Assembly (NCBI GenBank): GCA_020348985.1 | Contig: CP070761.1 | Coordinates: 1,107,713 to 1,171,712 of the forward strand | Length of the DNA: 64,000 nt | Source: Candidatus Thorarchaeota archaeon | Lineage (GTDB): Archaea; Asgardarchaeota; Thorarchaeia; Thorarchaeales; Thorarchaeaceae | Direction: 5' to 3' | Shown: positions 1 to 64,000 of the stretch, one piece after another | How positions within the stretch are numbered: the stretch's first letter is position 1 | Layout: each line of letters starts with the position of its first letter | The notes under the pieces: generated by a model | Seen by the model: only the letters and a program-made list of their open reading frames with translations | Told to the model about the DNA's origin: nothing | Database searches by the model: none | Made by a program: the position numbers and the translations under genes

Positions 1-388
1 CAGAAAACGGGTTCCAGTGCTATACCATGTGTGTGGGAACAGCTCGGCAATTGATAAGGATGGACGAGATATGCTCAAACTGGTAGCTGATTCGGGGTCT
101 TCAATCTTGGACATTGATTATCAAGTCGATCTTCATGCGGCTAAGCAGAAAGTAGGGCAAAGCGTGTGCCTCCGAGGAAACACAAATACCGCTTTGCTAG
201 GAGACCGTGCCTACTCGTCTGCAGAGGTCACTAGTAAAATCGTCGAATGTGTTGAGGCAGGAAAGCCAGGAGGAAGATACATGTATTCAGCTGGCTGCGA
301 GTGGCCATGGGAACCACTTGAGCTAGCAACAAATAACCTCAGGATTGCGAAGAAGCTGGTTGATAGAGAGGGGGTTTACTTGAGATGA
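1..388 (+). CDS. Uroporphyrinogen decarboxylase / MtaA-CmuA family protein, C-terminal fragment (5' end outside window)
   Basis: Frame open from the window edge (RKRVPVLYHVCGN); HxCG metal motif, CLRGN, C-terminal SAGCEWP typical of URO-D/methylcobalamin methyltransferase barrels. Confidence 0.8.
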   Translation, partial: RKRVPVLYHVCGNSSAIDKDGRDMLKLVADSGSSILDIDYQVDLHAAKQKVGQSVCLRGNTNTALLGDRAYSSAEVTSKIVECVEAGKPGGRYMYSAGCEWPWEPLELATNNLRIAKKLVDREGVYLR

Positions 389-1557
389 ACTCAAGAGAAC
401 GTGTAATGGCAGCGCTAAATCATATACAACCAGACATGGTTCCACTTGACCTCGGTGGCAACCAATCGGGAATTCACATCATTGCCTACAAGCGTCTTTT
501 GGAGTTTCTTGAAATAGAAGAAACTGAAGTCTGTTACCTCGACTTCATTCAACAGGCAGCGATGCCGTGTGAGGAGCTGTTAGAGCGTTTTGACATAGAT
601 GTCAGGTGGTTGCGTCCGTCGTCCTCGATAATGCCGGAAAGCTTCGTACCGGATGTGGAGGGTGAACACCAAGGAATCTGGGACCAGTTTGGTGTGTTTT
701 GGGGAAACAGTGCGGAAAAGGATCTTGAGGATGTTCTCTACTATGACCCGGTCATTCACCCCCTTGAAGATATGAAAACTGAGCAAGAGATAAGAAATTA
801 TGAATGGCCCAATGGAACCGACAAGACTCCAATGAAGGGATTGAGGAAACAGGCAGAATTTCTTCGAGAGAAGACTGACTATGCTATTGCCACGCCCCCA
901 CTCGGATGCATCTACGAGTACACAACATTTCTTTTCGGGTTCAGTACTGCGTTGAAACACTTGGTGAGGAATCCGAAGCTCATCGTCGCAACTATGGAAG
1001 AGCTTGAGAAGTACTGGACAGATTATGCGACGACCTTCTTGGCAGAGATCAAGTTTGGAGACGAGTACTATGTTGATATCGTATCAAACAATGGAGACCT
1101 ATCAGAACAGTCAGGCCCCATAATGAGCCCGAAGAGAATCTACGAACCGATAATCAAACCCATTGAACGCAAGTTTTCTGAGACACTTCACGGAATCGCT
1201 GATGTGAAGATCAACTATCATAGCTGTGGTTCGGTCCCCCACTTCATCCCCCACTTCTCTGAGATAGGATATGATGCTCTCAACCCGATTCAAGTTGGTG
1301 CCAACGACATGGAGCCCTGCAGCCTCAAGAAACGGTTCGGCAAGATGATTGCGTTCTGGGGAGGTTTGTGTGACACTCAGAGTACACTGCCGTTTGGGAC
1401 TCCAGAAGAAGTGAGAGAAGAGGTGAGACGTAACATGGCGTGCTTCAAACCAGGGGGAGGGTATATCGCTTCAAACATCCACAACATCACGGCCGAGGTG
1501 CCACCCGAAAACATCGTTGCTATGTTTGATGCGGCTCGAGATAGCAGGCACTACTAG
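385..1557 (+). CDS. Uroporphyrinogen decarboxylase family protein (URO-D-like methyltransferase)
   Basis: MNSRERVMAALNH..PD.VPLDLGG N-terminus, HSCG, LNPIQ, FWGG, LPFGTPEEV, GGGYI..HNI..VPPENI motifs; ATGA overlap with upstream paralogue. Confidence 0.9.
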   Translation: MNSRERVMAALNHIQPDMVPLDLGGNQSGIHIIAYKRLLEFLEIEETEVCYLDFIQQAAMPCEELLERFDIDVRWLRPSSSIMPESFVPDVEGEHQGIWDQFGVFWGNSAEKDLEDVLYYDPVIHPLEDMKTEQEIRNYEWPNGTDKTPMKGLRKQAEFLREKTDYAIATPPLGCIYEYTTFLFGFSTALKHLVRNPKLIVATMEELEKYWTDYATTFLAEIKFGDEYYVDIVSNNGDLSEQSGPIMSPKRIYEPIIKPIERKFSETLHGIADVKINYHSCGSVPHFIPHFSEIGYDALNPIQVGANDMEPCSLKKRFGKMIAFWGGLCDTQSTLPFGTPEEVREEVRRNMACFKPGGGYIASNIHNITAEVPPENIVAMFDAARDSRHY

Positions 1558-1576
1558 ATAGAGAATATAACATCCT

Positions 1577-2110
1577 TCATTGCTTGTTGAGCTTCAGTTT
1601 GAAGACCTTCTCGAATTTATCCAGCTTCGGCTTGATAACGTATCTGCAGTATGCTTGGTCTGGATTCTGCCTGAAGTAGTTCTGATGATAGTCTTCGGCT
1701 CGGTAGAAGACTGTGTACGGAGCAATTTCCGTTACGACCGGATTGCTCCAGACTCCGCTTTCATCAGCTCTGGCCTTGGCCGCTTCAGCCGCTTTCTTCT
1801 GCTCATCGCTGTGATAGAAAATGATTGAGCGGTACTGTGTGCCCACGTCATTTCCTTGACGATTGAGTGTAGTTGGATCGTGGGTTTCGAAGAAGACTTC
1901 CAAGAGGACTTCATAGGAGATTTGCTCTGGATTAAATGAAATCTGACAGACCTCAGCATGACCCGTGTTTCCTGTGGTTACTTGTCCATATGTAGGATTC
2001 TCAGCGGTGCCACCAGCATATCCTGATACAACAGAGGTGACTCCTTTGAGCTGCTGAAAGACGGCCTCAACACACCAGAAACAGCCGCCTCCGAATGTTG
2101 CTATTTCCAT
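1577..2110 (-). CDS. msrA: Peptide-methionine (S)-S-oxide reductase
   Basis: GGGCFWC active site, GHAE, HDPT, RQGNDVGTQYRS, AEDYHQNY; start trimmed to ATG at 2110. Confidence 0.97.
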   Translation of the reverse strand: MEIATFGGGCFWCVEAVFQQLKGVTSVVSGYAGGTAENPTYGQVTTGNTGHAEVCQISFNPEQISYEVLLEVFFETHDPTTLNRQGNDVGTQYRSIIFYHSDEQKKAAEAAKARADESGVWSNPVVTEIAPYTVFYRAEDYHQNYFRQNPDQAYCRYVIKPKLDKFEKVFKLKLNKQ

Positions 2111-2178
2111 GATTTGAGAATCAACATTTCTAGTAATCAATAGTTAGGTAGTAGGAGCTTTTCCACGTGTGGCCTTTG

Positions 2179-3732
2179 CTAGACAGCACCTCTTCTTTTC
2201 GTAATAACAATAGCAACGATGAGAAAAGATACGAATCCCGCAATTGTGAGCGGTAGAAGCTCATCTGGCAGAATCCATGAGCTATTTCCAGGGTAGAAGG
2301 GAGGCGTCGGAGTGAATGTGCCTGCTGTGCCGTTTGGATAGTGATCGATTGCCCCTTCTCCGGGTATGACATAGACAGCACCTGGTACGAGATCGTCCCA
2401 GTAGTTACCGCACGAAACGCCATCGTCCCATGAGCTGCCTGTGCCCCAATCAAATGCGTTGTAGTCGATGTTCCCTCCGAAGGTGTTGTAGTAGATTTCG
2501 TGACCCCATGCGCTTTTTACCTGCAGACCAATACCACCATTCTCTAGAATCTCGTTGCCAATGATTCTGCACTCATAACCGTTGATAATCAGAATACCAT
2601 TTCCTGTGTTATCAGAAACCAAGCTGTCCAGAAGTTGAATTCTCCTACTGCCGTTAAGAAGACGAATTCCCGCCCAGTTTTGGGCGATGACTGCATCAGT
2701 AAGCGTGCAATTGCTTGAATTGCGCACCTGCACTCCATAATGGTTCTGGCTGGATGTAAAGCTTGAGATGTGGCAGTGACCGCTATAGGTCATTAGAACG
2801 CCCACGCTAGCACGATTGAACTCACCACCTTCGATGGACACGTTTCTGCAGTCAAAGAGAATCAGTTGTCCATAATCAGTACCGTCCAGCCAGGCATCTT
2901 CTAGATTATTGAAGTAACCGAGATTCTTCCCATTGACAGTGCAGTTTTCCACTGTGGCATTGTAATCGTACTTCTCAAGACTATCAAAGAACAGACCATT
3001 GTCGAGCAAAGTGTTGTTGATGATTGTGCTGTCCCACGATTCGAAGAGTCCGACCCCCCAAGTGAAATTGGAGATAGTATTGTTGTGCAGAATTATTGAT
3101 CCTGACTCACTTACATGAACTCCATTTCCTCCACCGTCTTGACGAGACCGCATAACATTAGACTCCAATTGACAATTGACTGAATCGAAGACTGAAACTC
3201 CACCACCTTCAATATGATTCCGTGAGACTAAGCAGTAGCTACTGGCCTCCAAGATTATTGGGTCCCAAGAATCTCGAATCTCACATCTCGTTATCCTGCA
3301 ATTCACAGATGCATCAAGGATGATACCGATATCAAGAGAAGAGAATGTGCAATTCTCGACTCTGCCGTTTCGTACCATTTGGAAAGAGACTCCGAATGAG
3401 TTGTTTTCCGGACTGTCTCTTGAAAACGTACAGTCTCTAATCACGAAATAGGAGACCGTTTCGATGATTGTGATGGCCGTGCCACTTGTTGAGAATTCGA
3501 GATTTGAGATCACATACGGATCATCTCCAGTGCCAGAACCTGGAAATCCCAAGTCAGTGAAATTGGAGTCATCTATTATCAGGATTGGATTATCTGACAC
3601 ACGGATGAGTGCAGCAGAGAAGAGCTTCTCTTCAAAAGGTTGCTTGGGTTGCTTTGATTCTCCGGGAATGCACACGAAAGACAACAGAAGCAACAACACA
3701 GCAAAACAGAACCCCGCTCTACCGCAATTCAC
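2179..3732 (-). CDS. Surface-anchored right-handed parallel beta-helix (NosD/pectin-lyase fold) protein
   Basis: Signal peptide, G.GT..DPYVI.N motif, repeated NCTI/N.I..N units, GNYWDD..IDHYP terminus, C-terminal TM followed by KRR. Confidence 0.85.
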   Translation of the reverse strand: MNCGRAGFCFAVLLLLLSFVCIPGESKQPKQPFEEKLFSAALIRVSDNPILIIDDSNFTDLGFPGSGTGDDPYVISNLEFSTSGTAITIIETVSYFVIRDCTFSRDSPENNSFGVSFQMVRNGRVENCTFSSLDIGIILDASVNCRITRCEIRDSWDPIILEASSYCLVSRNHIEGGGVSVFDSVNCQLESNVMRSRQDGGGNGVHVSESGSIILHNNTISNFTWGVGLFESWDSTIINNTLLDNGLFFDSLEKYDYNATVENCTVNGKNLGYFNNLEDAWLDGTDYGQLILFDCRNVSIEGGEFNRASVGVLMTYSGHCHISSFTSSQNHYGVQVRNSSNCTLTDAVIAQNWAGIRLLNGSRRIQLLDSLVSDNTGNGILIINGYECRIIGNEILENGGIGLQVKSAWGHEIYYNTFGGNIDYNAFDWGTGSSWDDGVSCGNYWDDLVPGAVYVIPGEGAIDHYPNGTAGTFTPTPPFYPGNSSWILPDELLPLTIAGFVSFLIVAIVITKRRGAV

Positions 3733-3908
3733 TGTATTTCAATCCCCTTGAACCACGTCAACGCCTACTATGTCATCTGTGCTCCTATTACTCTGTCGGC
3801 AAATGGTGCTGAACACCAATTCGTTTCCGGAAAGAGTTCTTTTGCGTATCAGATTGAGACCCGAATAGTGAAATGCAGGACCCACTAAGGATTAGTTGCG
3901 TGCGTAAC

Positions 3909-4484
3909 ATGGAATTCTACCCCTCTGAAGCCAAGGTCCCTGAGGAGCTTAGGACCGACGAGTTTGTCCTTCGACCACTTCGTGTCATCCACGCCGAGAT
4001 GGATTATGCGGCCTTAATGGACAGCAAAGAGTCCCTACGTATGATGAGTCAGAGCAGCTGGCCATCAGATGATTTCACCTTGGAGGAGAATCGTGCGGAC
4101 CTTCAGGAACACGAGAAAGAGCATATCGAACGAGAAGCATTCACATACACAGTTCTTGATTCGACTGGGGATACCTGCCTAGGCTGTATCTATATTGAAC
4201 ACTTGAAAGAGGGCCCAATGAAGGGCGACCATGCAGCTATGCTTCGCTTCTGGGTTCGTCAGCCTCGATTGGCTGATGACTTGGATCGACGTGTACTTGA
4301 TGCACTGATGGAGTGGTTCAGGAAGGATTGGGCCTTCTCGCGGGTGGTCTTTACTATTGCCGATGTAGATGAACGGCAAAGACAGTTGGCAAAGGATCTG
4401 GATCTTCGCCTCGTACGCAGTTATGGGGGCAAATGGTCAGAGTACCTAATCCTGGATCAGTCCGATTCCTCGACACCAGGATAG
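3909..4484 (+). CDS. GNAT family N-acetyltransferase (RimJ/RimL-like)
   Basis: LRPL...HAEMDY.A, WP..DFTLEENR.DL..H..E...REAFTY.VL, CLGCIYI; start moved to ATG at 3909. Confidence 0.8.
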   Translation: MEFYPSEAKVPEELRTDEFVLRPLRVIHAEMDYAALMDSKESLRMMSQSSWPSDDFTLEENRADLQEHEKEHIEREAFTYTVLDSTGDTCLGCIYIEHLKEGPMKGDHAAMLRFWVRQPRLADDLDRRVLDALMEWFRKDWAFSRVVFTIADVDERQRQLAKDLDLRLVRSYGGKWSEYLILDQSDSSTPG

Positions 4485-4903
4485 TACTCATCATACTGAA
4501 GGCGGAGTTCTTGAACATCGTCAAGCCTGCTCAGTTGCTGATTACACTCAATTGCATAGCGGAGAGCCCTCTTGTGGTCAGGGGCTTGAAGCAGAATCTC
4601 GTTTAACTTCTCAAGAGCTTCAATCCATTGGTCGCTCTCGTAATGATTCATTGCTTGATTATAGATCCCCTCCAATTGAGCATAGACATGGAGATTATCT
4701 CTATAGTCGTATATCTTGATCAGTGCTAGATCATGAAACACACCCACCAAGAATCCAACAACGAAAGCTGTAATCAAATCCGTCTGGGCAAATCCGATCC
4801 ATGCAAGTAGAGCTGCACCAGCTCCCCAACCTATAGGAGGATAAGCATATCCAAAGATCTTCCTTCCAATGGAAACCTCCCGCTTGACATTCACCAGTTT
4901 CAC
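4457..4903 (-). CDS. Hypothetical membrane protein, two TM helices plus C-terminal TPR-like repeat
   Basis: Two hydrophobic segments, then YNQAMNHY..QW.EALEKL.EIL...PDH..AL TPR-like pattern. Confidence 0.6.
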   Translation of the reverse strand: MKLVNVKREVSIGRKIFGYAYPPIGWGAGAALLAWIGFAQTDLITAFVVGFLVGVFHDLALIKIYDYRDNLHVYAQLEGIYNQAMNHYESDQWIEALEKLNEILLQAPDHKRALRYAIECNQQLSRLDDVQELRLQYDEYYPGVEESD

Positions 4904-5036
4904 CTATTCACGTGACCAACACAGTATCTCGATTATGAACTATAGCATTGACGTATTAGTATGGTGCACGTTTAAGCAAACCGCGATTGATTAGCTGAAA
5001 CCTGCGGCGAGTGATATGATGGCGCTTTGCAATATC

Positions 5037-5070
5037 TTTATATCAGAACGTTCCGTAAATGCGGAACGTT
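5037..5070 (+). promoter_or_regulatory. TATA box followed by a perfect 9-bp inverted repeat (probable ArsR operator)
   Basis: TTTATAT at 5037-5043; AACGTTCCG-N6-CGGAACGTT at 5047-5070; the downstream operon encodes an ArsR-type regulator. Confidence 0.7.
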
Positions 5071-5083
5071 AGACAGTCACCGC

Positions 5084-5377
5084 ATGGTTGTGATTACCTT
5101 GAAGAGTCTGATGAGCACGCCTCAACACTCATGGACAGACGGCACCCACCTAGCAGGCCTATACATGCGGATGGACTCGCTAGCACGCCTTCCTCGCGCC
5201 GCGCTTGGAATCATGCTTCCTCTATTCCTACTCTATCCCCTAATGGTGATCCCTGGGCTCTTCCTTTTGGTCCTCTCCTCAGAAATCCAGTTGGCTGAAG
5301 GTGTTTCTCAGTTCGCATTGGTAGTTGGGTACGCTCAGCCCAGGGATTCACCTCCAGTCACAGTTTTGCTCAAGTGA
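5084..5377 (+). CDS. Small membrane leader ORF with C-terminal PRDSPP
   Basis: First ATG after the promoter/operator; one long hydrophobic stretch; stops 6 nt before, and in frame with, the next gene. Confidence 0.4.
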   Translation: MVVITLKSLMSTPQHSWTDGTHLAGLYMRMDSLARLPRAALGIMLPLFLLYPLMVIPGLFLLVLSSEIQLAEGVSQFALVVGYAQPRDSPPVTVLLK

Positions 5378-5383
5378 CCCCAA

Positions 5384-6301
5384 ATGAGTAAATCCAGTCT
5401 AAGAACACTGGCACGTGACCTCACAGTCGCCTTTAGGCTGGTGAGCAGGAACGTAACTTCATTTGCTTGGGCAATGTTCGGAATACTTATTGTTACTGCA
5501 ATCATGGTGGGTCTGCTCATTTTCTTTGTCACCATTCCCATCATTCTTACTTACGGGATCCAGTTCCTTGTTTGGTTGATCACACTAGTTGAAACGAGTT
5601 GGACGGCAACGAGCGGCACGGTCTTGTTGGGCATACTGTTCATCATATTCCTTCCACTATTGCTACCTGTTTTCGTTGCCCTCGGAGCTCTATACGGAAT
5701 GGCAAGAGAAATCGTTGAAAGTGAAGGCACGTCTGCTTCAGGTGTCTTCACTTGGTACAGAGCGAAGTTCCTCTCTCTAGCAGGCGCAGGCGTTCTTCAG
5801 TTTGTATTGATAGTCGGGCCACTTATGCCTCTCTCATACTTCGTCCCTGACATCATCATGGGAAACATAACGACAGAGATGATGGCGCTCATCGTTATGG
5901 TCATCATAGTCTGGGTGGTCTTCAGTTCTGGTTTCCTCTCACTCACATTTCCCGGGGTTATTGACAACCTCTCGGTTGTGAAGGCGGCTCGTCGTTCAAT
6001 CAGTCTTTCACGGAAGCATGTAGACAGGGTCTTCGGGATTTGGCTTACTTTCATACTGGTCTTCGCCTTTGCAGCCCTACCTACAATCCTCGGTGTTGTT
6101 TTTCAGTGGTTCAGCTCAATCGATAATGAGATTATCATTGCCTACAGCATCCTAATGTTGATCCTTTTGCTCCTTGTTGTACTCCCTGCAATGAGCATTG
6201 CACAAACTCGAGCCTATCTAATACTTTCCGCACAGAGTGATCAGTCATTTGAACCAAATCACGAGGCTGACGAATTCGTTAGAGGAGGCACATATCAATG
6301 A
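5384..6301 (+). CDS. Hypothetical multi-pass membrane protein
   Basis: About 6 TM segments; overlaps the downstream regulator (ATGA). Confidence 0.75.
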   Translation: MSKSSLRTLARDLTVAFRLVSRNVTSFAWAMFGILIVTAIMVGLLIFFVTIPIILTYGIQFLVWLITLVETSWTATSGTVLLGILFIIFLPLLLPVFVALGALYGMAREIVESEGTSASGVFTWYRAKFLSLAGAGVLQFVLIVGPLMPLSYFVPDIIMGNITTEMMALIVMVIIVWVVFSSGFLSLTFPGVIDNLSVVKAARRSISLSRKHVDRVFGIWLTFILVFAFAALPTILGVVFQWFSSIDNEIIIAYSILMLILLLLVVLPAMSIAQTRAYLILSAQSDQSFEPNHEADEFVRGGTYQ

Positions 6302-6930
6302 ATCCCGAGGTGTCAAAGAAACCGATGAGGGATTTTGAAGTTGTAACCGACCCGAAGGTGATAAAGCTCCTACTGGACACAACAAGGGCGGACATCGTAT
6401 TCAAGTACCTAGTTCAGGGCGAGATGACTGTCAAGCAGTTGGCCGACGCGATGCGGAAAAAGCCGGGAACAATACTTCACCATGTTCAGAAACTAAAAGA
6501 CGCTGGAATCATTGTCCTTGCGCGCACGAGAGAGACTCCAACTGGTATCATTGAGAGATACTACCGAGCGACAGCTAAAGAGTATAGACTGGGTATAAGT
6601 GAAATGCTGGGTGTCCAACAGATTATCTCGCAGACAATTGATGACCGTGTATCCTCAATAGTCTCGGGACTTTGGGTATATGGCATAAGAATTCCTCCTG
6701 AAGAGAGGCAAACGGCCAAGAAACTGCTGAAGAATCTAGTCCAACGGGAAGAGAAGCTAAGGGATGAGGTTCCGGTTCTAAGCGAAAAGGAGCATGAGAG
6801 CTTGCCGCCTGCCCTGAGAAGCGATTTGGCGGATGTGGTGCGGCAGTATGCGCTGCACAAGGATCCTCAATATCGCATCTTGCTCGAGGAGTGGTATGCG
6901 CTGCTGATGAAGTATCATTCCGACTCGTGA
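6298..6930 (+). CDS. ArsR-family winged-helix transcriptional regulator
   Basis: LLDTTRADI..L...EMTVKQLA......GTILHHVQKLKDAGII...RT......IERYYRATA. Confidence 0.9.
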   Translation: MNPEVSKKPMRDFEVVTDPKVIKLLLDTTRADIVFKYLVQGEMTVKQLADAMRKKPGTILHHVQKLKDAGIIVLARTRETPTGIIERYYRATAKEYRLGISEMLGVQQIISQTIDDRVSSIVSGLWVYGIRIPPEERQTAKKLLKNLVQREEKLRDEVPVLSEKEHESLPPALRSDLADVVRQYALHKDPQYRILLEEWYALLMKYHSDS

Positions 6931-6933
6931 CAC

Positions 6934-8526
6934 CTATCGCTTCTTTACTGAAGACAGGAAGACTACTGCAACCACGAACACAATCGAGAATCCTAGTCCG
7001 ACACCGAGGAGAAGGTTCTCGAACTCGCCTGCAGGAGGTCCCGTCATGTTAGGATCCTCTGTTGATGTTGCAGTTGTTGTCGTGGTGGTTGCGATTGGGG
7101 GTTGCTCTGTAGTCGTGGGTTCAGGAAGGATGCCATGCGCATAATAGATGTCCATCTTTTCATCTCTGCCATCAGTCCAGACTACGTGTGGAATGCTCTC
7201 GTTGTCGACACGGACTGTGAAATAGTCCCCAGGGCGAGTGAAGTTGTTGGATGTCCATTGCTCTGCAATCGGGATTGGATCGCTCAATGATACAATCTCT
7301 CTTTGCTCTCCCGAGATTGAAGCCTTCCTGTAGTAAGTTCTGTAGTATTCCCCACGCTCGTCATAGTACACAATGTGCAAGTTGCCTTCGGAGTCGATGT
7401 CCATTTCAGGTTGCCACTGATGTCCATCATGAATCGGATTGACCAGAATTCGATTGCTCCAAGTTACTCCGTAGTCATCGGAGTATCGGAGAAATACATC
7501 AAATACCCGCTCGGTCGAGTTGAATGTGTCCGACCAAAGAAGGTACAGCCTGTCGTTGTGGTCAAAGCGTATGACTGGGATTGTAATCTTGCTGGGACGT
7601 CTGTCTGCGTTTATCCACCATCCATGATGCCCGTCGTTATTGACAAACTGGGGTTCTGTGAAAGTGGCGCCGTCATCGTCACTTTTCGATAACAGGATTT
7701 CCCCACCTGAATCCGTAAACCATGTTGAGGCTACGAATAATGAGCCCTGGTTGCTCTGTGTGATATAAGGTGCCACATGCCCCTCGTCAGGATTCCCTAT
7801 TGTCGTTGTATCGTGGAAAACTGCTGCCCCATCGTTTGAGATGGACACGCGGATAGTTACGTTACCACCTTCTGACGTATCTACATCATCATAGACCACG
7901 TAAACGGTTCCATCGTCATGGACAATCATAGTCTCTTTGTCGGCAAAATGCTGCCCACCCGAGGCCCTCACAGGATTCCAGGAAGAGCCAAGATCGTCAC
8001 TCTTAGCCACTGTGATTTGCGAAAAGTAAGGCCCCGAGACCGAGAACTCCAGATAAGCATAGTAGATGCTTCCATTGAACCAAACCAGCCAGGGATCAGA
8101 CTGACGTGTGACAATATCATCGCCGGGGGCGCTTTGAGAGAAATCGATCTGAAAACTGAACATCGGCATGTGAAGGGGATGGGTCCACGAATCGCCCCCG
8201 TCAGTTGATTTAGAAAAACTGACTCTAGCCCCGCCACCATTGTGAGTCTCGGAATTCTTCCAGCCGGCGAATAACACACCATCCTCACTAATCGCCAAGG
8301 TCGGCTCTACCTGATGGTCATAAAGTGCATCATCTATTGAAAGCAGCTTGTTTTGGGAGAACGACACGATTTCTGTACTGTGACTCTCCGCTGACGAAAC
8401 CCGACGTTCACCAGTCTCAATTGGATCTGTAACATCAGATGGAAAGCTGAAGCTTGCTAAAGGTGATATAATAAGTAGAAGAAACATGAATGTGAGCGCC
8501 ACTCTCTTCATGCACTGTCGCCTCAT
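6934..8526 (-). CDS. Secreted BNR/Asp-box (sialidase-like beta-propeller) protein with Thr-rich linker and C-terminal TM anchor
   Basis: Several S.D.G..W Asp-boxes (STDGGDSW, SDDLGSSW, SDDDGATF, SDDYGVTW), GDY and WTDGR motifs, TM followed by KKR. Confidence 0.85.
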   Translation of the reverse strand: MRRQCMKRVALTFMFLLLIISPLASFSFPSDVTDPIETGERRVSSAESHSTEIVSFSQNKLLSIDDALYDHQVEPTLAISEDGVLFAGWKNSETHNGGGARVSFSKSTDGGDSWTHPLHMPMFSFQIDFSQSAPGDDIVTRQSDPWLVWFNGSIYYAYLEFSVSGPYFSQITVAKSDDLGSSWNPVRASGGQHFADKETMIVHDDGTVYVVYDDVDTSEGGNVTIRVSISNDGAAVFHDTTTIGNPDEGHVAPYITQSNQGSLFVASTWFTDSGGEILLSKSDDDGATFTEPQFVNNDGHHGWWINADRRPSKITIPVIRFDHNDRLYLLWSDTFNSTERVFDVFLRYSDDYGVTWSNRILVNPIHDGHQWQPEMDIDSEGNLHIVYYDERGEYYRTYYRKASISGEQREIVSLSDPIPIAEQWTSNNFTRPGDYFTVRVDNESIPHVVWTDGRDEKMDIYYAHGILPEPTTTEQPPIATTTTTTATSTEDPNMTGPPAGEFENLLLGVGLGFSIVFVVAVVFLSSVKKR

Positions 8527-8727
8527 ACCATGGGATCTGGTCCTGTAGAGTGTGTCATCACTAACCCGAGCTCAAAAAAGTTGTTTACTGAGCAAACCAA
8601 AAGGATAGGACAAATACGAGAAAGATACTTTGTCGACCTACAAACTGGACCAACTGCTGTCTAGTCAGTTTCAAATACCAGGCGGTTGATTATCGTACAA
8701 AGCGGGCCTGCAAGAGATGAGATGCCA

Positions 8728-9933
8728 ATGAAAGAAATCCTAGTCAAGGCTGCAGAGATCATAATCGGAAACGGGGAGATGCTCGAGGACGCATCAGTTC
8801 ATGTTCGAGGCAACAGAATAGCCGATGTCGGACCTGATGTGAAATCGCCAAATGCCGAAGTCATGGACTTCTCAGACCGTGTCATAATGCCAGGCATCAT
8901 TGATACACACATACACGTTAGTCACGACGGTCAGAATCCAGATCCCAGGGAATCATCACTCTTCACCGACGAATACCTAGCAATTCGCGGAGCGAAACTG
9001 GCAGGGCAGATGCTGCAATATGGAATAACAACAGTTGCTGATGCTGCTGCAAGAAGCGATGTTTCATTTGCAGTGAAACAGGCGGTAGAAAAAGGAATAG
9101 TACGGGGACCGAGAGTGCTTGCTTGCGGAAGAATGATCACGATAACCGGCGGCCGTGACAGGATATACGGACCAAATGAAGCAGACGGCATAGATGGAGT
9201 TCGTCGTGCAACAAGAGAGGAGCTCGGAAGAGGTGCTGATTTCATCAAGTTAGCTGCCACAGGAGCGATTTCGTCATCCAGGACAGAGAGCTTCAGTGCT
9301 CAATTCACTCTGGAAGAACTGCGAGCGGCCGCGGAAGAGACACATAACGTAGGCAAGATGGCTCACGCTCATGCCTACGGGGACGCAGGAGTACAAAACA
9401 CGATCCTGTCAGGCGTTGATGTTGTGGTGCATGGTCATCCACTGAGTGATGAATCCATTGACATGATGCTAGAGAATAAGACACTTCTAATGCCGACTCT
9501 TGTGACCTATTACGAATCCCAGAAGCATCACGATGATGGGGACCTCCCTGACTACATGGTCCGGAAGGAAAGGGAGCTTTTCCCTCTAATAGAGAGTGGC
9601 ATCAGAAACTCGGTCAAGAAGGGAGTGGAGATTGTTTTAGGCTCGGACACAGGAATGCCTTACACTCCCTTTGGGCCTTCAACATTGATGGAACTAGAAC
9701 TGCTTGTGAAAATGGGTGGGATGTCTGAGATGGATGCTATTGCGGCTGGAACTCTCAATGCAGCTAGGTCTCTGAAGATAGAATCCGACACAGGGACTAT
9801 TGCTCCTGGCAAGTCCGCTGATTTCCTAATTCTGGGTGAAGATATCAATCCAGTGGACGACATCACATCACTACAGAAACTCGGTGCCATTGAGGCAGTC
9901 TTCCTGAGGGGAAAAAGAGTAATCGCCGAGTAA
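8728..9933 (+). CDS. Metal-dependent amidohydrolase (Xaa-Pro dipeptidase-like family)
   Basis: MPGIIDTHIH, GADFIK, AHAHA, HG, GSDTG, GKSAD motifs. Confidence 0.92.
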   Translation: MKEILVKAAEIIIGNGEMLEDASVHVRGNRIADVGPDVKSPNAEVMDFSDRVIMPGIIDTHIHVSHDGQNPDPRESSLFTDEYLAIRGAKLAGQMLQYGITTVADAAARSDVSFAVKQAVEKGIVRGPRVLACGRMITITGGRDRIYGPNEADGIDGVRRATREELGRGADFIKLAATGAISSSRTESFSAQFTLEELRAAAEETHNVGKMAHAHAYGDAGVQNTILSGVDVVVHGHPLSDESIDMMLENKTLLMPTLVTYYESQKHHDDGDLPDYMVRKERELFPLIESGIRNSVKKGVEIVLGSDTGMPYTPFGPSTLMELELLVKMGGMSEMDAIAAGTLNAARSLKIESDTGTIAPGKSADFLILGEDINPVDDITSLQKLGAIEAVFLRGKRVIAE

Positions 9934-9949
9934 CAAGTCCTCTAGTTTT

Positions 9950-10285
9950 TACTGAGATGGGAGGGACGGGGCTCTGCCCCGTCCGCCGTTCCTGACGAAC
10001 GGCACATGGAGAGCAGGAGCTAATCCAATTACTTTCTCATTGTCTGAATGGACTGGCGAATCTGTTGGACTGCGTTCAGTCCTAGACTGATTCTTCTCTA
10101 TCCTCTGTTCCCGGCGAAGCATCAACCAAGATGACCACAACGCCCCCCAGAATTATCTGCCCCCAACTTGACACGTGTCCAGCTGAATGGAGCGTTGTGA
10201 TCGCGCTCAGAGAAGCCCAGTATGCGTGCGACTCTTGGGTTTCTCAGAGAGCTTGGTGGTGTATGCCTAGGCTTTTGCCAAGACG
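9950..10285 (-). ncRNA. Candidate stand-alone structured non-coding RNA (~330 nt), family unknown
   Basis: 470-bp gap between convergent genes containing at least six stem-loops, including a 14-bp stem (10133-10146 with 10189-10202) whose G-U pairs favour the minus strand; TTAAATA TATA-like box at 10306-10312 on the minus strand. Confidence 0.5.
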
Positions 10286-10404
10286 TGTTATTATGGGCAA
10301 ATCAGTATTTAACCGGGGGAGTTTCGGTTTGGAAATCAACTTCCCAGTTGGAAACTGGGTGATTCACTACTCAGATTCAGATTAGCCTGTTGGTCATTAC
10401 CACA

Positions 10405-11313
10405 TCAAATCACTAGCTCTGAGGAGTCTACATCTCTGACGCCCATCCTACGGGCGATTCTCTGCATGGCTCTTTTCGAGGCACTCCCTATCATCTCGTG
10501 GAAAACAACCATGGGAAGGATGAATGCAATCGTTAGCAGAGGAAGCCCAACGGAACTGATGAAGCCTCTCAAAACAACTTCGTTGAACTGCCACCCAAAA
10601 TTGACAAGCGGCACGTAGAAGTTACTGACGATCGATGTTATTGGTACTGTTATGATAGTGAATCCAGTCAAGAAATTGCTATACCATCGACCTACACCTA
10701 TTGTGTCTGGACATCTTCTGGCCTCGAGTTCACTGGGCTTAATCTTAGTGACGATACCTGCATCGTTTAGTACCCACGTGGGCATGAAGAAGCCAAGAGT
10801 GACTGGAACAACGATGACAGCAGCTACAATGGATGTGAGTGGACCATACCACTGTCGGGCCAGCATTGGGAGAATAGTCAAATCGTCCACTGGTTGATTG
10901 AACAGGTAGTCTGCCACAAGCCCATACACAAGCTGTCCTATTGAAAGGCTAAACAACGCGGGAATAACCGCCCTCTTGATCATGCGCATTGCTCCGAATT
11001 GCACTCCGAGGGGTACTATGCTCTGCTCGTATGTACGGACTCTTGCGATTCTATTCGCGAAAAGGAAGATTGTGGCAATTGGAATGATCAATATAAGGTA
11101 CTCAGCTATGAGGATTGGTACTATGAAGGTCAAGAGCCAAAGAACGTCGTCTTGCATGTCTCCCTCAACATATCTGATCATGTCATATGGATAGTACGAA
11201 CCAAGAGTTGCTGCGAATATTCTCGATATCTGATCGACTATTATTGCTGCAGATGCAAAACCGGCAATTGCAAACGCCATTGGTGGAAGAAATCTCAGGA
11301 ATCGATACTTCAA
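10405..11313 (-). CDS. Hypothetical multi-pass membrane protein
   Basis: 302-aa ORF with about 6 TM segments and a W.L.DAGIV motif. Confidence 0.75.
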   Translation of the reverse strand: MKYRFLRFLPPMAFAIAGFASAAIIVDQISRIFAATLGSYYPYDMIRYVEGDMQDDVLWLLTFIVPILIAEYLILIIPIATIFLFANRIARVRTYEQSIVPLGVQFGAMRMIKRAVIPALFSLSIGQLVYGLVADYLFNQPVDDLTILPMLARQWYGPLTSIVAAVIVVPVTLGFFMPTWVLNDAGIVTKIKPSELEARRCPDTIGVGRWYSNFLTGFTIITVPITSIVSNFYVPLVNFGWQFNEVVLRGFISSVGLPLLTIAFILPMVVFHEMIGSASKRAMQRIARRMGVRDVDSSELVI

Positions 11314-11441
11314 CGCAGTTCAGAGCTTTGGTGGAAAGCCCTGTATCTAAGTGTTGTCGGTGCCCTCTTTTCGCAAAACCATATGCTATTAGAAAGGGTT
11401 TTGTGCAATGAATCAATGGAGATTGGACGGGGTTAATCGCT

Positions 11442-11693
11442 ATGGGAGAGAAGAAGAGAGTCGGTGTGGTAACACGCTATTTTGGGAAGATTAGCGTGGC
11501 TGCGATCATGCTTGAAGACAGCCTTGAAGTTGGTGCGCGAATCAGCATTGAAGGAACAACGACAAACTTCGAGCAGAACGTGGCATCAATGCAGATTGAC
11601 CGGGAGGACATTCAGAAAGGCGAACCGGGCCAAGAGATTGCGATCAAGGTTGCCGACCGCGTAAGAGAGAATGACGTAGTCTATTTGGTATAA
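11442..11693 (+). CDS. Small translation-elongation-factor domain II-like / U32 C-terminal-like beta-barrel protein
   Basis: VG.VT.YF.KISVAAI.L...L.VG..I.IEG.TTNFEQ.V.SMQI......G.EIAIKV..RVREND.VY. Confidence 0.85.
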   Translation: MGEKKRVGVVTRYFGKISVAAIMLEDSLEVGARISIEGTTTNFEQNVASMQIDREDIQKGEPGQEIAIKVADRVRENDVVYLV

Positions 11694-11723
11694 ATTGCTG
11701 TATCATGAGAAGAGTAATTCAGC

Positions 11724-12953
11724 TCATTCATTGGCTTCCTTATCCTTCCTTCTCTTTAGTTTAAGGGCTGTAACTATCCCCTTCTCTTTCATGACCTTCT
11801 TTCTCAGGTCGCCTTCTGTCATTGAGAAGAACTTGGTTCCAAATTGCTTCACACGATCCCAGTCAATTGGAATTCCAAGCCCAGGATCATCAGGAAGCTC
11901 GAGGAATCCGTCCTTTGGAACGATTGGTGATCTGAGTATCCCGTCTCGAAACTCCGGCGTCCAAGATCCGGGCTCGTGGGGATATTCCAGCGGGAGATTC
12001 CGATCTGCAACTGCGGCGACATGCATATTGGTCCACAGTCCAACTCCGTTCGTCCAAGTATGCGGGCTGAATCCCAAGTCTCTCTCTTGTACAGCTGATA
12101 GAGTCTTGAGTGTGTCTTTGAATCCAAAGACAGTAACGTCGGGCTGGTAAATGTCGAGACTTTCGAAGTGTAGGAATATTCTTGCCTCGTTCCAACCGGC
12201 ATTGAGCTCAGCACCTGCCAGTTTGATTGGGCTCACTTTTCTGAGTTCTGCCATCTCCTCGTATGCATGCATGTCAAGTGGCTCCTCTAGCCACCAGAGA
12301 TTCTGATCAGACACTTCTTCGACAAAGGCTTGTGCCCTTTCGAGATCCCAAGCTGGAATGTTGTCAACTATTGTTACTGGCCATCCACTATTGCTGTCGA
12401 CCATCAGCGGAAACTCTGCATCAACAAGGGCCCTCGTTTTCCTTATTGATGAAACATCATCTTCTAACGACTTGGATTTGACCCTGAGCTTAGTTCCCGA
12501 GTAGCCCTCACTCTGTGCCTGCTCGACAATCTTCGCATGTCGTTTGGGTTCGCAGACTGATCCTGTAGACCAGTAGACCGGTAAGGGCTCATCAGAACCG
12601 CCCAGCATCTTCCAAACAGGCACATCCGCGACTTGCGCCTTAATATCAAAGAAGGCTGCCTCCATCCAGAAATTTCTCCACCCCAAATATGATGCCTCTC
12701 TCATTCTCTGATGGGCCAGCTCAGTGTCACAGGGGTCAATCCCAAGAATGTAAGGTGCAAGTAGTCCGCCTAGTCCCTCCCGTTCATCACCAAAAGCAAC
12801 ACCTGCCGCCAGACCCTCACGATCGTCGTCCGTGGTTAGTCTCAATAGCGTGAAACGATTGTGTGTCTGCGGATAACCAGGTATCCATGATGAGTAGAAT
12901 GCCTTCTTCAGAGGAATCGATATGTGATGTAGTTCAACCTTCACTATCTTCAT
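11724..12953 (-). CDS. Mandelate racemase/muconate lactonizing enzyme (enolase superfamily)
   Basis: PVWKMLGG, K.R, MVD.N, WLEEP, GAE, QPD, PH, PGLGI motifs; start at ATG 12953. Confidence 0.9.
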   Translation of the reverse strand: MKIVKVELHHISIPLKKAFYSSWIPGYPQTHNRFTLLRLTTDDDREGLAAGVAFGDEREGLGGLLAPYILGIDPCDTELAHQRMREASYLGWRNFWMEAAFFDIKAQVADVPVWKMLGGSDEPLPVYWSTGSVCEPKRHAKIVEQAQSEGYSGTKLRVKSKSLEDDVSSIRKTRALVDAEFPLMVDSNSGWPVTIVDNIPAWDLERAQAFVEEVSDQNLWWLEEPLDMHAYEEMAELRKVSPIKLAGAELNAGWNEARIFLHFESLDIYQPDVTVFGFKDTLKTLSAVQERDLGFSPHTWTNGVGLWTNMHVAAVADRNLPLEYPHEPGSWTPEFRDGILRSPIVPKDGFLELPDDPGLGIPIDWDRVKQFGTKFFSMTEGDLRKKVMKEKGIVTALKLKRRKDKEANE

Positions 12954-13052
12954 GGCGATTCTCACCAGTCCACGCAAAATGGTGACAAGAGAATAGACTC
13001 ATAGTTCTTTCTGACCATAGGAACTGCAGATTCCGGGTGAAACCTCAAATGC

Positions 13053-13140
13053 GTTCATGAAAACCAGGCGTTCGTGAACATCTTGTTTTGGATGACTACT
13101 GCCAGAAAGGACTAGCGATGCCGCCCGAAGGGGCTATCGC
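13053..13140 (+). promoter_or_regulatory. Two 5' leader hairpins upstream of the small basic protein
   Basis: GTTCATGAA-N9-TTCGTGAAC (13053-13079) and GCGATGCCGCCCGAAGGGGCTATCGC (13115-13140), the latter abutting the AGGT RBS. Confidence 0.45.
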
Positions 13141-13155
13141 AGGTTATGCGAACAT

Positions 13156-13350
13156 TTGCCACACAAGAAAGGCCGCAGAGGCCAGAAGAAGACTAAGGTT
13201 CGCGAGGTTGGCGGTAAGCGCTACCCACACAGAACGGAGAGATGTACTGCTAACATTGCTCCTAACTGCAAGATATGGGTCAATGCAAATACTATGCCAG
13301 TTATTGGTGTCTGCAAACGCTGTTGGCAGGCAAAGAGCTCCAGAAACTGA
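13156..13350 (+). CDS. Small, highly basic four-Cys (Zn-binding) protein, ribosomal-protein-like
   Basis: MPHKKGRRGQKKTKVR...C-x7-C...C-x2-C; AGGT upstream; T-tract terminator downstream. Confidence 0.7.
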   Translation: MPHKKGRRGQKKTKVREVGGKRYPHRTERCTANIAPNCKIWVNANTMPVIGVCKRCWQAKSSRN

Positions 13351-13488
13351 GCGGCTCTGCCCCACCCCTATTTTTTCTATGTGTAGTTTGATTAGAAAGA
13401 CAGCAAGGTATTGCTCGAATCTTACGTTTTAAGCATGCAAGACTGTGTCGTCAACAATTAGTCTGGAGTGTCTTGGAGCTGTTACCGG

Positions 13489-15168
13489 ATGTCAGATGAA
13501 TGTGAATCTCACAATGATTCCACCCATCGTCGAGGTCTTTGGAGGATTGGAATAATTGCAGTGGCCAGCGCATTGTGGATGGCTTATAGATCTGGAGGAA
13601 GACCATCAAGAATCCGCTATCCTTGTCAGCAGGCTGCATTGGCCAACATCCAAGCACTTCAAGTAGCTCTGCTGGCGTCAATTCCGAGTCTGGCAAGCAT
13701 CGCCTCGACAATGCGGAGTCTAAGAACCCCAGCAATCCTGACATTGCTTGTTGTTGGCTCTGCAGTTGTCACTACAGATTCCTTTGCTGTAACCCCAAAT
13801 TACTCATTCACCTCTGAAGATTACGATGTCAGAGTTCCCATCACGATTGCTCCAATAACATCAGCATCACCTGAGTCCGCTTCAGACATTTTCGTAGTGC
13901 AGAATTCTACTAGGGCAGAAGGCAGTACTGACGATGCGGTGTCCACTTTATTCGAGATGATGTCTGGGCAAGATCTTCATTTCTACCAAACGGAATCCAA
14001 TGAAGATGGACTGATTGCATCCGATGACGTTGTCCTTCTGAAGGTAAATGGACAATGGTCTTACAGGGGCGGTACCAACACCGATCTCCTCAGAAGTGTG
14101 ATCAGGATGATTATAGACCATCCTGATGGGTTCACTGGTGAAATTGTGGTCGCTGACAATGGTCAGGGGCTCGGAAGCATGGACAGGTACTACGCCAATT
14201 CATTCTACCGCAATATCTCATTTCAGGAAGCAGTAGACACCTTTGATTCTCACAACATTTCCACTATCCTTTGGGACGACTTCAGAGACATGGAAGTCGA
14301 GGACTTTGACCAAGGAGATTACGCTGCAGGTTACGTTCTAAGTGATGAGTGGAACCCGGAAACAGAAATCTATGTTTCCTATCCAAAGTTCACAACTGCA
14401 TACGGAACCTATGTCAGTTTCATGAAAGGCATATGGGATGACTCGACAGGATTTAATCACGACAGACTAAAGGTAATCAACATGCCAGTGTTGAAGACGC
14501 ACTTTAGATATGGAGTGACCGGGTGTGTGAAACACTACATGGGAGTGCCCAAAGGGGAAATCTTGGAGGGGACTACTCCTCACGAGCACTTCTCAATAGC
14601 TCTTGGTGGCATGGCGACCCTCATGGTTGAGACTCGCGCGCCAGTCTTGAACATCCTTGACGCGATCTGGGTCAACGCACGGCCCACGGAAAGCTCTACC
14701 AACGCAGGACCGTCCACATCATACGGCACAGCAAGCTGGACCGACATAATCACGGCGAGTACTGATCCAGTGGGGCTTGACTATTGGGCCTCAAAGAACA
14801 TTCTGATACCAACGGCTCAGCATCTCGACTATACAGTCTACAACTCCATTGATCCAGACTATGAACCTACCAGTACTGGAATCATGGACGAGTCATTCCA
14901 CAACTATCTAGAGAGGTCTATGTTGATCCTCAGAAACGCTGGATTTCAGGTCACCATGAATCAATCTGAAATGAACGTGTTTGTGGAGGCTTTGGCAGAC
15001 GTCTTCATTCCTACTACAACGACAACTACCACAACTGCGACAGACACAACTACAACAACAACTGATGACTTCCCACAACCTCTGGTGACCACAGTAGTGA
15101 TTTCAGTAGCAGCTGTTGCAGTTTTGATCTTCATGGGGCTTGTGAGAAGAAAGTCAGATGCTCCTTAG
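13489..15168 (+). CDS. DUF362 domain protein, membrane anchored
   Basis: W..RSG.RPSRI.YPCQQAA N-terminal motif, DVVLLKVN, INMPVLKTH..GVTG.VKHYMG, ASTDPV.LD; Thr-rich linker, TM, RRK. Confidence 0.85.
   Translation: MSDECESHNDSTHRRGLWRIGIIAVASALWMAYRSGGRPSRIRYPCQQAALANIQALQVALLASIPSLASIASTMRSLRTPAILTLLVVGSAVVTTDSFAVTPNYSFTSEDYDVRVPITIAPITSASPESASDIFVVQNSTRAEGSTDDAVSTLFEMMSGQDLHFYQTESNEDGLIASDDVVLLKVNGQWSYRGGTNTDLLRSVIRMIIDHPDGFTGEIVVADNGQGLGSMDRYYANSFYRNISFQEAVDTFDSHNISTILWDDFRDMEVEDFDQGDYAAGYVLSDEWNPETEIYVSYPKFTTAYGTYVSFMKGIWDDSTGFNHDRLKVINMPVLKTHFRYGVTGCVKHYMGVPKGEILEGTTPHEHFSIALGGMATLMVETRAPVLNILDAIWVNARPTESSTNAGPSTSYGTASWTDIITASTDPVGLDYWASKNILIPTAQHLDYTVYNSIDPDYEPTSTGIMDESFHNYLERSMLILRNAGFQVTMNQSEMNVFVEALADVFIPTTTTTTTTATDTTTTTTDDFPQPLVTTVVISVAAVAVLIFMGLVRRKSDAP
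15013..15063 (+). repeat. Low-complexity ACN repeat encoding a poly-Thr linker
   Basis: actacaacgacaactaccacaactgcgacagacacaactacaacaacaact. Confidence 0.8.
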
Positions 15169-15213
15169 AGATTCCAGCTAGGTACAATCCACTACAACAA
15201 TATCAGAAATCTC

Positions 15214-15561
15214 CTAGTCTATGTCTTTCCGATCATGTAGCTGGTGGCGAATCCATACCATTGGTGCCCTCAATGCAAGGCGAGGACCTGAGAATCTCAT
15301 AACAGCGCGAATCTGTTGCCGCATGTCGGGCTTATAGCAGTGAACAGGACACTTGCGGCAAGTGGGCTTTTCTTCACCATAACGACACCTCGAAAGACGT
15401 GCATGTGAATAGTCCAGCAGCTCAGCACATTCATCACAAATGTTTGAAACAGAATCATGCTTCTTTTCACAGTAGAATCGTATCATATTCTCTACTGTGT
15501 TCTTCTCATCCTGAATCTTGGGACCGTCACGATGATACGAGCCATTGGGCATAATGTTCAA
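15214..15561 (-). CDS. YgbA / nitrous oxide-stimulated promoter family Cys-rich protein
   Basis: EK.TV..MI.FYC...H.....C.EC.EL..Y...RL..C.YG..KP.C..CP.HCY..MR..IR.VMRFSGPR. Confidence 0.9.
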   Translation of the reverse strand: MNIMPNGSYHRDGPKIQDEKNTVENMIRFYCEKKHDSVSNICDECAELLDYSHARLSRCRYGEEKPTCRKCPVHCYKPDMRQQIRAVMRFSGPRLALRAPMVWIRHQLHDRKDID

Positions 15562-15669
15562 TCACCGGGCTGATCTGCACTCATGCCTATGTCTATGTAA
15601 TAGTATCTGAAACGGCACAGAAAGAATTGTGCCCCATTCCAGCGCCCCGCAATTCCATTCTAGAACATG

Positions 15670-15900
15670 CTATTTCGGTCGTCCACGCAATAGGCCTGAG
15701 ACATCGTTCTCAGTGATCTCGTGTATGTCAACAAAAAGAGACAGCTTGTTAGCCTTCGCCCAGGTTTCTGCAAGGTGTTTGGCGCGGGCTATTTGCAGTA
15801 CCTCTCCTGTTGTCTTGCTCCATACCCCCCACATCCTAAGGAATCTCATGGAAACCTTGTCACGTTCTTCGGTAAATACCCAGTCGGACCCATCACTCAT
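15670..15900 (-). CDS. Small hypothetical protein
   Basis: 76-aa ORF with protein-like composition filling the gap; no motif recognised. Confidence 0.45.
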   Translation of the reverse strand: MSDGSDWVFTEERDKVSMRFLRMWGVWSKTTGEVLQIARAKHLAETWAKANKLSLFVDIHEITENDVSGLLRGRPK

Positions 15901-16045
15901 TGTGAAACCGCGCTGGCACGAATCTATCTTTCTGTCATGAGAGATTTCGGCTGATAATAGTTATGCACGAACTAGTGGAAGACTTCCACAAGACAATGCT
16001 TAAGATGACCGTGAATTGCGCCACACTACTCCGAGTTGAGTAAGG

Positions 16046-16345
16046 TTGTCTTGGTGCGTCATGGTCAAGGGCCCGTGTAGGGGTAAATCATGTGATTTCT
16101 GGGCTCGAGTCAAGATCAGAAAAGTCCCAGTCTTTGAAATGGTTGAAGAAATCAGAAAGTCCTTGGTCAGCGAATCGAATGAGTGTTACCAAACACAAGA
16201 GGAGGCAATCCGCGGATTCTGGCGGTCATTGGGAATTCGTGACATGGATAGACTCAGCCGAGAAGCACCAGAGCTTTATGAGAAGATAAGGAGAGTTGAA
16301 GGTATTCTCCTTAACGAAGACGACTCCTCAACTGACCTAGAGTAG
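16046..16345 (+). CDS. Hypothetical protein with N-terminal Cys cluster
   Basis: WC.M.KGPC.G..CDFW, then a helical region. Confidence 0.6.
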   Translation: MSWCVMVKGPCRGKSCDFWARVKIRKVPVFEMVEEIRKSLVSESNECYQTQEEAIRGFWRSLGIRDMDRLSREAPELYEKIRRVEGILLNEDDSSTDLE

Positions 16346-16368
16346 ATACGCGTTCTATTCAAAGAAGC

Positions 16369-18009
16369 CTAGGAAGGTGCTCCTATCATATTGTCTCGAT
16401 TCAGAAGCCACTTCGAATCAAGCACACCCTTGACCTTCTGCATCTCAGCAATTCCGTCAGTCCCATAAAGAACCTCCAGGAATGCACGTTTCAGCTTCCC
16501 GATTCCATGTTCTGCCGCCACAGTGCCACCCATTTCAACAGCCTTCTTCGCAAACAACATGTAATTCTCCATACCTTGATCAACTTCCGCGGGATTGCGA
16601 GGTATCATGTTGACGTGAAGATGGTTGTCTCCAATGTGTCCCCAGACGACAGTCTCCATGTCTTGTGCCGTGAGAACCTCACGATAGAAGTGAACATAGT
16701 CTCGAAGTGCGTCATCAGGGACTGCCATATCGGTACCAATCTTATGGATTTCAGGATACTGTGCCTTTCGCATGGCTATTGTTGCATTCACCGTCTCCGG
16801 AACGAAATGGCGAACGGTCTTCATTTTCTGAAGCTCGGCTCTGTCTAGACCAGCCCAACTCGACTCTGATGATGAACCATGTTTGTTCAATATCACTTCA
16901 AGACCCATCACCTTGTCCTCCATATCCTCATCCGTGTAAATAAATTCGAAGAAGATGATGGCCTGAGTTTCGTCAGTGAGCGCGGGCACTTTGATTCCTG
17001 ATGTGCTTGCCTTCTCCCTAATCATCCGTATTGCGTTTGGCCCAAAGTACTCGAGAAATTCCATTTCGACTGGCGTATCGTCAGCTCTAATGTCGTAGAC
17101 GAAGTTGATGGCATCATCCTCACTGGGGAAGAAAGCCATAACAGTCATAATATTCTCAGGTAGGGCCATCAGGCCGAGTTCTACCAGAGTAATGACGCCA
17201 AGTATCCCCTCAGAACCAACGAACAAGTCAATGAGATCCATATCGGATTTTGCGTATAGTCCTGCCGCGTTCTTTGTCTTGGGCATACTATAGGTAGGGA
17301 CCGATATCTCGGATTTGGATCCGTCAGTGTACTTAATCTCGAACTTTCCATTATCTGTCTTGACCTTACCTCTTACGATGTCCAAGACTTCTCCGTTCAT
17401 CAATACCACTCTGATTCGACGGACCCAGTCTCGCACTGCACCATACCTAAATGTCCGAGCACCGGATGCATTGCATGCAACTATGCCGCCAAGAAAAGCG
17501 CTCATCTCCGTTGGGTCCACAGGGAAGGTGAAATCCTGAGATTCCGATAAGAACCTCTCTAGTGCTGCTTTCTGTTCTTCACTTCCCTGGTCCGTTATGC
17601 CTTGCAAGTCCTTTGCCATGATCACGTTGACGAATTCTTCCAACAGCATCCCTGGCTCTCCTGCTGCAGAATAGAGACCGTCTCCCTCTGAGTATTCAAG
17701 ATAGAGAAGCTTGTTCATTCTCTCCAGATTCAAGGTGATTCCGCCAAGTGGGACTGCTGCACCTGTAAGTCCCGTGCGACCTCCCTGAATGGTAACTGGA
17801 GTGTCATTCTCATTGGCCTCACGAAGAATGGCGGCCACTTCATCTTCTGTTGTGGGAAAGAAGATCTTCTCTGTTTTGCCATCGTAGGAATGACTCTCAT
17901 CATCTAGATAGAGCGCATAAACGTCCGTGATCTCGTCTTGGTTAGTCACTGCTTTCACCTGGGACAGGTCTGCTTCACCAGGTGCTTGTGCCGCGATCTT
18001 GTTTGTCAT
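16369..18009 (-). CDS. FAD-binding oxidoreductase (GlcD / D-lactate dehydrogenase family)
   Basis: GGRTGLTG, GG..ACNASG, GSEGILG.IT, GHIGDNHLH.N, AEHGIGK motifs. Confidence 0.92.
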   Translation of the reverse strand: MTNKIAAQAPGEADLSQVKAVTNQDEITDVYALYLDDESHSYDGKTEKIFFPTTEDEVAAILREANENDTPVTIQGGRTGLTGAAVPLGGITLNLERMNKLLYLEYSEGDGLYSAAGEPGMLLEEFVNVIMAKDLQGITDQGSEEQKAALERFLSESQDFTFPVDPTEMSAFLGGIVACNASGARTFRYGAVRDWVRRIRVVLMNGEVLDIVRGKVKTDNGKFEIKYTDGSKSEISVPTYSMPKTKNAAGLYAKSDMDLIDLFVGSEGILGVITLVELGLMALPENIMTVMAFFPSEDDAINFVYDIRADDTPVEMEFLEYFGPNAIRMIREKASTSGIKVPALTDETQAIIFFEFIYTDEDMEDKVMGLEVILNKHGSSSESSWAGLDRAELQKMKTVRHFVPETVNATIAMRKAQYPEIHKIGTDMAVPDDALRDYVHFYREVLTAQDMETVVWGHIGDNHLHVNMIPRNPAEVDQGMENYMLFAKKAVEMGGTVAAEHGIGKLKRAFLEVLYGTDGIAEMQKVKGVLDSKWLLNRDNMIGAPS

Positions 18010-18159
18010 AGACTGTACACCCTTTCTGAACGGTCTGTCCTCAATCTGACCTAAATATCAATCATTGGTTTTGTCACAAGTTCTGTTAGCGAGCCCATAC
18101 ACGAAACCTTCATTGCATTAGGAGAGATTCCTTTTGCTACATTAGATGAGGTAAACTGA

Positions 18160-19059
18160 ATGAGGATTGCCGCGGTCTCAGACATCCACGTTCGGCCGGA
18201 TGGAAGCGATGAGGATCTAATCTCTGGAATCCACGACCGTGCTGTAGAACTCTCCCCAGATGTCTTCGTGATAGCAGGTGACATAAGCGACATGCTGAGC
18301 ACGCTTTCTGAGACTCTCTCGAAACTCAGAATTCCCTCTATTCCAAACCTGTTTGTTCCAGGTAATCATGATGTTTGGTTTGAAGAGGACCAAGGCATTG
18401 GTTCGCTAGACAAGTACTCCAAAGGAATTGGGGAAACATGCAAGGAGAATGGGTTTGTATACCTTCCCGACGAGCCGCATCTATCCGGGAATTTGGCCTT
18501 TGTTGGCTCATTGGGATGGAGCGACTATTCATTCAGAAGAGAAGAGTTGAGTATTCCTGAGGAAGCCTATGAGCAAAAGCAATTCCGCGGTGCAGTATGG
18601 AACGACTTCTTCAACATAGATTGGACTTGGTCTGACAAAGAAGCCGCTGCTCTCTTCAACCAAAAGCTCGAATATGATCTTGGTGCACTAACCGATGATG
18701 TGCGCCACGTCGTTTACGTTTCTCATCATTTGCCTTTCAAGGAGCTGACGCTCTACAAGGATAAACTTCCGTGGGATTTCTTCTCGGCCTACATGGGTTC
18801 TGTCGAAACAGGACGAATCTTGAAGGATGACGGACGAGTGATTCTGACAATATCAGGTCATAGCCACATCAGAAACGTGGTCTCGATAGAAGGGATTACT
18901 GCTATCACTGTGCCCATAGGCTATGGTCGACCCCCCGACAAAGACATGTCAGAATTGGCAGACAAATCTGTTGCAGGAATTGAGATCAACAGCGGCAGTG
19001 TCAAGCTCACAGAATTCGTAGAAGGTGACATATGCGCTGACATGCCATATGTCTTCTAG
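18160..19059 (+). CDS. Calcineurin-like metallophosphoesterase
   Basis: SDIH, AGD, GNHD, HH.P, GHSH motifs. Confidence 0.92.
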   Translation: MRIAAVSDIHVRPDGSDEDLISGIHDRAVELSPDVFVIAGDISDMLSTLSETLSKLRIPSIPNLFVPGNHDVWFEEDQGIGSLDKYSKGIGETCKENGFVYLPDEPHLSGNLAFVGSLGWSDYSFRREELSIPEEAYEQKQFRGAVWNDFFNIDWTWSDKEAAALFNQKLEYDLGALTDDVRHVVYVSHHLPFKELTLYKDKLPWDFFSAYMGSVETGRILKDDGRVILTISGHSHIRNVVSIEGITAITVPIGYGRPPDKDMSELADKSVAGIEINSGSVKLTEFVEGDICADMPYVF

Positions 19060-19184
19060 ATTGGGCTGTTTGATGACGACACATTAAAGAGTTGGGTCCA
19101 TCATCTGTCCATCGCTACTGTTTGCGATTGAAATCTGAGAAACATGGAAGGGCATGATTGTGTCGCTCAGGTGAAGAATGGAAT

Positions 19185-20618
19185 ATGAACGAGCTAGGCA
19201 TCCCCGTTCTTTTGGTCTTTATTGGAACTTACATCGCAATTTCGAGTGAGAAAGTGAATAGGACCGGAATGGCACTTCTCGGAATGGGAGCAATAGGATT
19301 TGTCTTCTGGGCTGCAATTCTTCTTGGACTACCATCAACTCAGAATTGGGAAATCGGACCATTTGCTGAGATTGTCTTTCATATCGAATGGGATACTGTA
19401 CTCTTCGTCACTTCGATGATGATAATTGTAGCAGTAGCCGCCGCCTCAGGAATGTTCCAGTATATAGCACTGATGCTTGTCAGGCCAAGCAGAGGAGATC
19501 AAAGGTATCTCTTCGTAACCTTTCTTTTGTTTGTTCTAGGCATTTCATTGTTCTTCGATACCGTCTCAACCATGCTAATTATGGCACCACTTACCATAGA
19601 AGTCTGTAAGGCACTGGAGATTGATTTCAAACCGTTTCTCATAGCTGAGTCAATCACGTGTAATTTTGCCTCAATTCCTTCTATTGTTGGTGCAGTTCCG
19701 AATCTTGTCATTGCTACTCAAGTAGAAAGAGAGACTGGACGGTCGATCGTGGGAGAATTGTTCCTGGTCTTTTTGCCCTTAGCCATAATCCTCTTCGTAG
19801 TTTCAACCCCGCTCTTTCTCCGATATTACAAAGTGTCATTTGGAACTACTGATTCGCACAGAATGGAGGTTGTGGCGGAAATAGACCCCTCTTCAATGAT
19901 AACGTCAAGACGAGACTTCTATGCATCTGCGATTGCAATCGTTATTCTTGTTGTGGGCTTCGGATTCGGTCCTGGATTTGGACTGCGCCCACCCGTTGTC
20001 GCTTTGGTCATCGCAGCTTTCTTCCTCATACTATCTCATGATCGTGCCAATGACTTCTTGATGAAGATCGGATGGGACACAGTGTTCTTCCTTGTTGGTC
20101 TCTTTGGTCTCGTAGGAGCGCTCATCATCACTGGCCTGATTGATGACCTGGCGGTATACACTTCTGCTATCATCGGAGACAATCTGACTATTGCGACATC
20201 GTTTATGATTTGGATTCCCGCCATGCTTTCTGCCTTTCTAGACAACCTTCCAGTATCGATGGTCCTGGCACCTATAGCAGTCTTCGAGGGACTTCCAGCC
20301 GCAATAACAGGGATCCTACCATTCGCACTAATCTTTGCCGTAAACATTGGGGGGTATATCTTCACTCCTCTTGGTTCACCAGCTAACATGGTTGCTATGG
20401 GATTCTCTGAGAGAGAGCACAATCCAATATCCTTCATGGAGTTCGCAAAGATAGGTACGATTCTGGGTTTCATTCATTTGGGGCTAGGCACAGGATGGTT
20501 ACTTCTGGTTGGAATGTTCGGGATACTTCCAGTCTTCCTGATTGGCATGGCAATAGCGGTAGTCTTGCTAGCAATATTCATGAGGCCCTTTGTGAAAGCA
20601 TCTTCAGAGCAAGCATGA
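19185..20618 (+). CDS. ArsB/NhaD/SLC13 (P-protein-like) ion permease, copy 1
   Basis: IEWDT, SGMFQY, GAVPNL, SAFLDNLP, N.GG..TPLGSPAN; GGTGA RBS before ATG 19185. Confidence 0.9.
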   Translation: MNELGIPVLLVFIGTYIAISSEKVNRTGMALLGMGAIGFVFWAAILLGLPSTQNWEIGPFAEIVFHIEWDTVLFVTSMMIIVAVAAASGMFQYIALMLVRPSRGDQRYLFVTFLLFVLGISLFFDTVSTMLIMAPLTIEVCKALEIDFKPFLIAESITCNFASIPSIVGAVPNLVIATQVERETGRSIVGELFLVFLPLAIILFVVSTPLFLRYYKVSFGTTDSHRMEVVAEIDPSSMITSRRDFYASAIAIVILVVGFGFGPGFGLRPPVVALVIAAFFLILSHDRANDFLMKIGWDTVFFLVGLFGLVGALIITGLIDDLAVYTSAIIGDNLTIATSFMIWIPAMLSAFLDNLPVSMVLAPIAVFEGLPAAITGILPFALIFAVNIGGYIFTPLGSPANMVAMGFSEREHNPISFMEFAKIGTILGFIHLGLGTGWLLLVGMFGILPVFLIGMAIAVVLLAIFMRPFVKASSEQA

Positions 20619-20693
20619 GCCGAACAAACTAAATCGGTGGTCGAAGAGTGCTGTTCTGGTTTCTCAGTGTTGAGACTTAGGTGATTTGAAAGA

Positions 20694-22052
20694 ATGGAGC
20701 CTGTGACGTTTGCTGTCTTAGTGGTCTTCGTTGGAACCTATATCGCAATCTCATCTGAAAAGGTGAACAGGACTGCCGCGGCGCTGCTAGGAATGGGCCT
20801 CATAGGCGTGGTTCTCGTAGTAACCCGCACAAGTACCTTCAGACATGTTGTTGAGTTGATAGAATGGCATACCGTCTTGTTTGTTACTGCAATGATGGCA
20901 ATCGTGACTATTGCTGCCGGTTCAGGGATGTTCCAGTACTTGGCTATCCAGCTGACACGTCCCTCACATGGACTAACAAAGCGCCTGTTTGTCTATTTCC
21001 TTTCCTTTGTTTTCGTGATATCGATCTTCCTCGATACGACATCCACAATGCTGATCATGGCACCTCTAACCATCGAGGTATGCAAGGCTCTTGAGATTGA
21101 TTTCAAACCATTTCTAATCGCAGAAGCTGTCGTCTGTAATTTCGCATCAATCCCGACAATTGTGGGAGCTGTCCCAAACTTGGTCATCGCCGAAGCAGCA
21201 TCCCTTGATCAAGGATTGCTGTTTGTGTTGATGATGCCTCTCTCAATGCTTCTATTCGGTGTTTCAGTACCAATCTTCCTGTATTTCTTCAATAAGCAAT
21301 TGACTCAAGCAGACACGGACCTAGTTGAAGAATTCTTGCTCATAGATGCCTCATACATGATAAGATCAAGGAGAGACTTCTACCTGTCGGTAATCGGAAT
21401 AGGTGTCCTTGTTGTTGGTTTCACGTTGGGTCATACCATAGGTTTTCAGCCGTCGATGATTGCCATTGTTGTTGCCGCCTTCTTGCTTCTTCTAACAAGA
21501 GAGTGGGTTGATGATGTGTTGAAGAAGATCAACTGGGGAACCGTTTTCTTTTTGATTGGACTTTTCGGACTGGTGGCGGCGCTTCAGATAACTGGCGTAA
21601 TAGTTGCCCTTGGTGATACAATAGAATCAATAATAGGGGCTAACGAAGCATTTGGCGTTCTCTTCATGTGTTGGGTTCCAAGCCTAGTTTCCGCGGTAGT
21701 TGATAACATTCCAATTGCTACAATACTGGCACCAATCGCCACAGGGCTTGCAAGCACAAGTTGGTTACTGCCCTATGTTCTGATATTCGCAGTCAATGTT
21801 GGAGGATTTATTCTGCCCATCGGTGCTCCAGCCAATATACTGGCCATCTCGTTATCAGAGAAGGAGCGGAATCCAATCAGATTCTACGATTTCGCAAGGA
21901 TAGCGACTCCGCTAGGTCTCCTGATGTTGGTTGTGGGAACTGGATGGTTCCTTCTAGTTGGAGTATTCGGAATACTGCCAGTCTTCTTGGCGGGTATTGT
22001 GATTGCCTCGGTTATGTTGGTAGTGTCAATGAGACTCTTCTTGAAAGCATGA
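20694..22052 (+). CDS. ArsB/NhaD/SLC13 ion permease, copy 2 (tandem paralogue)
   Basis: Same motifs as copy 1; shares MAPLTIEVCKALEIDFKPFLIAE with it. Confidence 0.9.
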   Translation: MEPVTFAVLVVFVGTYIAISSEKVNRTAAALLGMGLIGVVLVVTRTSTFRHVVELIEWHTVLFVTAMMAIVTIAAGSGMFQYLAIQLTRPSHGLTKRLFVYFLSFVFVISIFLDTTSTMLIMAPLTIEVCKALEIDFKPFLIAEAVVCNFASIPTIVGAVPNLVIAEAASLDQGLLFVLMMPLSMLLFGVSVPIFLYFFNKQLTQADTDLVEEFLLIDASYMIRSRRDFYLSVIGIGVLVVGFTLGHTIGFQPSMIAIVVAAFLLLLTREWVDDVLKKINWGTVFFLIGLFGLVAALQITGVIVALGDTIESIIGANEAFGVLFMCWVPSLVSAVVDNIPIATILAPIATGLASTSWLLPYVLIFAVNVGGFILPIGAPANILAISLSEKERNPIRFYDFARIATPLGLLMLVVGTGWFLLVGVFGILPVFLAGIVIASVMLVVSMRLFLKA

Positions 22053-22197
22053 ATGAATGCCAACTAGTCAACCGGTCGATGTTGATCACCCAATGCAAAA
22101 CCTCCATAAATCCAAATTATACCTTCTTCAGATCATACATCTGCGGCTTACGAAAACTATGAAATGGGAGTTAATCTGAACCAATACAGACTGTCAA

Positions 22198-22695
22198 ATG
22201 CCTAAGCGCGCTCGATGTCCACATTGTGACAAGCTGTACAACAGAGATCTTTTGGACAGTCACATCAAGCGCTGTAGACAAAGGCGTAGAGTCGAATTAC
22301 GAACGAAGGAACAGGACGGACGGAAGACCGTTGTAGTGGACGGCAATAACGTGGCGCATTATCTCTCAAGTGATGGAGTTCCAAGAGCATCTAATCTAGT
22401 CATAGCACACAGAAGTCTGTCTAATTCTGGGCTCAGTCCAGTCTTCGTTGTATCTGCGGCGCTGAAGCATAGAATAGACAAACCGGCCGCACTAAGTCAG
22501 ATGATTGATGATGGACTGCTCAGAGAGGCCCCTAGAGGAAAAGATGATGACCTCTTCATAATCAGAACTGCTCAAGAGTTGAGAGCTGATATCGTCTCAA
22601 ATGACCGTTTCTTGAAGTATCTGAATCGGTTTCCTTGGTTGCCAGATAGGCTCCTTAGGTATCGGATGACACCAGCAGGTTTGATTCTCATCTAG
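22198..22695 (+). CDS. Zc3h12a/Regnase-type NYN (PIN) ribonuclease with N-terminal C2HC zinc finger
   Basis: CPHC-x11-H-x3-C, then VVDGNNVA ... DDD.FI ... IVSNDRF catalytic acidic set. Confidence 0.85.
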   Translation: MPKRARCPHCDKLYNRDLLDSHIKRCRQRRRVELRTKEQDGRKTVVVDGNNVAHYLSSDGVPRASNLVIAHRSLSNSGLSPVFVVSAALKHRIDKPAALSQMIDDGLLREAPRGKDDDLFIIRTAQELRADIVSNDRFLKYLNRFPWLPDRLLRYRMTPAGLILI

Positions 22696-22704
22696 CTTGT
22701 GATT

Positions 22705-23079
22705 CTACCTCTTGAACTGAAGCAGTTCCAATATATTACCAGAGGGGTCTCTAAATGCCATGAAAGTACCAGCTGGAAACTCCTGTGGTCCATCATGAAG
22801 GAACTCAACACCTGAGTCCTTGAGTTTTCTCGAGGTCTTTTCCAGATTCTTGGTCTCAACAGCCAACACAACTTGTGATGATGATGGATAGGTGGCGGGG
22901 TTGGGTTCTTCCGTTTTCTCAATAACCACTGTGGGACCATCATTCTCAAGTGTGACCAAGCACGTCTCATCATACACATAATCAACTTTGAAACCTAGTT
23001 TGTTCACGTAGAAGTCTAGAGATGCCTCCATGTCTGTGACGTAGATTCCAATCACACAGAAACTTGACAGAGTATTCAC
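22705..23079 (-). CDS. VOC / glyoxalase family protein
   Basis: IYVTDMEASLDFY...LGF ... FRDPSGN.LEL. Confidence 0.92.
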   Translation of the reverse strand: MNTLSSFCVIGIYVTDMEASLDFYVNKLGFKVDYVYDETCLVTLENDGPTVVIEKTEEPNPATYPSSSQVVLAVETKNLEKTSRKLKDSGVEFLHDGPQEFPAGTFMAFRDPSGNILELLQFKR

Positions 23080-23243
23080 CCGAGATGCTCACGCCAATTG
23101 ATGCGTAATAAAACAGGAGATTCAAGCATTTTTCAAACTGCATTGACTGGAAATCCAAGTAGGAAGTGTCATCGCATCAAAAGCGTTAAAATGACACAGA
23201 GATTGCTGACTTAGACTGACACTTTGGTCGATGGTGAACATCA

Positions 23244-25016
23244 ATGTTGGCGAGCGAGCTGAAGAAACTCTACTTGAAGTTCTTCAAAGAGAGAGGACAT
23301 GCTATCATTCCGTCTGCCTCGCTCTTGCCAGAGCACGACCCAACTGTGCTTTTCATATCGGCTGGAATGCATCCTTTGGTTCCCTATCTTCTAGGTCAGC
23401 CCCACCCAATGGGTAACCGATTGGCAGACTGTCAGAAGTGCCTGAGAACAACTGACATCGAAGAGGTAGGTGATGCAACGCACCTGACATTCTTGGAGAT
23501 GTTGGGCAATTGGAGTCTCAATGACTACTGGAAGAAAGAGGCAATCGAGTGGTCCTACGAATTCTTGACATCCAAGAAATGGTTGGGTTTTGACCCAGAG
23601 AAACTCTCTGTCACCGTTTTTGCCGGTGACGAAGATGCCCCCCGCGATGATGAAGCTGCAAAGATATGGAAGAGCTTGGGAATTCCAGAAGAACGAATTT
23701 ACTACCTTCCGAAAGAAGAGAACTGGTGGGGGCCTGCAGGAACAACTGGCCCCTGTGGTCCATGCACTGAGATGTTCATTAGAATTGACGAGCTTCCGTT
23801 GTGTGGTCCTGAGTGCAGACCGGGCTGCAATTGCGGTGCTTGGTTTGAGATATGGAATGACGTCTTCATGTATTATAACAAGACAGCCGAAGGTAGCTAT
23901 GAGCAGCTGGAGCACAGGAATATAGACACGGGTATGGGACTTGAACGCACGGCAGCTATGCTCCAAGGCAAAAAGACTGTCTACGAGATTGAGTTGTTTA
24001 GACCATTGATGGAGAAGATTCGAGAACTCTCAGGAAAGAATGAAGTTACCGAGGAAGAAGACAAGCTTGAGAGAATCATAGCTGACCATGTCAGATCTGC
24101 CATCATGATTATGGCTGACGATGCAAGGATTGCGCCTTCTAATTTGGAGCATGGATACATCGTACGCCGTCTGCTGAGAAAGGCGATTCACATTGGAGAC
24201 AAGCTAGGAATCGGTTCAGGATTCATGCTCCAGCTTGCTGAGATTGTCATCGACATGCATAAGGACGCTTATGAAGAAGTGAAGCGGAACCGGGATTTCA
24301 TATTGGAGAATCTTGAGCTTGAAGAAGCCAAGTTCAGGAAGACTCTTGGAAAGGCCCTGAGGAAGTTCGACAGAATCTTGCAGGAAGCTGGCACTGTGAC
24401 AGGCAAAGACGCGTTCCTGTTGTTCACCAGTTTCGGTCTTCCTCTGGAGATGACAAGAGACCTTGCAGAGGAGAAACGCATCGAGATCAACATGGAAGAA
24501 TTCACGGAGGAGTTCGAGCGTCACAGAGAGATTTCGAGAACTGCGACAGAGTGGAAGTTCAGCGGCGGGTTGGCGGACCATAGCGAAGAGATTACTATGC
24601 TTCACACGGCCACTCATCTCTTGCAGGAGGCTCTTAGAAGAGTCCTCGGAGAAAAAGTGTCCCAGTCTGGCAGTAACATCACGAAAGAGCGCTTGCGATT
24701 CGACTTCACATTCGATAGGAAGCTGACACCTGAAGAGGTGAAAGAAGTTGAGGACCTTGTCAACGGCGTGATTGGGAGGAACCTTGAGGTCACTCAGGAG
24801 TTCATGTCATTGGATGACGCGTTGGCTAGTGGAGCGTTGGCATTCTTCAAGGAGACCTATGGTGATGAGGTCTCGGTATACTATGTGGGCGACTTCAGCA
24901 AGGAAATCTGTGGAGGACCCCATGTTCAAAGAAGTGGTCTACTAGGACGATTTAGAATTGCAAAGCAGAAGAAGATAGGAGCCGGCATAATTCGGATTAG
25001 AGCAGTTCTAGAATGA
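23244..25016 (+). CDS. alaS: Alanine--tRNA ligase, short form lacking the C-Ala domain
   Basis: DPTVLF..AGM, QKC.RT.DIEEVG, EMLGNWS, GPCGPC.E, IDTGMGLER, HTATH and CGGPH editing motifs. Confidence 0.96.
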   Translation: MLASELKKLYLKFFKERGHAIIPSASLLPEHDPTVLFISAGMHPLVPYLLGQPHPMGNRLADCQKCLRTTDIEEVGDATHLTFLEMLGNWSLNDYWKKEAIEWSYEFLTSKKWLGFDPEKLSVTVFAGDEDAPRDDEAAKIWKSLGIPEERIYYLPKEENWWGPAGTTGPCGPCTEMFIRIDELPLCGPECRPGCNCGAWFEIWNDVFMYYNKTAEGSYEQLEHRNIDTGMGLERTAAMLQGKKTVYEIELFRPLMEKIRELSGKNEVTEEEDKLERIIADHVRSAIMIMADDARIAPSNLEHGYIVRRLLRKAIHIGDKLGIGSGFMLQLAEIVIDMHKDAYEEVKRNRDFILENLELEEAKFRKTLGKALRKFDRILQEAGTVTGKDAFLLFTSFGLPLEMTRDLAEEKRIEINMEEFTEEFERHREISRTATEWKFSGGLADHSEEITMLHTATHLLQEALRRVLGEKVSQSGSNITKERLRFDFTFDRKLTPEEVKEVEDLVNGVIGRNLEVTQEFMSLDDALASGALAFFKETYGDEVSVYYVGDFSKEICGGPHVQRSGLLGRFRIAKQKKIGAGIIRIRAVLE

Positions 25017-25288
25017 GCTTGTTTGGTTAGAGAATGCGGCTAGAGTGAGCTGGAAGGGTTACGAAGCTCGCGTGTTGAGTCTAGGATTCGAAGTCTTGAG
25101 TTTGCTTCCGAAAAGAGAAAAAAATCAGGTTGACAGAGAAATGGAGAGGCAACTCCCCATTTCAAGGGCCTAAGCCCGCGAAATCTCATTCCGAAAAGAG
25201 TTAGAAATCATGATCTGCGTTTGAAACATTAAAAAAATGGGCGTGCCAATCGGGGATGATTGGTTGCAGTTACGGAGAGGAGATTCAG

Positions 25289-25732
25289 ATGACCGAAATG
25301 AATAGGTCTTGGAGAAGTGCACCTGTGTTCACAGCAGCAGGGGTCTTACTCATTGTGCAAGCCGTCGTTAGTAACGTGCTCATTTTGATGTTCTTGCCAG
25401 GTAGCTTTAGCATAATGTTTCTTCTTGGGTCCGTATTGGCCTTACTCGCCTTAACGATGTATGTCGGCGCTCAATTGGCTCGCACCTCGCGCATAGCATC
25501 TTTGTGGGGCTTGTTCTGGGGCATCTTGATTATTGTGGTGACGATTGGAATCCATGGTGGTCCATATGGTACACTCTTTGGTCCATACATCTCACCATCG
25601 ATAGAAGCTATGGCTATCCTTCCGGGAATCGCTGGAGGAGTGCTTGGCGTTCTGGCGGCAGTCGTCTCATGGGCTGAGAACACAAGACCATCCACAATGA
25701 AAGCTGAGCCAGTCACCCATCTGACAGGTTGA
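25289..25732 (+). CDS. Hypothetical four-TM membrane protein
   Basis: Four hydrophobic segments; GGAGG RBS upstream of ATG 25289. Confidence 0.7.
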   Translation: MTEMNRSWRSAPVFTAAGVLLIVQAVVSNVLILMFLPGSFSIMFLLGSVLALLALTMYVGAQLARTSRIASLWGLFWGILIIVVTIGIHGGPYGTLFGPYISPSIEAMAILPGIAGGVLGVLAAVVSWAENTRPSTMKAEPVTHLTG

Positions 25733-25823
25733 AATCCCTAAATAAGGACTAGCCCTGGAGCTGGCATCCAATTCATACAGACTTTTCTGTAGACCGAGTT
25801 CGGAAGCTAATATGTCTTATTCA

Positions 25824-25876
25824 ATGTAATACTTTATAAGGACAGATGAAATGGGTATTATGTAATACCATTACAT
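25824..25876 (+). promoter_or_regulatory. TATA box flanked by ATGTAATAC repeats and overlapping palindromes
   Basis: ATGTAATAC 25824-25832, TTTATAA 25833-25839, GGTATTA-TG-TAATACC 25854-25869, ATGTAAT-ACC-ATTACAT 25860-25876. Confidence 0.6.
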
Positions 25877-25892
25877 GGGGTAGAGCAAAGAA

Positions 25893-26885
25893 TTGTCAAG
25901 TTCATCGGGCGCGGCTCAGATAAGAGCACTAGCCGACGAAATCCTTCAAGAGGAGTCATTCCGGTTAGAAGGCCCAATTTGCCATGAATCAGTCTCATTG
26001 ATTCCAATTGTCACAACAGAGGAAGTAGGGAGCCAACCCAACTTCATGAACGCTGCCGAGGCGCTTTCCACGGGCGTACTGCAGATAATTGAAGGTGGAG
26101 ACAGTGTAGAGCTCATTATAGCTCAAAACATGGGACAGATCCCTATCTTGATTGAAGAAGGAGAAGTTCTGAAAGCCGACGGCTCGCAGGACAGAATTGT
26201 CGTCACTAACATCGTCATTCAGCCAGGCGACCGTATCAGAATCCCGGTCAAGTGTGTACATGCACCACATGCATTGCACGCCGGATCCAGATTCAGGTCA
26301 ATTGGCGCTGGGTCGTACAATATGAGAGCTGGTCTCAAGCGTGCCAAGTATCAATCCATCATGACCGATGTTGAACACTATACGCCTGAACACGCCGTTG
26401 ACCAAAGCGAAGTTTGGGAGAGCGCACGCCTAGAAGGTGTCGCAGCAGGGACAGCCGACCCAACAAAATACACTAAGGCTCTTGAGAAGCAGCGGAAGTC
26501 AGCTGAGAAGACCGCCAAGAAGTTCAGAAAAGAAATGCCAGAGAGGACATGTGGATTCATAGCGGTTGACAGCAAAGGCATTGTCCGCTCAATAGAGATC
26601 TACCGTTCTGCTCGTGCGTTCCAAGGACGGTCAGGTTTCATCGAGTCGCTCTTGATGGCATTCTCGAAGAAAGGGGAGAAGACCCAAGAGAACGAGGTGG
26701 CACTTTCGACGGCTCTGCAGGTCTTGATGAAACTAAGGCGCATCTCAGATGAAACCGTGATTGTTCAGGAAGGTTCTGATAATCTACACATCCGAGTCGA
26801 CGAATTGACTGGCGAAGCCATAACCAGCAAGCAGCCTGACGGTACACACAGAGTCATTTATGCTTCACTGGGCACCACTGACTAG
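25893..26885 (+). CDS. ARPP-1 / DUF6569 family protein
   Basis: L.I.E..SV..I...N....PILI.EGE.L..G.QDRIV...I.I.......IPV.CV and DQ.EVW patterns. Confidence 0.75.
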   Translation: MSSSSGAAQIRALADEILQEESFRLEGPICHESVSLIPIVTTEEVGSQPNFMNAAEALSTGVLQIIEGGDSVELIIAQNMGQIPILIEEGEVLKADGSQDRIVVTNIVIQPGDRIRIPVKCVHAPHALHAGSRFRSIGAGSYNMRAGLKRAKYQSIMTDVEHYTPEHAVDQSEVWESARLEGVAAGTADPTKYTKALEKQRKSAEKTAKKFRKEMPERTCGFIAVDSKGIVRSIEIYRSARAFQGRSGFIESLLMAFSKKGEKTQENEVALSTALQVLMKLRRISDETVIVQEGSDNLHIRVDELTGEAITSKQPDGTHRVIYASLGTTD

Positions 26886-26899
26886 GAAACCGGTCAGGG

Positions 26900-26975
26900 C
26901 GCGAAAGCGGGACAACGACGTCGAGGGGGTGTGGGACCCCATCGAACCCCCACCCCCTTGGCGTCAACATGTCTT
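26900..26975 (+). other. Very stable GC-rich 3' stem-loop with adjacent GAAA tetraloop hairpin
   Basis: GACGTCGAGGGGGTGTGGG pairs with CCCCCACCCCCTTGGCGTC (26917-26965; 18 of 19 positions pair, including G-U); CGC-GAAA-GCG just upstream. Confidence 0.65.
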
Positions 26976-26982
26976 GCATGCT

Positions 26983-27423
26983 TCAGTTTTCTTCATTCTG
27001 AGAATTATCGTTGGCTTCCGACATATGCTGCTGACATATTCTCCAGTTCCCACCGCGTTTTTCTAGAACCCCGGTCCATCGAATATCTCTCGTGCCCCAT
27101 GGTTTGCCATCGAATTCTCCTTCGTCATCTACGACAGCTGAAAACCAGGCCACGTCTCCACTCTTTGAGATTACAATTCTCAGATCTCTAATATCAAATC
27201 CTTTAGCTATGTTTCGTGGATCCATCCATCCGTCCAAGAATTTCTCAAACTGGCCCCACCCTATGACAGTACTCTTAGAGTCTGGATAATATGTAAAGAA
27301 GTCGTCATCTTGAGCAAAAATGCCCTCAAATAGTGCTCGATCTTTGGTTAGAGCCCATCCGAAAGCATCATGAAGAATTCTGCTGATTTCGTTTACAACT
27401 TTGGTTCTATTTGAAGTGAGCAA
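26983..27423 (-). CDS. SnoaL-like / NTF2 family protein
   Basis: GDVAWFS ... RWTGVLEKR.G.W.I.Q.H.S. Confidence 0.88.
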   Translation of the reverse strand: MLTSNRTKVVNEISRILHDAFGWALTKDRALFEGIFAQDDDFFTYYPDSKSTVIGWGQFEKFLDGWMDPRNIAKGFDIRDLRIVISKSGDVAWFSAVVDDEGEFDGKPWGTRDIRWTGVLEKRGGNWRICQQHMSEANDNSQNEEN

Positions 27424-27609
27424 ATCAAGTCAATGAGAAGTCGATTTTCTTCTGAGTCTTAAGTCTACTCAGCAAAGCAACTCAAGTGCGTGTTAGCGGT
27501 GGAGAGAGAATAGAGACAGTAAGAACTATCTGAGCTTCTGTCATAGTTCTGCACCCCGAGCTTTGACTACTCCGGTAATCGAGTGAATGGTCTTCGTGTG
27601 GATTGCTAG

Positions 27610-28278
27610 GTGAAACTGATGGCGTTTTCAAGAATCTTTGGATCTGGCGACAAGAAACTACAGAAGAGAGCTGATGAATTGTTACTAAAGCTGAGCAAGG
27701 ACTTCCAAGCTGCAAGTGCCAAGCTTCATGCCGCCGCCAAGGCTTGGAGCAAGGGTGATGTTAAGGTACTTGAGGAGATTGTTGGGGAGATTATAGAGAT
27801 TGAGAGAGAAGCGGATTGCCTCAAGGACGAACTTGTAAACAGCATATTCTCTAAACATGCTTACCTTCCTCAACAGACACAAGATAGGCACGAGCTTGTT
27901 ATGCACATGGACGCAGTAATTGATGCCGCTGAAGAGGCCATTAGGTTGATGGCAATTGGGAAGAAGCGTAAGCCGCCCAAGTTGCTGGTCGAGATTGCTG
28001 AGAAATGCTGGTACTGCACGGACATGCTCCAGGACGCAATCAAGCTAATCTTCATTGACTTCGATGCAGCAGTTGAGTTGTCACATAAGATTGAAAAAGT
28101 CAGAGAGGAAGCACGGTCTCTGAAGTTCAAACTGCACGACCGGCTCTTCAATGATCCGAAGTGTGACCCAATTGATTCGAGTTATTACCACCATCTATCG
28201 CGAAGAATCATTGATGTGGCGATCCAGGCTGAAATAACAAGTGATTTCATCCGAGCGTTGGCTGTGAAGTACTCGTAG
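27610..28278 (+). CDS. DUF47 phosphate-transport regulator (PhoU-like)
   Basis: IEREAD.LK, DR.EL...MD.V.D.AE repeats; directly upstream of PiT. Confidence 0.88.
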   Translation: MKLMAFSRIFGSGDKKLQKRADELLLKLSKDFQAASAKLHAAAKAWSKGDVKVLEEIVGEIIEIEREADCLKDELVNSIFSKHAYLPQQTQDRHELVMHMDAVIDAAEEAIRLMAIGKKRKPPKLLVEIAEKCWYCTDMLQDAIKLIFIDFDAAVELSHKIEKVREEARSLKFKLHDRLFNDPKCDPIDSSYYHHLSRRIIDVAIQAEITSDFIRALAVKYS

Positions 28279-28296
28279 AACAGGGGGCAGTATGCA

Positions 28297-29322
28297 TTGG
28301 ACCTTGTTCTCATAGCATTGCTAGGCATCGGTTTCATTGTGGGTGCGGCAGTAGGTTCTAATGACGAAACTTGGAGTCCTGCTGTTGGTGCTCACATTCT
28401 CACTGTCACTGCGGCGGTGGCTATTGGTGCAATCATCAATTTTGTAGGAGCTGTCTCTCTGGGCGGGGGCGTATCTAACAAAGTAGGTGGTGAGCTAGTC
28501 AACTACACTCCAATGACCAATGAAATGGTATTCGCCATACTCATCTCAATGGCAATATGGCTTCTTGTTGCCTCGGCGACGAAAGGACTTCCGATAAGCA
28601 CAACTCAATGTATCGTAGGCGCCGTCATGGGAATTGCAGCATATGCAGCCTTCTTAGGAATGACAGGTTGGGGTGCTGATACGATAAACTGGGGCATTGT
28701 GATTGAGATCTTTGCTGGCTGGATAGTCTCTCCGATAATCGGATTCTTCATTGCAGGTGTAGTGTACTTGGGGGTCAGGCGTTTTCAGAGAAGAGCCCAA
28801 GGATTTACGGGCAGGGAGAGGCAAGAACAGATAGCAGGGTGGGGTCTGGTAATATTCCTCCTCATTACATCATTGAGCAGGGGAGGCAACGATGTCGCCA
28901 ATGCAGTAGCTCCCCTAGTGGTCATGCCAATGTTTCAAGCCCCCGTTGTCATTAATGGACTAGTCCTTCCCGGATACATTGTCCCATTGATCGCTGGTGG
29001 TCTAGGAATGGCAATGGGTCTGATTGTAGTGGGAAGAAAAGTGATCAAAACCCTGGCCACCGAAGTTGTGACTCTTTCACCTTCTTCAGCACTTTCCGCT
29101 AGCGTGTCTGTATCACTAGTCATGTTTGTTGGCACCTATTTTGGTTTCCCCCTGAGCGGAACCCATGTTCTAGTCGCTGCTCTCATTGCAGTAGGATTTG
29201 TAGCAAAGACAGATGTCAGTTCAAAACAGGTGAAGAACATCATCATCTCGTGGATTATCACAGTTCCAATCTCTGCAGTCTTGGCAATAGCCATATTCGC
29301 AGGGATGCTGTTCATAATCTAA
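28297..29322 (+). CDS. Inorganic phosphate transporter (PiT family)
   Basis: GSND, GLPISTT, GGNDVANA, PLSGTH motifs. Confidence 0.93.
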   Translation: MDLVLIALLGIGFIVGAAVGSNDETWSPAVGAHILTVTAAVAIGAIINFVGAVSLGGGVSNKVGGELVNYTPMTNEMVFAILISMAIWLLVASATKGLPISTTQCIVGAVMGIAAYAAFLGMTGWGADTINWGIVIEIFAGWIVSPIIGFFIAGVVYLGVRRFQRRAQGFTGRERQEQIAGWGLVIFLLITSLSRGGNDVANAVAPLVVMPMFQAPVVINGLVLPGYIVPLIAGGLGMAMGLIVVGRKVIKTLATEVVTLSPSSALSASVSVSLVMFVGTYFGFPLSGTHVLVAALIAVGFVAKTDVSSKQVKNIIISWIITVPISAVLAIAIFAGMLFII

Positions 29323-29325
29323 GGC

Positions 29326-30078
29326 CTAGTCGACGCTTATCTTGGCAGCTTCGTGCATTCTGTGAATCAGAATGTAGTCTTTCGCCAAAGACCCAAGTTC
29401 TTTTGCCTCTTCCTCTGTAAGGTGAACTCTATGACCTGCCAAAGGAGCCACATTCCGAGTCGCTTCTATTATTGCCAAATCCGCAGCTAGTACCAGATTC
29501 TGTGCTCCTTCTGATATTCTTGTGTCGCCAGTGAACGCAATCACGGTTTCGCCAACTTGAATCTTGTATCCAACTGCAGGCATGAGTAAGTCCTTGGCGG
29601 GGTCAGGATTCTCAAGACCAAAGTGCTCCACGTCATGCACATTGATTTTGAAGAAGTCGGAGTCAAATCCAACCCCATCTCTCACTTCTTGTACTCGGAT
29701 TCCAAACTTCGTTGTTGGTCGGTAGACCTCTCTGAAGCTCTTGACCATCTTCAAGACTTCATCACAGCCTGCCGGGACCAGGATGTCGAGTGATGATGTC
29801 CTACCAAGCATCCGCATGAAACCCAGCAAGCTGTGAAGGCCCCCCATGTGATCGAAATGACCGTGAGTTATGCAGACCATGTCGATTTCTTCGACAAAGT
29901 CTGTACCTAGAAGAGCTAGGAGATCTCTCAGAACACCGTCCCCAACGTCTGCTAGAAGGTATTTGCCAGTGAACTTGGACGAGACAACAACAGTAGTGCT
30001 CACTCCTGCTACGCTATAGGGCACGTCCACTCTTACCTCATCGTTCTCCCAACTAGCGGAATAGTTCTCATCAGTCAT
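29326..30078 (-). CDS. MBL-fold metallo-hydrolase (RNase Z-like)
   Basis: D.GDG, THGHFDHMGG, FTGDT, IIEAT, HLT motifs. Confidence 0.85.
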   Translation of the reverse strand: MTDENYSASWENDEVRVDVPYSVAGVSTTVVVSSKFTGKYLLADVGDGVLRDLLALLGTDFVEEIDMVCITHGHFDHMGGLHSLLGFMRMLGRTSSLDILVPAGCDEVLKMVKSFREVYRPTTKFGIRVQEVRDGVGFDSDFFKINVHDVEHFGLENPDPAKDLLMPAVGYKIQVGETVIAFTGDTRISEGAQNLVLAADLAIIEATRNVAPLAGHRVHLTEEEAKELGSLAKDYILIHRMHEAAKISVD

Positions 30079-30152
30079 ATTCGTCACCAAGTGGGTTTTA
30101 GATACCAGTTCAACAAAAGCCTGCCGAGTGTGTATGCCTCAACAATCGTCCT

Positions 30153-30584
30153 TTAGGTGAGGCCTCTAAGCAATACTGCATCATCAGCGTGCTCAGATGC
30201 CAGATCCTCGAACTCGTATGATGCCTCTGGAAGAAAAGAGATCTTTGAGGCTGCTGCGGTAAAGAATTCCTTTAGGGTATCCTGAACAGCGGCAGCAATT
30301 CCAATCAATGCAGAATCGTCTGCTTCAGGGGAGGCACCAGTCTTCAAAGGGAAGTCGTCACTATCCAATCCGGTAATGGGCTCAAGTATCATCTCAGTGA
30401 CGTTTTCCCTGCGGACTCTCATCAAGTTCCGAATCCGTCTTTGTCCCTTCAGCATGATATCTTCGAAAACTGCCCTCGCATCCTGTCTAACAACTCTGTC
30501 AACTATTTCTTCGAAGAAAGCGCTCGACCTCTGTTCAATGTCAAGCGCATAACTGAGCACTGCTCCGAAAGTTCCAAGCTCCAT
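30153..30584 (-). CDS. Ferritin/rubrerythrin-like helical-bundle protein
   Basis: LSYALDIE..S..FFE, RRENVTEMILEPITGL, C-terminal LA.EH. Confidence 0.6.
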   Translation of the reverse strand: MELGTFGAVLSYALDIEQRSSAFFEEIVDRVVRQDARAVFEDIMLKGQRRIRNLMRVRRENVTEMILEPITGLDSDDFPLKTGASPEADDSALIGIAAAVQDTLKEFFTAAASKISFLPEASYEFEDLASEHADDAVLLRGLT

Positions 30585-30585
30585 T

Positions 30586-30672
30586 TAGTCACCAGGCTTC
30601 CTTGCTCGGCCTGTTTCATCATTGCATATATCCCTGATGATTGCTCTATTGAACGAAAGCCCCTGGTAACTA
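30586..30672 (-). promoter_or_regulatory. Long imperfect inverted repeat covering the RBS of the ferritin-like gene
   Basis: On the minus strand TAGTTACCA-GG-GGCTTTC pairs with GGAAGCC-TGGTGACTA (contains GGTGA); inner TCATCA-N13-TGATGA around a TATAT. Confidence 0.5.
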
Positions 30673-30777
30673 GCTAAAATCCAGAATTGTAACCTTCTTC
30701 AATTCCCAATCCTAGAGCATCGAGTTGGTGGCCCATATCATACTGCTTATTTTCTATTCAATATGCTCTGAATAATC

Positions 30778-31635
30778 ATGAGTCCCATTGAGTTGTCAAG
30801 GGATACGATAGTGCGGATTTCAGTCTTCATTGTAATCTACACACTATTTGGGCTGCTTATTCCAATTCAGGGATATGTTTCCATAAGTTTTGCAATTGGG
30901 ACATTGATTACAGCTGTCCTCTATGGCTTTGCTTTGTACTACATGAACACAAACATCCCATTGGGAAGAAAAGCCCGGATATTGATAACATGGATTGCTG
31001 TCTATGTAATTCAGATGCTAAATCCAGTTCTAGAGGGCATCTTTTTCACAACTCAATTTGAGGGGCAACCAGAGTTAGCATTTGGAGCGGTTGTATTTGG
31101 ACTCGTTCTTACTCTACCCACAGCTCTAGTATCAGGAGTTCTGTTCAGTCCAACGGGAGAGGTCACAAGCTTTGATCAACTTAGAAAGAAATACTTCATC
31201 GAATGGACTTCCTCACAGTTTGCAGTACGGTTCATTATCGCATCTATGCTGTGGCTAGTCATATACTACACAATTGGAACTATCATTGCACCATTGGTAC
31301 TTCCCTATTATACTGATGGAGGTGTAGGCTACGACTTGACACTGCCTGCGGCTGAGATTGTAATACTTCTTCAGACCGTTCGAGGATTCATCTATGTCCT
31401 CAGTGTTTTCCCGATTGTCATCTCGGTGAAGCTAGATAAGAAACCGCTTGCAATCATATTGGTTGCACTTCTCTACATCGCAGGCGCGCTGGCCGTCTTT
31501 GTCATATCTGAGCAATTTCCAGTCTACCTACGATTTGTTCATGGAATTGAATTGTTTGTTGATTCATTGATTGCGGGTACAGTGATCTCCTTTATTCTAG
31601 GGAAATCTGACAAATCAATCCAAATCATCGATTGA
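30778..31635 (+). CDS. Hypothetical multi-pass membrane protein
   Basis: About 8 TM segments; visibly more AT-rich than neighbouring genes. Confidence 0.75.
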   Translation: MSPIELSRDTIVRISVFIVIYTLFGLLIPIQGYVSISFAIGTLITAVLYGFALYYMNTNIPLGRKARILITWIAVYVIQMLNPVLEGIFFTTQFEGQPELAFGAVVFGLVLTLPTALVSGVLFSPTGEVTSFDQLRKKYFIEWTSSQFAVRFIIASMLWLVIYYTIGTIIAPLVLPYYTDGGVGYDLTLPAAEIVILLQTVRGFIYVLSVFPIVISVKLDKKPLAIILVALLYIAGALAVFVISEQFPVYLRFVHGIELFVDSLIAGTVISFILGKSDKSIQIID

Positions 31636-31786
31636 GAGCAGTTTTCGGACCCTGAGCTATCAGTGATCTTCATCAGTTTCAGAGCCTTCTCTTCTATGTT
31701 GTTTATTGAAATGAGTATCAAGCGCAGCCATCCCAAGGGCCCAACTAGAATAGTAGGGTGGGTGGGCGGAGACTCCCACAACTTCG

Positions 31787-33250
31787 TCAGAACCACCTAC
31801 TAATCACAACTTTCGACTCGCAGAAGAAATCGACTGCATCCTGTCCCTGACCATGAAGGTCTCCGAAAAATGAGTCCTTCATTCCTGAGAATGGAAACGT
31901 GGCTATCGGTGCTGCAACTCCAATATTGATACCGATGTTTCCGGCCTTCACGCGGTACTGGTACTCTCTTGCAGTCTTCCCACTTGAAGTGAAAACTGAG
32001 GACGCATTTCCGTACCGGTTTGCGTGGATAATGTCAATGGCCTCATCCAAATCCTTGACCTGAATGATGTTGATTACTGGTCCGAAGATTTCCTCCTGGG
32101 CTATGTACATCTCCGGAGTGACCTTGTCAAAGATACATGGTCCAACGAAGTAGCCACTAGGATGTTCGGGAACCTCGATGCCACGACCATCAACGATTAG
32201 GTCTGCACCTTCCTTCAGGCCTTCATCGATGCACTTGAGCACATGTTCCATCCCGCCTTTGGATGCCAGAGGCCCCATTTGCACACCCTCTTCTAGACCG
32301 TTCCCAACCTTCAGTCTTTTTGCACCTTCAACTAGAGCCTGCTTGAGTGGCTCATGGATGTCGCCAACTGCCAGAATAACCCCTCCTGCAAGACATCTCT
32401 GACCTGTGCAGCCGTAGAAGGAAGTCAGAAGGGCGGCTACTGTGCTCTCTAGATTGCAGTCAGGCATAACGGTTAGGAAGTTCTTTGCTCCTGACTGTGA
32501 CTGCGCCCTCTTGCCTTGCTCAGCGCATTTCTGGTAGAGAAGCTTTCCAACTCGAGTAGAACCCACAAAGGACATGCCAACCGTGTCAGGGCTCTCGATC
32601 ATTGCATTTACTACTTCGGAACCGCCGTGAACAAGGTTCAGGACACCCTTTGGAAGACCGAGTTCGTCGATTATCTCAAACTGCTTCACCTGACTCAACG
32701 GGACCTGCGGCGAGGGCTTCACAATGTACGTGTTACCAGTACCAACTGCAAAAGGCCAGAACCATGTCGGCACCATTCCTGGGAAATTGAATGGTGCAAC
32801 GCAGAAGAATACGCCAAGTGGCTGCTTGATTACCATTTCATCGATTCCCGCAGCAATATCCTCAGTGTTGTATCCCATCTGAAGTGAAGGGATACTTGTT
32901 GCGCATTCAATATTCTCAATCGTCCTTCGGTACTCACCGCGCGCTTCGTCGATGATCTTCCCCTGCTCCATGGTAAGTATCTTCGACAGCTCCTCGAAAT
33001 TGTCTTCGAAGGCAGCGCGTATTCTGTTTAGATGTCTAACACGCGTAAAGACAGGTGTCCTTCTCCACCGTTCAAATGCGGCCTTAGCGGCTGCTATTGC
33101 AGCTTCAGCTTCTTCAGCAGTAGACATGGGGGTCTTCGCAATGACTTCGCCGGTTGCAGGATTGAAAACATCTTGGGTCTTCTTGGACTTTGATTCAACC
33201 CAGCGCCCATTGATGTAGTTTTTCACAACTTCTACGGTCACTATGGTCAC
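31787..33250 (-). CDS. mmsA: CoA-acylating (methyl)malonate-semialdehyde dehydrogenase
   Basis: PFNFP.M.P.W..P.A, SFVGST, GAKN, GQRCLA, EEIFGPV, FGDLH.QG.D.V.FF. Confidence 0.95.
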   Translation of the reverse strand: MTIVTVEVVKNYINGRWVESKSKKTQDVFNPATGEVIAKTPMSTAEEAEAAIAAAKAAFERWRRTPVFTRVRHLNRIRAAFEDNFEELSKILTMEQGKIIDEARGEYRRTIENIECATSIPSLQMGYNTEDIAAGIDEMVIKQPLGVFFCVAPFNFPGMVPTWFWPFAVGTGNTYIVKPSPQVPLSQVKQFEIIDELGLPKGVLNLVHGGSEVVNAMIESPDTVGMSFVGSTRVGKLLYQKCAEQGKRAQSQSGAKNFLTVMPDCNLESTVAALLTSFYGCTGQRCLAGGVILAVGDIHEPLKQALVEGAKRLKVGNGLEEGVQMGPLASKGGMEHVLKCIDEGLKEGADLIVDGRGIEVPEHPSGYFVGPCIFDKVTPEMYIAQEEIFGPVINIIQVKDLDEAIDIIHANRYGNASSVFTSSGKTAREYQYRVKAGNIGINIGVAAPIATFPFSGMKDSFFGDLHGQGQDAVDFFCESKVVISRWF

Positions 33251-33319
33251 TTCCGTTGAGGGAGAAGTGCTTCAGTGGTGCAGCTATTTGATTCTTATGC
33301 ACTGTCAGGCTGCAACGTT

Positions 33320-34528
33320 TCATGATGTATGAACAAACTGGACAGCGTTGTCATCACAGACAATGGCGCACAGCCCGCATCCATCGCATTTCTCTGGATT
33401 GACAGTGGCAGTCCCATCTCTAATCTGAATGGCAACGTAGCCTCCATCGGCGCACGCAACTACACACTTCTTGCACGCGGTGCAGAGGTCACTTGAGACC
33501 TCAGCGACAACTGGGGAGAGCTTGGATAACGCCTCCCATGTGATGATCTTGGGCAGCGCTTTACCCACGATTTCTTCCAGTGTTGAGTAACCCTTGCGGT
33601 CCATGAACGAACTGAGATCTGATGTCATGCCTTTGATAATGCCAAACCCATACCACATGGCTGCCGTGCAAACCTGAAGCGTCTTGGCACCGGCCATTAG
33701 ATACTCTGTGGCACTACGCCAGTCTTCGATTCCGCCGATGCCGGAGATGGGAATCTTTGGAAATGCACGTGCTATCTGTGAAACAAAGCGCAGACCTATT
33801 GGTCGAATTGCAGGACCGCAGAACCCTCCATAGGTGCTGAGCTGCTCTTTCGGGTCAGCTCCATAAGCAATTGGATGCGGCGTTGCTGTCTCAACATCGA
33901 TCCCCACCAATGACTCCACAGTATTAATCGCAGCTAGAGCATCGGCACCTCCATTCACCGCCGCTTCGGCTATAGGAACCATATCGGTGACGTTTGGTGT
34001 AAGCTTGACCATCACAGGGAGATTGGTGCCCTTCTTTGCTCCACGTGTTACGGTTTCGACTAAGTCAGCGTTTTGACCAATGGCAGCTCCCATATGACGT
34101 TCTGGTGATCCATGAGGGCAAGAGACATTCAGCTCAATTGCGTCCACTCCTGCATTTGTCATCTTCTTGGCCAAAGAGGTCCATCCTTCTGGTGCAGGGT
34201 CACTCATTATACTAGCAACTATGACAAAATCTTCTGGTGCTTCTTTCTTGATCTTGGGGAGCCAATCGTCAGTCCAAGTTTCCAGTGAAGCCCTAGAGAT
34301 TAGCTCAATGTTGTTCATTCCAATCAAGTCTGGTCCCTTTCGCAGAGCGCCAAGCCGTGTTCTCGGGTCAACAGTTGGTGTTTCTGCAACAGTCTTGATT
34401 ACAGCTCCCCCCCATCCAAGTTTCGCTGCACGAACTATGTGACGTGCATCCATTGTGGGGGGAGCTGATGAAAGCAAAAAGGGATTCTTGAAGCGAATTC
34501 CCGCAAAATCAATCTCTAGCTGTTTCAT
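33320..34528 (-). CDS. preA: Dihydropyrimidine dehydrogenase FMN/Fe-S subunit
   Basis: NPFLLSSAPPT, G.NNIELIS, ELN.SCPHG..ER.MGAA.GQ, KLTPNVT, two C-terminal 4Fe-4S motifs. Confidence 0.95.
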   Translation of the reverse strand: MKQLEIDFAGIRFKNPFLLSSAPPTMDARHIVRAAKLGWGGAVIKTVAETPTVDPRTRLGALRKGPDLIGMNNIELISRASLETWTDDWLPKIKKEAPEDFVIVASIMSDPAPEGWTSLAKKMTNAGVDAIELNVSCPHGSPERHMGAAIGQNADLVETVTRGAKKGTNLPVMVKLTPNVTDMVPIAEAAVNGGADALAAINTVESLVGIDVETATPHPIAYGADPKEQLSTYGGFCGPAIRPIGLRFVSQIARAFPKIPISGIGGIEDWRSATEYLMAGAKTLQVCTAAMWYGFGIIKGMTSDLSSFMDRKGYSTLEEIVGKALPKIITWEALSKLSPVVAEVSSDLCTACKKCVVACADGGYVAIQIRDGTATVNPEKCDGCGLCAIVCDDNAVQFVHTS

Positions 34529-34626
34529 TCATACTCCATCCTTTCAGCAATCAGAGGCACAAGGCAGCCTTCCCCTAAAGTCTTTAGGCCAGTGTTTGCA
34601 TTCAGACTTCGCGTTTGGTGAGGATA

Positions 34627-35964
34627 ATGACAGACGATTTGGTGCCTGAAGAACTAAGAAAAGCTTACACAGACAAGGAGATACTTGCCATAGAGAAGAA
34701 GCACCTGGTGCCCGCAGTTGGGCACTACTATGAAGACCCGATTCTGTTCGTGAAAGGAAAGGGAGCAGTCCTCGAAGACAGTGCTGGAAAAGAATACATT
34801 GACTTATTCGCAGGTATCTGCACAACCATAACAGGATATTCACATCCCAAGTTTGTTGCAACGATCAAGTGGCAAGCTGAGCAGCTTGTCTACACAAGCT
34901 CACTTTACTCAACGATTCCATACGCACTTCTCATCAAGAAACTGGCTGAGATTGCTCCGGCTGGTCTTACGCAGTCTTACATTGTGAACAGTGGATCTGA
35001 GGCAAATGAGCATGCGCTCTTCATGGCTAGGAAGTACAAGCAAAACCCCTATGTTGTCGCCTGTCACCATGCATATCATGGCAGGACTACATTGGCACGT
35101 GAGATAACGACAGCAGGCTGGCGCACCGTACCCGAAGCACATCCTCCTGGCGTTCGTTTTGCTCCTAACGGCTACTGTTATCGCTGTCAATTTGGAAAGG
35201 AGTTCCCAGAGTGTGACTTTGAGTGTGCGCGCTACTTGCGGGAAATAATCCGGACTGAGACCAATAGGGCCATTGCAGCTTTCATCGCAGAGCCGATTCA
35301 GGGTGTTGGAGGCATAGTACAGCCTCCTTCCGATTACTTCAAGATAGTGCACGAGATTGTAAAGGACTTTGATGGCCTTTTCATATCAGATGAAGTCCAG
35401 ACAGGTTTCGGGCGAACGGGCGAGAAATGGTGGGGCATTGAGCACTCTGGCGTGGAACCAGACGTCGTGACAATGGCCAAGGGCTTTGGAAGCGGCATTC
35501 CCATCGGGGGCTTCATGACTCGTCCCGAGATTGCAGAAGATTACACAATGACTGACAGCTTTGCTACTTTCGGTGGCAATCCTTTGTCGTGTGCGGCGGC
35601 ATTGGCTGTCATTGAAATCATAGAGGAGAGCAACTACGTCGAGAGAGCTACCAGGAATGGGGGCCACTTCAAGAAAGAATTGGAGGCACTCAAGGAGGAC
35701 CATCGCTTGATTGGTGATGTCCGCGGACAGGGCATGATGTTGGGAATAGAGCTTGTTCGAGATAGGACCACCAAGGAGCCTGCTTCTGAAGAAATGGTCA
35801 AGCTCATGGAACTCTGTAAGGAAGATGGCCTACTCATCGGTAAGGGGGGTTTTGATGGCAATGTAATCCGCCTTCAGCCACCTCTGGAGTTGACAACAGA
35901 ACAGATTGACAAAGCTTGCGAGATAATTGACAAGTCCCTTGCAGAGATTGAGAAGTCTATATGA
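34627..35964 (+). CDS. Class-III PLP aminotransferase (AGXT2/PYD4-like, probable beta-alanine aminotransferase)
   Basis: DLFAGI, SGSEANE, DEVQTGFGRTG, TMAKG.G.G.P, TFGGNP; located in the pyrimidine catabolic cluster. Confidence 0.88.
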   Translation: MTDDLVPEELRKAYTDKEILAIEKKHLVPAVGHYYEDPILFVKGKGAVLEDSAGKEYIDLFAGICTTITGYSHPKFVATIKWQAEQLVYTSSLYSTIPYALLIKKLAEIAPAGLTQSYIVNSGSEANEHALFMARKYKQNPYVVACHHAYHGRTTLAREITTAGWRTVPEAHPPGVRFAPNGYCYRCQFGKEFPECDFECARYLREIIRTETNRAIAAFIAEPIQGVGGIVQPPSDYFKIVHEIVKDFDGLFISDEVQTGFGRTGEKWWGIEHSGVEPDVVTMAKGFGSGIPIGGFMTRPEIAEDYTMTDSFATFGGNPLSCAAALAVIEIIEESNYVERATRNGGHFKKELEALKEDHRLIGDVRGQGMMLGIELVRDRTTKEPASEEMVKLMELCKEDGLLIGKGGFDGNVIRLQPPLELTTEQIDKACEIIDKSLAEIEKSI

Positions 35965-35995
35965 AAGACTTGTCAGTTGATGGATTGGCGGCCAC

Positions 35996-36322
35996 TCATA
36001 TTTGGGCGGCCTTCGAAGACTGACTAGACCTCTTTCTAAGCATCTGGAAGAATGTGAGCAGTACGAAGGTAACAGCTGACCATACAAGCAAGTCCAAGAG
36101 CAACCCGATTACCAAGAGGGTCATTGGACCAGCCCCAGGATAAACGAACTGCGCCAGCCAGGGGAATGGATATCCATACGACGACATGCCTAGCAACGTC
36201 ATATTTGGCAGAAATCCCGATACCAGAGTTATTGCAGATCCCCCAAAAAGAGAGTACGCCGCTTTCCGACTGAGTGCCATGGATGGTGGCTGCGGAGTTT
36301 CACCAAATGTCATCGCAATCAC
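35996..36322 (-). CDS. Small membrane protein
   Basis: Two TM segments flanking a YGYPFPWL motif. Confidence 0.65.
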   Translation of the reverse strand: MIAMTFGETPQPPSMALSRKAAYSLFGGSAITLVSGFLPNMTLLGMSSYGYPFPWLAQFVYPGAGPMTLLVIGLLLDLLVWSAVTFVLLTFFQMLRKRSSQSSKAAQI

Positions 36323-36454
36323 CAGAAGTTTGCTCTATTAGTTATATCAGAAACTGAACTAACTAATTTTTCGGTGCCAGGACACTCCGCAGGTCCAGTG
36401 AGACGGCATATGGCCGTCCTGAATGGGATGGAGTCTTATTTGTGGGGCATTCGT

Positions 36455-37321
36455 CTAGAGATCAATGAGCTCATCATATGTTTCCGGTCGTCTGTCACGG
36501 TAGAATTGCCAGACATTTCGGACTTCACGAATCATATCCAGGTCGATTTCTGCAACGACCACTTCTTCCTTATCTCGAGAACCTTGAGTGACTATCTGTC
36601 CTCGTGGATCCACTACGTAGCTTGAGCCATAGAATATCCCAGTCCCCCATGGCTCTTCACCAACTCTGTTTGTTGCACCAAGGAAGTAACCGTTTGCGAC
36701 GGCATGAGCTGGTTGTTCAAGCGTCCAGAGATGTTCCGATAGGCCCGCAACGGTCGCGGACGGATTAAAGACAATCTCAGCACCATTCAGGCCCAAAGCT
36801 CGTGCCCCCTCTGGGAAGTGTCTATCATAGCAGATATACACCCCAATGTTTCCAAACTCAGTCTCAAACACTGGGTACCCAAGATTTCCGGGGCGGAAGT
36901 AGAATTTCTCCCAGAAACCGGGATCCAGATGCGGTATGTGGTTCTTTCTGTACCTTCCCAGTATAGAGCCGTCTGTCCCGAAGACTACTGCGGTATTGTA
37001 GTAGACTCCAACCTCTTCCTCCTCGTACATGGGGGCAATCAGGACCATCCCGTGCTGTTTCGCCAGTCTACCCATCCTATCAGTCAAAGGACCAGGAATA
37101 GGTTCTGCATACTTGTACCATCGACGATCTTGCTCAGCGCAGTAGTAGGGGCCGAAGAATAGCTCTTGGAAGCAGAGAATCTGAACGTCCTGCTGTTCGG
37201 CGACTGTAGCAAAGCCCTCATGCTTCCGAATCATCTTCTCAATGTTTTCTTCAATATCCTTCTCTGTTTCAACACTGCCTTCCCATTCAGCCTGAACTAG
37301 ACCTACACGAACCTTCCTCAT
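36455..37321 (-). CDS. Nitrilase-family beta-ureidopropionase (N-carbamoyl-beta-alanine amidohydrolase)
   Basis: FQELF, YRKNHIP, FWEKFYF.PGN.GYPVF, ICYDRHFPE, QFYRDRRP; start trimmed to ATG 37321. Confidence 0.92.
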   Translation of the reverse strand: MRKVRVGLVQAEWEGSVETEKDIEENIEKMIRKHEGFATVAEQQDVQILCFQELFFGPYYCAEQDRRWYKYAEPIPGPLTDRMGRLAKQHGMVLIAPMYEEEEVGVYYNTAVVFGTDGSILGRYRKNHIPHLDPGFWEKFYFRPGNLGYPVFETEFGNIGVYICYDRHFPEGARALGLNGAEIVFNPSATVAGLSEHLWTLEQPAHAVANGYFLGATNRVGEEPWGTGIFYGSSYVVDPRGQIVTQGSRDKEEVVVAEIDLDMIREVRNVWQFYRDRRPETYDELIDL

Positions 37322-37441
37322 CGACTTCAACTCCGTTGAACGGTGCCTTGACCCATTTAGGAGCCGTCTATTAGGCCTTTTCCCCAGCCGCTCCCAAACC
37401 ATTTATGGCAGCATTGCCTGGGGAGGAGGGAGGCCGCTCTC

Positions 37442-38833
37442 GTGACAGATTATGACATAATTATCAAGAACGGATTGGTTGTCACTGACACAGATCAGAA
37501 GGATGTTGATGTTGCTGTCAAGGATGGTAAGATTGCAGCAGTCGAAAAGAAGCTAGACGGTGGTTCAGCAACGGATGTGATTGATGCCAAGGGAATGTAC
37601 GTCTTCCCTGGCGGGATTGATGTCCACGTACACTTCCAATTGCCGTTCTCTGGAACGGTATCTGCAGACGACTTCGAGAACGGCACAAAAGCAGCAGCTT
37701 GCGGAGGCGTAACAACCGTTCTCGACTTTGCGATTCAGACGAAGGGCGAGTCAATTATGAAAGCGGTTGAAGCACGACGTGCTGAAGCAGACCCCAACGT
37801 CTGCGTTGACTACGGACTGCACGCGGCTATTACTGATTGGAATGAGCAAACACAAGCCGAAATCAAGGAAGTAATTGATTATGGAATTCCCACTTTCAAG
37901 ATGTTCATGATCTACAAGAATGAAGGCTGGATGGCCGATGATGGAATGCTGTTCCAGGCTCTTGAAGAGACCGCGAAGCACGGGGGGCACATTGGAGTCC
38001 ATGCGGAGAGTGTCTTTGTCCTTGACATGTTGATAGAAAGATATGCTCAGGAGAAGGAGAAGTGGGGAGCCTACGGTCATGCATTATCTAGACCATGCTA
38101 TACTGAAGAGGAGGCCATTATTAGGGCTATCAAGTGGGCCGAAGTCACTGGAGGGCAGTTGTACATCGTCCACATGTCTACTGGCGAAGGAGCAGACGCT
38201 GTGAAGGCTGCCAGAGAAAAGGGTGTTAGAGTCTTTGCCGAGACCTGTCCTCAATACCTGCTTCTGGATGATGAGGTCTTCAAAGGTGAGAATGGTCATC
38301 TGTACGCAACTTGTCCTCAAATCAAGAAACCTCATGATAGCGTTCGCCTTTGGGAGGGGCTCAAGAATGGAGAGGTACAGATCGTTGCGACTGATACCTG
38401 TACATTCAACACAGAACAGAAGGCGGCTTGGAATGGCGATTTCACAAAGATTCCATTCGGAATGCCTGGCGTGGAGACAATGGTTCCACTGATGCATACG
38501 GAGGGCGTTGGCAAGCATGGCCTATCGCTGAGTCAGCTAGTGGCATTGGTAAGCACAAATCCAGCTAAGCTGTTTGGCATGTATCCCGAGAAGGGAGCCC
38601 TAGAAGTGGGCAGCGATGCGGACATAGTGGTCTTCGATCCCAAGAAGAAAGTTACAATCAAGGCTGAGAACCTTCAGACAAATTGCGACTGGAGCCCATT
38701 CGAGGACTGGAAGCTCGAGGGCTACCCGGCTACAACCATCTCGCGTGGCAAGGTTGTCGCAGAGGATGGCAAGTTTGTTGGAGAAATGGGTCACGGTCGT
38801 TTCTTGAAGAGGAAACCATACGGCAAGCTCTAG
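37442..38833 (+). CDS. hydA: Dihydropyrimidinase
   Basis: PGGIDVHVH, GT.AAACGG.TT, FK.FM.Y, HAE, H.ST, KIP.GMPGVE. Confidence 0.95.
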   Translation: MTDYDIIIKNGLVVTDTDQKDVDVAVKDGKIAAVEKKLDGGSATDVIDAKGMYVFPGGIDVHVHFQLPFSGTVSADDFENGTKAAACGGVTTVLDFAIQTKGESIMKAVEARRAEADPNVCVDYGLHAAITDWNEQTQAEIKEVIDYGIPTFKMFMIYKNEGWMADDGMLFQALEETAKHGGHIGVHAESVFVLDMLIERYAQEKEKWGAYGHALSRPCYTEEEAIIRAIKWAEVTGGQLYIVHMSTGEGADAVKAAREKGVRVFAETCPQYLLLDDEVFKGENGHLYATCPQIKKPHDSVRLWEGLKNGEVQIVATDTCTFNTEQKAAWNGDFTKIPFGMPGVETMVPLMHTEGVGKHGLSLSQLVALVSTNPAKLFGMYPEKGALEVGSDADIVVFDPKKKVTIKAENLQTNCDWSPFEDWKLEGYPATTISRGKVVAEDGKFVGEMGHGRFLKRKPYGKL

Positions 38834-38834
38834 G

Positions 38835-39323
38835 TCAATCTTCTTCGCCAATGTCCTCGTTCCACAGCGTAGGATTGGCTTCAATGAAGTCGGTCATCAT
38901 CTTAATGCACTCTTTGTCCTGAAGTATGACTAGTTCGACTCCACGGTTACGAACGAAGTCCTCAGGACCTTGGAAGGTCATGTTTTCGCCAACCACGACT
39001 TTGCGGATCCCATAGAGGAGGACTGCTCCGCTACACATGTCACACGGCGACAGCGTGGAGTAAAGTGTGGCTCTTTGATACTCTGAAGCCGTCAAACGGC
39101 CGGCATTTTCCAGAGCGTCCATCTCTGCATGAAGAATAACGCTACCCTTCTGTATTCTTTGGTTATGGCCGCGGCCTACAATCTTCCCATCAATAACAAG
39201 AACCGATCCTATTGGAATGCCCCCATCTTCGAGTCCTTTCTTCGCTTCAGCAATTGCTGCTGCCATGTAGAACCGAGTCTTGGCTTCTGGTGAGGATATC
39301 CTCAACGGTTCCTTCTTCGGCAT
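38835..39323 (-). CDS. Cytosine deaminase, fungal FCY1-like CDA-fold type
   Basis: GGIPIGS, GHN.R.Q, HAE, LSPCDMC, WNEDIGE C-terminus. Confidence 0.92.
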   Translation of the reverse strand: MPKKEPLRISSPEAKTRFYMAAAIAEAKKGLEDGGIPIGSVLVIDGKIVGRGHNQRIQKGSVILHAEMDALENAGRLTASEYQRATLYSTLSPCDMCSGAVLLYGIRKVVVGENMTFQGPEDFVRNRGVELVILQDKECIKMMTDFIEANPTLWNEDIGEED

Positions 39324-39452
39324 TACGTTTCCCTCCAACAACATACACAGTGGAACATTCTCTGGCCAACTACCCGCATTTCAGTTTATTCACTGGTATA
39401 GGTTCTGACTGGAGAATTGTGGACTCCCGAGGCAGTCGTGAATCATTCTCCG

Positions 39453-40688
39453 CTAGTCGTAGCCAAGAGGGGGAACTCTGGCCAGCCAATTCATGAAATA
39501 GGCGATGGCGACTGAAACAACAAGACCGATTGTAGCTGTAATCAGCAGATCAATCCAGCTTGGGATTGCACCGCTCAGAATCTGCATCCAGCTCCAGTAG
39601 GTCCCTGACAAGGTCATTCCTGCGAATGCGACCTTCATGAGGGGAACCTTGACGCTCTTGGTCTGGAAGATTCCCATATCGGTCATAGCAGCTGCAAGGG
39701 CTCCACCCTTGTTCGGCTTGAGCTTCAACTTCTTGGAGAACTTCCCAACTGGCATCTTGGACTTGGGTCTCATTACTTTCATTGCTTTTGGCGCATAGTC
39801 TGCTATGTCCTGTGAGAAATATGCGACTGCGGCAGAACTTTCGATTTTGCATTTCGAACAGTTTGGAGCGTCGACCTTCCACTTCTTGCCGCACTTGGGA
39901 CAACGTTTTCCGTCCCAGGCCTTCCCGGCCGCTTCAGAGACTCTTCGTTTGAGCTCTTCTTTGTCTACGCTCTCTTGGTCCTTCTTCCTCCTGGGCCTCC
40001 TTCTGAGAACTACCGCTCTTGGGAATATGCCAACATCTGAGCCTCGCTTCGCGCCCCTCATTTTGCGCGCGGCAAGTATTCCCTGCTGGAAATCATCCAT
40101 AGCCATCAAGAGACCGAAGACTGACATCACGGTGAAACCAAGAGTGATGAGCCCGGTCACAGACATGATTGCGGCGGGACCTGTGGGACCGACTTGGAGT
40201 ACAAAGTCCTCAGTCACCGTAACGTTTGTGTCTGGGTCTGTCAAGAGCGAGTAAGTGAAGGAGAAGACTCCTGTGACAGTACCTGAGAACAGACTTAGAC
40301 CGCCAACCCCCAGTATTGTCCCGATGTCCAGCGATTCGTTAAGCAGGTCGGCGCTGAAACCTGAGGGGAGGAAGGTATTGATGTCAAACGGCTGATTGAT
40401 GATTGGAATGGATAAGTATGACATCGTAAATAGTCCTGAGTGAAGCGTAAGGTTCTCTATGACATTTATGCTCAGTTCAATTGCTAGTGCCGTACTAAGA
40501 TCAACCGGGATTGGACTGCTCAAATTGGAATGGTAAGCGGAGACATTATTTACTTCAACTAAGAAATGGAAGTTGTCATCTCCACTCCAACCTGTAGGCG
40601 GCAAAGACTGTACTGGCACCAAGATAAATGACCAAAGTAGACCCGTAATCATCAGAAGTGATAGTAGCTCTGGTAGCGACCGTTTCAT
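39453..40688 (-). CDS. Hypothetical membrane protein: signal peptide, beta-rich ectodomain, TM, basic region, Zn ribbon, helical domain, two TM
   Basis: CPKC-x10-CSKC; RRRPRRKK; hydrophobic segments at the N-terminus, centre and C-terminus. Confidence 0.75.
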   Translation of the reverse strand: MKRSLPELLSLLMITGLLWSFILVPVQSLPPTGWSGDDNFHFLVEVNNVSAYHSNLSSPIPVDLSTALAIELSINVIENLTLHSGLFTMSYLSIPIINQPFDINTFLPSGFSADLLNESLDIGTILGVGGLSLFSGTVTGVFSFTYSLLTDPDTNVTVTEDFVLQVGPTGPAAIMSVTGLITLGFTVMSVFGLLMAMDDFQQGILAARKMRGAKRGSDVGIFPRAVVLRRRPRRKKDQESVDKEELKRRVSEAAGKAWDGKRCPKCGKKWKVDAPNCSKCKIESSAAVAYFSQDIADYAPKAMKVMRPKSKMPVGKFSKKLKLKPNKGGALAAAMTDMGIFQTKSVKVPLMKVAFAGMTLSGTYWSWMQILSGAIPSWIDLLITATIGLVVSVAIAYFMNWLARVPPLGYD

Positions 40689-40801
40689 CTTGTGGCGACT
40701 CTCCCGTTTGGAGCGTTCATTGAACTGAAGCATACCTATCCGCGCTTAATAATCAGTCTGGCATGTTCTCGACTTGAAGAAGACAAAAAACTTCCCGGTT
40801 T

Positions 40802-41176
40802 CTAATTTGATCCCTTGAAGGCTTCCTCTATCTGTCTATCGAACTCCTCATCGTCTTCGTCAGGATCGTAGATGATATGACTCTTCATCTTCGCCTCTAC
40901 TGGGGTTTGCCAGTTTGTTGAGGCGCCGAAGCCAATGCCTCCAACCATGAAAAGCACGTTAAGAATGGCGAAGAGGGACGTTGCTTCGATAATGCCCATG
41001 TTTGCAATAAGCAGGTAGATTATGAGCCCTCCAAGAACACCCATTATGAGGCCTAGTCCAATGCGGTCTGCAATCCGGAGGCTCTTCTGTCCGCCCAAGA
41101 CTCTGCCCAGCATGAAACCCAAGAAGGCAGCTGGAATAGCGAATAGAAGGTCAAGATAGGATGTCAGGAACTGCAG
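40802..41176 (-). CDS. Small three-TM membrane protein with acidic C-terminus; probable CTG start
   Basis: Frame continues upstream of the track start as LQFLTSYLDLLFAIPAAFLG; AGGAGG 8 nt before CTG at 41176. Confidence 0.65.
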   Translation of the reverse strand: MQFLTSYLDLLFAIPAAFLGFMLGRVLGGQKSLRIADRIGLGLIMGVLGGLIIYLLIANMGIIEATSLFAILNVLFMVGGIGFGASTNWQTPVEAKMKSHIIYDPDEDDEEFDRQIEEAFKGSN

Positions 41177-41259
41177 CGCGGAAGCCTCCTGATGGATTCC
41201 CCTTCCGAAGGACGATTGATAATCCTTCGCATTTACGCCCCTAGTCTACTAATTGAGGT

Positions 41260-41829
41260 CTACAGCTGCCATCGGTCCCAATGGACTACTTCTTCGAAAG
41301 GTCTTCTCGGGGAACGGATTTGCTCCTGTGCCAGGTGCTTCTCACTCAGATGTGATGCATCTCCTTCAAAGCCAAAGAATACAACAGCTGCAATTCGGTA
41401 TTCTTCCGGCAGTCCTATTACTTCTCCTAGAACTTCTTCCCTCCATCCTGCTGTGGGATGTGCTATCAAGCCAAGATGTACTCCTTGTAGAAGCATGTTC
41501 TCCACTGCGAGACCGACATCCATCATGAAATACGGTAGCTTGTGTGCCGGACATCCCCCATCAGGCCTTGCGGCAACGATAATCATAACTGGTGCTCTCG
41601 CTGCCCAGTAGTTTCCTCTGCTCATGCCTTCATTCGCTTTCTCTCGGACGGCAGGGTCTCTGATAACAATGAAATTCCAAGCTTGCGCATTTCCACAAGA
41701 TGGCGCCCTTCGACCAGCCTCCAGTATCGAATTGATCATTTCATCTGATACAGGCTTGTCGGGGTCATAGGCTCTTCCACTTCTACGCTCTTCTATTTCC
41801 CTTAGAATCGTATGAATCCCCTCCAACAA
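41260..41829 (-). CDS. Nitroreductase family protein
   Basis: RRS.R.Y, APS..N.Q.W.FIV, DVGLA.ENM.L. Confidence 0.93.
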   Translation of the reverse strand: MLEGIHTILREIEERRSGRAYDPDKPVSDEMINSILEAGRRAPSCGNAQAWNFIVIRDPAVREKANEGMSRGNYWAARAPVMIIVAARPDGGCPAHKLPYFMMDVGLAVENMLLQGVHLGLIAHPTAGWREEVLGEVIGLPEEYRIAAVVFFGFEGDASHLSEKHLAQEQIRSPRRPFEEVVHWDRWQL

Positions 41830-41838
41830 TCAAAGATG

Positions 41839-42003
41839 CTACTCTGCAAGCTTCATCTTCTTTCCATGATGCTCAGGAATTGGGTGGACTCCACAGTTTG
41901 GTCCCATCCAGCAGTGTAGCTCATCTCCGGCTTGATGCATTTCCTGGCCGCAGTGCATCGGCACTGGTTCCTCATATCCACACTCTTCACATACAAGTTT
42001 AGC
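41839..42003 (-). CDS. Small Cys/His-rich metal-binding protein with internal duplication
   Basis: L.C..CG...PVP.HCG..M and L.C....CG..PIP.HHG..M; GGAG RBS before ATG 42006 region (alternative start 42021). Confidence 0.7.
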   Translation of the reverse strand, partial: AKLVCEECGYEEPVPMHCGQEMHQAGDELHCWMGPNCGVHPIPEHHGKKMKLAE

Positions 42004-42099
42004 CATGTCTTCTCCTCCCATGCTGCTCTTGGTTCACAGCGTTAATTGTGTGTTAACGATGATTAACCCTTTATGAATTTGCGCCTATGGCAACTAGCA

Positions 42100-43365
42100 C
42101 TAGTCGCTCTTCGGATAGTACTTCGCCGGATCCTCAGAGTAGACTTTCTCTATAGTCTTATGTGCTCCAGGTGTGTCCAATTCCACATCGCGCTTCAGGG
42201 AGCGATCTTCACCAAGAACTTCCTTGAAGATTTCATTCTGGATTATCAGCCGCTGTACTTCATTGCTGCCGGTCCAGATTGTTGACAGACGTGCATCGCG
42301 ATATAGTCGTTCGATTGGATAGACGTCGGTGTATCCAATCCCCCCTAGAATCTGCATTGACTCGTGTACCGACTTGAAACCTGCTTCAGTACCATATGCC
42401 TTTGCCATGGAGACTTCTTTCCTGCACCATGTCCCAGTATCAGCCACCTTAGCAGCTCGATACACCAGACCCCTCGCAGCATCCAACTCCATTTGACAGT
42501 CGGCTACCTTGAAGCTGATTCCTTCGAATCTACGGATGGGTCTGCCAAAAGCTTCCCTCTTGTCAGCGTATCTTATTGCTATATCCAGTGCCACTTGACC
42601 CATTCCAATGCATCCTGCAGCAGAAGTCAAGCGTTCCGGAACCATCATTGCATTGAAGACATCATTTCCTCCATGAAGCTTGCCGAGAAGGTTTGACTCT
42701 GGAATTTCAGTGTTTTCCATTACGATTCTTGCGGCCCCCATTCCACGACAGCCCAACAATTCATACTCTTCCTCAACACGGACTCCGTGGTCTCTGTCTA
42801 CGAGGAATGCACTAAGTGATTCGTGAGGCTTGGCGTCGAAGCTAGTCTTGGCATAGACGAGAAAGTAGTCGGCACCCACACCGCCTGCTACGAAACGCTT
42901 CTCACCATTTAGAATGTAACTGTCGCCTTCTTTGATTGCAGTGGTGATTGTGCCAAAGAAATCCGATCCGCTGCGAGGCTCGGTAAGACCCTCGCCGCCT
43001 ATTTTCTCTCCTTTTAGAGTTGACAGGAGATAGTTTCGCTTTTGCTCTTCTGTGCCAAACTTCTCTATTCCCTCTCCGACGATGCTGGGTAGTGAATATG
43101 CACAGCCAAGTGCGATACCCAGAACACCGATTTCCTCTATGGCCGCCATCTCTGAAACCCATCCCAGGCCACGCCCACCATACTTCTTCGGAAACCTGAG
43201 TCCCAGCAGATTCTCGGCACTTGCGGATTTCACAAACTCATACGGATACTCCTTTTCCCTCGAGTCCATCTTGAGAATGAGATTACGGTCAACTTTGTCC
43301 CGGACAAACGCACGTACCTCGTCTCGAATCTTCTTCTCCTCCTCGCTTAGTAGAATCTCGAACAT
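42100..43365 (-). CDS. Acyl-CoA dehydrogenase
   Basis: LTEP.SGSD, LNGEK.F, RE.FG.PI..F, QI.GG.GY, IER.YRD, I..G.NE.Q. Confidence 0.95.
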   Translation of the reverse strand: MFEILLSEEEKKIRDEVRAFVRDKVDRNLILKMDSREKEYPYEFVKSASAENLLGLRFPKKYGGRGLGWVSEMAAIEEIGVLGIALGCAYSLPSIVGEGIEKFGTEEQKRNYLLSTLKGEKIGGEGLTEPRSGSDFFGTITTAIKEGDSYILNGEKRFVAGGVGADYFLVYAKTSFDAKPHESLSAFLVDRDHGVRVEEEYELLGCRGMGAARIVMENTEIPESNLLGKLHGGNDVFNAMMVPERLTSAAGCIGMGQVALDIAIRYADKREAFGRPIRRFEGISFKVADCQMELDAARGLVYRAAKVADTGTWCRKEVSMAKAYGTEAGFKSVHESMQILGGIGYTDVYPIERLYRDARLSTIWTGSNEVQRLIIQNEIFKEVLGEDRSLKRDVELDTPGAHKTIEKVYSEDPAKYYPKSD

Positions 43366-43388
43366 TGTCTAACCTCTTTTCCATCTGA

Positions 43389-43733
43389 TTACTCGCTTCG
43401 TAATAAAGAATCCAGGGTTTCTTGTGAGCCGCCATCTCGAGATACTAGGATAGCCTCAGTAGGACATACTAACTCGCAAACCATGCAGAATATGCAGTCT
43501 CTCTCGCCTGATGGATCAACAACCTCAGTTTCGAGGTCTGAGACCCATTTGGTGAACACAATCGTCGGGCATGCATCTACGCACTTCATGCATCCTACGC
43601 ATGATTCAATGTGTACAGCAACAAGCTCTCCGTGAATCGTCCCGTCGTGCTCACTTTCAGACTTCCAGACCGAGTGTCCTTCATGGCTGCCTCTCTTGGA
43701 CCATCTAGATCTGAAATGCTTGTCAATTGGCAC
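43389..43733 (-). CDS. zfx: Zinc-containing dicluster ferredoxin (Sulfolobus Zfx-like)
   Basis: PID..FR...G.H.GH.VW......IHG.LV.V, CxxCxxCxxxCP, DP..E..CIFCM.C..VCP; likely GTG start at 43733. Confidence 0.75.
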   Translation of the reverse strand: MPIDKHFRSRWSKRGSHEGHSVWKSESEHDGTIHGELVAVHIESCVGCMKCVDACPTIVFTKWVSDLETEVVDPSGERDCIFCMVCELVCPTEAILVSRDGGSQETLDSLLRSE

Positions 43734-43837
43734 AAGTCCTGAAGGTGCTCTGTCCTTAAAGAGTGTCACCACAGGATGCACCTAGTTAATTGCTTCAACC
43801 GCTCGGCATTTTATGGTGTTCTTGAAAGGCACCGTAG

Positions 43838-46729
43838 ATGCGAACCCTTATGCGACGAAACATGAGTAGGCTTTGGCCTGTGATCTATGCAATCTCTACT
43901 TTGAGAAACAGACCGTTTGTCAGCGCAGGCTTGACGCTGGTCCTTGGATTGGGACTTGCACTTCCGGTTACGGTCTTCGCTTGGTCAGAAACAGGAATTG
44001 CTATTGCAGCTCATGACTACTCTGCGGACAGCGTCTATCAGTTCAGATTCAGCACTCAGGGAACAGATACTTCCAGCACGGTGAGAAATGCTGCCGACTA
44101 TGCTGCAACAATCGATATCGTCGAAGCGGCTGACTACATTCCGTCAACGTCTGGCATACTCACAGGAGGTAGATTCGGCACGTGGACATGGTACCACATG
44201 AACATGCCACTAGACATGATGAATCTCGTTGACGCGAGAGTAATCCCTCTGACCGACGAACAGATAGAGCGGTGGACGGGAGAGTTCAATTGCAGAGGTC
44301 AGTTCTCATTAGAAGATGGTGAGGTGTTGGTTTCACAGCAAGTAGTGAACCTCGCCTCTACACACTTTGGTGAAATCCTTGACATCGGAAGCACAATCAG
44401 TATTGATGTGCTGACTCAAGTTACAAGGCGAGACGGTAACGTTTCACGAAACCAGGCAATAGTAACTAGTCTCTCCAGTCTAACAATTGTAGGAATCTAT
44501 TCGCCAAAATCCATTCTGACACAAATTGGAAGAGCGTTCGAATCGGTTGAAAGAGGCACAGGTGACCCCCTGCGGAATGACCATGCACACGTTCTCGGAA
44601 TAGACCATTCATTGATTATCAGACGTGACTCTCTATCCTATTTTGAACTCTACAATATGGGAGTACAAGGCACCTTCCCACCTAGCGTGCTTCTGAAGGT
44701 TTCAGAAGATGTAATCGCGGATCTAGATGTGGGTGAGTTGGAGTCTGTGCTGTTGTCTGTGAAATCGCTCATAGAGAGCAGATACCGCACGTTGACCGTG
44801 ATTGGTGTGTTGGAAACCAGAAGACTCTCAGCCCAGATTGAGGCGTATTCGCGAAGTCTAATGTTGGCAATGCTGTCTGTACCAGTCATCTTGGTATCTC
44901 TTGTTCTGAGTGTTTTCACCACTGAGGCCGCGTTGACGCGTAGGAAAGGGGAGGTCAGTACGCTTAGAGCGAAGGGTGCAAGCTACAATCAGATTCTCGG
45001 AATGTTTGTTGCAGAGGCAATGATAATCGCTGCCTGTGCCTTCCTGCTTTGCTGTATCGTGGCAGTCTTCGCAGCCCCATTAATGGGTTCTATGACAGGA
45101 GGCCTGCTTGTAGACCCTACGAGGTACGCCCTCTTCGTGGCAAATCTGAGAATCCCGCACTCCGCCCTGCTGATTGCATTTGGAATGTCACTCTTCCTTG
45201 TGGGCGCGTATCAAGTCCAATTGAATCGGCTTTTCGACGTACGTGACATCGCTCAGCTGAACAGACCACACTGGTCAGAGGCAGTACGAGATGTCAGAAG
45301 GAGTCCGCTTCTGCTTTCATTCTTGTTTGTAGCTGCAGGAGTAGCGGCATTGCCGCTCGCCTCTGTCCAAAGCACGAATATAGCAGCCATTGAGATTCTG
45401 TTTATTGCACTGGCTCTCTTCGCACTCTCGCACCTTGGATCCAACATTCTTCGACCGACTGTGGCACGATTGTTTAGTGGTTCACACAGAGGCCTTGGCG
45501 AGGTTTCAATCTATGTAAATCGCAGTATCATGAGGAGAAGAAAACAACTCATTCCAATCCTCGTGATTCTGACTTTGACGATAACCACCACCAACGTGCT
45601 TCTTGTCGAGAACTACAGCTTTGAGAAATCGATGCAACAAGAAATCGATTACGCAGTTGGAGCCGACATTCGAATTGAAGGAAACAGAATCCCCCTGACT
45701 ATGATAGAACAGCTCCAAGAGGGCTTTGGAGTAACTTACGTCACTCCGGTGGCGATTGGTGATGTCTATGTGGGAACAAGCCGGCTGACTCTGGTCGGAG
45801 TGGACCCAATCTCATACCTCAATGTCGGTCGATTCATCTCTAGTTCATTCGTCGATAGGACCCCTTCGTCTGCTCTGACCAAGTTGTCAACTGCGCCCGA
45901 TGGAATCATCCTCTCAGTATTCCATTCGCAGGTCTGGAACAAGACAGTGGGAGATTCGATGGAGATACAGTATACTGTAGAGCTGGAAAGTGTTTCACGT
46001 CAGCTTGAAGTAACAGACATCATGAACAGCGCCCCTGGTCTTGGGTATTCATCGCCGGGCTTGGAAGAGAGTAGAAATGTTGGCAGATCCTACGGGTTCC
46101 AGATAGGTAACGGTTTTGCACTGGTGAACATGGAGCTGTTTGAATCCATCTTCAGTTCCGATTCCACGAATAGATTCTTGGCGAAGCTTGGAGAGCCGAG
46201 TGAAGCGCGAATACAGGTTTATCGCATAATAGACAGTCTTCGCGTAGATGTCTACTCTCCGTTGGTTTCGGAGACTCTGAGCAGTGATTTCGGGACTACT
46301 CTGTATTCAAAGGGCGTTGCTGGCATAACTTCAATCTCAGCAGTCATGTGTTGCCTTATGGGCATATTTGCTATTGGCCTCTTTATGGGTTCTGTTGTGA
46401 GGGAGCGCAAGCCCGAATATGCAATTCTTAGGGCAATGGGGGCTACAAGAAGAAAGATCGTCTTTGCAGTCATTGGAGAGTTTGCAGGACTGCTACTGGT
46501 GACTGTAATCCTTAGCATTGTGTTGGGATTTATCATAGGAGGCTCAATGACAGTCTTAGTGTTCGCTCTCTCGCCTTACGTTAACTTGATTCCTCCAGTA
46601 GCCCATTATCCCATCGCGATTCTATCATTGGCGGTAATCACCCAGATCGGTGTGTTCGCAGCTGTTAACTTTGGCCCCGCTAGATCTGCTGGCACTACAG
46701 ATATGATCGCAGAACTGAGGAATCTCTGA
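43838..46729 (+). CDS. FtsX/MacB-like ABC transporter permease
   Basis: Two RR.E...LRA.GA motifs, VGADIRI, large extracellular loops. Confidence 0.9.
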   Translation: MRTLMRRNMSRLWPVIYAISTLRNRPFVSAGLTLVLGLGLALPVTVFAWSETGIAIAAHDYSADSVYQFRFSTQGTDTSSTVRNAADYAATIDIVEAADYIPSTSGILTGGRFGTWTWYHMNMPLDMMNLVDARVIPLTDEQIERWTGEFNCRGQFSLEDGEVLVSQQVVNLASTHFGEILDIGSTISIDVLTQVTRRDGNVSRNQAIVTSLSSLTIVGIYSPKSILTQIGRAFESVERGTGDPLRNDHAHVLGIDHSLIIRRDSLSYFELYNMGVQGTFPPSVLLKVSEDVIADLDVGELESVLLSVKSLIESRYRTLTVIGVLETRRLSAQIEAYSRSLMLAMLSVPVILVSLVLSVFTTEAALTRRKGEVSTLRAKGASYNQILGMFVAEAMIIAACAFLLCCIVAVFAAPLMGSMTGGLLVDPTRYALFVANLRIPHSALLIAFGMSLFLVGAYQVQLNRLFDVRDIAQLNRPHWSEAVRDVRRSPLLLSFLFVAAGVAALPLASVQSTNIAAIEILFIALALFALSHLGSNILRPTVARLFSGSHRGLGEVSIYVNRSIMRRRKQLIPILVILTLTITTTNVLLVENYSFEKSMQQEIDYAVGADIRIEGNRIPLTMIEQLQEGFGVTYVTPVAIGDVYVGTSRLTLVGVDPISYLNVGRFISSSFVDRTPSSALTKLSTAPDGIILSVFHSQVWNKTVGDSMEIQYTVELESVSRQLEVTDIMNSAPGLGYSSPGLEESRNVGRSYGFQIGNGFALVNMELFESIFSSDSTNRFLAKLGEPSEARIQVYRIIDSLRVDVYSPLVSETLSSDFGTTLYSKGVAGITSISAVMCCLMGIFAIGLFMGSVVRERKPEYAILRAMGATRRKIVFAVIGEFAGLLLVTVILSIVLGFIIGGSMTVLVFALSPYVNLIPPVAHYPIAILSLAVITQIGVFAAVNFGPARSAGTTDMIAELRNL

Positions 46730-46851
46730 TCCTTCGGCTGGACGGATGATGCGTCTAGATTCATAATGATTAATCCCTTAAGGCGAGGATTCGTCTAATT
46801 GACTGTCAAGATTCATATGGAAAATCCAGTATCATTTGAGGGCGGCCACCG

Positions 46852-47343
46852 ATGGACGAAATCTACATCAGGTATTGGACAACAACAGGACGCGAGAGAA
46901 TCGAGCCCTATATGACCAATAGGACAGAAATAAGTCTCGAGTATCGCGACATAGCCGCCATAGACATATTGCCTCTGGTATGGTGCAAGGGTCTGCGCCT
47001 ACTAAGCCTCAGAGGAAATCATCTAGCAAACTTGGATTTGATGTCTTTGGCCAGCTGCCCGAATCTCGAGATGTTGAAGCTGAGCTACAACAAACTTCAG
47101 GCAATTGACCTTACACCACTTGGCCAGTGCACGAATCTGAAGGAATTGTCCCTAGAAAGGAATAGATTCACCTCACTGGATCTTTCCCCACTGTTTGAGT
47201 GTCCAAGACTTGTTGACCTTGGAATGGACGATTCGATCGAGTTGACGGCCGATTTGATGTTGAGATCAGTCGGAAATTGGCCGGATGTGTTGGTTAACAG
47301 ATTCTACAAGATCAAGTGGGAAGTTCCGGCGTACCTCGGCTGA
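46852..47343 (+). CDS. Leucine-rich repeat protein
   Basis: Repeated L..L.L..N.L..LDL.PL..C.N units. Confidence 0.9.
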   Translation: MDEIYIRYWTTTGRERIEPYMTNRTEISLEYRDIAAIDILPLVWCKGLRLLSLRGNHLANLDLMSLASCPNLEMLKLSYNKLQAIDLTPLGQCTNLKELSLERNRFTSLDLSPLFECPRLVDLGMDDSIELTADLMLRSVGNWPDVLVNRFYKIKWEVPAYLG

Positions 47344-47424
47344 AGGATTCGTGCTAGTCCCGAACCAATCCATTAATAGTAGTTTTCAGAGTCGGAGAGT
47401 AGACTTTCAAGGTGGAATCCGACC

Positions 47425-48789
47425 ATGCAGGTTAGGGATACACTCTGCAACCCAGAGAAGTGCAGCGGAGATTGTCTTGATGCTTGCAAGCATGTTCATG
47501 GCGAGGATTCACCCCTCGGATTCTCAAGGGAGGCCCGCAGACCAATTATCAATCTCAACACTTGTACTGAATGCCTGGCCTGTTTGAGAGAGTGTCCATT
47601 TGATGCAATCGTGATAGCTACATCATCGGGAGAAAAGTCACGCCAGTCGCCTTTTGCTCTCGTATCAACTAGGGATGCATCAACTGTTAGACCGTACGAA
47701 GTATCAGATGACTATCAGAGATTTCCAGAGATTGATGTAATCTTCGCTAGAGTCTATCACGATCCGGATTTCAGCCATTACACGCGTGGCATCTACTCGG
47801 ATGCTCGTAGGATGATAGACAAGCGAATTCCCGGCTATGGCCGTGCTGACTTCGAACTGGGGGCGAGTACTTGGAAACTTTACGACAATAGAAAGCAAGC
47901 GTCTGAAACCTATGACTGGCAAAAGACTCCCGCCCTGAGATCAAAGCCCTCCAAGCCAGACAGGAGGAAACTCACAAAACGAATCAAACGTGCGGCAAAG
48001 TTCCTTGGTGCAGCACTTATTGGCGTAGCAGATCTGGATAGAAGATGGATTTACTCAACTAGTATTGAGGGAGACGAGTATATCTTCCCGGAAGGAATCA
48101 ATCGTGCGATAGTTGTTGCCATCGAGATGGACTATGATCTAATAGATACATCACCTGCATATCCTGCAGCGGTAGCTACAGCAAGGGGCTACTCGCAGAT
48201 GGCGTATATTGAGATTCATCTTGCTGAATTCATCCAAAGGATGGGATATCGGGCAATTTCGTGCGGCAACAATGTCGCATTAAGTGTCCCGCTTGCGATA
48301 GATGCTGGACTCGGTCAATACGGGAGACATGGCATTCTAATCACGAAGGAGTATGGGCCCCGGGTTCGAATCGCGAAGATACTGACCGACATGCCGCTCA
48401 TTCCCGACAGACCAGATGCTGAGTTTTGTAAGTCGGTTGTGGAGTTCTGCAAGGCCTGTGAGAAATGCGCAATAACGTGTCCTTCTCAGTCTATTCCATA
48501 CGGCATAGATAGGACATGGAAGGGCATGACCAAGTCGAACAATCCGGGAGTCAAGAAGTGGTTCGTGGAACCTGAGACCTGTTATGCATTTTGGGTGCAG
48601 AATGGTAATGATTGTTCGAACTGTATAAGATCATGTCCGTATAACAAACCGAATAACCTGCTGCATAAGTTCACATTATGGGTTATTCAGCACATGCCTT
48701 GGCTGAACAGATTTGTAGTCATGATGGATTACCTATTTGGCTTTGGAAGACAGAGGAACCCACAAACAGTTTGGGCAAAGCATGATTAG
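47425..48789 (+). CDS. rdhA: Reductive dehalogenase (cobalamin/Fe-S) with N-terminal RLI-like Fe-S domain; no Tat signal
   Basis: AIDAGLGQYGRHG.LIT..YGPRVR, TDMPL, FC..C.KCA..CP, C..C...CP; N-terminal C.P..C...C...C and CxxCxxCxxxCP. Confidence 0.88.
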   Translation: MQVRDTLCNPEKCSGDCLDACKHVHGEDSPLGFSREARRPIINLNTCTECLACLRECPFDAIVIATSSGEKSRQSPFALVSTRDASTVRPYEVSDDYQRFPEIDVIFARVYHDPDFSHYTRGIYSDARRMIDKRIPGYGRADFELGASTWKLYDNRKQASETYDWQKTPALRSKPSKPDRRKLTKRIKRAAKFLGAALIGVADLDRRWIYSTSIEGDEYIFPEGINRAIVVAIEMDYDLIDTSPAYPAAVATARGYSQMAYIEIHLAEFIQRMGYRAISCGNNVALSVPLAIDAGLGQYGRHGILITKEYGPRVRIAKILTDMPLIPDRPDAEFCKSVVEFCKACEKCAITCPSQSIPYGIDRTWKGMTKSNNPGVKKWFVEPETCYAFWVQNGNDCSNCIRSCPYNKPNNLLHKFTLWVIQHMPWLNRFVVMMDYLFGFGRQRNPQTVWAKHD

Positions 48790-48819
48790 AGGTCTATTCC
48801 CTAGGGAGAGAGAACTGAA

Positions 48820-49581
48820 TTGAGCTCATTTGATGAATTGGCACTAGCATACGATAGGGTGATTGACTGGGAGAAGCGGCTGCAGAGAGAGATTCCATTC
48901 TTGGTTGATAGTTTGCTAGAGATTGCGGAGCCCCGGGTCTTGGACATCGCATGCGGGAGTGGCAGACACTCTGTCGCTCTAGCAAAGAGGGGTGCAAGAG
49001 TCACGGGCTTCGACAACAGCAAGGAAATGATTCAGGCTGCAAAGGAGCTCGCCGAGCAGAATGGCGTTTCGACGAAGTTCTTCTTAGCAGATATGACTGA
49101 TTTTGCAGAGATGGTGAGAGACGAGTTCGATCTTGTCGTCTGCCTTGGTAATTCGCTTGCCCTCTTACCGAACACAGATGCCTTGACCAGGTTACTAACT
49201 GAAGTCCATTCACTACTAGACAAGAACGGTCGGTTTGCCTTTCAAGTCCTGAATTTCCAAGAGATTGTATCAACAGGCTTCAGAGTGTTCCCAATGAAGA
49301 CAGGAGTAACTGAATACGGAGAAGAGGTAGTATTCTCAAGATTCTATGACCATTCAGGCAGTTCCACTCACTCCAAACTCATCTTGACCTCCCATGTCAA
49401 AGAGGGAGAGAATTGGAGGGTCGTATCTAACTCATTGGACGTTCTACGTCTTGACAAGCCAACTGTAAGTCAATCACTGTCCGCGGCCGGGTTTTCCGAT
49501 TTCCAGCTATTCGGTGACTACCAAGAATCATCGTTCTCGGGAACAAGCGACAGGAATATTGTGGTTCGCGCTCATAGATAA
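48820..49581 (+). CDS. Class I SAM-dependent methyltransferase
   Basis: VLDIACGSGRH, FD.VVCLGNSL. Confidence 0.92.
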   Translation: MSSFDELALAYDRVIDWEKRLQREIPFLVDSLLEIAEPRVLDIACGSGRHSVALAKRGARVTGFDNSKEMIQAAKELAEQNGVSTKFFLADMTDFAEMVRDEFDLVVCLGNSLALLPNTDALTRLLTEVHSLLDKNGRFAFQVLNFQEIVSTGFRVFPMKTGVTEYGEEVVFSRFYDHSGSSTHSKLILTSHVKEGENWRVVSNSLDVLRLDKPTVSQSLSAAGFSDFQLFGDYQESSFSGTSDRNIVVRAHR

Positions 49582-49585
49582 GAAG

Positions 49586-50047
49586 CTAAACTCTCTTCAG
49601 AACTGAGTCGCCATAGTTCTCGAAGTCTTCTCCTTCTTTCGCGGACTCCAATCCCTCTCAAATCTCATCATCTGAGACCTTCACAAGGTAGGACCGCCAT
49701 CTCATTCCATCGAATGCCTGAGGCACTGGTTCAAGGATGATATCAAACCGGATTTCGTCCGAGGTTCTGTGGTACTCGACCTCATTGCTTACAAAACCGT
49801 ATGAGAAGCCAATCTTTCGAAGGAATTTCTTGTTTCGAACATCATAGTACATGAGTCCAATTTCCGCGTTCTCAAACTTCTCGTCCCTGTAGGACTCATG
49901 GCGGCTCATAATGAATCTGTCATTGAGTTCAAGTGTGAAAGTGGCTGTGGTCACGACTTCGCCCTCTTCACCAAATCCGCCTGGTGTTCCACCTTTCCAT
50001 TCGCCGACAAGAAACTTCCAATCATCTAATGGGGTTTCAGAGCTTAT
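49586..50047 (-). pseudogene. Beta-barrel (nitrobindin/DUF1579-like) gene with in-frame TGA and ATA start: pseudogene, sequence error or recoding
   Basis: Frame reads ISSETPLDDWKFLVGEWKG...KVSDDEI(TGA 49658-49660)EGLESAKEGEDFENYGDSVLKRV(TAG) and ends 4 nt from the convergent gene. Confidence 0.65.
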
Positions 50048-50110
50048 ACCGGGAGAGACCCACCACTCTTCTGATTTATCTACTGGTTAGTGACAAAGTG
50101 AAAGGAGGAA

Positions 50111-50929
50111 GTGACCAAGTTGGAGACTGGCTTGCACAAGAAGCATGTTGTTTTGACCGGAGCCTCGGGAGGGATAGGAACTGAGTTGACTCGTCTTCTT
50201 CTTGATGAAGGAGCAAACGTCACAGGCTCCTTCTATAGCTCCAAAAGAGAACTAGCAGAGCTACTGAGTCAGTATCCAGATCAGCTTTCAGTCGTGAAGA
50301 CGGACATTAGAGAGGAGGCCGATGTGAAGGGCCTCTTTGTCCGAGCCAACGATGCATTCGGAAGAGCTGACGTCCTTGTGGCAAATGCTGCTATTGCAAA
50401 TCTTGAGGAAAAGCCAATCCACGAGATGTCTCTAAACCAGTGGACCAACACTCTTTCAATCAATCTCACTGGAACATTCCTGAGTGCCAAGCACTTCTTC
50501 TCGAATCTCCAGGAGTACCCTGGGGAAGATGCTTCGTTGATATTGGTAGGCTCTACTGCAGGGCATTTCGGGGAAGCATGGTTTGCAGACTATGCCACTT
50601 CAAAGGCCGCACTATACGGCCTGCTGATGAGTTTGAAGAATGAAATAGTCCACCTTGCTCCAAGGGGAAGAGTGAACCTTGTCAATCCAGGGTGGACGAT
50701 GACCAAGATGGCCGAAGAGGCTCTCATGGATCCTGAGAAGGTAAAGCGCATTCACCAAACGATCCCAATGCGCAAGACCGCATTACCTGCCGATATCGCT
50801 CATGTCATACTCTTTTTGGTTTCCGACTATTTGTCCGGTCATATTAGTGGACAGGCAATTACTGTTTCTGGAGGCATGGAGGGACGTGTACTCTATGATC
50901 TAGAAAGGTCTGATGACTACAAGCACTAG
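50111..50929 (+). CDS. SDR family oxidoreductase
   Basis: TGASGGIG, VANAA, YATSK, VN.VNPG. Confidence 0.95.
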   Translation: MTKLETGLHKKHVVLTGASGGIGTELTRLLLDEGANVTGSFYSSKRELAELLSQYPDQLSVVKTDIREEADVKGLFVRANDAFGRADVLVANAAIANLEEKPIHEMSLNQWTNTLSINLTGTFLSAKHFFSNLQEYPGEDASLILVGSTAGHFGEAWFADYATSKAALYGLLMSLKNEIVHLAPRGRVNLVNPGWTMTKMAEEALMDPEKVKRIHQTIPMRKTALPADIAHVILFLVSDYLSGHISGQAITVSGGMEGRVLYDLERSDDYKH

Positions 50930-50956
50930 AAGCATTCAGCTGTTGATTTGGCTGAG

Positions 50957-52600
50957 CTATTCAGACATTGCCATGCGAGTTGCACCAACTCTGATTATCA
51001 GAAGCCCAACAGCTATCAAAGCGATACTTGGAGCAAGTAGGGCAAGGGCCATATTGCTGGAATCGATTATCATTGAGATGAGAAGCGCCGGTTGTGATAC
51101 CAAGAATATGGTCAACATTGTGGCACCAGTGTTGTCTTTGAATATCTGGCTTCCAGCATCTTCGTAGTTTGGGTTGTTAGCGGTAACGCCTATACTGATG
51201 AGAATCGAACCCATGACTGCAATTGACGCGCATCCAAGAATGACGAATGCATCTGCAAGGGGCAAGCCAATAATCAGTGTAATGAGAAGGGCAGTAATCG
51301 CGGCCATTGGGAACCCGAATATGAATGACTGGCCGATTCTTGCCTTCATGTACTTCATCACCCCTTTTGGGGTGCTCTTCAACATCCATAGTTGGTCCTT
51401 TGAGTCCAAGAACCCGATTCCACCGAATGTGAGACCGCCAATCACGGATAGTAGGTTCACAGCCGCCAATCCGGAAACGAAGAGCCTGAGCTCACAACTG
51501 AGATCCAAGAAGGCAGCACTGTTGACCATAAGGGGAAATACTACAGCAATCACTACTCCGAAAGCAATCTTCGAGATGTTCTGTGCCTTCCTTCCGAAGT
51601 CCTTCATTGCTGTAACCAGTAATGTACCATAAGGCGTGGGAAGGACCCATCTTATTCCTTGCAGCACAGGATTCTCTCTTCCGGTTGTCACAATCTGCTC
51701 GTAACGGGGGCCGAAGCCAAGTTTGAATACTCGATCGGATGTCAAGAAAGCCAGACCTATCATCAACAGCGTAAATGCTGACAGTAAGAACGTACAAAGC
51801 TGAGGATTGCTGCCCAAGACAGACTCGTAGGCCAATATGCTGGATGCAGGCAGATTGATTCCGTTGAACAGGATGGTTATCCAAGTAATCAAATCCGCAC
51901 CCCAGGTGAACGGGAATAACATGGCACCTTGAGCACCGAGAACGCTGGAAATGGTCTCAGTGGAGAAAAGCATTCCATAGAGAGGGAGAATGGCGACGAA
52001 GCCAAGAATTACAGAAAGGGCTTTTGCTATATCATTGCCTCTGGGAGAGTCGCCAATCTTTGCTTGTATCGCAGTTGTCAGCAGAGTAGACGTCCAGAGT
52101 GTAATCAAAGCCACGAAGAACAATGCCAAATACATCAGAGCCTGTCCAACCAGAGTGACCTGATAGACTAGTGCAAAGGGTGAAATAACACAAGGCGCAA
52201 TGAAGAGAACTGCAAGACCGTAGATTGGAACTCTCCCCATGAATGTGCCCGTCATAATGTCCCTTGTTCGAACGTTATTGCTGAGCATTATCTCCCATTG
52301 CCCAATCTTGATCTCTTGAAGAGCATAGGAAATCGGATAGACGAGCCACATCAGCCACAAGAACATGATAAGAGAACGCATGTATTCAGGAAATGATGCA
52401 ATCAGAGAAGCTTCGAGTGTGGCACCAAACCAGTCCATCACAAAAGAAGCCAGGAATGGAGCCACAATCAAAGCCCAGATTGTGCCGAGAACGAGGAGGG
52501 CTCCGCCTAATGTCCTACGGCGCTTCCTTTGTCTTGAGGTCAGGACAAGAAACTCGACCCTTGCAACATGATACCACTTTCCCGTCATGACCTCGCCCAT
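50957..52600 (-). CDS. ABC exporter membrane subunit, paralogue 2
   Basis: About 12-13 TM; shares ALQEIKIGQWEI, GDSPRGNDIAKAL and KDFGRK with 54562-56250. Confidence 0.8.
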   Translation of the reverse strand: MGEVMTGKWYHVARVEFLVLTSRQRKRRRTLGGALLVLGTIWALIVAPFLASFVMDWFGATLEASLIASFPEYMRSLIMFLWLMWLVYPISYALQEIKIGQWEIMLSNNVRTRDIMTGTFMGRVPIYGLAVLFIAPCVISPFALVYQVTLVGQALMYLALFFVALITLWTSTLLTTAIQAKIGDSPRGNDIAKALSVILGFVAILPLYGMLFSTETISSVLGAQGAMLFPFTWGADLITWITILFNGINLPASSILAYESVLGSNPQLCTFLLSAFTLLMIGLAFLTSDRVFKLGFGPRYEQIVTTGRENPVLQGIRWVLPTPYGTLLVTAMKDFGRKAQNISKIAFGVVIAVVFPLMVNSAAFLDLSCELRLFVSGLAAVNLLSVIGGLTFGGIGFLDSKDQLWMLKSTPKGVMKYMKARIGQSFIFGFPMAAITALLITLIIGLPLADAFVILGCASIAVMGSILISIGVTANNPNYEDAGSQIFKDNTGATMLTIFLVSQPALLISMIIDSSNMALALLAPSIALIAVGLLIIRVGATRMAMSE

Positions 52601-52608
52601 TCCACAGC

Positions 52609-52854
52609 CTAACTTGCCTGACTAGGTACTACTGCTTTTCGAAGTTGTCTTCCCAGATACCATATTATGGACATGGCAATGACGGCAAGAACAATGGAAA
52701 CCGCAAATCGTGCAGGACCCATTTCCTCTCCGGGAATCAAATCTCCAATAGCATTCAACGCAATTATCATAATGACAATGACAACTGCAGTGGAATTCTC
52801 AGTGTTCTTGTCTCTAGTCACTGTTCCTGTTCCATTGGTGTCAACCGAATTCAT
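52609..52854 (-). CDS. Small two-TM membrane protein
   Basis: Two hydrophobic helices; GGAGG RBS; lies between the peptidase and permease genes. Confidence 0.7.
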   Translation of the reverse strand: MNSVDTNGTGTVTRDKNTENSTAVVIVIMIIALNAIGDLIPGEEMGPARFAVSIVLAVIAMSIIWYLGRQLRKAVVPSQAS

Positions 52855-52883
52855 GCTTCAGATTCCTCCACTAATTCACTATC

Positions 52884-54395
52884 CTACGTGCCAATCCTTC
52901 GTCTCAGGACGAGAGCAAGCACAACTACCACACCGAAAGCTCCAGTCAACGGCAAAATCAGTGACATTGGCTGTGCCTGGCTTTCCAACGCGGCCTGAAG
53001 TGCGATCCCTGCGGCCCTCCACGAATCTGCAGTAGCAAGCAAATGACCTGCTATGTCAGCCAAATCCTGTCTGTGGTTCTCAAGAACTACATCGAGGTTT
53101 CTACTCGAGTCGAATTCCTCGACCATTTCAAAGAACGTGTTGGATAATAGAGAGTCGTGATTGGCCAGGTAATCGAAATCAACCAATGTTCCGTTGTCAC
53201 TCAGTGCGTCCAAGTGTGTTAGGGCATTCTGACCTGCGACGAGAAAATCGGTCAAATCAAAGTCAGTCAGAAGTCTTGGGAGTGACTCCAGAGCTGTGCG
53301 GTATGAGAGATACTGGAGTGTCAACATGAACTCGAGAAACATCCCAAGATTGGCCAGACGATCAATCTGGTCCTCGAAGTTGTCATATTCCTCAATGTAG
53401 AGAGCAACACCTTCTGGAGTGATGTCATAGCTGAGCCCTCGGAATGCCTTTTCGCCGAAGTTTAGGAAGAAAGCGTCTTCGTCCGTAAAGGGGATATAGG
53501 ATTCTTGCGCTCCAAGCAGCCTTGACGCCACAAACTCACCGAGTTCTGTTTGGAAGTCAGGTTTCGTCCCATTCTCAGGTTTTATTGTCGTCGTCCCGTA
53601 GGCAAATGCACCCCAAGCATTGTTCAGCTGAGAGTAGTTCATTGTGTAACGCCATCTGCCATCTTCGGGGTAACCAAAATCGTCACCAAAGGCGCCTACA
53701 CCAGGATCCAAAATCTCAACGGTCTCGCTCGTATCATTATACCCTATCGCCAGGACAGCATGACCTGAGACAGGGGCAGTTGTGTTTTGGAAAAGTCCAT
53801 AGTCACGTAGGATTTGATAGTCGTCAGGGGGGAGATAGTAGGGATCAGTCCACAAGACAACGGGATATCCCTCGTCCAGCGTGTTCTTCATGATCTCAAA
53901 CGCATCATTCCAGCCATGGATTGTATTGATGTCCGGATTCCACTGCGACCATAGCTCAATAGCTGTGTCGACCCAAGGAGAGGTCTCGCTAAGATAGAAT
54001 TTCTGTTCTAGTCCGTAGAAGTCACAAATGGGGACCAATTGGCCGACCTGAATGTAAGCAGAACCAGCTAGGAACGTCATTGTGTCGTTAAAGCGAATGT
54101 ATGCTGCCGAGAATCCGATTCCCGATGCTGCAAAGAACTCGTGGAGAGTCAAAGGGACCTCTGCGCCGCCAAGAGCCATTGTAACTGCAGCCCAGAAACA
54201 GAATCCGCTAATCTCCTGCCATACATAAGGTGTATCCTGAATCAGTGCTGAACCATCAATGGAAATGGTATGGTCAGGACCCGCAATTACAGGCCCTGAC
54301 CTATTGTCGTGTAAGGAGATAGGAAACAATGATAGCGAAAGCAGTAGGAGGACCATGATGGTCATTCGTGTCTTAGGTGAACGAACGACCACCAT
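52884..54395 (-). CDS. Surface-anchored papain-fold C39/BtrH-like cysteine peptidase
   Basis: Signal peptide; YVWQEISGFC (Q..C), G.PV.L..DPYYLP, GHAVLAIGY, ILDP; C-terminal TM followed by RRR. Confidence 0.75.
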   Translation of the reverse strand: MVVVRSPKTRMTIMVLLLLSLSLFPISLHDNRSGPVIAGPDHTISIDGSALIQDTPYVWQEISGFCFWAAVTMALGGAEVPLTLHEFFAASGIGFSAAYIRFNDTMTFLAGSAYIQVGQLVPICDFYGLEQKFYLSETSPWVDTAIELWSQWNPDINTIHGWNDAFEIMKNTLDEGYPVVLWTDPYYLPPDDYQILRDYGLFQNTTAPVSGHAVLAIGYNDTSETVEILDPGVGAFGDDFGYPEDGRWRYTMNYSQLNNAWGAFAYGTTTIKPENGTKPDFQTELGEFVASRLLGAQESYIPFTDEDAFFLNFGEKAFRGLSYDITPEGVALYIEEYDNFEDQIDRLANLGMFLEFMLTLQYLSYRTALESLPRLLTDFDLTDFLVAGQNALTHLDALSDNGTLVDFDYLANHDSLLSNTFFEMVEEFDSSRNLDVVLENHRQDLADIAGHLLATADSWRAAGIALQAALESQAQPMSLILPLTGAFGVVVVLALVLRRRIGT

Positions 54396-54561
54396 CAGTC
54401 ACCCCTGGATCCGACATTTAACAGCTTCAATGCACTGTCGACTTCACGTTGGGTTGGATTATTGCTCAGTCGCAAATCGTACATGGTTTTGGGGCGCTGG
54501 TGAAATCCAGCACCATTCTTACCGTGTCGATATCTGAGTATTCCCGGCCCCTCCATTAGAG

Positions 54562-56250
54562 CTACACCTCAACCTTGCCCAGGCTTCTGACGCCCAAGAA
54601 CAGCATCAGGCCACCCATGAGCAACAATGCCACTGGACCCATGATGGCTTGTGTGAACCAGAAACCATCTACACCGAAGATGTTCTCAATGACGCGAAAG
54701 ATGTTGACATCCAATGCGATACTGAAGAATATGTCGATGAAGAGGGGAGCAATCAGTGTAAACTGGGTCAACAACATGGAGCCTATTAGAACACTCTGAT
54801 GGGCTGGAGACTTCGTGTCTTCATAGTTAGGGTTCTGAGCTGTCATGCCCATGCTTACCATGACAGCACCGCAAACTATGATGTATGAAGATGCAATCAT
54901 CTGCAACGCCATCAATGGCTCAAGTGCAAACATGACACTGACTACAACACTTGGAGCAAGACTTAGAGGAAAGGCCAGTAGGAATCCTGACGCGAGTCTG
55001 GCACGCATGAAGCGAGAAGCACCAGATGGTGCACTCCGGATTATCCAAAGCTGGTCCTTGCTCTCAAGGAATCCTGTTCCTGCGAATGGGAAGACTCCGA
55101 CAACACCAATCATTATGCCAATCATTGGCAGAATATCCATGGCCGTGACGGTGTCACCATCGTAGACAGCAATCTGGGACATGATAATCGGAAGTACTAC
55201 CGCCAGTACAACACCGTAGAGAATCTTTGAAATATTCTGAACCTTTCTGCCAAAGTCCTTCAGACTCACCACTGTCAACGCACCAAAAGATCCCTTGGCT
55301 GCTCTCCGGACTCCGCGTATCACAAAGTTCTCTCGACCTACAGTTGTGACGGTCTCAGTGCGCACACCGGCACTGATTGTGAAAACTCTGTCTGCAGCAC
55401 TTAATGCAATTGGCACCCATACCAAGCCGAATGCTGCTGTTAGGAGTAGACTCGTCCACATGTCGAGCTGCAAAATCGCCCCAAAGCCCAGTATCTGAGA
55501 GCCAGTCAAACCAATACCATTGAAGGCTATCGCAATCCAGCTGACCAAGTCTGCTGGCCATGTGAATGGCATTAGCAGAAATGCATTCATTCCTAGAATA
55601 TCAGACAACACTGGCATGAAGAACATCACACCGTACATAGGCACTATCACAATCAGTGCAATAACGAAGGTCAATGCCTTAGCTATGTCGTTTCCGCGTG
55701 GTGAATCCCCAAGTCTTGCTTGGACCAATGCCGTCACGAAGTTGGAGAGCCAGATGGTTGAAAGAACCATGGCTGCAATCGCACTGTATACCAAAGCCTG
55801 ACCTAGGAACGAAACTTCAAACGCTAGCATGAATGGAGATATCATTAGGGGAGCAAGTATCACTACAACCAATCCGTAGAATGGTATCTTGCCAGCGAAA
55901 GTGCCAATGATTATGTCCTTTGTTCTCACGTTGTTTGAGAGGAAAATCTCCCATTGACCAATCTTAATCTCCTGTAGGGCGAAGGACAGTGGGTATAATA
56001 GCAACAATATCCACAGGAACAGCATTACTGTACGCATGAGTCCAGGGAACATAGACATCAACAGTAGTCGAATCTGTGACATTGGAATCAGCGACTGTAT
56101 GATGAAGCCCATGATCGTTGGTGCCAAGTACGCGGCCCATACGATAGCTAATGCATACATGCTTGCCACGGTGACTGTTCTGTGGCTCCTGAAGCTCGAG
56201 GTCAAGACGTAGAACTCAGCCTTCGCGATGCTTAGCCACTTTCGGGTCAA
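54562..56250 (-). CDS. ABC exporter membrane subunit, paralogue 1
   Basis: Directly downstream of the ABC ATPase; about 12-13 TM; paralogous to 50957-52600. Confidence 0.82.
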   Translation of the reverse strand: MTRKWLSIAKAEFYVLTSSFRSHRTVTVASMYALAIVWAAYLAPTIMGFIIQSLIPMSQIRLLLMSMFPGLMRTVMLFLWILLLLYPLSFALQEIKIGQWEIFLSNNVRTKDIIIGTFAGKIPFYGLVVVILAPLMISPFMLAFEVSFLGQALVYSAIAAMVLSTIWLSNFVTALVQARLGDSPRGNDIAKALTFVIALIVIVPMYGVMFFMPVLSDILGMNAFLLMPFTWPADLVSWIAIAFNGIGLTGSQILGFGAILQLDMWTSLLLTAAFGLVWVPIALSAADRVFTISAGVRTETVTTVGRENFVIRGVRRAAKGSFGALTVVSLKDFGRKVQNISKILYGVVLAVVLPIIMSQIAVYDGDTVTAMDILPMIGIMIGVVGVFPFAGTGFLESKDQLWIIRSAPSGASRFMRARLASGFLLAFPLSLAPSVVVSVMFALEPLMALQMIASSYIIVCGAVMVSMGMTAQNPNYEDTKSPAHQSVLIGSMLLTQFTLIAPLFIDIFFSIALDVNIFRVIENIFGVDGFWFTQAIMGPVALLLMGGLMLFLGVRSLGKVEV

Positions 56251-56254
56251 GACA

Positions 56255-57025
56255 TCACCTCCAGGCCAGGAGTGCTTCGCGGTCTACTTGACCTCCAACT
56301 ATCTGCAGGTAGGCTTCCTCAAGGTCGCTGACATGGGCTGCCTGGATTATATCCTCAGGAGAGCCAAGTGTGACTAGCTCACCTTCGTTCAGAATCCCTA
56401 TGACGTCACAGACATCTTCGGCGAAGCTTGTCATGTGCGTGCAGATGAAGAAGCTCGTCTCGGTCTCTTCTGCGAGGACAAGAATCAAGTCCTTCACAAG
56501 TGCACTTGCAGAGGGATCAAGCCTTGAAGTGGGCTCGTCCAGAAAGACTAGCTTTGGCTCATGTAGCAGAGTAGAGGCTACCAACACTTTTTGCTTCATA
56601 CCAGAAGAGTACGACTCCAGAAGGTCATCTTGTCTTCCCTCAAGACCAAGCATTCCAAGTAATGCGTCAATCCTCTTCATGAGAGACTCGCCATTGTGGT
56701 CGTTGAGTGCGCCAATGAACTCAAGAAACTCAACAGCTGAGAGTTTCGAGTAAAGCCCCGGTGACTCAGGAAGGAGACCAGTGATTGCTTTGATCTCGTC
56801 TCTCTGGGTGTCAATATCAAGTCCGCAGACCTTTCCTCTCCCGCTCGTCTGTTTGAGCAAGCCAGACAGAATACGAACGGTGGTTGTCTTGCCGGCCCCA
56901 TTAGGACCAAGGAAACCGAATCTGCTTCCAGCACGTACCTCTAGATCGAGGTCCACAACTGCGCGAACTGGCCCGAAGGTCTTGTTCAGCGCTTCTGTTT
57001 GAATCACTATACCGTTTCCGGTCAT
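56255..57025 (-). CDS. ABC transporter ATP-binding protein (exporter type)
   Basis: GPNGAGKTT, YSSGMKQK, LDEPT, H-loop. Confidence 0.96.
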   Translation of the reverse strand: MTGNGIVIQTEALNKTFGPVRAVVDLDLEVRAGSRFGFLGPNGAGKTTTVRILSGLLKQTSGRGKVCGLDIDTQRDEIKAITGLLPESPGLYSKLSAVEFLEFIGALNDHNGESLMKRIDALLGMLGLEGRQDDLLESYSSGMKQKVLVASTLLHEPKLVFLDEPTSRLDPSASALVKDLILVLAEETETSFFICTHMTSFAEDVCDVIGILNEGELVTLGSPEDIIQAAHVSDLEEAYLQIVGGQVDREALLAWR

Positions 57026-57037
57026 CGTTAATCACTT

Positions 57038-57135
57038 GTAAATCTTTACCGATTACAGGTATACTTAGCATAATGTTTATATATAAATCTTTACCATAAA
57101 GCAGTAGAGATTAACCCGGAATACTTAAGTTCCGG
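57038..57135. promoter_or_regulatory. Divergent promoter with repeated GTAAATCTTTAC-like operators
   Basis: TAAATCTTTACC at 57039-57050 and 57084-57095, degenerate inverted copy at 57104-57115, TTTATATATA at 57076-57085, CCGGAA-N8-TTCCGG at 57116-57135. Confidence 0.7.
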
Positions 57136-57154
57136 AAGAACACGAGGAAACAAA

Positions 57155-57763
57155 ATGGGACTACTCTCAATTCACGAATCAGTTGTCTGGTGGGAATACC
57201 AGCACGGTAAATCCACTGGCGATATATTCAGTGAGTATGAGAGACCCATGCCAACTCCGAAACATGTCCTTGATGTCTACGGGCGTCTAATTGACGAAAA
57301 AACAAAGAGCGATGAGGACAAGAAGAAGGAGAAGGAAAAGATTCAGACAACAGAGCTGAAGAGTGCAGCTTACGTGTCACGTGTTCTCAGCAGGGCGAAG
57401 GAAAAGATTGGCAAGGAGCTCAGTAATCATGCCAACAGCCATCGTCTTGATGTTGAGACAGTCTTGGATGACAAGGGGTACTTGAAGGGCTTCGATTATC
57501 AGGCCAATACGGAAGTATTCATCATCTTCACTTTGGATTTAGGAGTGGTAGTCTGGTACAGGCACGACTCTTATGCTGGGAAGCTCTGTCCCGACTGTCC
57601 GAAGGAAGAGGAATGTAGACAGACACTTGATACGACTCTGCTTGAATACGACTTGACGCTTAGGCCGGATCAAGAAGAGCTTCACATGACACGGCAGTCG
57701 ATTGCAATCTTCAACAAGCTTGCGGCCAAGGAAGTTCCTCGCTACAAGAGACAAGAAGAGTAA
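57155..57763 (+). CDS. Putative transcriptional regulator (sigma-70 region-4-like HTH with insertion; C-terminal Cys cluster)
   Basis: LS..E..VWW....GKST.DI ... S.AYVSRVL.RAKEKI; CPDC-x5-C. Confidence 0.55.
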   Translation: MGLLSIHESVVWWEYQHGKSTGDIFSEYERPMPTPKHVLDVYGRLIDEKTKSDEDKKKEKEKIQTTELKSAAYVSRVLSRAKEKIGKELSNHANSHRLDVETVLDDKGYLKGFDYQANTEVFIIFTLDLGVVVWYRHDSYAGKLCPDCPKEEECRQTLDTTLLEYDLTLRPDQEELHMTRQSIAIFNKLAAKEVPRYKRQEE

Positions 57764-57776
57764 TGGATGTGAGATA

Positions 57777-58526
57777 ATGAGTTCGGGATACGATGAACGA
57801 GTGATTAAGCCTCCTTTGGAGTCAGTGGCGTTTGGTAGGGTATTCAAGCCCACAGCGTCGCTTCGCAACAAGTACTGGTTTATAGCCATCATCACCGCCC
57901 TTATCATGTATTTGACGACTATTGGAACATTCTTCGGAATAATGTACATGGTCTATTCAATCAATCAGACTCTGTTTCAATGGCAGACCTGGTTCGACTC
58001 GTTCTGGGGACCAGTGAACTTCTGGTTCTGGGGAATTGCCTTGGTGATTCTGATACCTTACATTGTCGGCGTACCTATCTACCTGAACAGGTTCGAGTAC
58101 TCTGTAAGAGGCGAGTCCGGTGAAACGATGCCGGAGGTTTATGTCAAGAAGGGCATCATTAACGTAACCGTCAAGCATGTTCCTCTGAGAACGATTACCA
58201 ATATATCAACAAGGACAGGACCGTTTGACAGACTCTTCAAGATTGGCAATGTTGAGATTCACACAGCAGGGCAATCTGGCAGCTACTATGAAGCAGGAAA
58301 GCCGGAGGAAAAAATCGAGGGAATCGTGTTCTACGAAGAACTTAGAGACTACATACTTGGTGAGATGCGGAAGCTGAAGGGCACTTATGCAGTTGGAACC
58401 GAGGTACTCACACCTGATGAGACTCCTATACCTGGAAACATAGACGAAGCTATTCTCACGACGCTTCGACAGCTTCGCGACATCTTGAGAAGAATGGACG
58501 AGAAACTAGACCGAGGAGGATATTGA
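57777..58526 (+). CDS. Two-TM plus bacterial PH domain (bPH_2, YdbS-like) protein 1
   Basis: Y.V....E.YVKKGII....KHVP...ITNI....GP.DRLF.IG.V.I.TAG; start at ATG 57777. Confidence 0.88.
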   Translation: MSSGYDERVIKPPLESVAFGRVFKPTASLRNKYWFIAIITALIMYLTTIGTFFGIMYMVYSINQTLFQWQTWFDSFWGPVNFWFWGIALVILIPYIVGVPIYLNRFEYSVRGESGETMPEVYVKKGIINVTVKHVPLRTITNISTRTGPFDRLFKIGNVEIHTAGQSGSYYEAGKPEEKIEGIVFYEELRDYILGEMRKLKGTYAVGTEVLTPDETPIPGNIDEAILTTLRQLRDILRRMDEKLDRGGY

Positions 58527-58528
58527 AA

Positions 58529-58636
58529 ATGCGACCGTTGAGTAGACGCGTGCTGGCCATATTGAGCGTTATGGGCACCTTCTCGAGTCTCTTCATCTAC
58601 TTTCTACTGATTAGTCTATCAGGAGGGTTCTCATAA
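58529..58636 (+). CDS. Single-TM micropeptide A, 35 aa (MRPLSRRVLAILSVMGTFSSLFIYFLLISLSGGFS)
   Basis: GAGGAGG 9 nt upstream; stop overlaps the next start (TAATG); exactly fills the gap. Confidence 0.75.
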   Translation: MRPLSRRVLAILSVMGTFSSLFIYFLLISLSGGFS

Positions 58637-59376
58637 TGGGTAAGGAAAAGAGTAGCAAAGTAATCAAACCACCACTGGAGAGGATTGCAAGCGGGAAGGT
58701 CTTCAGACCAGCGAGAGCTTTCATCTACAAGGGATGGTTTGATGGCATCTTGGTTGCCATTGGAATTTGGTTGTTTGGAGTAGTGTGTGCGTTTGGAATC
58801 GGTTGGATTGTTGTCGTAGCAGAAGGCATTCTTGTTGAAGAATTCTGGGGAGCGGTAGCCTACTGGTGGGGACCCGCCAATTTCTGGTATTGGCTGATAA
58901 CGGCAATATGGCTGACCCCTGCGGTGATAATCTGGCCGTTCTATGTTCGAAGAATCGAATACTCTGTAATTGCAGAAAGCGGGAAAACAATGCCCGAGAT
59001 CTACGTCAGGAAAGGCATAATCACGATTACTGAGAAGCACGTTCCGTTCCGCACGATCACAAACATCTCAAGTCGCGCCGGTCCGATTGACAGGCTCTTC
59101 GGAATAGGGAGCGTGTGGATCCAGACCGCGGGATACTCAGGCGGCGCTCAGGCGGGAGCAAAACCCGAGGAGAAGTTGGAGGGCATTCACATCTTTGAGG
59201 CGGTTAGGGACTTTGTCCTCAGAGAGCTTCGTAGGTTCAGAGACCCCTATGTGACTGGAACAGAAGTCGTATCTCCAAGACCTGAAGCGGCCGTGACAGA
59301 AGGGACATCCTCGCAGGAAGAAATCCTTGGTGTTCTGAGAGAGATCAGAGATCTGCTCAGGCGCGAGAGAGAATAG
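58636..59376 (+). CDS. Two-TM plus bPH_2 protein 2 (paralogue)
   Basis: VIKPPLE..A.G.VF.P, ESG.TMPE.YV.KGII, KPEEK.EGI shared with protein 1. Confidence 0.88.
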   Translation: MGKEKSSKVIKPPLERIASGKVFRPARAFIYKGWFDGILVAIGIWLFGVVCAFGIGWIVVVAEGILVEEFWGAVAYWWGPANFWYWLITAIWLTPAVIIWPFYVRRIEYSVIAESGKTMPEIYVRKGIITITEKHVPFRTITNISSRAGPIDRLFGIGSVWIQTAGYSGGAQAGAKPEEKLEGIHIFEAVRDFVLRELRRFRDPYVTGTEVVSPRPEAAVTEGTSSQEEILGVLREIRDLLRRERE

Positions 59377-59386
59377 CAGTCTAAGA

Positions 59387-59575
59387 GTGATGAGAATGGT
59401 TTCAGCAAGCAGAGTACTGGGAATCATCCTAGTGGTCGCGGGATTCGTTCTTATCCTCTTCCGAGTTGTCGAAGCCATAGCAGGATTCCCCTTCCTCATG
59501 GAGCAATTGCTATTGGGATTCTTCGTTTTGTTGATAGGGCTATCATTGATGGGGAGACTACGTAAGATTGGATAG
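59387..59575 (+). CDS. Two-TM small membrane protein B (59-62 aa)
   Basis: Two hydrophobic helices; homologous to the N-terminal part of 59737-60006. Confidence 0.75.
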   Translation: MMRMVSASRVLGIILVVAGFVLILFRVVEAIAGFPFLMEQLLLGFFVLLIGLSLMGRLRKIG

Positions 59576-59587
59576 GAGAAATGTAAA

Positions 59588-59692
59588 TTGAGTAGCAGAA
59601 TCGTTGCGCGTTTCATTGTTTTACTGATTGGGATTATCCTGTTCGTGATTTTCCTGTTTGGGTTTTTCATGATGGGCGGATCTTTCTCGTAG
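59588..59692 (+). CDS. Single-TM micropeptide C, 34 aa (MSSRIVARFIVLLIGIILFVIFLFGFFMMGGSFS)
   Basis: AGGAG 9 nt before TTG; clear similarity to peptide G and to the C-terminus of D. Confidence 0.78.
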   Translation: MSSRIVARFIVLLIGIILFVIFLFGFFMMGGSFS

Positions 59693-59736
59693 AACTTCAT
59701 GAATGGACGTGAGTATCTGACGGGATGTGGTGACGA

Positions 59737-60006
59737 TTGGTTTTAGGAAGACGAGACCGAGGAGTCGTTTTGGCTATCGCAGGACTCTTCCTAATGTTCT
59801 TTCAGATAATCGATCTAGTCATTGGAGGGTCCTACTTCGGCGGCTTTGGACTCCTGGGAGCATTCATCTTTCTGATTGGATTGACCGTTGTCGGAAGAGC
59901 ATTGACTAGCAGAAAGGCTGCATGGTATTCTACCTTCTTCATTGGCATTGTGTTGTTTGTGTTCTTCCTAGTCGTCTACCTAATGAAGGGAGGAATGCTA
60001 CCCTAG
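59737..60006 (+). CDS. Three-TM small membrane protein D (apparent fusion of B-like and C-like units)
   Basis: GGTGA RBS; LLGAFIFLIGLTVVGR resembles B; IGIVLFVFFL...GG resembles C. Confidence 0.78.
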   Translation: MVLGRRDRGVVLAIAGLFLMFFQIIDLVIGGSYFGGFGLLGAFIFLIGLTVVGRALTSRKAAWYSTFFIGIVLFVFFLVVYLMKGGMLP

Positions 60007-60023
60007 GATAGGAGTCTGCTAGA

Positions 60024-60119
60024 ATGGTTACAGTTCAAAGAGTTGTCTTCAAAATCGCCCTCATGATTGTGGCAATTGTGCTTCTCCTGATAGGATTGTT
60101 CCTCTTTTCGATGTTCTAG
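60024..60119 (+). CDS. Single-TM micropeptide E, 31 aa (MVTVQRVVFKIALMIVAIVLLLIGLFLFSMF)
   Basis: AGGAG 9 nt upstream; R-x3-K followed by 21 mostly hydrophobic residues, like its siblings. Confidence 0.72.
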   Translation: MVTVQRVVFKIALMIVAIVLLLIGLFLFSMF

Positions 60120-60199
60120 GCGGGGTGGCCCAGTCTAGGCTCTTCAAACCCATGAGATAAAAGGGAGAGGAACGGTCTGTTTCCGGTTAGGATTCTACT

Positions 60200-61468
60200 A
60201 TGGCCATAGAGGACACACCATTCGTGTACAGAACACGATTAGACAAAAGCCTCTATGCATTCTATTACGCTACTGAGGGTTTCGCCACCACTGGAATCCT
60301 TACTTTTCTGCCCCTATACGTGAGGGATTATGTCCTTATCCCTGAGGCCCTTCTTGGGATCCTTTTGGCAATAGCAGCGATTCCAGCATTCATTAAGGTT
60401 TTCTATGGCCTTGTTAGCGATTCTAGATCCATTGGTGGGATGGGGCACAGAAGACCCTATGTACTCCTCTCAGTTCCGATGACTATTGGAGCATGGCTAC
60501 TGTTTCCATTAGTCACCGAGGCGGTTCTGTTCACTACATTGGTATTTCTTGCCTCTGTTGGATTCTCGATAGGAGACACTGCTGTTGATGCTTGGGCAGT
60601 AGAGATAACTCCAACGAAAGAGAGGGGATCAATGATGGGGATTGCTTGGGGAGCTCAGGGGATTGCTTCGGTCATGGGAGCGCTTGCAACCACCATCGTT
60701 GGACCGGCATATGGATTCACAACAGCTTTCGCCTTGCTTGGGATAGTCCAAGGATTTGGTGGAATTGTCTGGTTTGTATTCGCAAGAGAGAAGCCTATTG
60801 TGCACAGGAAGACGATCCACGGTACACTAGGATCATTGAAAGAGGAACTGAGACACAGGTATCTTTGGCTTGCATTCTTGGCCTTCATATTCGGCGGCTT
60901 TGTGTTTGGAGTGGGCTCCAATTTCATGACCTTGTTCTTTGAAGATGTTGTAGGCGCATCCGAGACAGAGATAGGAGTGTTGGTTCTTGTCTGGTCTCTG
61001 ATGTTCTTTGTGGGCGGAGCGATTGGTGGTTCAGTTTATGATAGATTCAAAGACCATCGGACAGGAATCTACACAATAGCGCCGGTCTATGCCATCTCAC
61101 TGTTCATGCTCACCCTCAATCAACATGGGGCATATGAGCTGGCATACGCGACTGCGATTTTCTACGGCCTAGGCAGCGGACTAACGACGGCAGCAGTCAT
61201 GGGGTTTGCTGCTCGGATAACACCTGCCGTTGTCACTGGAACTGTATTTGCAGTTATTACGTCTTTTGTGAACATAGGCCGGGCAGGGCTTGGGAATGTG
61301 TACTTGGGCTACATGGTGACGAACTACGACTACACACTGGCGTTCACTTTAGGAGCACTCATCGCATTTCCCATTATCTTGTTAGCTCGATTCATTGATC
61401 ACCCAAGACTTCATGAAGAGCTTGTTGAAAAACCTGCTATTGAAGAATCAACCTACGAAAATGAATAA
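60200..61468 (+). CDS. MFS transporter (AmpG/BT1-like)
   Basis: K.FYG..SD......G.RRPY, D.AVDAWAVE.....ERG, about 12 TM. Confidence 0.9.
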   Translation: MAIEDTPFVYRTRLDKSLYAFYYATEGFATTGILTFLPLYVRDYVLIPEALLGILLAIAAIPAFIKVFYGLVSDSRSIGGMGHRRPYVLLSVPMTIGAWLLFPLVTEAVLFTTLVFLASVGFSIGDTAVDAWAVEITPTKERGSMMGIAWGAQGIASVMGALATTIVGPAYGFTTAFALLGIVQGFGGIVWFVFAREKPIVHRKTIHGTLGSLKEELRHRYLWLAFLAFIFGGFVFGVGSNFMTLFFEDVVGASETEIGVLVLVWSLMFFVGGAIGGSVYDRFKDHRTGIYTIAPVYAISLFMLTLNQHGAYELAYATAIFYGLGSGLTTAAVMGFAARITPAVVTGTVFAVITSFVNIGRAGLGNVYLGYMVTNYDYTLAFTLGALIAFPIILLARFIDHPRLHEELVEKPAIEESTYENE

Positions 61469-61498
61469 CCTCAAAGGCGAGAGAGTCGTAGTTCTGCC

Positions 61499-61606
61499 AT
61501 GACACCTACGAGACTCATCCTCAAGGTCATTCTTCTGGTCTTTGTCGTTTTGCTTCTGGTAATCATCCTGTTGATTCAGTTTGGTCTTGTTCCAGGCCTT
61601 TCCTAG
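61499..61606 (+). CDS. Single-TM micropeptide F, 35 aa (MTPTRLILKVILLVFVVLLLVIILLIQFGLVPGLS)
   Basis: Same R-x3-K plus hydrophobic architecture; its TAG overlaps the RBS of G. Confidence 0.72.
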   Translation: MTPTRLILKVILLVFVVLLLVIILLIQFGLVPGLS

Positions 61607-61618
61607 GAGTGATGATAG

Positions 61619-61726
61619 ATGAGTGGGAGGATTGTCCTGAGAATCGCTGTTCTATTTCTGCTGATTCTATTACTCGCAATCTTTTTGCTTGGTTACTTTG
61701 TGCTCGGTGGAGGACTTTTTGGCTAG
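61619..61726 (+). CDS. Single-TM micropeptide G, 35 aa (MSGRIVLRIAVLFLLILLLAIFLLGYFVLGGGLFG)
   Basis: AGGAGTGA RBS; aligns without gaps with peptide C (MS.RIV.R...IFL.G.F..GG). Confidence 0.8.
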   Translation: MSGRIVLRIAVLFLLILLLAIFLLGYFVLGGGLFG

Positions 61727-61818
61727 GGGGACAGCCTTGAGGGGCTCGTTTTCCTGAAGCAAGAATGGGAGAGGCACTGTAACGGTGAGCCCAGTCTCTT
61801 CATGAATTGATTCTTGCC

Positions 61819-62667
61819 CTATCCCAGATTCATACCGAGATCGTCCACAAGCTTCTCGAAATTGCGAAGACTTTGCTGGGCATTATCTCTGTCACGAACT
61901 TCGAATACGTACTGGATTGGTGATGGAGCAATCTCAGTCAAGAAGCGAAGCGGAGGCTCGAAGTCGATTGTACCCTCACCCACTATTTGATGTGAACCAC
62001 ATCGTTCAGACCAATCGTGAATGTGTACTACAGAGACAGATCTCCTATGTTTGTGGAAAACTGTCCAATCCTTGTCCTTGATCCTGCCCGTTGAATCGTA
62101 GAGCTTTGGTATATCGACACATAGCTTTAGCCCTTCCGAAATGAGAGATTCAATCGCGTCGTGGACAAGCGGGGTCCAGTTGTGGTTCTCAAGGACAATA
62201 TCAACGTCTGGAGAGGCATAGTCTATCAATTCAAGCAAGTTTCCAACCAGTGTGTTTAGGAAGTCGCCATAGAATGCCTTCACGAACTCATCTTTCATCA
62301 TTCGTGCCTGTTTCAGGCTCGGTAAGACTCCAGCGTGGACAACGAGATTTGTACTTGAGACGCTAACACTTCGGGCAAAGTCGATGATCCTCTTCAGGTA
62401 ATGAATGATGGCTCTCTTTACTGGTGCGTACGTAGCAAAGAGACTGATATCGTCACCAGGAGCGTGAAAACCCCAACCCACTCTGAGCTCTTGGGAGAGG
62501 TCTCGCAGCTTTTTTTTCTGCTCTTGGCTGTACTTCTCTGGAGCGAAGCGAGGGACACCAATGTCAGGGACGATGGAGGTCCAGTTATTCCCAGATGCGT
62601 AGTTTAGGGCATCCTCAAGTGAGCTATCATAGACCACGTGGTAGGCCCGATTGCTTGGAAGTGGCAT
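61819..62667 (-). CDS. Sugar phosphate isomerase/epimerase (AP endonuclease 2 TIM barrel)
   Basis: FHAP..D, VVHAG, LEN, C.D, HIHD, H...GEG.IDF, FEV. Confidence 0.85.
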   Translation of the reverse strand: MPLPSNRAYHVVYDSSLEDALNYASGNNWTSIVPDIGVPRFAPEKYSQEQKKKLRDLSQELRVGWGFHAPGDDISLFATYAPVKRAIIHYLKRIIDFARSVSVSSTNLVVHAGVLPSLKQARMMKDEFVKAFYGDFLNTLVGNLLELIDYASPDVDIVLENHNWTPLVHDAIESLISEGLKLCVDIPKLYDSTGRIKDKDWTVFHKHRRSVSVVHIHDWSERCGSHQIVGEGTIDFEPPLRFLTEIAPSPIQYVFEVRDRDNAQQSLRNFEKLVDDLGMNLG

Positions 62668-62727
62668 GAGGTGTAGGAGGTCTTTACGGCGGATTATAAT
62701 CTGTTCTGAGATGAATTCGTACGTGAA

Positions 62728-63276
62728 TCAATTGGTCCCAGGCTGTTCTGGCATGTCAGTCGTCTCCCACCAAGGGACCGATTCAGGAAGACCTTCCCAG
62801 ATATCCGGCTCCTTTGGAGGGGGTATCACTCTCAAGAGAACCCATGAGAGCAGTGGAAGGACTAGAGTAGGTGCAGTGATGCTGACGTAGTAAATCGAGG
62901 GATAGAGGATGAGCGGCATCAGAGAAATGACACCTATGAGAGTAAAGGGAGTTTCGCTGGCAACTGCCGCCCATTTCACTCGTCGGATTCTGACTCTCCG
63001 TCGGTAGAGCCGCATCATCTCGTAGGCGAGCCATAATCTGAAACCAGTGAAGGGGAAGGTCTGGACTATAATGAATGGGTGGAGAATGGGAGGGCCACCC
63101 CAGCTGTAGTATACCCACAACATAGCCATGACGTTAATGGTGACTTCACCATAACCCATTATCACCACGCCTGCAGGGCCGAACAAGGCAACTACGAACA
63201 TTACAAGACCAATTACTCGTGATCTACGGATTTCTTCCGTGGTTACCACTCGGATTTCATCTCCGACTTGGCTCAA
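62728..63276 (-). CDS. Hypothetical membrane protein
   Basis: Several TM segments, P.P..L..LLR..PPP....W C-terminus. Confidence 0.65.
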   Translation of the reverse strand: MSQVGDEIRVVTTEEIRRSRVIGLVMFVVALFGPAGVVIMGYGEVTINVMAMLWVYYSWGGPPILHPFIIVQTFPFTGFRLWLAYEMMRLYRRRVRIRRVKWAAVASETPFTLIGVISLMPLILYPSIYYVSITAPTLVLPLLSWVLLRVIPPPKEPDIWEGLPESVPWWETTDMPEQPGTN

Positions 63277-63395
63277 ACGTCAACACCAGGTAACAGCTCT
63301 GGGCAAGAGGCCCTCACGTCTGCTTAAGTGGATTGCCATAATCCTAGAGATGTTCCGTCTGAGTAGGAGAATCCTTGACGTAGGGATATAGGGCA

Positions 63396-64000
63396 CTACT
63401 CTGTCCTCCGGACATAGATGATTGCAACAGCAATCACTGCCAAGAATGTGACAGCAACTGGTATGAAGAGAGAGGGAGGCGGCGTTGGGAGAGGTGATGA
63501 CATGAAATACGTATTCATGGCAGTGAAGATATCTGTATTATCGACCGTTTCAACGCTTTCATTGAAGACATCACCTTTCCAGTAGAGAGGAACGTCTGTT
63601 GCAGTGTGGTAAGTAGTGCCCCATTCGACAGTTATGTTGTTGGCGCGCTCGATTCTGAGCTGTCGATTGGCAGACTCTTCATTGGTATCGCTCGGCAAAG
63701 TGTCGCTGAGAGTGTGCCCAAGAATGGTCAGCCCCGCGGTTTCATGGTCAGCAGTGACGATCAAGACCGTGTTCGGATGGTCGCTGATGTATTCGAGAGC
63801 GGTTCCTACTGCCTTGTCAAATGCAATAAGTTCCAGTGCAGTATCAACTCGATCATGATCATGGGCAGCATGGTCTATCTTCCCCCCCTCAACGATGAGA
63901 AAGAATCCTTCAGGGTCTTGTGAGAGAATCTCAATTGATTTTGCAGTCATTTCTGAGAGGGAGGGGCTCTCATCAAAGTCTCGACCTTGTTCGAAGGGCA
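63396..64000 (-). CDS. phoA: Alkaline phosphatase, C-terminal part, membrane anchored (5' end outside window)
   Basis: PSL.EMT, GFFLIVEGGKIDHAAH, VTADHET, HT..DVP, DNTDIF; Pro-rich linker, TM, RR. Confidence 0.92.
   Translation of the reverse strand, partial: PFEQGRDFDESPSLSEMTAKSIEILSQDPEGFFLIVEGGKIDHAAHDHDRVDTALELIAFDKAVGTALEYISDHPNTVLIVTADHETAGLTILGHTLSDTLPSDTNEESANRQLRIERANNITVEWGTTYHTATDVPLYWKGDVFNESVETVDNTDIFTAMNTYFMSSPLPTPPPSLFIPVAVTFLAVIAVAIIYVRRTE

Follow-up and report, generated by a model that had tools for sequence, protein, structure and literature searches.

A regulator-linked bPH_2 and ABC exporter locus of Thorarchaeota with a possible role in handling small hydrophobic peptides

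An Asgard (Thorarchaeota) archaeon carries a divergent locus in which a minus-strand arm and a plus-strand arm flank a common 129-bp intergenic region (57026-57154). Our leading reading, which is tentative (probability about 0.45), is that this locus encodes a co-regulated Thorarchaeota membrane module, controlled by the regulator R, that handles small, very hydrophobic peptides in the membrane. An initial annotation of the window (the whole stretch of 64,000 nucleotides analysed here) had listed these genes as a candidate peptide export and antagonism system, and every gene that it described is present at the position it gave. The functions that it assigned, namely antagonism, export and immunity, are ones that the locus may serve. 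The features are as follows.

50957..52600, minus strand: permB, 547 aa, second 12-TM ABC-2-type permease
52609..52854, minus strand: tm81, 81-aa 2-TM protein
52884..54395, minus strand: Peptidase_C39_2 protein, membrane-anchored extracytoplasmic papain-fold Cys-His-Asp enzyme (predicted)
54562..56250, minus strand: permA, 562 aa, 12-TM fused ABC-2-type permease
56255..57025, minus strand: ABC ATPase, DrrA-like (PF00005, 4e-24)
57026..57154, no strand: divergent control region common to both arms, with operator palindrome copies and a TATA-like box
57155..57763, plus strand: R, candidate regulator, 202 aa
57777..58526, plus strand: bPH1, YdbS-like bPH_2 membrane protein, 249 aa (PF03703, 39.9 bits)
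58529..58636, plus strand: single-TM micropeptide between bPH1 and bPH2, 35 aa counted from the ATG
58636..59376, plus strand: bPH2, YdbS-like bPH_2 membrane protein, 246 aa (PF03703, 37.7 bits)
59387..59575, plus strand: 2-TM small protein, 62 aa, hydrophobic hairpin
59588..59692, plus strand: single-TM micropeptide, 34 aa, TTG start
59737..60006, plus strand: 3-TM protein, 89 aa
60024..60119, plus strand: single-TM micropeptide, 31 aa
60200..61468, plus strand: MFS transporter, BT1/AmpG-like (PF07690, 1e-41)
61499..61606, plus strand: single-TM micropeptide, 35 aa
61619..61726, plus strand: single-TM micropeptide, 35 aa

The substitutions in a 53-aa ORF at 54395-54556 reveal no coding pattern.

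A common operator and its candidate regulator

The divergent control region contains the palindrome GTAAATCTTTAC (57038-57049; GTAAA-N2-TTTAC), a second operator copy, TAAATCTTTAC (57084-57094), a degenerate third box (57104-57115) and a TATA-like element, TTTATATA (57076-57083). A perfect match to the 12-mer is present at a single site of the 3.16-Mb genome, in this common promoter, and a relaxed 11-mer of the palindrome is found genome-wide only at the first two of these sites. Such a match arises in roughly 5 per 100,000 random windows of 205 bp. Of 41 ABC-linked loci, 29 have the same palindrome upstream of R, as do 24 of the 35 others, Bathyarchaeia among them. This operator is conserved across two phyla, and ABC-linked loci carry additional copies toward the ABC side. 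The presence of a unique palindrome in the common promoter and its recurrence upstream of R in relatives argue that both arms are co-regulated, in agreement with the single divergent promoter that had been proposed for the two blocks.

The N-terminus of R has a sigma-70-r4/LuxR-like helix-turn-helix (HTH) with an inserted helical hairpin, and a split form of this motif is visible in the sequence. Residues 1-93 of the AF2 model (pLDDT 93.9) align with an archaeal transcription factor (8hno), sigma region 4 and NarL/GerE domains at VIA-align Z values of 5-5.9. The C-terminal alpha/beta domain carries H137, C145, C148 and C154, which are invariant in the alignment. R has no Pfam, NCBIfam or PDB sequence match, and its family is small (94 representatives among 1.84 billion). 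The modelled fold thus backs the earlier regulator call and supports R as a probable DNA-binding regulator of an undescribed family. R would bind GTAAA-N2-TTTAC in the common promoter and control two operons: its own, comprising R, the bPH_2 proteins, the single-TM micropeptides and the small 2-TM proteins, and that of the ABC-2-type exporter opposite.

Linkage of the exporter and bPH_2 genes in relatives

Across a comparison set of about 140 related loci, R and a YdbS-like bPH_2 gene are neighbours in essentially every locus, in both Thorarchaeota and Bathyarchaeia (adjacency was counted in about 29 of 60 relatives searched and in the large majority of 80 fetched loci). In many Thorarchaeota, this pair faces an ABC ATPase and a 12-TM permease. 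Specifically, 61 loci extend 3 kb or more upstream of R; in 39 of them permA lies no more than 6 kb upstream, and in 34 the ATPase lies no more than 600 bp upstream. The ABC and bPH_2 blocks, joined in the initial annotation, are therefore linked in relatives rather than being unlinked arms.

ABC-exporter loci usually carry two to five bPH_2 paralogues, and most have one or two single-TM micropeptide genes directly after a bPH_2 gene. Counts from 58 loci with both flanks, which like those above are not independent events because the loci share kinship, give at least two bPH_2 genes in 34 of the 37 loci with an ABC exporter and, in 25 of the 37, a micropeptide gene whose start is no more than 130 nt from the stop of a bPH_2 gene; of the 21 loci without an exporter, 18 carry one bPH_2 gene only, and a micropeptide ORF, seemingly a doubtful one, occurs in a single locus. 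Ten ABC-linked loci yielded no micropeptide under the criteria used. R-bPH_2 pairs that lack both ABC exporter and peptides exist in Bathyarchaeia and some Thorarchaeota, and the core bPH_2 role therefore needs no micropeptides.

These patterns bear on the possibility that the genes have no common function, in which case the R-bPH_2 operon would be unrelated to the ordinary ABC-2 exporter operon beside it and the small ORFs would be incidental. The genome does hold three further permease copies and three close ATPase copies elsewhere, all without bPH_2; R-bPH_2 pairs also occur without the exporter, and a paralogue of the locus peptidase is unlinked in 35 of 36 same-family genomes searched. 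However, the divergent adjacency is retained across many genera, operator copies lie on both sides of the common promoter, the micropeptides and the bPH_2 expansion follow the ABC exporter, and the small ORFs exhibit a coding substitution pattern. This reading is already disfavoured, and we regard it as very improbable.

The ABC ATPase matches TIGR01188 (drrA) at 2.7e-59, short of the equivalog cutoff, and its orthologues in relatives share 72-84% identity. permA and permB are paralogues (42% identity) with no Pfam match in a profile search, and their closest language-model and structure neighbours are 12-TM ABC-2-type permeases. The closest neighbours of permA are clusters bearing PF16949/PF09847/PF16962, and its C-terminal half superposes with 6-TM ABC2_membrane proteins. 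Orthologues of permA (47-74% identity) adjoin R divergently in relatives, and permA is a conserved partner of the ATPase. Membership of permB in the module is not borne out: it is missing from the closest relative, L120 (bPH1 identity 86%), where the tm81 orthologue and the peptidase come immediately after an SDR gene with no permB between. Second permeases resembling permB orthologues occur in a few other Thorarchaeota, some with their own second ATPase, and permB is a lineage-specific addition.

bPH1 and bPH2 share 47% identity, and relatives of bPH1 carry the public name 'membrane protein YdbS'. Phylogenetically, bPH1 groups with first-position paralogues of other genomes (the 'position 1' group, tree support 99) and bPH2 falls in the 'position 2' orthologous group; the last-copy and third-copy clades have support of 100 and 89. 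Four copies per locus are commonest, and two of the usual four are kept here, the position 3 and position 4 paralogues of relatives being absent. An arms-race array was considered and rejected, given that the paralogues are old and tied to array position, a pattern that fits a fixed heteromer.

Micropeptides and accessory proteins

Each micropeptide consists of a single-span TM helix of about 20 apolar residues with a basic N-terminus. The genome contains 20,940 ORFs of 26-45 aa, and only 15 of them combine strong hydrophobicity with a basic N-terminus; four of the 15 lie on one strand within a 4.1-kb stretch of this locus, where about 0.01 would be expected, so the micropeptide ORFs are far above chance. 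All five have L120 orthologues with few position-2 codon changes. The first (58529..58636), open from TTG 58523, most likely starts at ATG 58529, no more than 3 nt from the bPH1 stop and 9 nt after GAGGAGG, and its stop overlaps the bPH2 start. Its L120 orthologue occupies the same position, and positional equivalents in other genera come after bPH#1. For the others, identities to L120 and differences at codon positions 1/2/3 are 20/34 and 11/2/20 (59588..59692, with a ribosome-binding-like GGAGA 8 nt upstream), 21/31 and 9/3/20 (60024..60119, AGGAG 10 nt upstream), 28/35 and 8/1/11 (61499..61606), and 23/34 and 14/2/11 (61619..61726, AGGAG 9 nt upstream).

Two orthologous micropeptide types are kept open in 9-10 divergent loci, with 137 position-2 differences versus 466 and 582 at the other positions for one type and 197 versus 541 and 679 for the other. 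Conserved position, coding substitutions and L120 orthologues mark the micropeptides (31-35 residues) as real genes, and their place in the proposed system holds up in that they are conserved, coding and nearly confined to loci with an ABC exporter. An HMM built without the peptides of this genome gave no significant match to them, and cross-genus homology therefore rests on position and architecture. The Gly-Gly motif near the peptide C-termini is confined to this lineage. Separately, the single-TM ORF at 59588-59692 is an addition to the earlier ORF description.

The 62-aa 2-TM protein is built like a 70-aa 2-TM protein that is conserved in nine other loci, where it comes after the first micropeptide, and L120 has a 56-aa 2-TM ORF nearby. 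Residues 1-86 of the 89-aa 3-TM protein align to the span of the 62-aa and 34-aa ORFs (37% identity, tblastn), and this protein resembles a 2-TM unit fused to a single-TM unit; the L120 ORF listing has no equivalent. tm81 has 52 of 78 residues identical to its L120 orthologue, differences of 19/10/47 at the three codon positions (a coding pattern) and no Pfam match above cutoff. The MFS gene is embedded in the peptide array here and in L120, with 0 matches in 29 + 80 = 109 other loci; although first counted as part of the system, it is a genus-level passenger outside the conserved module.

The Cys enzyme matches PF13529 at 27.4 bits (cutoff 24), as do all 8 aligned homologues (best 3e-11), and combines a Peptidase_C39_2/BtrH_N N-domain with a helical C-domain; Q60, C66, H212 and D230 are invariant in the aligned homologues. 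The top PDB folds for its AF2 model (pLDDT 77) are CtaG, AziU3/U2 and CcbD (E 1e-5 to 1e-3; TM by target 0.46-0.59), and the PCAT1 C39 domain reaches a Foldseek E of only about 0.1-0.3. Because it has an N-terminal hydrophobic signal anchor and a C-terminal TM segment followed by RRR, the enzyme should act at the cell surface, as a hydrolase or transpeptidase. Identity as a C39 leader peptidase was rejected on its predicted extracellular position and a fold most like the BtrH/CtaG/CcbD transacylases. Also at odds with its assignment to the module is its presence in only 20 of the 61 loci that extend 3 kb or more upstream of R. The locus peptidase is a copy of the unlinked family-wide gene noted above and an accessory part.

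The two-domain fold is shared with BtrH/CtaG/CcbD/AziU3 transacylases (PF14399 BtrH_N plus helical domain) and Peptidase_C39_2 (PF13529; PDB 3erv), and the Cys-His-Asp triad of BtrH/CtaG/CcbD/AziU3-type enzymes is conserved in 8/8 aligned homologues. Those transacylases are cytosolic and use carrier-protein thioesters, whereas the enzyme here is membrane-anchored and predicted to face outward. Like PCAT-type C39 domains (PF03412; PCAT1), it belongs to the papain-like clan and is encoded beside an ABC exporter, but it has no PF03412 match, is not fused to the transporter and is predicted on the opposite membrane side, and the micropeptides have no conserved double-glycine site.

Known systems and the proposed function

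By analogy, the locus resembles bacterial leaderless-bacteriocin export loci, in which bPH/PH proteins recur (PMC11580447). The precedent cited in the initial annotation is correct: export of the leaderless bacteriocin EntDD14 depends on two bPH2 proteins, DdE with one bPH domain and DdF with three, which neighbour an HTH-type protein, a small TM protein and an ABC transporter (PMC7332713, PMC8657885). Like our locus, the enterocin DD14 cluster (ddABCDEFGHIJ, Firmicutes) has genes for small unmodified leaderless peptides, an HTH-type small protein (DdC), a small 2-3-TM protein (DdD) and an ABC transporter, with no modifying enzymes; its PH domains total four, and relatives of the locus most often have four single-domain paralogues. 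In contrast, the host here is archaeal, the bPH domains reside on separate proteins, the regulator has its own operator and belongs to an undescribed family, and the permease is a fused 12-TM ABC-2 type where that of enterocin DD14 is FtsX-like and has a periplasmic adaptor. The known leaderless bacteriocins are both cationic and amphipathic (EntDD14 A and B have GRAVY values of about 0.2 and -0.1; PMC7332713), whereas the peptides here are plain TM helices and are not known to be antimicrobial. This ordinary single-span appearance means that the micropeptides could be resident subunits or modulators and not cargo.

bPH1 and bPH2 share with B. subtilis YdbS/YdbT (COG3402/COG3428, PF03703 bPH_2) a TM hairpin preceding a cytosolic bPH_2 domain and a tandem gene arrangement. 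However, their length is about 245 aa, they have a C-terminal helix and, at the N-terminus, a conserved VIKPP motif, the three-domain YdbT form is absent, and an adjacent dedicated regulator would take the place of an ECF sigma factor. In work by Butcher and Helmann from 2006, ydbST is said to give resistance to a Bacillus antimicrobial peptide.

The locus might instead be an envelope-stress or resistance module, which we consider rather unlikely, wherein R, alone or with a bPH_2 sensor, detects membrane damage or foreign membrane-active compounds and switches on bPH_2 proteins for protection together with an ABC pump for detoxification. The micropeptides and 2-TM proteins would then not be cargo but resident accessory subunits or feedback modulators. 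An R-bPH_2 pair with an operator of its own and no further partners, as in Bathyarchaeia and several Thorarchaeota, would here be a self-contained sensor and effector, and the invariant His/Cys cluster of R could sense redox state or metal. Also consistent are the membership of B. subtilis ydbST in the sigma-W envelope-stress regulon (PMC3498285), the likeness of the micropeptides to ordinary TM helices and the stable orthologous groups of the bPH_2 paralogues. Yet peptides acting as bPH_2 subunits should join single bPH_2 genes, and they do so in at most 1 of 21 loci without an exporter. Moreover, this genome and L120 grew to at least five peptides and lost two bPH_2 paralogues, which is odd for subunits of fixed stoichiometry. 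The peptides also evolve faster than R and bPH1 (58-80% versus 86-89% identity to L120), with a nonsynonymous-to-synonymous codon ratio near 1 versus about 0.3-0.4.

SHP/Rgg systems with PptAB (PMC5167397, PMC7564271) likewise have very short hydrophobic peptide genes adjoining a regulator, and export, performed there by the ABC transporter PptAB, would here fall to the ABC exporter. Peptide signalling of this kind, in which membrane-inserted precursors release a C-terminal fragment (possibly through the outward-facing Cys enzyme) that is exported, sensed and fed back on R, is nevertheless improbable. The micropeptides do have an SHP-like build (a short chain with a basic N-terminus, hydrophobic body and small tail at the C-terminus), and those of this genome have Gly-Gly close to the end; PptAB secretes both SHPs and enterococcal pheromones (PMC5167397, PMC7564271, PMC4173765); the adjacent regulator gene is putatively autoregulated, judging by its operator; and the AmpG/BT1-like MFS within the array of this genome and L120 could import a product. 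But R, an HTH with a small alpha/beta Cys domain, is unrelated in fold to RRNPP/TPR peptide receptors, the micropeptides are longer than SHPs and of full TM length, the Gly-Gly tail and MFS are not conserved beyond this lineage, the peptidase is missing from two thirds of loci, and the locus has no conserved importer or processing protease.

Under the peptide-handling reading that we tentatively prefer, the bPH_2 paralogues would come together in the membrane as a heteromer, matching with separate proteins the four bPH domains that YdbS and YdbT, or DdE and DdF, carry between them. This heteromer would act as a chaperone, assist translocation or give protection. Peptides, which may be toxic, would be extracted or expelled by the ABC exporter, and the likeliest cargo or partners are the micropeptides of the locus itself; the outward-facing Cys-His-Asp enzyme, permB and the MFS are add-ons. 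The most likely task of this Thorarchaeota module would thus be the handling of small, very hydrophobic membrane peptides.

Gene content of the divergent locus

The locus lies in a single-contig genome of 3.16 Mb, of which the window corresponds to G000:C1:1107713-1171712 in whole-genome coordinates. Its Atlas neighbours point to Thorarchaeota, an Asgard group. The genes recognized in the initial annotation were recovered at the following window positions.

50957-52600, minus strand: permB, a second putative ABC-2-type permease, 42% identical to permA
52609-52854, minus strand: 81-aa protein with 2 TM segments
52884-54395, minus strand: Peptidase_C39_2 protein
54562-56250, minus strand: permA, a putative ABC-2-type permease
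56255-57025, minus strand: DrrA-like ABC ATPase
57155-57763, plus strand: R, a candidate DNA-binding regulator of 202 aa
57777-58526 and 58636-59376, plus strand: bPH1 and bPH2, two bPH_2 proteins with 47% mutual identity
between and after the bPH_2 genes, plus strand: small hydrophobic ORFs
60200-61468, plus strand: MFS protein
downstream of the MFS gene, plus strand: two further small ORFs, the last ending at 61726

A spacer of 129 bp separates the minus-strand genes from the plus-strand genes. Gaps on the plus strand are no longer than about 80 nt, and thus the region from R through 61726 could form one transcript. The flanking SDR gene and xylose-isomerase-like TIM-barrel gene are both unrelated to the locus, and PADLOC returned no matches among the 8 proteins tested.

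The ATPase matches ABC_tran (PF00005, 4e-24) and TIGR01188 (2.7e-59), the latter under the subfamily cutoff, and is of the DrrA-like group. Neither permease has a Pfam or NCBIfam match (PF16949, PF09847, PF16962 and PF01061 were considered). Their closest Atlas clusters bear these families and are 12-TM ABC-2-type permeases. The C-terminal half can be superposed on ABC2_membrane models, with TM scores of 0.68-0.70 by target. The genome carries further paralogues of the ATPase and permease without bPH_2 genes. Three more permeases and three ATPases 72-78% identical reside at G000:C1 538299-540706, 642153-644566, 887787-888554 and 1839454-1841088. Small ORFs, either upstream or divergent, accompany the loci at about 538-541 kb and 642-645 kb, and one of these ORFs is wHTH-like by sequence reading. 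permB, initially counted as part of the system, is missing from L120, the closest relative locus, and has counterparts in few genomes only, some with a second ATPase; we no longer include it.

A 53-aa ORF (54395-54556, minus strand) that is annotated as a gene in one public relative lies in the gap of 166 nt that separates permA from the peptidase gene. Its codon-position differences from L120 (8/13/12) lack a coding pattern, and it is probably not a gene. Because a second ATPase gene occupies the same place in several relatives, the gap may be a remnant, or alternatively a spacer with a regulatory role.

Proteins of the bPH_2 (YdbS/YdbT) type are widespread. To our knowledge, the only genetic work on them, in Firmicutes, ties them to membrane-active peptides, either to their export or to resistance against them. 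Both proteins encoded here match PF03703 (39.9 and 37.7 bits, gathering cutoff 22) and are YdbS-like; a VIKPP motif is conserved at the N-terminus, and a helix lies at the C-terminus. In alignment A3, two hydrophobic segments precede the conserved bPH core, as would be expected of an N-terminal TM hairpin. The pairing of a one-domain YdbS with a three-domain YdbT is not seen, and every copy is single-domain. This locus has two copies, and relatives have 1-5, with four the most frequent number. The usual four single-domain copies match the total of four bPH domains that YdbS and YdbT, or DdE and DdF, have between them (PMC8657885). In a quick maximum-likelihood tree of 97 copies, the proteins group by array position across genera (support 100 for the last-copy clade and 89 for the third-copy clade), which suggests that the paralogues are old and specialized; this genome keeps only the position-1 and position-2 types. 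The same sorting by position in this quick tree led us to reject a fast-duplicating immunity array.

Regulator R and its candidate operator

The structural model of R (pLDDT 93.9) has an N-terminal HTH region and a C-terminal alpha/beta domain. For residues 1-93, the top VIA-align rows all belong to the sigma-70 region 4/LuxR-GerE class (archaeal transcription factor 8hno, sigma-70 region 4 and NarL/GerE), with Z of 5.0-5.9 and rmsd of 1.0-2.0 Å over 46-53 residues; these Z values are modest and no sequence-family match stands beside the structural one. The same HTH motif can be read in the R sequence, where it is interrupted by an inserted hairpin. A Foldseek search of the model against the PDB found nothing at E <= 0.001, such that the HTH was found by VIA-align only, and the R profile had no matches among PDB sequences. 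R has no family match in Pfam or NCBIfam, and a Pfam scan of 21 orthologues gave noise only. The C-terminal domain is modelled as a four-stranded sheet with helices and carries invariant residues H137, C145, C148 and C154. This fold, together with the lack of any TPR family match, was the reason for discarding R as an RRNPP (Rgg-type) peptide sensor.

R matches 94 cluster representatives among 1.84 billion, and several shorter paralogues of roughly 150-170 aa occur per genome. A 144-aa paralogue at G000:C1 508893-509327, with an HTH and a Cys-bearing domain, lies directly 5′ of three genes whose 400-470-aa products start with signal- or TM-like hydrophobic segments. Regulators of the R type may generally control envelope genes.

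The spacer between the two arms contains the following elements, along with a degenerate third box.

57038-57049, spacer: GTAAATCTTTAC, close to the ATPase start
57076-57083, spacer: TATA-like TTTATATA
57084-57094, spacer: TAAATCTTTAC, directly after TTTATATA

The perfect palindrome GTAAA-N2-TTTAC occurs once in the whole genome, and its relaxed 11-mer occurs genome-wide only at the sites of GTAAATCTTTAC and TAAATCTTTAC and is present in about 5 of every 100,000 random 205-bp windows. Among 41 ABC-linked loci, 29 have the motif within 200 bp 5′ of R, as do 24 of 35 other loci, those of Bathyarchaeia included; ABC-linked loci have further copies toward the ABC side. This motif pattern is the strongest evidence that R would regulate its own gene and that both arms would form one regulon through this candidate operator.

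Linkage of the ABC arm, bPH_2 genes and micropeptides

Sixty relatives were searched with four queries, from which 29 loci were fetched, and 80 more were found through an alignment of R. R and a bPH_2 gene adjoin in essentially every locus, Bathyarchaeia included, in which the full-length identity of R is 53-56%. Among the 61 loci with at least 3 kb of sequence upstream of R, a permease lies within 6 kb upstream in 39, an ATPase within 600 bp upstream in 34, and the peptidase is found in 20. When both flanks are available (58 loci), the ABC exporter is present in 37; two or more bPH_2 genes occur in 34 of these 37, and a micropeptide in 25 of them. The exporter is missing in the other 21 loci, 18 of which contain only one bPH_2 gene, and a micropeptide is present in no more than one of the 21. 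Although R and one bPH_2 gene can stand alone, the joint occurrence of exporter, extra bPH_2 copies and micropeptides, with operator copies on both sides, makes simple adjacency unlikely and argues for a functional tie between the arms, as originally proposed.

The MFS transporter does not share this linkage. No match was found in 109 fetched loci, only L120 has it in common with this genome, and its proposed membership in the system was dropped. Many relatives end the ABC/peptidase operon with a gene for a 95-101-aa MarR/TrmB-type wHTH protein (L011:3253-3540, L013:11065-11355, L015:4044-4334 and others), which is missing at this locus and has at least six paralogues elsewhere in this genome. 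A contig labelled 'Patescibacteria group bacterium' (L111, DATLAV010000020.1) carries an R-bPH_2 pair with 56% identity to the archaeal pair and is probably a mis-binned archaeal contig.

Several observations indicate that the micropeptides are real genes. Of 20,940 ORFs of 26-45 aa in the whole 3.16-Mb genome, only 15 have both a basic N-terminus and a 15-residue stretch of strong hydrophobicity. Four of these 15 lie on the plus strand of a 4.1-kb stretch here, against an expectation of about 0.01. With lengths of 31-37 aa, the peptides are uniformly hydrophobic TM helices (15-residue hydropathy 2.8-4.0), and GGAGG- or AGGAG-like sites precede several of the ORFs by 8-10 nt. For the ORF between the bPH_2 genes, the start is no more than 3 nt away from the bPH1 stop, and the stop overlaps the start of bPH2. 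In relatives, a single-TM ORF of 30-34 aa starts from -3 to +65 nt relative to the bPH_2 stop. Two orthologous types recur. One lies 3′ of the first bPH_2 gene, and in nine loci a conserved 70-aa 2-TM protein comes after it; the other lies 3′ of the last bPH_2 gene. Both remain uninterrupted in 9-10 divergent loci, with differences by codon position of 466/137/582 and 541/197/679, a position-2 deficit expected for coding TM segments. Furthermore, L120 (bPH1 identity 86%, DNA identity about 78%) has orthologues of all five single-TM peptides at 58-80% identity, with 20-33 base differences per peptide, only 1-6 of them at codon position 2.

A peptide HMM built without the peptides of this genome ranks them 2nd and 4th among its 20,940 ORFs, with non-significant E values of 0.35 and 2.7. 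Thus, cross-genus homology of the micropeptides rests on position and architecture. Prediction of a complex between bPH1, bPH2 and the 37-aa peptide gave a score of 0.00, with the partner's own fold uncertain, and speaks neither for nor against an interaction.

The predicted surface enzyme and the proposed function of the module

The putative peptidase matches PF13529 (27.4 bits, cutoff 24), as do 8 of 8 homologues (best 3e-11), and residues Q60, C66, H212 and D230 are invariant. Its two-domain model (papain-like plus helical) most closely resembles CtaG, AziU3/U2 and CcbD, all BtrH-like transacylases, with Foldseek E values of 1e-5 to 1e-3, a probability of 1.0 and TM scores by target of 0.46-0.59. 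The C39 domain of PCAT1 is a poor structural match. A BtrH_N match falls below threshold (20.8, gathering score 29.7), NCBIfam gives no match, and PF03412 is absent from all 8 homologues. The enzyme is encoded separately, without fusion to the exporter, and carries a signal anchor as well as a C-terminal TM segment followed by RRR, features that should place its activity outside the cell. Acyl transfer from a carrier-protein thioester is unlikely, since the enzyme is predicted to act outside the cytoplasm and there is no carrier-protein gene nearby. The hydrophobic helix and RRR (window 52884-52970), found in all homologues, resemble archaeosortase-cut tripartite sorting signals.

Processing of the peptides at Gly-Gly by this enzyme was also abandoned. 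Gly-Gly near the peptide C-terminus is confined to this genome and L120 and is lacking from the peptides of other peptidase-bearing loci; the enzyme is predicted to face the wrong side of the membrane, and enzymes of the BtrH type are its nearest structural matches. An unlinked paralogue (G000:C1 874347-875843, locus L008:8336-9883), about 40-43% identical, adjoins a DUF3160 gene for a 785-aa protein. Because such a copy is present in 35 of 36 same-family genomes searched, it is probably the ancestral, housekeeping copy.

The best explanation of these patterns is a single R-controlled module that would handle very hydrophobic small peptides within the membrane, with the micropeptides of the locus as its likeliest cargo or partners. 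This reading draws on gene content: R and one bPH_2 gene can stand alone, whereas the presence of the ABC exporter goes with that of micropeptides and additional bPH_2 copies. It retains the originally proposed link between export and the bPH_2/peptide genes, stripped of the MFS protein, permB, C39 processing and Gly-Gly motif.

As in leaderless-bacteriocin loci, bPH_2 proteins and an ABC transporter share one cluster without modifying enzymes, and the precedent originally invoked is accurate (PMC7332713, PMC8657885, PMC11580447). In contrast to leaderless bacteriocins, which are cationic, amphipathic and about 30-50 aa long, the peptides here are uniformly hydrophobic TM helices. The main rival reading would assign the module to envelope stress or resistance, with such peptides as resident modulators rather than cargo. 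SHP/PptAB-like signalling is a tenuous alternative.

A bolder form of the peptide-handling reading, to which we give roughly one chance in four, is that Thorarchaeota produce TM-helix-like micropeptides, ribosomally made and left unmodified, and export them to act on competitor membranes or as signals; they would be a new class of micropeptides and a new kind of archaeal peptide. A four-subunit bPH_2 assembly would then be the translocation and self-protection device and the ABC-2 pump the motor, all controlled from a single palindromic operator by a dedicated regulator whose family is undescribed.

We found no description of this archaeal module in the literature searched, where the closest mention is of bPH2 proteins in Thermoplasmatales (PMC10354927). 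The locus is of a known kind, a bPH_2 and ABC peptide-handling locus, and what sets it apart is the undescribed regulator family with its operator, the unfused bPH_2 paralogues and the TM-type micropeptides. R would represent an archaeal transcription-factor family outside Pfam and NCBIfam models, with a likely binding site, and the locus yields several conserved micropeptide genes of a kind often uncalled by routine annotation. The module is a naturally 'unfused' bPH_2 system, with four old single-domain paralogues and conserved partner micropeptides, whose dedicated regulator, clear candidate operator and conserved ABC partner provide testable handles on the role of bPH_2 assemblies. Should the peptides turn out to be antagonists or signals that are exported, the module would, within the literature searched, be the first of its type to be proposed in Asgard archaea.

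Follow-up and report, generated by a model that had tools for sequence, protein, structure and literature searches.

The window, a stretch of 64,000 nucleotides from a Candidatus Thorarchaeota archaeon (GCA_020348985.1, CP070761.1:1107713-1171712), carries an operon in which very small open frames alternate with larger genes, and a divergently encoded ABC exporter. The exporter lies on the minus strand and comprises a multi-TM permease of 562 aa (54562..56250), for which no Pfam match was found, and an ATPase (56255..57025; PF00005 ABC_tran, E 4e-24). Most relatives have a 12-13-TM ORF of ~563 aa at the permease position, and an ORF of 256-260 aa is kept at that of the ATPase. The first gene on the plus strand (57155..57763) encodes a conserved protein of 202 aa, always located 5' of the bPH_2 genes; the position directly 5' of these genes is occupied at nearly all loci by an ORF of about 150-220 aa (157-182 aa in family f22). 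This protein has no family in Pfam or NCBIfam, and the Atlas clusters closest to it consist of unnamed proteins from Thor- and Bathyarchaeota. Its Atlas feature scores of 0.80-0.86 against Tfx/Sigma70_r4 clusters make a putative Tfx- or sigma-70 region-4-like DNA-binding regulator possible, as a lead only.

Two bPH_2 membrane protein genes follow on the same strand, bPH1 (57702..58526; PF03703, E 5e-10) and bPH2 (58636..59376; PF03703, E 3e-9). With 39.9 and 37.7 bits for PF03703 (gathering cut-off 22), both belong to the bPH_2/YdbS-like proteins, and their translations show a hydrophobic hairpin before the single PH domain. Judging from the translation, the true start of bPH1 is probably the ATG at 57777. 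Homologues of bPH2 were found in 72 of 86 genomes of the same family, at 45-68% identity. The operon also holds an MFS/BT1 transporter gene (60200..61468, plus strand; PF07690, E 1e-41) and is bordered by a convergent AP_endonuc_2/xylose-isomerase-like TIM-barrel gene (61819..62667, minus strand; PF01261, E 6e-16). The latter is a conserved downstream border, as most relatives have an opposite-strand ORF of 278-285 aa after the terminal peptide.

The spaces between these genes contain seven small frames, all on the plus strand. Five of them, each encoding a single TM segment, had been proposed as hidden genes, and all five are open: A (58529..58636, 35 aa), C (59588..59692, 34 aa, with a TTG start), E (60024..60119, 31 aa), F (61499..61606, 35 aa), and G (61619..61726, 35 aa). 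G occupies the array-terminal position directly before the TIM-barrel gene, the same position as in relatives. B (59387..59575), an unannotated 62-aa frame with two TM segments, and D (59737..60006), with 89 aa and three, belong to the same set; the original prediction listed neither.

Most of these frames are preceded by initiation signals. GAGGAGG lies 9 nt upstream of A, AGGAG lies at the same distance from C and E, and AGGAGTGA precedes G, all as predicted, whereas the region upstream of F has no Shine-Dalgarno-like site. The 16S 3' end of this genome reads GGATCACCTCC, and a 5-mer of the Shine-Dalgarno sequence matching it was found before five of the seven small frames (A, C, D, E, and G, not B or F), compared with 6% of random 25-45-codon frames and 24% of long ORFs. 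The same signal stands before 47% of the small frames of relatives (6% for random small frames). Peptide A starts 2 nt past the bPH1 stop, and the predicted coupling to the next gene was borne out, its stop codon overlapping the bPH2 ATG in TAATG (58634-58638). A comparable arrangement occurs in a sister genus (g6), where the peptide gene P1 and a 70-aa gene, T2, are 1 nt apart.

The peptides are extremely hydrophobic (GRAVY 2.0-2.35, and 1.2-2.35 at the widest) and lack Trp. Their net charge of +2 (+3 for A) is confined to the N-terminus, which is followed by an uninterrupted uncharged or hydrophobic run of 17-28 residues and a tail of 4-8 residues. The R-x3-R/K pattern ascribed to C, E, F, and G is present in all four. 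A small-residue or Gly-Gly tail, in contrast, is not the family feature it had been taken for. Only A, C, D, and G carry GG 2-4 residues from the C-terminus, and none of the 45 peptides from relatives has GG in the last seven residues. The lack of conservation of the GG tail led us to reject processing of the Gly-Gly, C39 type; the conserved N-terminal leader ending in GG/GA that characterizes double-glycine peptides was likewise not found.

Whether the five peptides form one diversified paralogous family, as originally proposed, was assessed with profiles and a motif derived from relatives only, as a peptide HMM built from the window is circular for its own locus (on its own genome, that HMM returned no further copies elsewhere). 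The motif, basic-x3-basic followed by 18 uncharged hydrophobic residues, matched exactly C, E, and G among the 76,126 small frames of the 3.16-Mb genome; the reversed genome gave no match. C was the top match of the whole six-frame genome for the profile of the sister-genus group P1 (E 0.006), and the C-terminal helix of D was the top match for that of group P2 (E 0.0025). When 143 composition-matched controls were scored with the P1 profile, none reached the score of C or F and one each that of E and G; the D C-terminus, like these four, outscored 142-143 of the 143. The alignment of C with G needs no internal gaps, as had been noted, and gives 50% identity; in the six-frame genome, each is the other's best non-self match (E 4e-4 and 8e-4). 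In phmmer searches, the top matches of E were P1 peptides of relatives, and those of F were the terminal peptides of three relatives (G052, G011, and G046).

Peptide A behaved differently. On the family profile, 94 of the 143 controls scored as high, and the six-frame genome search revealed no significant similarity to C, E, F, or G, so that the claim of a common family holds for four of the five peptides only. The best match of A in 517 kb of relatives' loci was a 31-aa frame that shares LLISLSG with it (E 0.07); this frame, directly 3' of the last bPH_2 gene in genome G016, is its one syntenic relative. C, a core member, together with E, F, G, and the C-terminal helix of D, makes up the family, to which A, as a separate subtype, probably belongs too.

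The frame D is the only annotated member of the set and is present in NCBI nr. A protein homologue search with D found nothing but D, as a 78-aa variant. Genome-wide, the best non-self match of B was to the N-terminal region of D (E 2e-4), and phmmer with D matched B (E 1.4e-4) and C (E 0.017). By these sequence matches D is a natural fusion of a B-like hairpin with a C-like helix (B+C=D), so that the peptide acts as a TM helix inside a membrane protein. The fusion shows association with a two-TM protein, not with bPH_2. Separately, we examined whether B or the D N-terminus is homologous to the 70-aa T2 of the sister genus and rejected this relationship, as hmmsearch gave no hit and hhalign a probability of 12%. 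The relatives of T2 form 85 clusters of 51-73 aa, all from Thorarchaeota and all named "hypothetical protein," and no fused form of about 100 aa was found among them.

Purifying selection was evident in both orthologue groups of the sister genus, in the test that the original prediction had suggested. The dN/dS ratio was 0.25 for P1 (12 species; bootstrap CI 0.15-0.38) and 0.26 for P2 (18 species; bootstrap CI 0.17-0.41), compared with 0.5-2.9 in shifted frames. P1 sequences differed at the three codon positions by 0.36, 0.13, and 0.44, the second position being the most conserved. Strain variants from sediment metagenomes (three studies) contained no indels or stops. Only seven SNPs fell in A, C, E, and G, three synonymous and four non-synonymous, a number too small to be telling; A carried two synonymous changes and one L>M.

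These results bear on the explanation that the frames, in part or altogether, arose by chance in T-rich spacers and are not translated. Such a reading could draw on the missing Shine-Dalgarno site of F, on peptide A, which has no significant paralogue and whose Shine-Dalgarno sequence lies inside the coding end of bPH1, and on the finding that loosely defined single-TM small frames number 49 genome-wide and 38 in the reversed genome. However, four such frames lie within 5 kb where ~0.08 would be expected, the substitution pattern by codon position fits coding sequence, and the profile search matches syntenic peptides only. Synteny, selection, the relatives-only profiles, and the Shine-Dalgarno signals with coupling also speak against it. 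The comparative data contradict it for C, E, F, and G, and we regard it as hardly credible. It is nearly certain that the five frames A, C, E, F, and G are genuine genes, each encoding a very small membrane protein with one TM pass.

We then compared the gene neighborhoods of relatives. Single-TM frames of 30-39 codons were found directly after or between bPH_2 (PF03703) genes in 34 of 43 multi-copy arrays and at none of eight single-copy loci, which keep the ABC genes. The peptide-bearing arrays belong to at least seven genera of the same family (g1, g2, g3, g6, g8, g10, and g15). A DNA-level search of 40 relatives matched the bPH_2 genes only; the peptides have diverged beyond what a comparison of nucleotides can match.

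The original prediction had offered accessory subunits of the neighboring transporters as one candidate role, in the manner of AcrZ or KdpF, and the immediate surroundings agree with this, as E lies just 5' and F and G just 3' of the MFS gene, and the ABC exporter is a conserved neighbor of the module. The wider comparison turned against it, the constant neighbors of the peptides being the bPH_2 genes instead. No MFS gene was found within the array at any other locus examined. G002, of the same genus, has the peptides at a locus that lacks the MFS gene, and the closest MFS homologue in the relatives searched (G024) sits between unrelated genes without peptides. The single-bPH_2 loci argue in the same way against an ABC subunit, as they have the ABC genes and no peptides. 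We therefore consider a subunit of the MFS or ABC transporter highly improbable; the MFS gene was probably inserted into the array in this lineage only and stands outside the conserved module.

A, B, C, E, F, and G are all absent from a collection of 15 billion proteins. When 1.84 billion proteins were searched with a family profile, 13 matched at E<=1e-3, all of 30-32 aa. The three matches that were traced, on independent JGI, Logan, and ENA contigs, all adjoin PF03703 genes. That the family is unrecognized, as first stated, was upheld, as A, C, E, F, and G match nothing in Pfam or NCBIfam. Searches of Pfam-A and NCBIfam with A-G and the 68-70-aa T2 proteins gave nothing at or near the cut-off, the best curated-family score being that of Ost5 (E 0.038, 14.7 bits; cut-off 27.4). 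Together, purifying selection in orthologues, conserved synteny, Shine-Dalgarno sites, and the profile matches of relatives support a real family of small membrane proteins. It is an unnamed family, limited to the inside or the end of tandem YdbS-like bPH_2 arrays in Thorarchaeota (Asgard archaea).

The gene content resembles that of the leaderless-bacteriocin clusters of Firmicutes, in that leaderless frames of 31-35 aa lie beside PF03703 genes and an ABC_tran ATPase. Those clusters, exemplified by enterocin DD14 (ddA-J), geobacillin 6 (geo6A-F), aureocin A53, and lacticin Q, encode one to six unprocessed peptides of 27-70 aa, YdbS/YdbT-like bPH_2 proteins (PHb2) that are needed for peptide export or handling, and an ABC transporter (PMC8657885, PMC10376788, PMC10311245). 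In the only clusters of bPH_2 and small leaderless peptides that have been studied experimentally, the peptides are exported cargo (PMC8657885). The thorarchaeal peptides might accordingly be cargo without a leader that acts on other cells, the archaeal equivalent of hydrophobic pheromones or of leaderless bacteriocins with several peptides, with the bPH_2 proteins and the ABC exporter extracting the peptides from the membrane or passing them through it. The shared parts list, the ABC ATPase and permease divergently upstream, the diversified tandem set of five to seven in the window, and the restriction of the peptides to multi-copy bPH_2 arrays would fit this reading, as would the correspondence of four bPH_2 copies to the 1+3 PH domains of YdbS plus YdbT.

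However, leaderless bacteriocins of the aureocin A53, lacticin Q, and enterocin L50 type are strongly cationic, soluble, high-pI peptides that form an amphipathic saposin-like bundle (PMC10376788), whereas the peptides described here are non-amphipathic and uniformly hydrophobic, with a single TM segment and +2 at the N-terminus. A C-type helix is fused into the three-TM protein D, and the genes are translationally coupled to membrane-protein genes. They are also near-universal and vertically conserved within genera (dN/dS ~0.25), not sporadic. The setting differs as well, being a chromosomal locus of an Asgard archaeon that is conserved across genera and is not known to confer antimicrobial activity. 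In view of these differences we think export as cargo possible but unlikely. The more specific proposal, that these ultra-hydrophobic peptides of 30-35 residues are the first Asgard leaderless secreted peptides, lifted from the membrane and released as archaeocins or signals via a hetero-oligomeric bPH_2 channel and the ABC exporter, appears rather unlikely. If it were true, bPH_2/ABC peptide export, so far limited to bacteriocins of Firmicutes, would be a system shared by bacteria and archaea.

Toxins of the Hok/TisB/Fst type are small proteins with a single TM segment and a basic end. The peptides resemble them in these respects and could be self-acting hydrophobic membrane toxins, type I toxin- or holin-like, that are neutralized by the co-encoded bPH_2 proteins; in Enterococcus, bPH_2 loss turns an endogenous peptide toxic (PMC8657885). 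Type I toxins are stand-alone loci with an antisense RNA, often multi-copy or mobile, whereas these peptides belong to an operon and are read in its sense direction, with Shine-Dalgarno sites and coupling, at one chromosomal place across genera, and have no other genome copies. Fusion D also argues against such a function, which we judge very unlikely.

KdpF, AcrZ, and CydX are proteins of less than 50 aa with one TM helix and no cleavable signal, encoded close to or overlapping the genes of their partner complex and routinely left unannotated. The peptides are similar in size and single-TM architecture, in lying in an operon with a putative partner, and in being conserved with the bPH_2 arrays. 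They differ in having no sequence relationship to those proteins and several paralogues per operon, and in that the partner would be a presumed bPH_2 assembly. We cautiously favor, at somewhat better than even confidence, the interpretation that the peptides are integral membrane partners of this assembly and not of the MFS transporter. The small frames would be translated, and the basic N-terminus, hydrophobic stretch, and short tail predict insertion into the producer's own membrane in an N-in/C-out orientation. There the peptides may stay as small subunits or modulators of an oligomeric bPH_2 assembly. By analogy with YdbS/YdbT and DdE/DdF, this assembly and the divergently encoded ABC exporter might handle membrane-active peptides or envelope stress.

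Two observations count against a role as subunits. The stoichiometry is odd, with five peptides plus B and D per two bPH_2 genes, and some arrays have intact bPH_2 genes without peptides (genera g4 and g11, and a few g6 genomes in which the terminal peptide has decayed), so that the peptides are dispensable.

The bPH_2 genes themselves resemble YdbS-YdbT of Bacillus subtilis and Staphylococcus aureus (PF03703, COG3402/COG3428), sharing their unit of TM hairpin and PH domain. The bacterial proteins are connected with how resistant or susceptible cells are to membrane-active peptides (cited in PMC10311245; bioRxiv 10.64898/2026.07.05.736553). In contrast to bacteria, where YdbS has one PH domain and YdbT three, the domains are spread here over two to five single-domain genes, tandem paralogues that follow a conserved putative regulator of 160-220 aa. 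A small TM peptide partner is not described for YdbST in the literature surveyed.

Small membrane proteins are systematically absent from archaeal annotations, and six of the seven small genes of this one operon had been missed. The signature R-x(9-12)-[GA]-x-[IV]-L-F-x(5-6)-Y and the profile of alignment A3 allow peptide genes of this kind to be annotated in Thorarchaeota genomes. The family provides a conserved, genetically coupled candidate partner for bPH_2 (YdbS/YdbT-type) proteins that could be used to probe their mechanism. With an archaeal counterpart of the peptide, bPH_2, and ABC architecture, the idea of an ancient module for hydrophobic peptides in membranes becomes testable.

The genome containing the window is a single contig of 3.16 Mb, in which all five predicted single-TM frames of 31-35 codons proved to be open on the plus strand: A (58529-58636), C (59588-59692), E (60024-60119), F (61499-61606), and G (61619-61726). 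They lie in an operon that starts with a conserved 202-aa protein (57155-57763), followed on the same strand by a gene for a PF03703 "bacterial PH domain" membrane protein (bPH_2 gene 1, ending at 58526), A, bPH_2 gene 2 (58636-59376), the two-TM protein B (62 aa), C, the three-TM protein D (89 aa), E, an MFS/BT1 transporter gene (60200-61468), and F and G at the end. A divergent ABC ATPase and permease are encoded upstream, and a convergent AP_endonuc_2 TIM-barrel gene lies downstream. Intergenic gaps measure 2-44 nt, except for 80 nt ahead of the transporter gene, and the TAA of A overlaps the ATG of bPH_2 gene 2. The 16S 3' end of this genome is GGATCACCTCC, and an SD 5-mer occurs 4-18 nt 5' of A, C, D, E, and G, compared with a background of 6% for random 25-45-codon frames and 24% for ORFs of at least 250 aa. 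Neither B nor any of the five frames has an entry in a collection of 15 billion proteins, which does contain D (source NCBI); the claim that the ORF track had missed these frames is therefore right.

The window peptides are strongly hydrophobic (GRAVY 2.0-2.35; 1.2 for A), with uncharged runs of 17-28 residues and no Trp. Their net charge of +2 (+3 for A) resides wholly within the first 10 residues. According to the positive-inside rule, the basic end stays inside, which predicts an N-in/C-out topology. In the bPH_2 proteins, a basic N-terminus precedes two hydrophobic segments, and the PH domain comes after them. This order should place the domain in the cytoplasm, where it would share a side of the membrane with the R-x3-K face of the peptides.

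We assessed kinship with phmmer, searching the full set of 93,571 stop-to-stop segments in the window's genome. C and G are mutual best non-self matches (E = 4e-4 and 8e-4), and B and D match each other reciprocally at about 2e-4. D also matches C (E = 0.017), so D is a fusion of a B-like hairpin with a C-like helix. By these comparisons, C, G, and the C-terminus of D are clear paralogues. The best non-self match of F is G, but with an E-value of 2, and A and E gave no matches among these segments.

A nucleotide search of relatives matched the bPH_2 genes alone, at about 66-75% identity. We surveyed about 70 loci around bPH_2 homologues, recording all small hydrophobic frames encoded on the strand of the bPH_2 genes. 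The conserved layout comprises the divergent ABC ATPase and permease, a 160-220-aa protein, one to five tandem bPH_2 genes, a single-TM frame of 30-39 codons, and the convergent TIM-barrel gene. Of the 43 multi-copy arrays with their 3' end on the contig, 34 carry at least one single-TM frame (genera g1, g2, g3, g6, g8, g10, and g15), compared with none of eight single-copy bPH_2 loci; these counts share ancestry and are not phylogenetically independent. The arrays of g4 and g11 have no such frames; in g4 loci L021 and L052-L054, a 176-aa GNAT-like gene takes the peptide's place after three bPH_2 genes. In the sister genus g6, one bPH gene is followed by P1 (32 aa), T2 (70 aa, two TM), three more bPH genes, and P2 (30-33 aa); g3 has four or five bPH_2 genes and then a 31-32-aa frame. 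Arrays were found in 26/28 g6 and 15/17 g3 genomes, and most of those whose end is on the contig carry peptides.

Several loci depart from this pattern. In a few g6 genomes, the terminal peptide looks decayed; in two of these, whose four bPH_2 genes are intact, the signs are in-frame stops after the last bPH_2 gene in G077 (L062; MR*TVAIGIVTFV*) and a lost start codon in G055 (L063). One metagenome contig (run X5) links 58159 to 59035 through an intervening stretch of 13 other letters, which would be a hybrid bPH1/bPH2 gene without A; the shorter side of the junction is only 32 letters, so the contig may come from a relative. In g3, a 37-codon frame (MNDNASYEV...; L015:1581-1694, minus strand, with equivalents in L040, L042, and L043) is "conserved" solely because, in a different frame, it overlaps the gene for the 31-aa peptide, a pitfall for ORF-based screens. 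In genus g44 of a second Asgard family (f22), a single bPH_2 gene precedes a tandem pair of single-TM frames of another type, 32-36 aa long (L085:3477-3587 and 3627-3734; L086:3616-3726 and 3753-3851). They are acidic or neutral at the N-terminus and carry a conserved basic motif at the C-terminus (RFLRKITR / RRVTK), features that imply the opposite topology. The tandem two- to three-copy bPH_2 arrays of the same genomes are without peptides.

To link the window peptides to those of relatives, we searched the whole six-frame genome with profiles built from g6 peptides alone. C ranked first with the P1 profile (E = 0.006), and the P2 profile put D at the top (E = 0.0025), the match lying in the C-terminal helix of D. 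A relatives-derived motif (Met, at most six residues, basic-x3-basic, and 18 uncharged residues of mean hydropathy at least 2.3) matched C, E, and G alone out of 76,126 small frames, and nothing in the reversed genome. Because the statistics that hhalign and HMMER give for TM segments are sensitive to composition, we compared hhalign scores with those of 143 control frames matched in composition, all with a single TM and a basic N-terminus, taken from the genome and from its reversed sequence. Against the P1 profile, no control outscored C, F, or the D C-terminus, and one each outscored E and G; A was outscored by 94. In single-sequence phmmer searches of the relatives' loci (517 kb, six-frame), the top matches of every window peptide were syntenic peptides; that of A is a 31-aa frame directly 3' of the last bPH_2 gene in G016 (E = 0.07), with LLISLSG common to both. 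The predicted paralogous family thus stands for C, G, and the D C-terminus by phmmer and for E and F by outside profiles, but not for A.

A joint alignment with the relatives' peptides revealed a near-invariant Arg near the N-terminus, a near-invariant Phe within [GA]-x-[IV]-L-F, and a Tyr/Phe 5-6 residues further on; Y/F lies 5-9 residues before the C-terminal end in 42/45 relatives' peptides. The Gly-Gly/small-residue tail, originally taken as a family feature, is confined to this genome (0/45). A profile of this alignment, searched against 1.84 billion representative proteins (E≤1e-3), gave 13 matches, all 30-32 aa and of P1 or P2 type, none longer or fused. The three that we traced, on JGI, Logan, and ENA metagenome contigs, all lie directly 3' of a PF03703 gene, with gene order as in g6 or g3.

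The suggested dN/dS comparison, made on g6 codon alignments (Nei-Gojobori, bootstrap 95% CI), pointed to purifying constraint: 0.25 for P1 (12 species; 0.15-0.38), 0.26 for P2 (18 species; 0.17-0.41), and 0.16 for T2 (10 species; 0.10-0.23), versus 0.53-2.9 for the same alignments in the +1 and +2 frames. Pairwise differences per codon position were 0.36/0.13/0.44 for P1 and 0.52/0.24/0.64 for P2, which is how a protein held hydrophobic varies, and not a spacer. Strain variants of the window's own copies amount to seven SNPs, too few to gauge selection, with no indel and no stop. That the frames are non-coding is highly improbable, if less so for A alone.

The MFS gene is probably not part of the conserved module, because its closest homologue among the relatives searched (G024, L031:1250-2515) lies between M28-like peptidase and PLP-enzyme genes without peptides, and G002, of the window's genus, has two terminal peptides and no MFS gene. 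An insertion in this lineage appears to have brought the transporter gene into the peptide array. These loci argue against the earlier proposal that the peptides are accessory subunits of the adjoining transporter, and a transporter-accessory role is very improbable. For the 57155-57763 protein, which precedes the bPH_2 genes in nearly all loci, confident predicted-structure relatives are unnamed Thor- and Bathyarchaeota proteins only; it has a CPDCP...EC motif and, in its features, weakly resembles Tfx / sigma-70 region-4 DNA-binding proteins. T2 (68-73 aa; L022:5763-5975 and equivalents, L088:1657-1863) begins 1 nt past the P1 stop and is translationally coupled to it. It has two TM segments, the first with an invariant E, and a TLGGP loop. 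Its 85 clusters in public data all come from Thorarchaeota and bear the name "hypothetical protein"; T2 belongs to no Pfam family and has no demonstrable homology to B or D.

The closest known system is found in Firmicutes, where YdbS/YdbT-like PHb2 genes adjoin leaderless bacteriocin genes and ABC transporters (PMC8657885, PMC10311245). Deletion of ddE or ddF traps enterocin DD14 in the cell, where it is toxic (PMC8657885), and geo6A-F has a layout like the DD14 cluster (PMC10311245). Leaderless bacteriocins comprise one to six cationic peptides of 27-70 aa, whose amphipathic helices form a saposin-like bundle (PMC10376788). In S. aureus, pleurocidin and pexiganan select ydbT loss-of-function mutations (bioRxiv 10.64898/2026.07.05.736553). 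These clusters supply the main rival reading, that the peptides are cargo, which also draws on their confinement to multi-copy bPH_2 arrays and on the unusually large and diversified set in the window's genome; we judge it unlikely, and a role as self-toxins improbable. With moderate confidence, we favor the reading that the window peptides act as integral membrane partners of the bPH_2 proteins. Their extreme, non-amphipathic hydrophobicity would fit such a role, as would the natural fusion D, the stop-start overlap or 1-nt spacing with membrane-protein genes, and the stable vertical conservation at a single chromosomal place. Together, the comparisons indicate that the bPH_2 arrays of Thorarchaeota are linked to what is almost certainly a real and conserved family of unannotated micro-membrane proteins; the family is new, and the architecture surrounding it is of a known kind.
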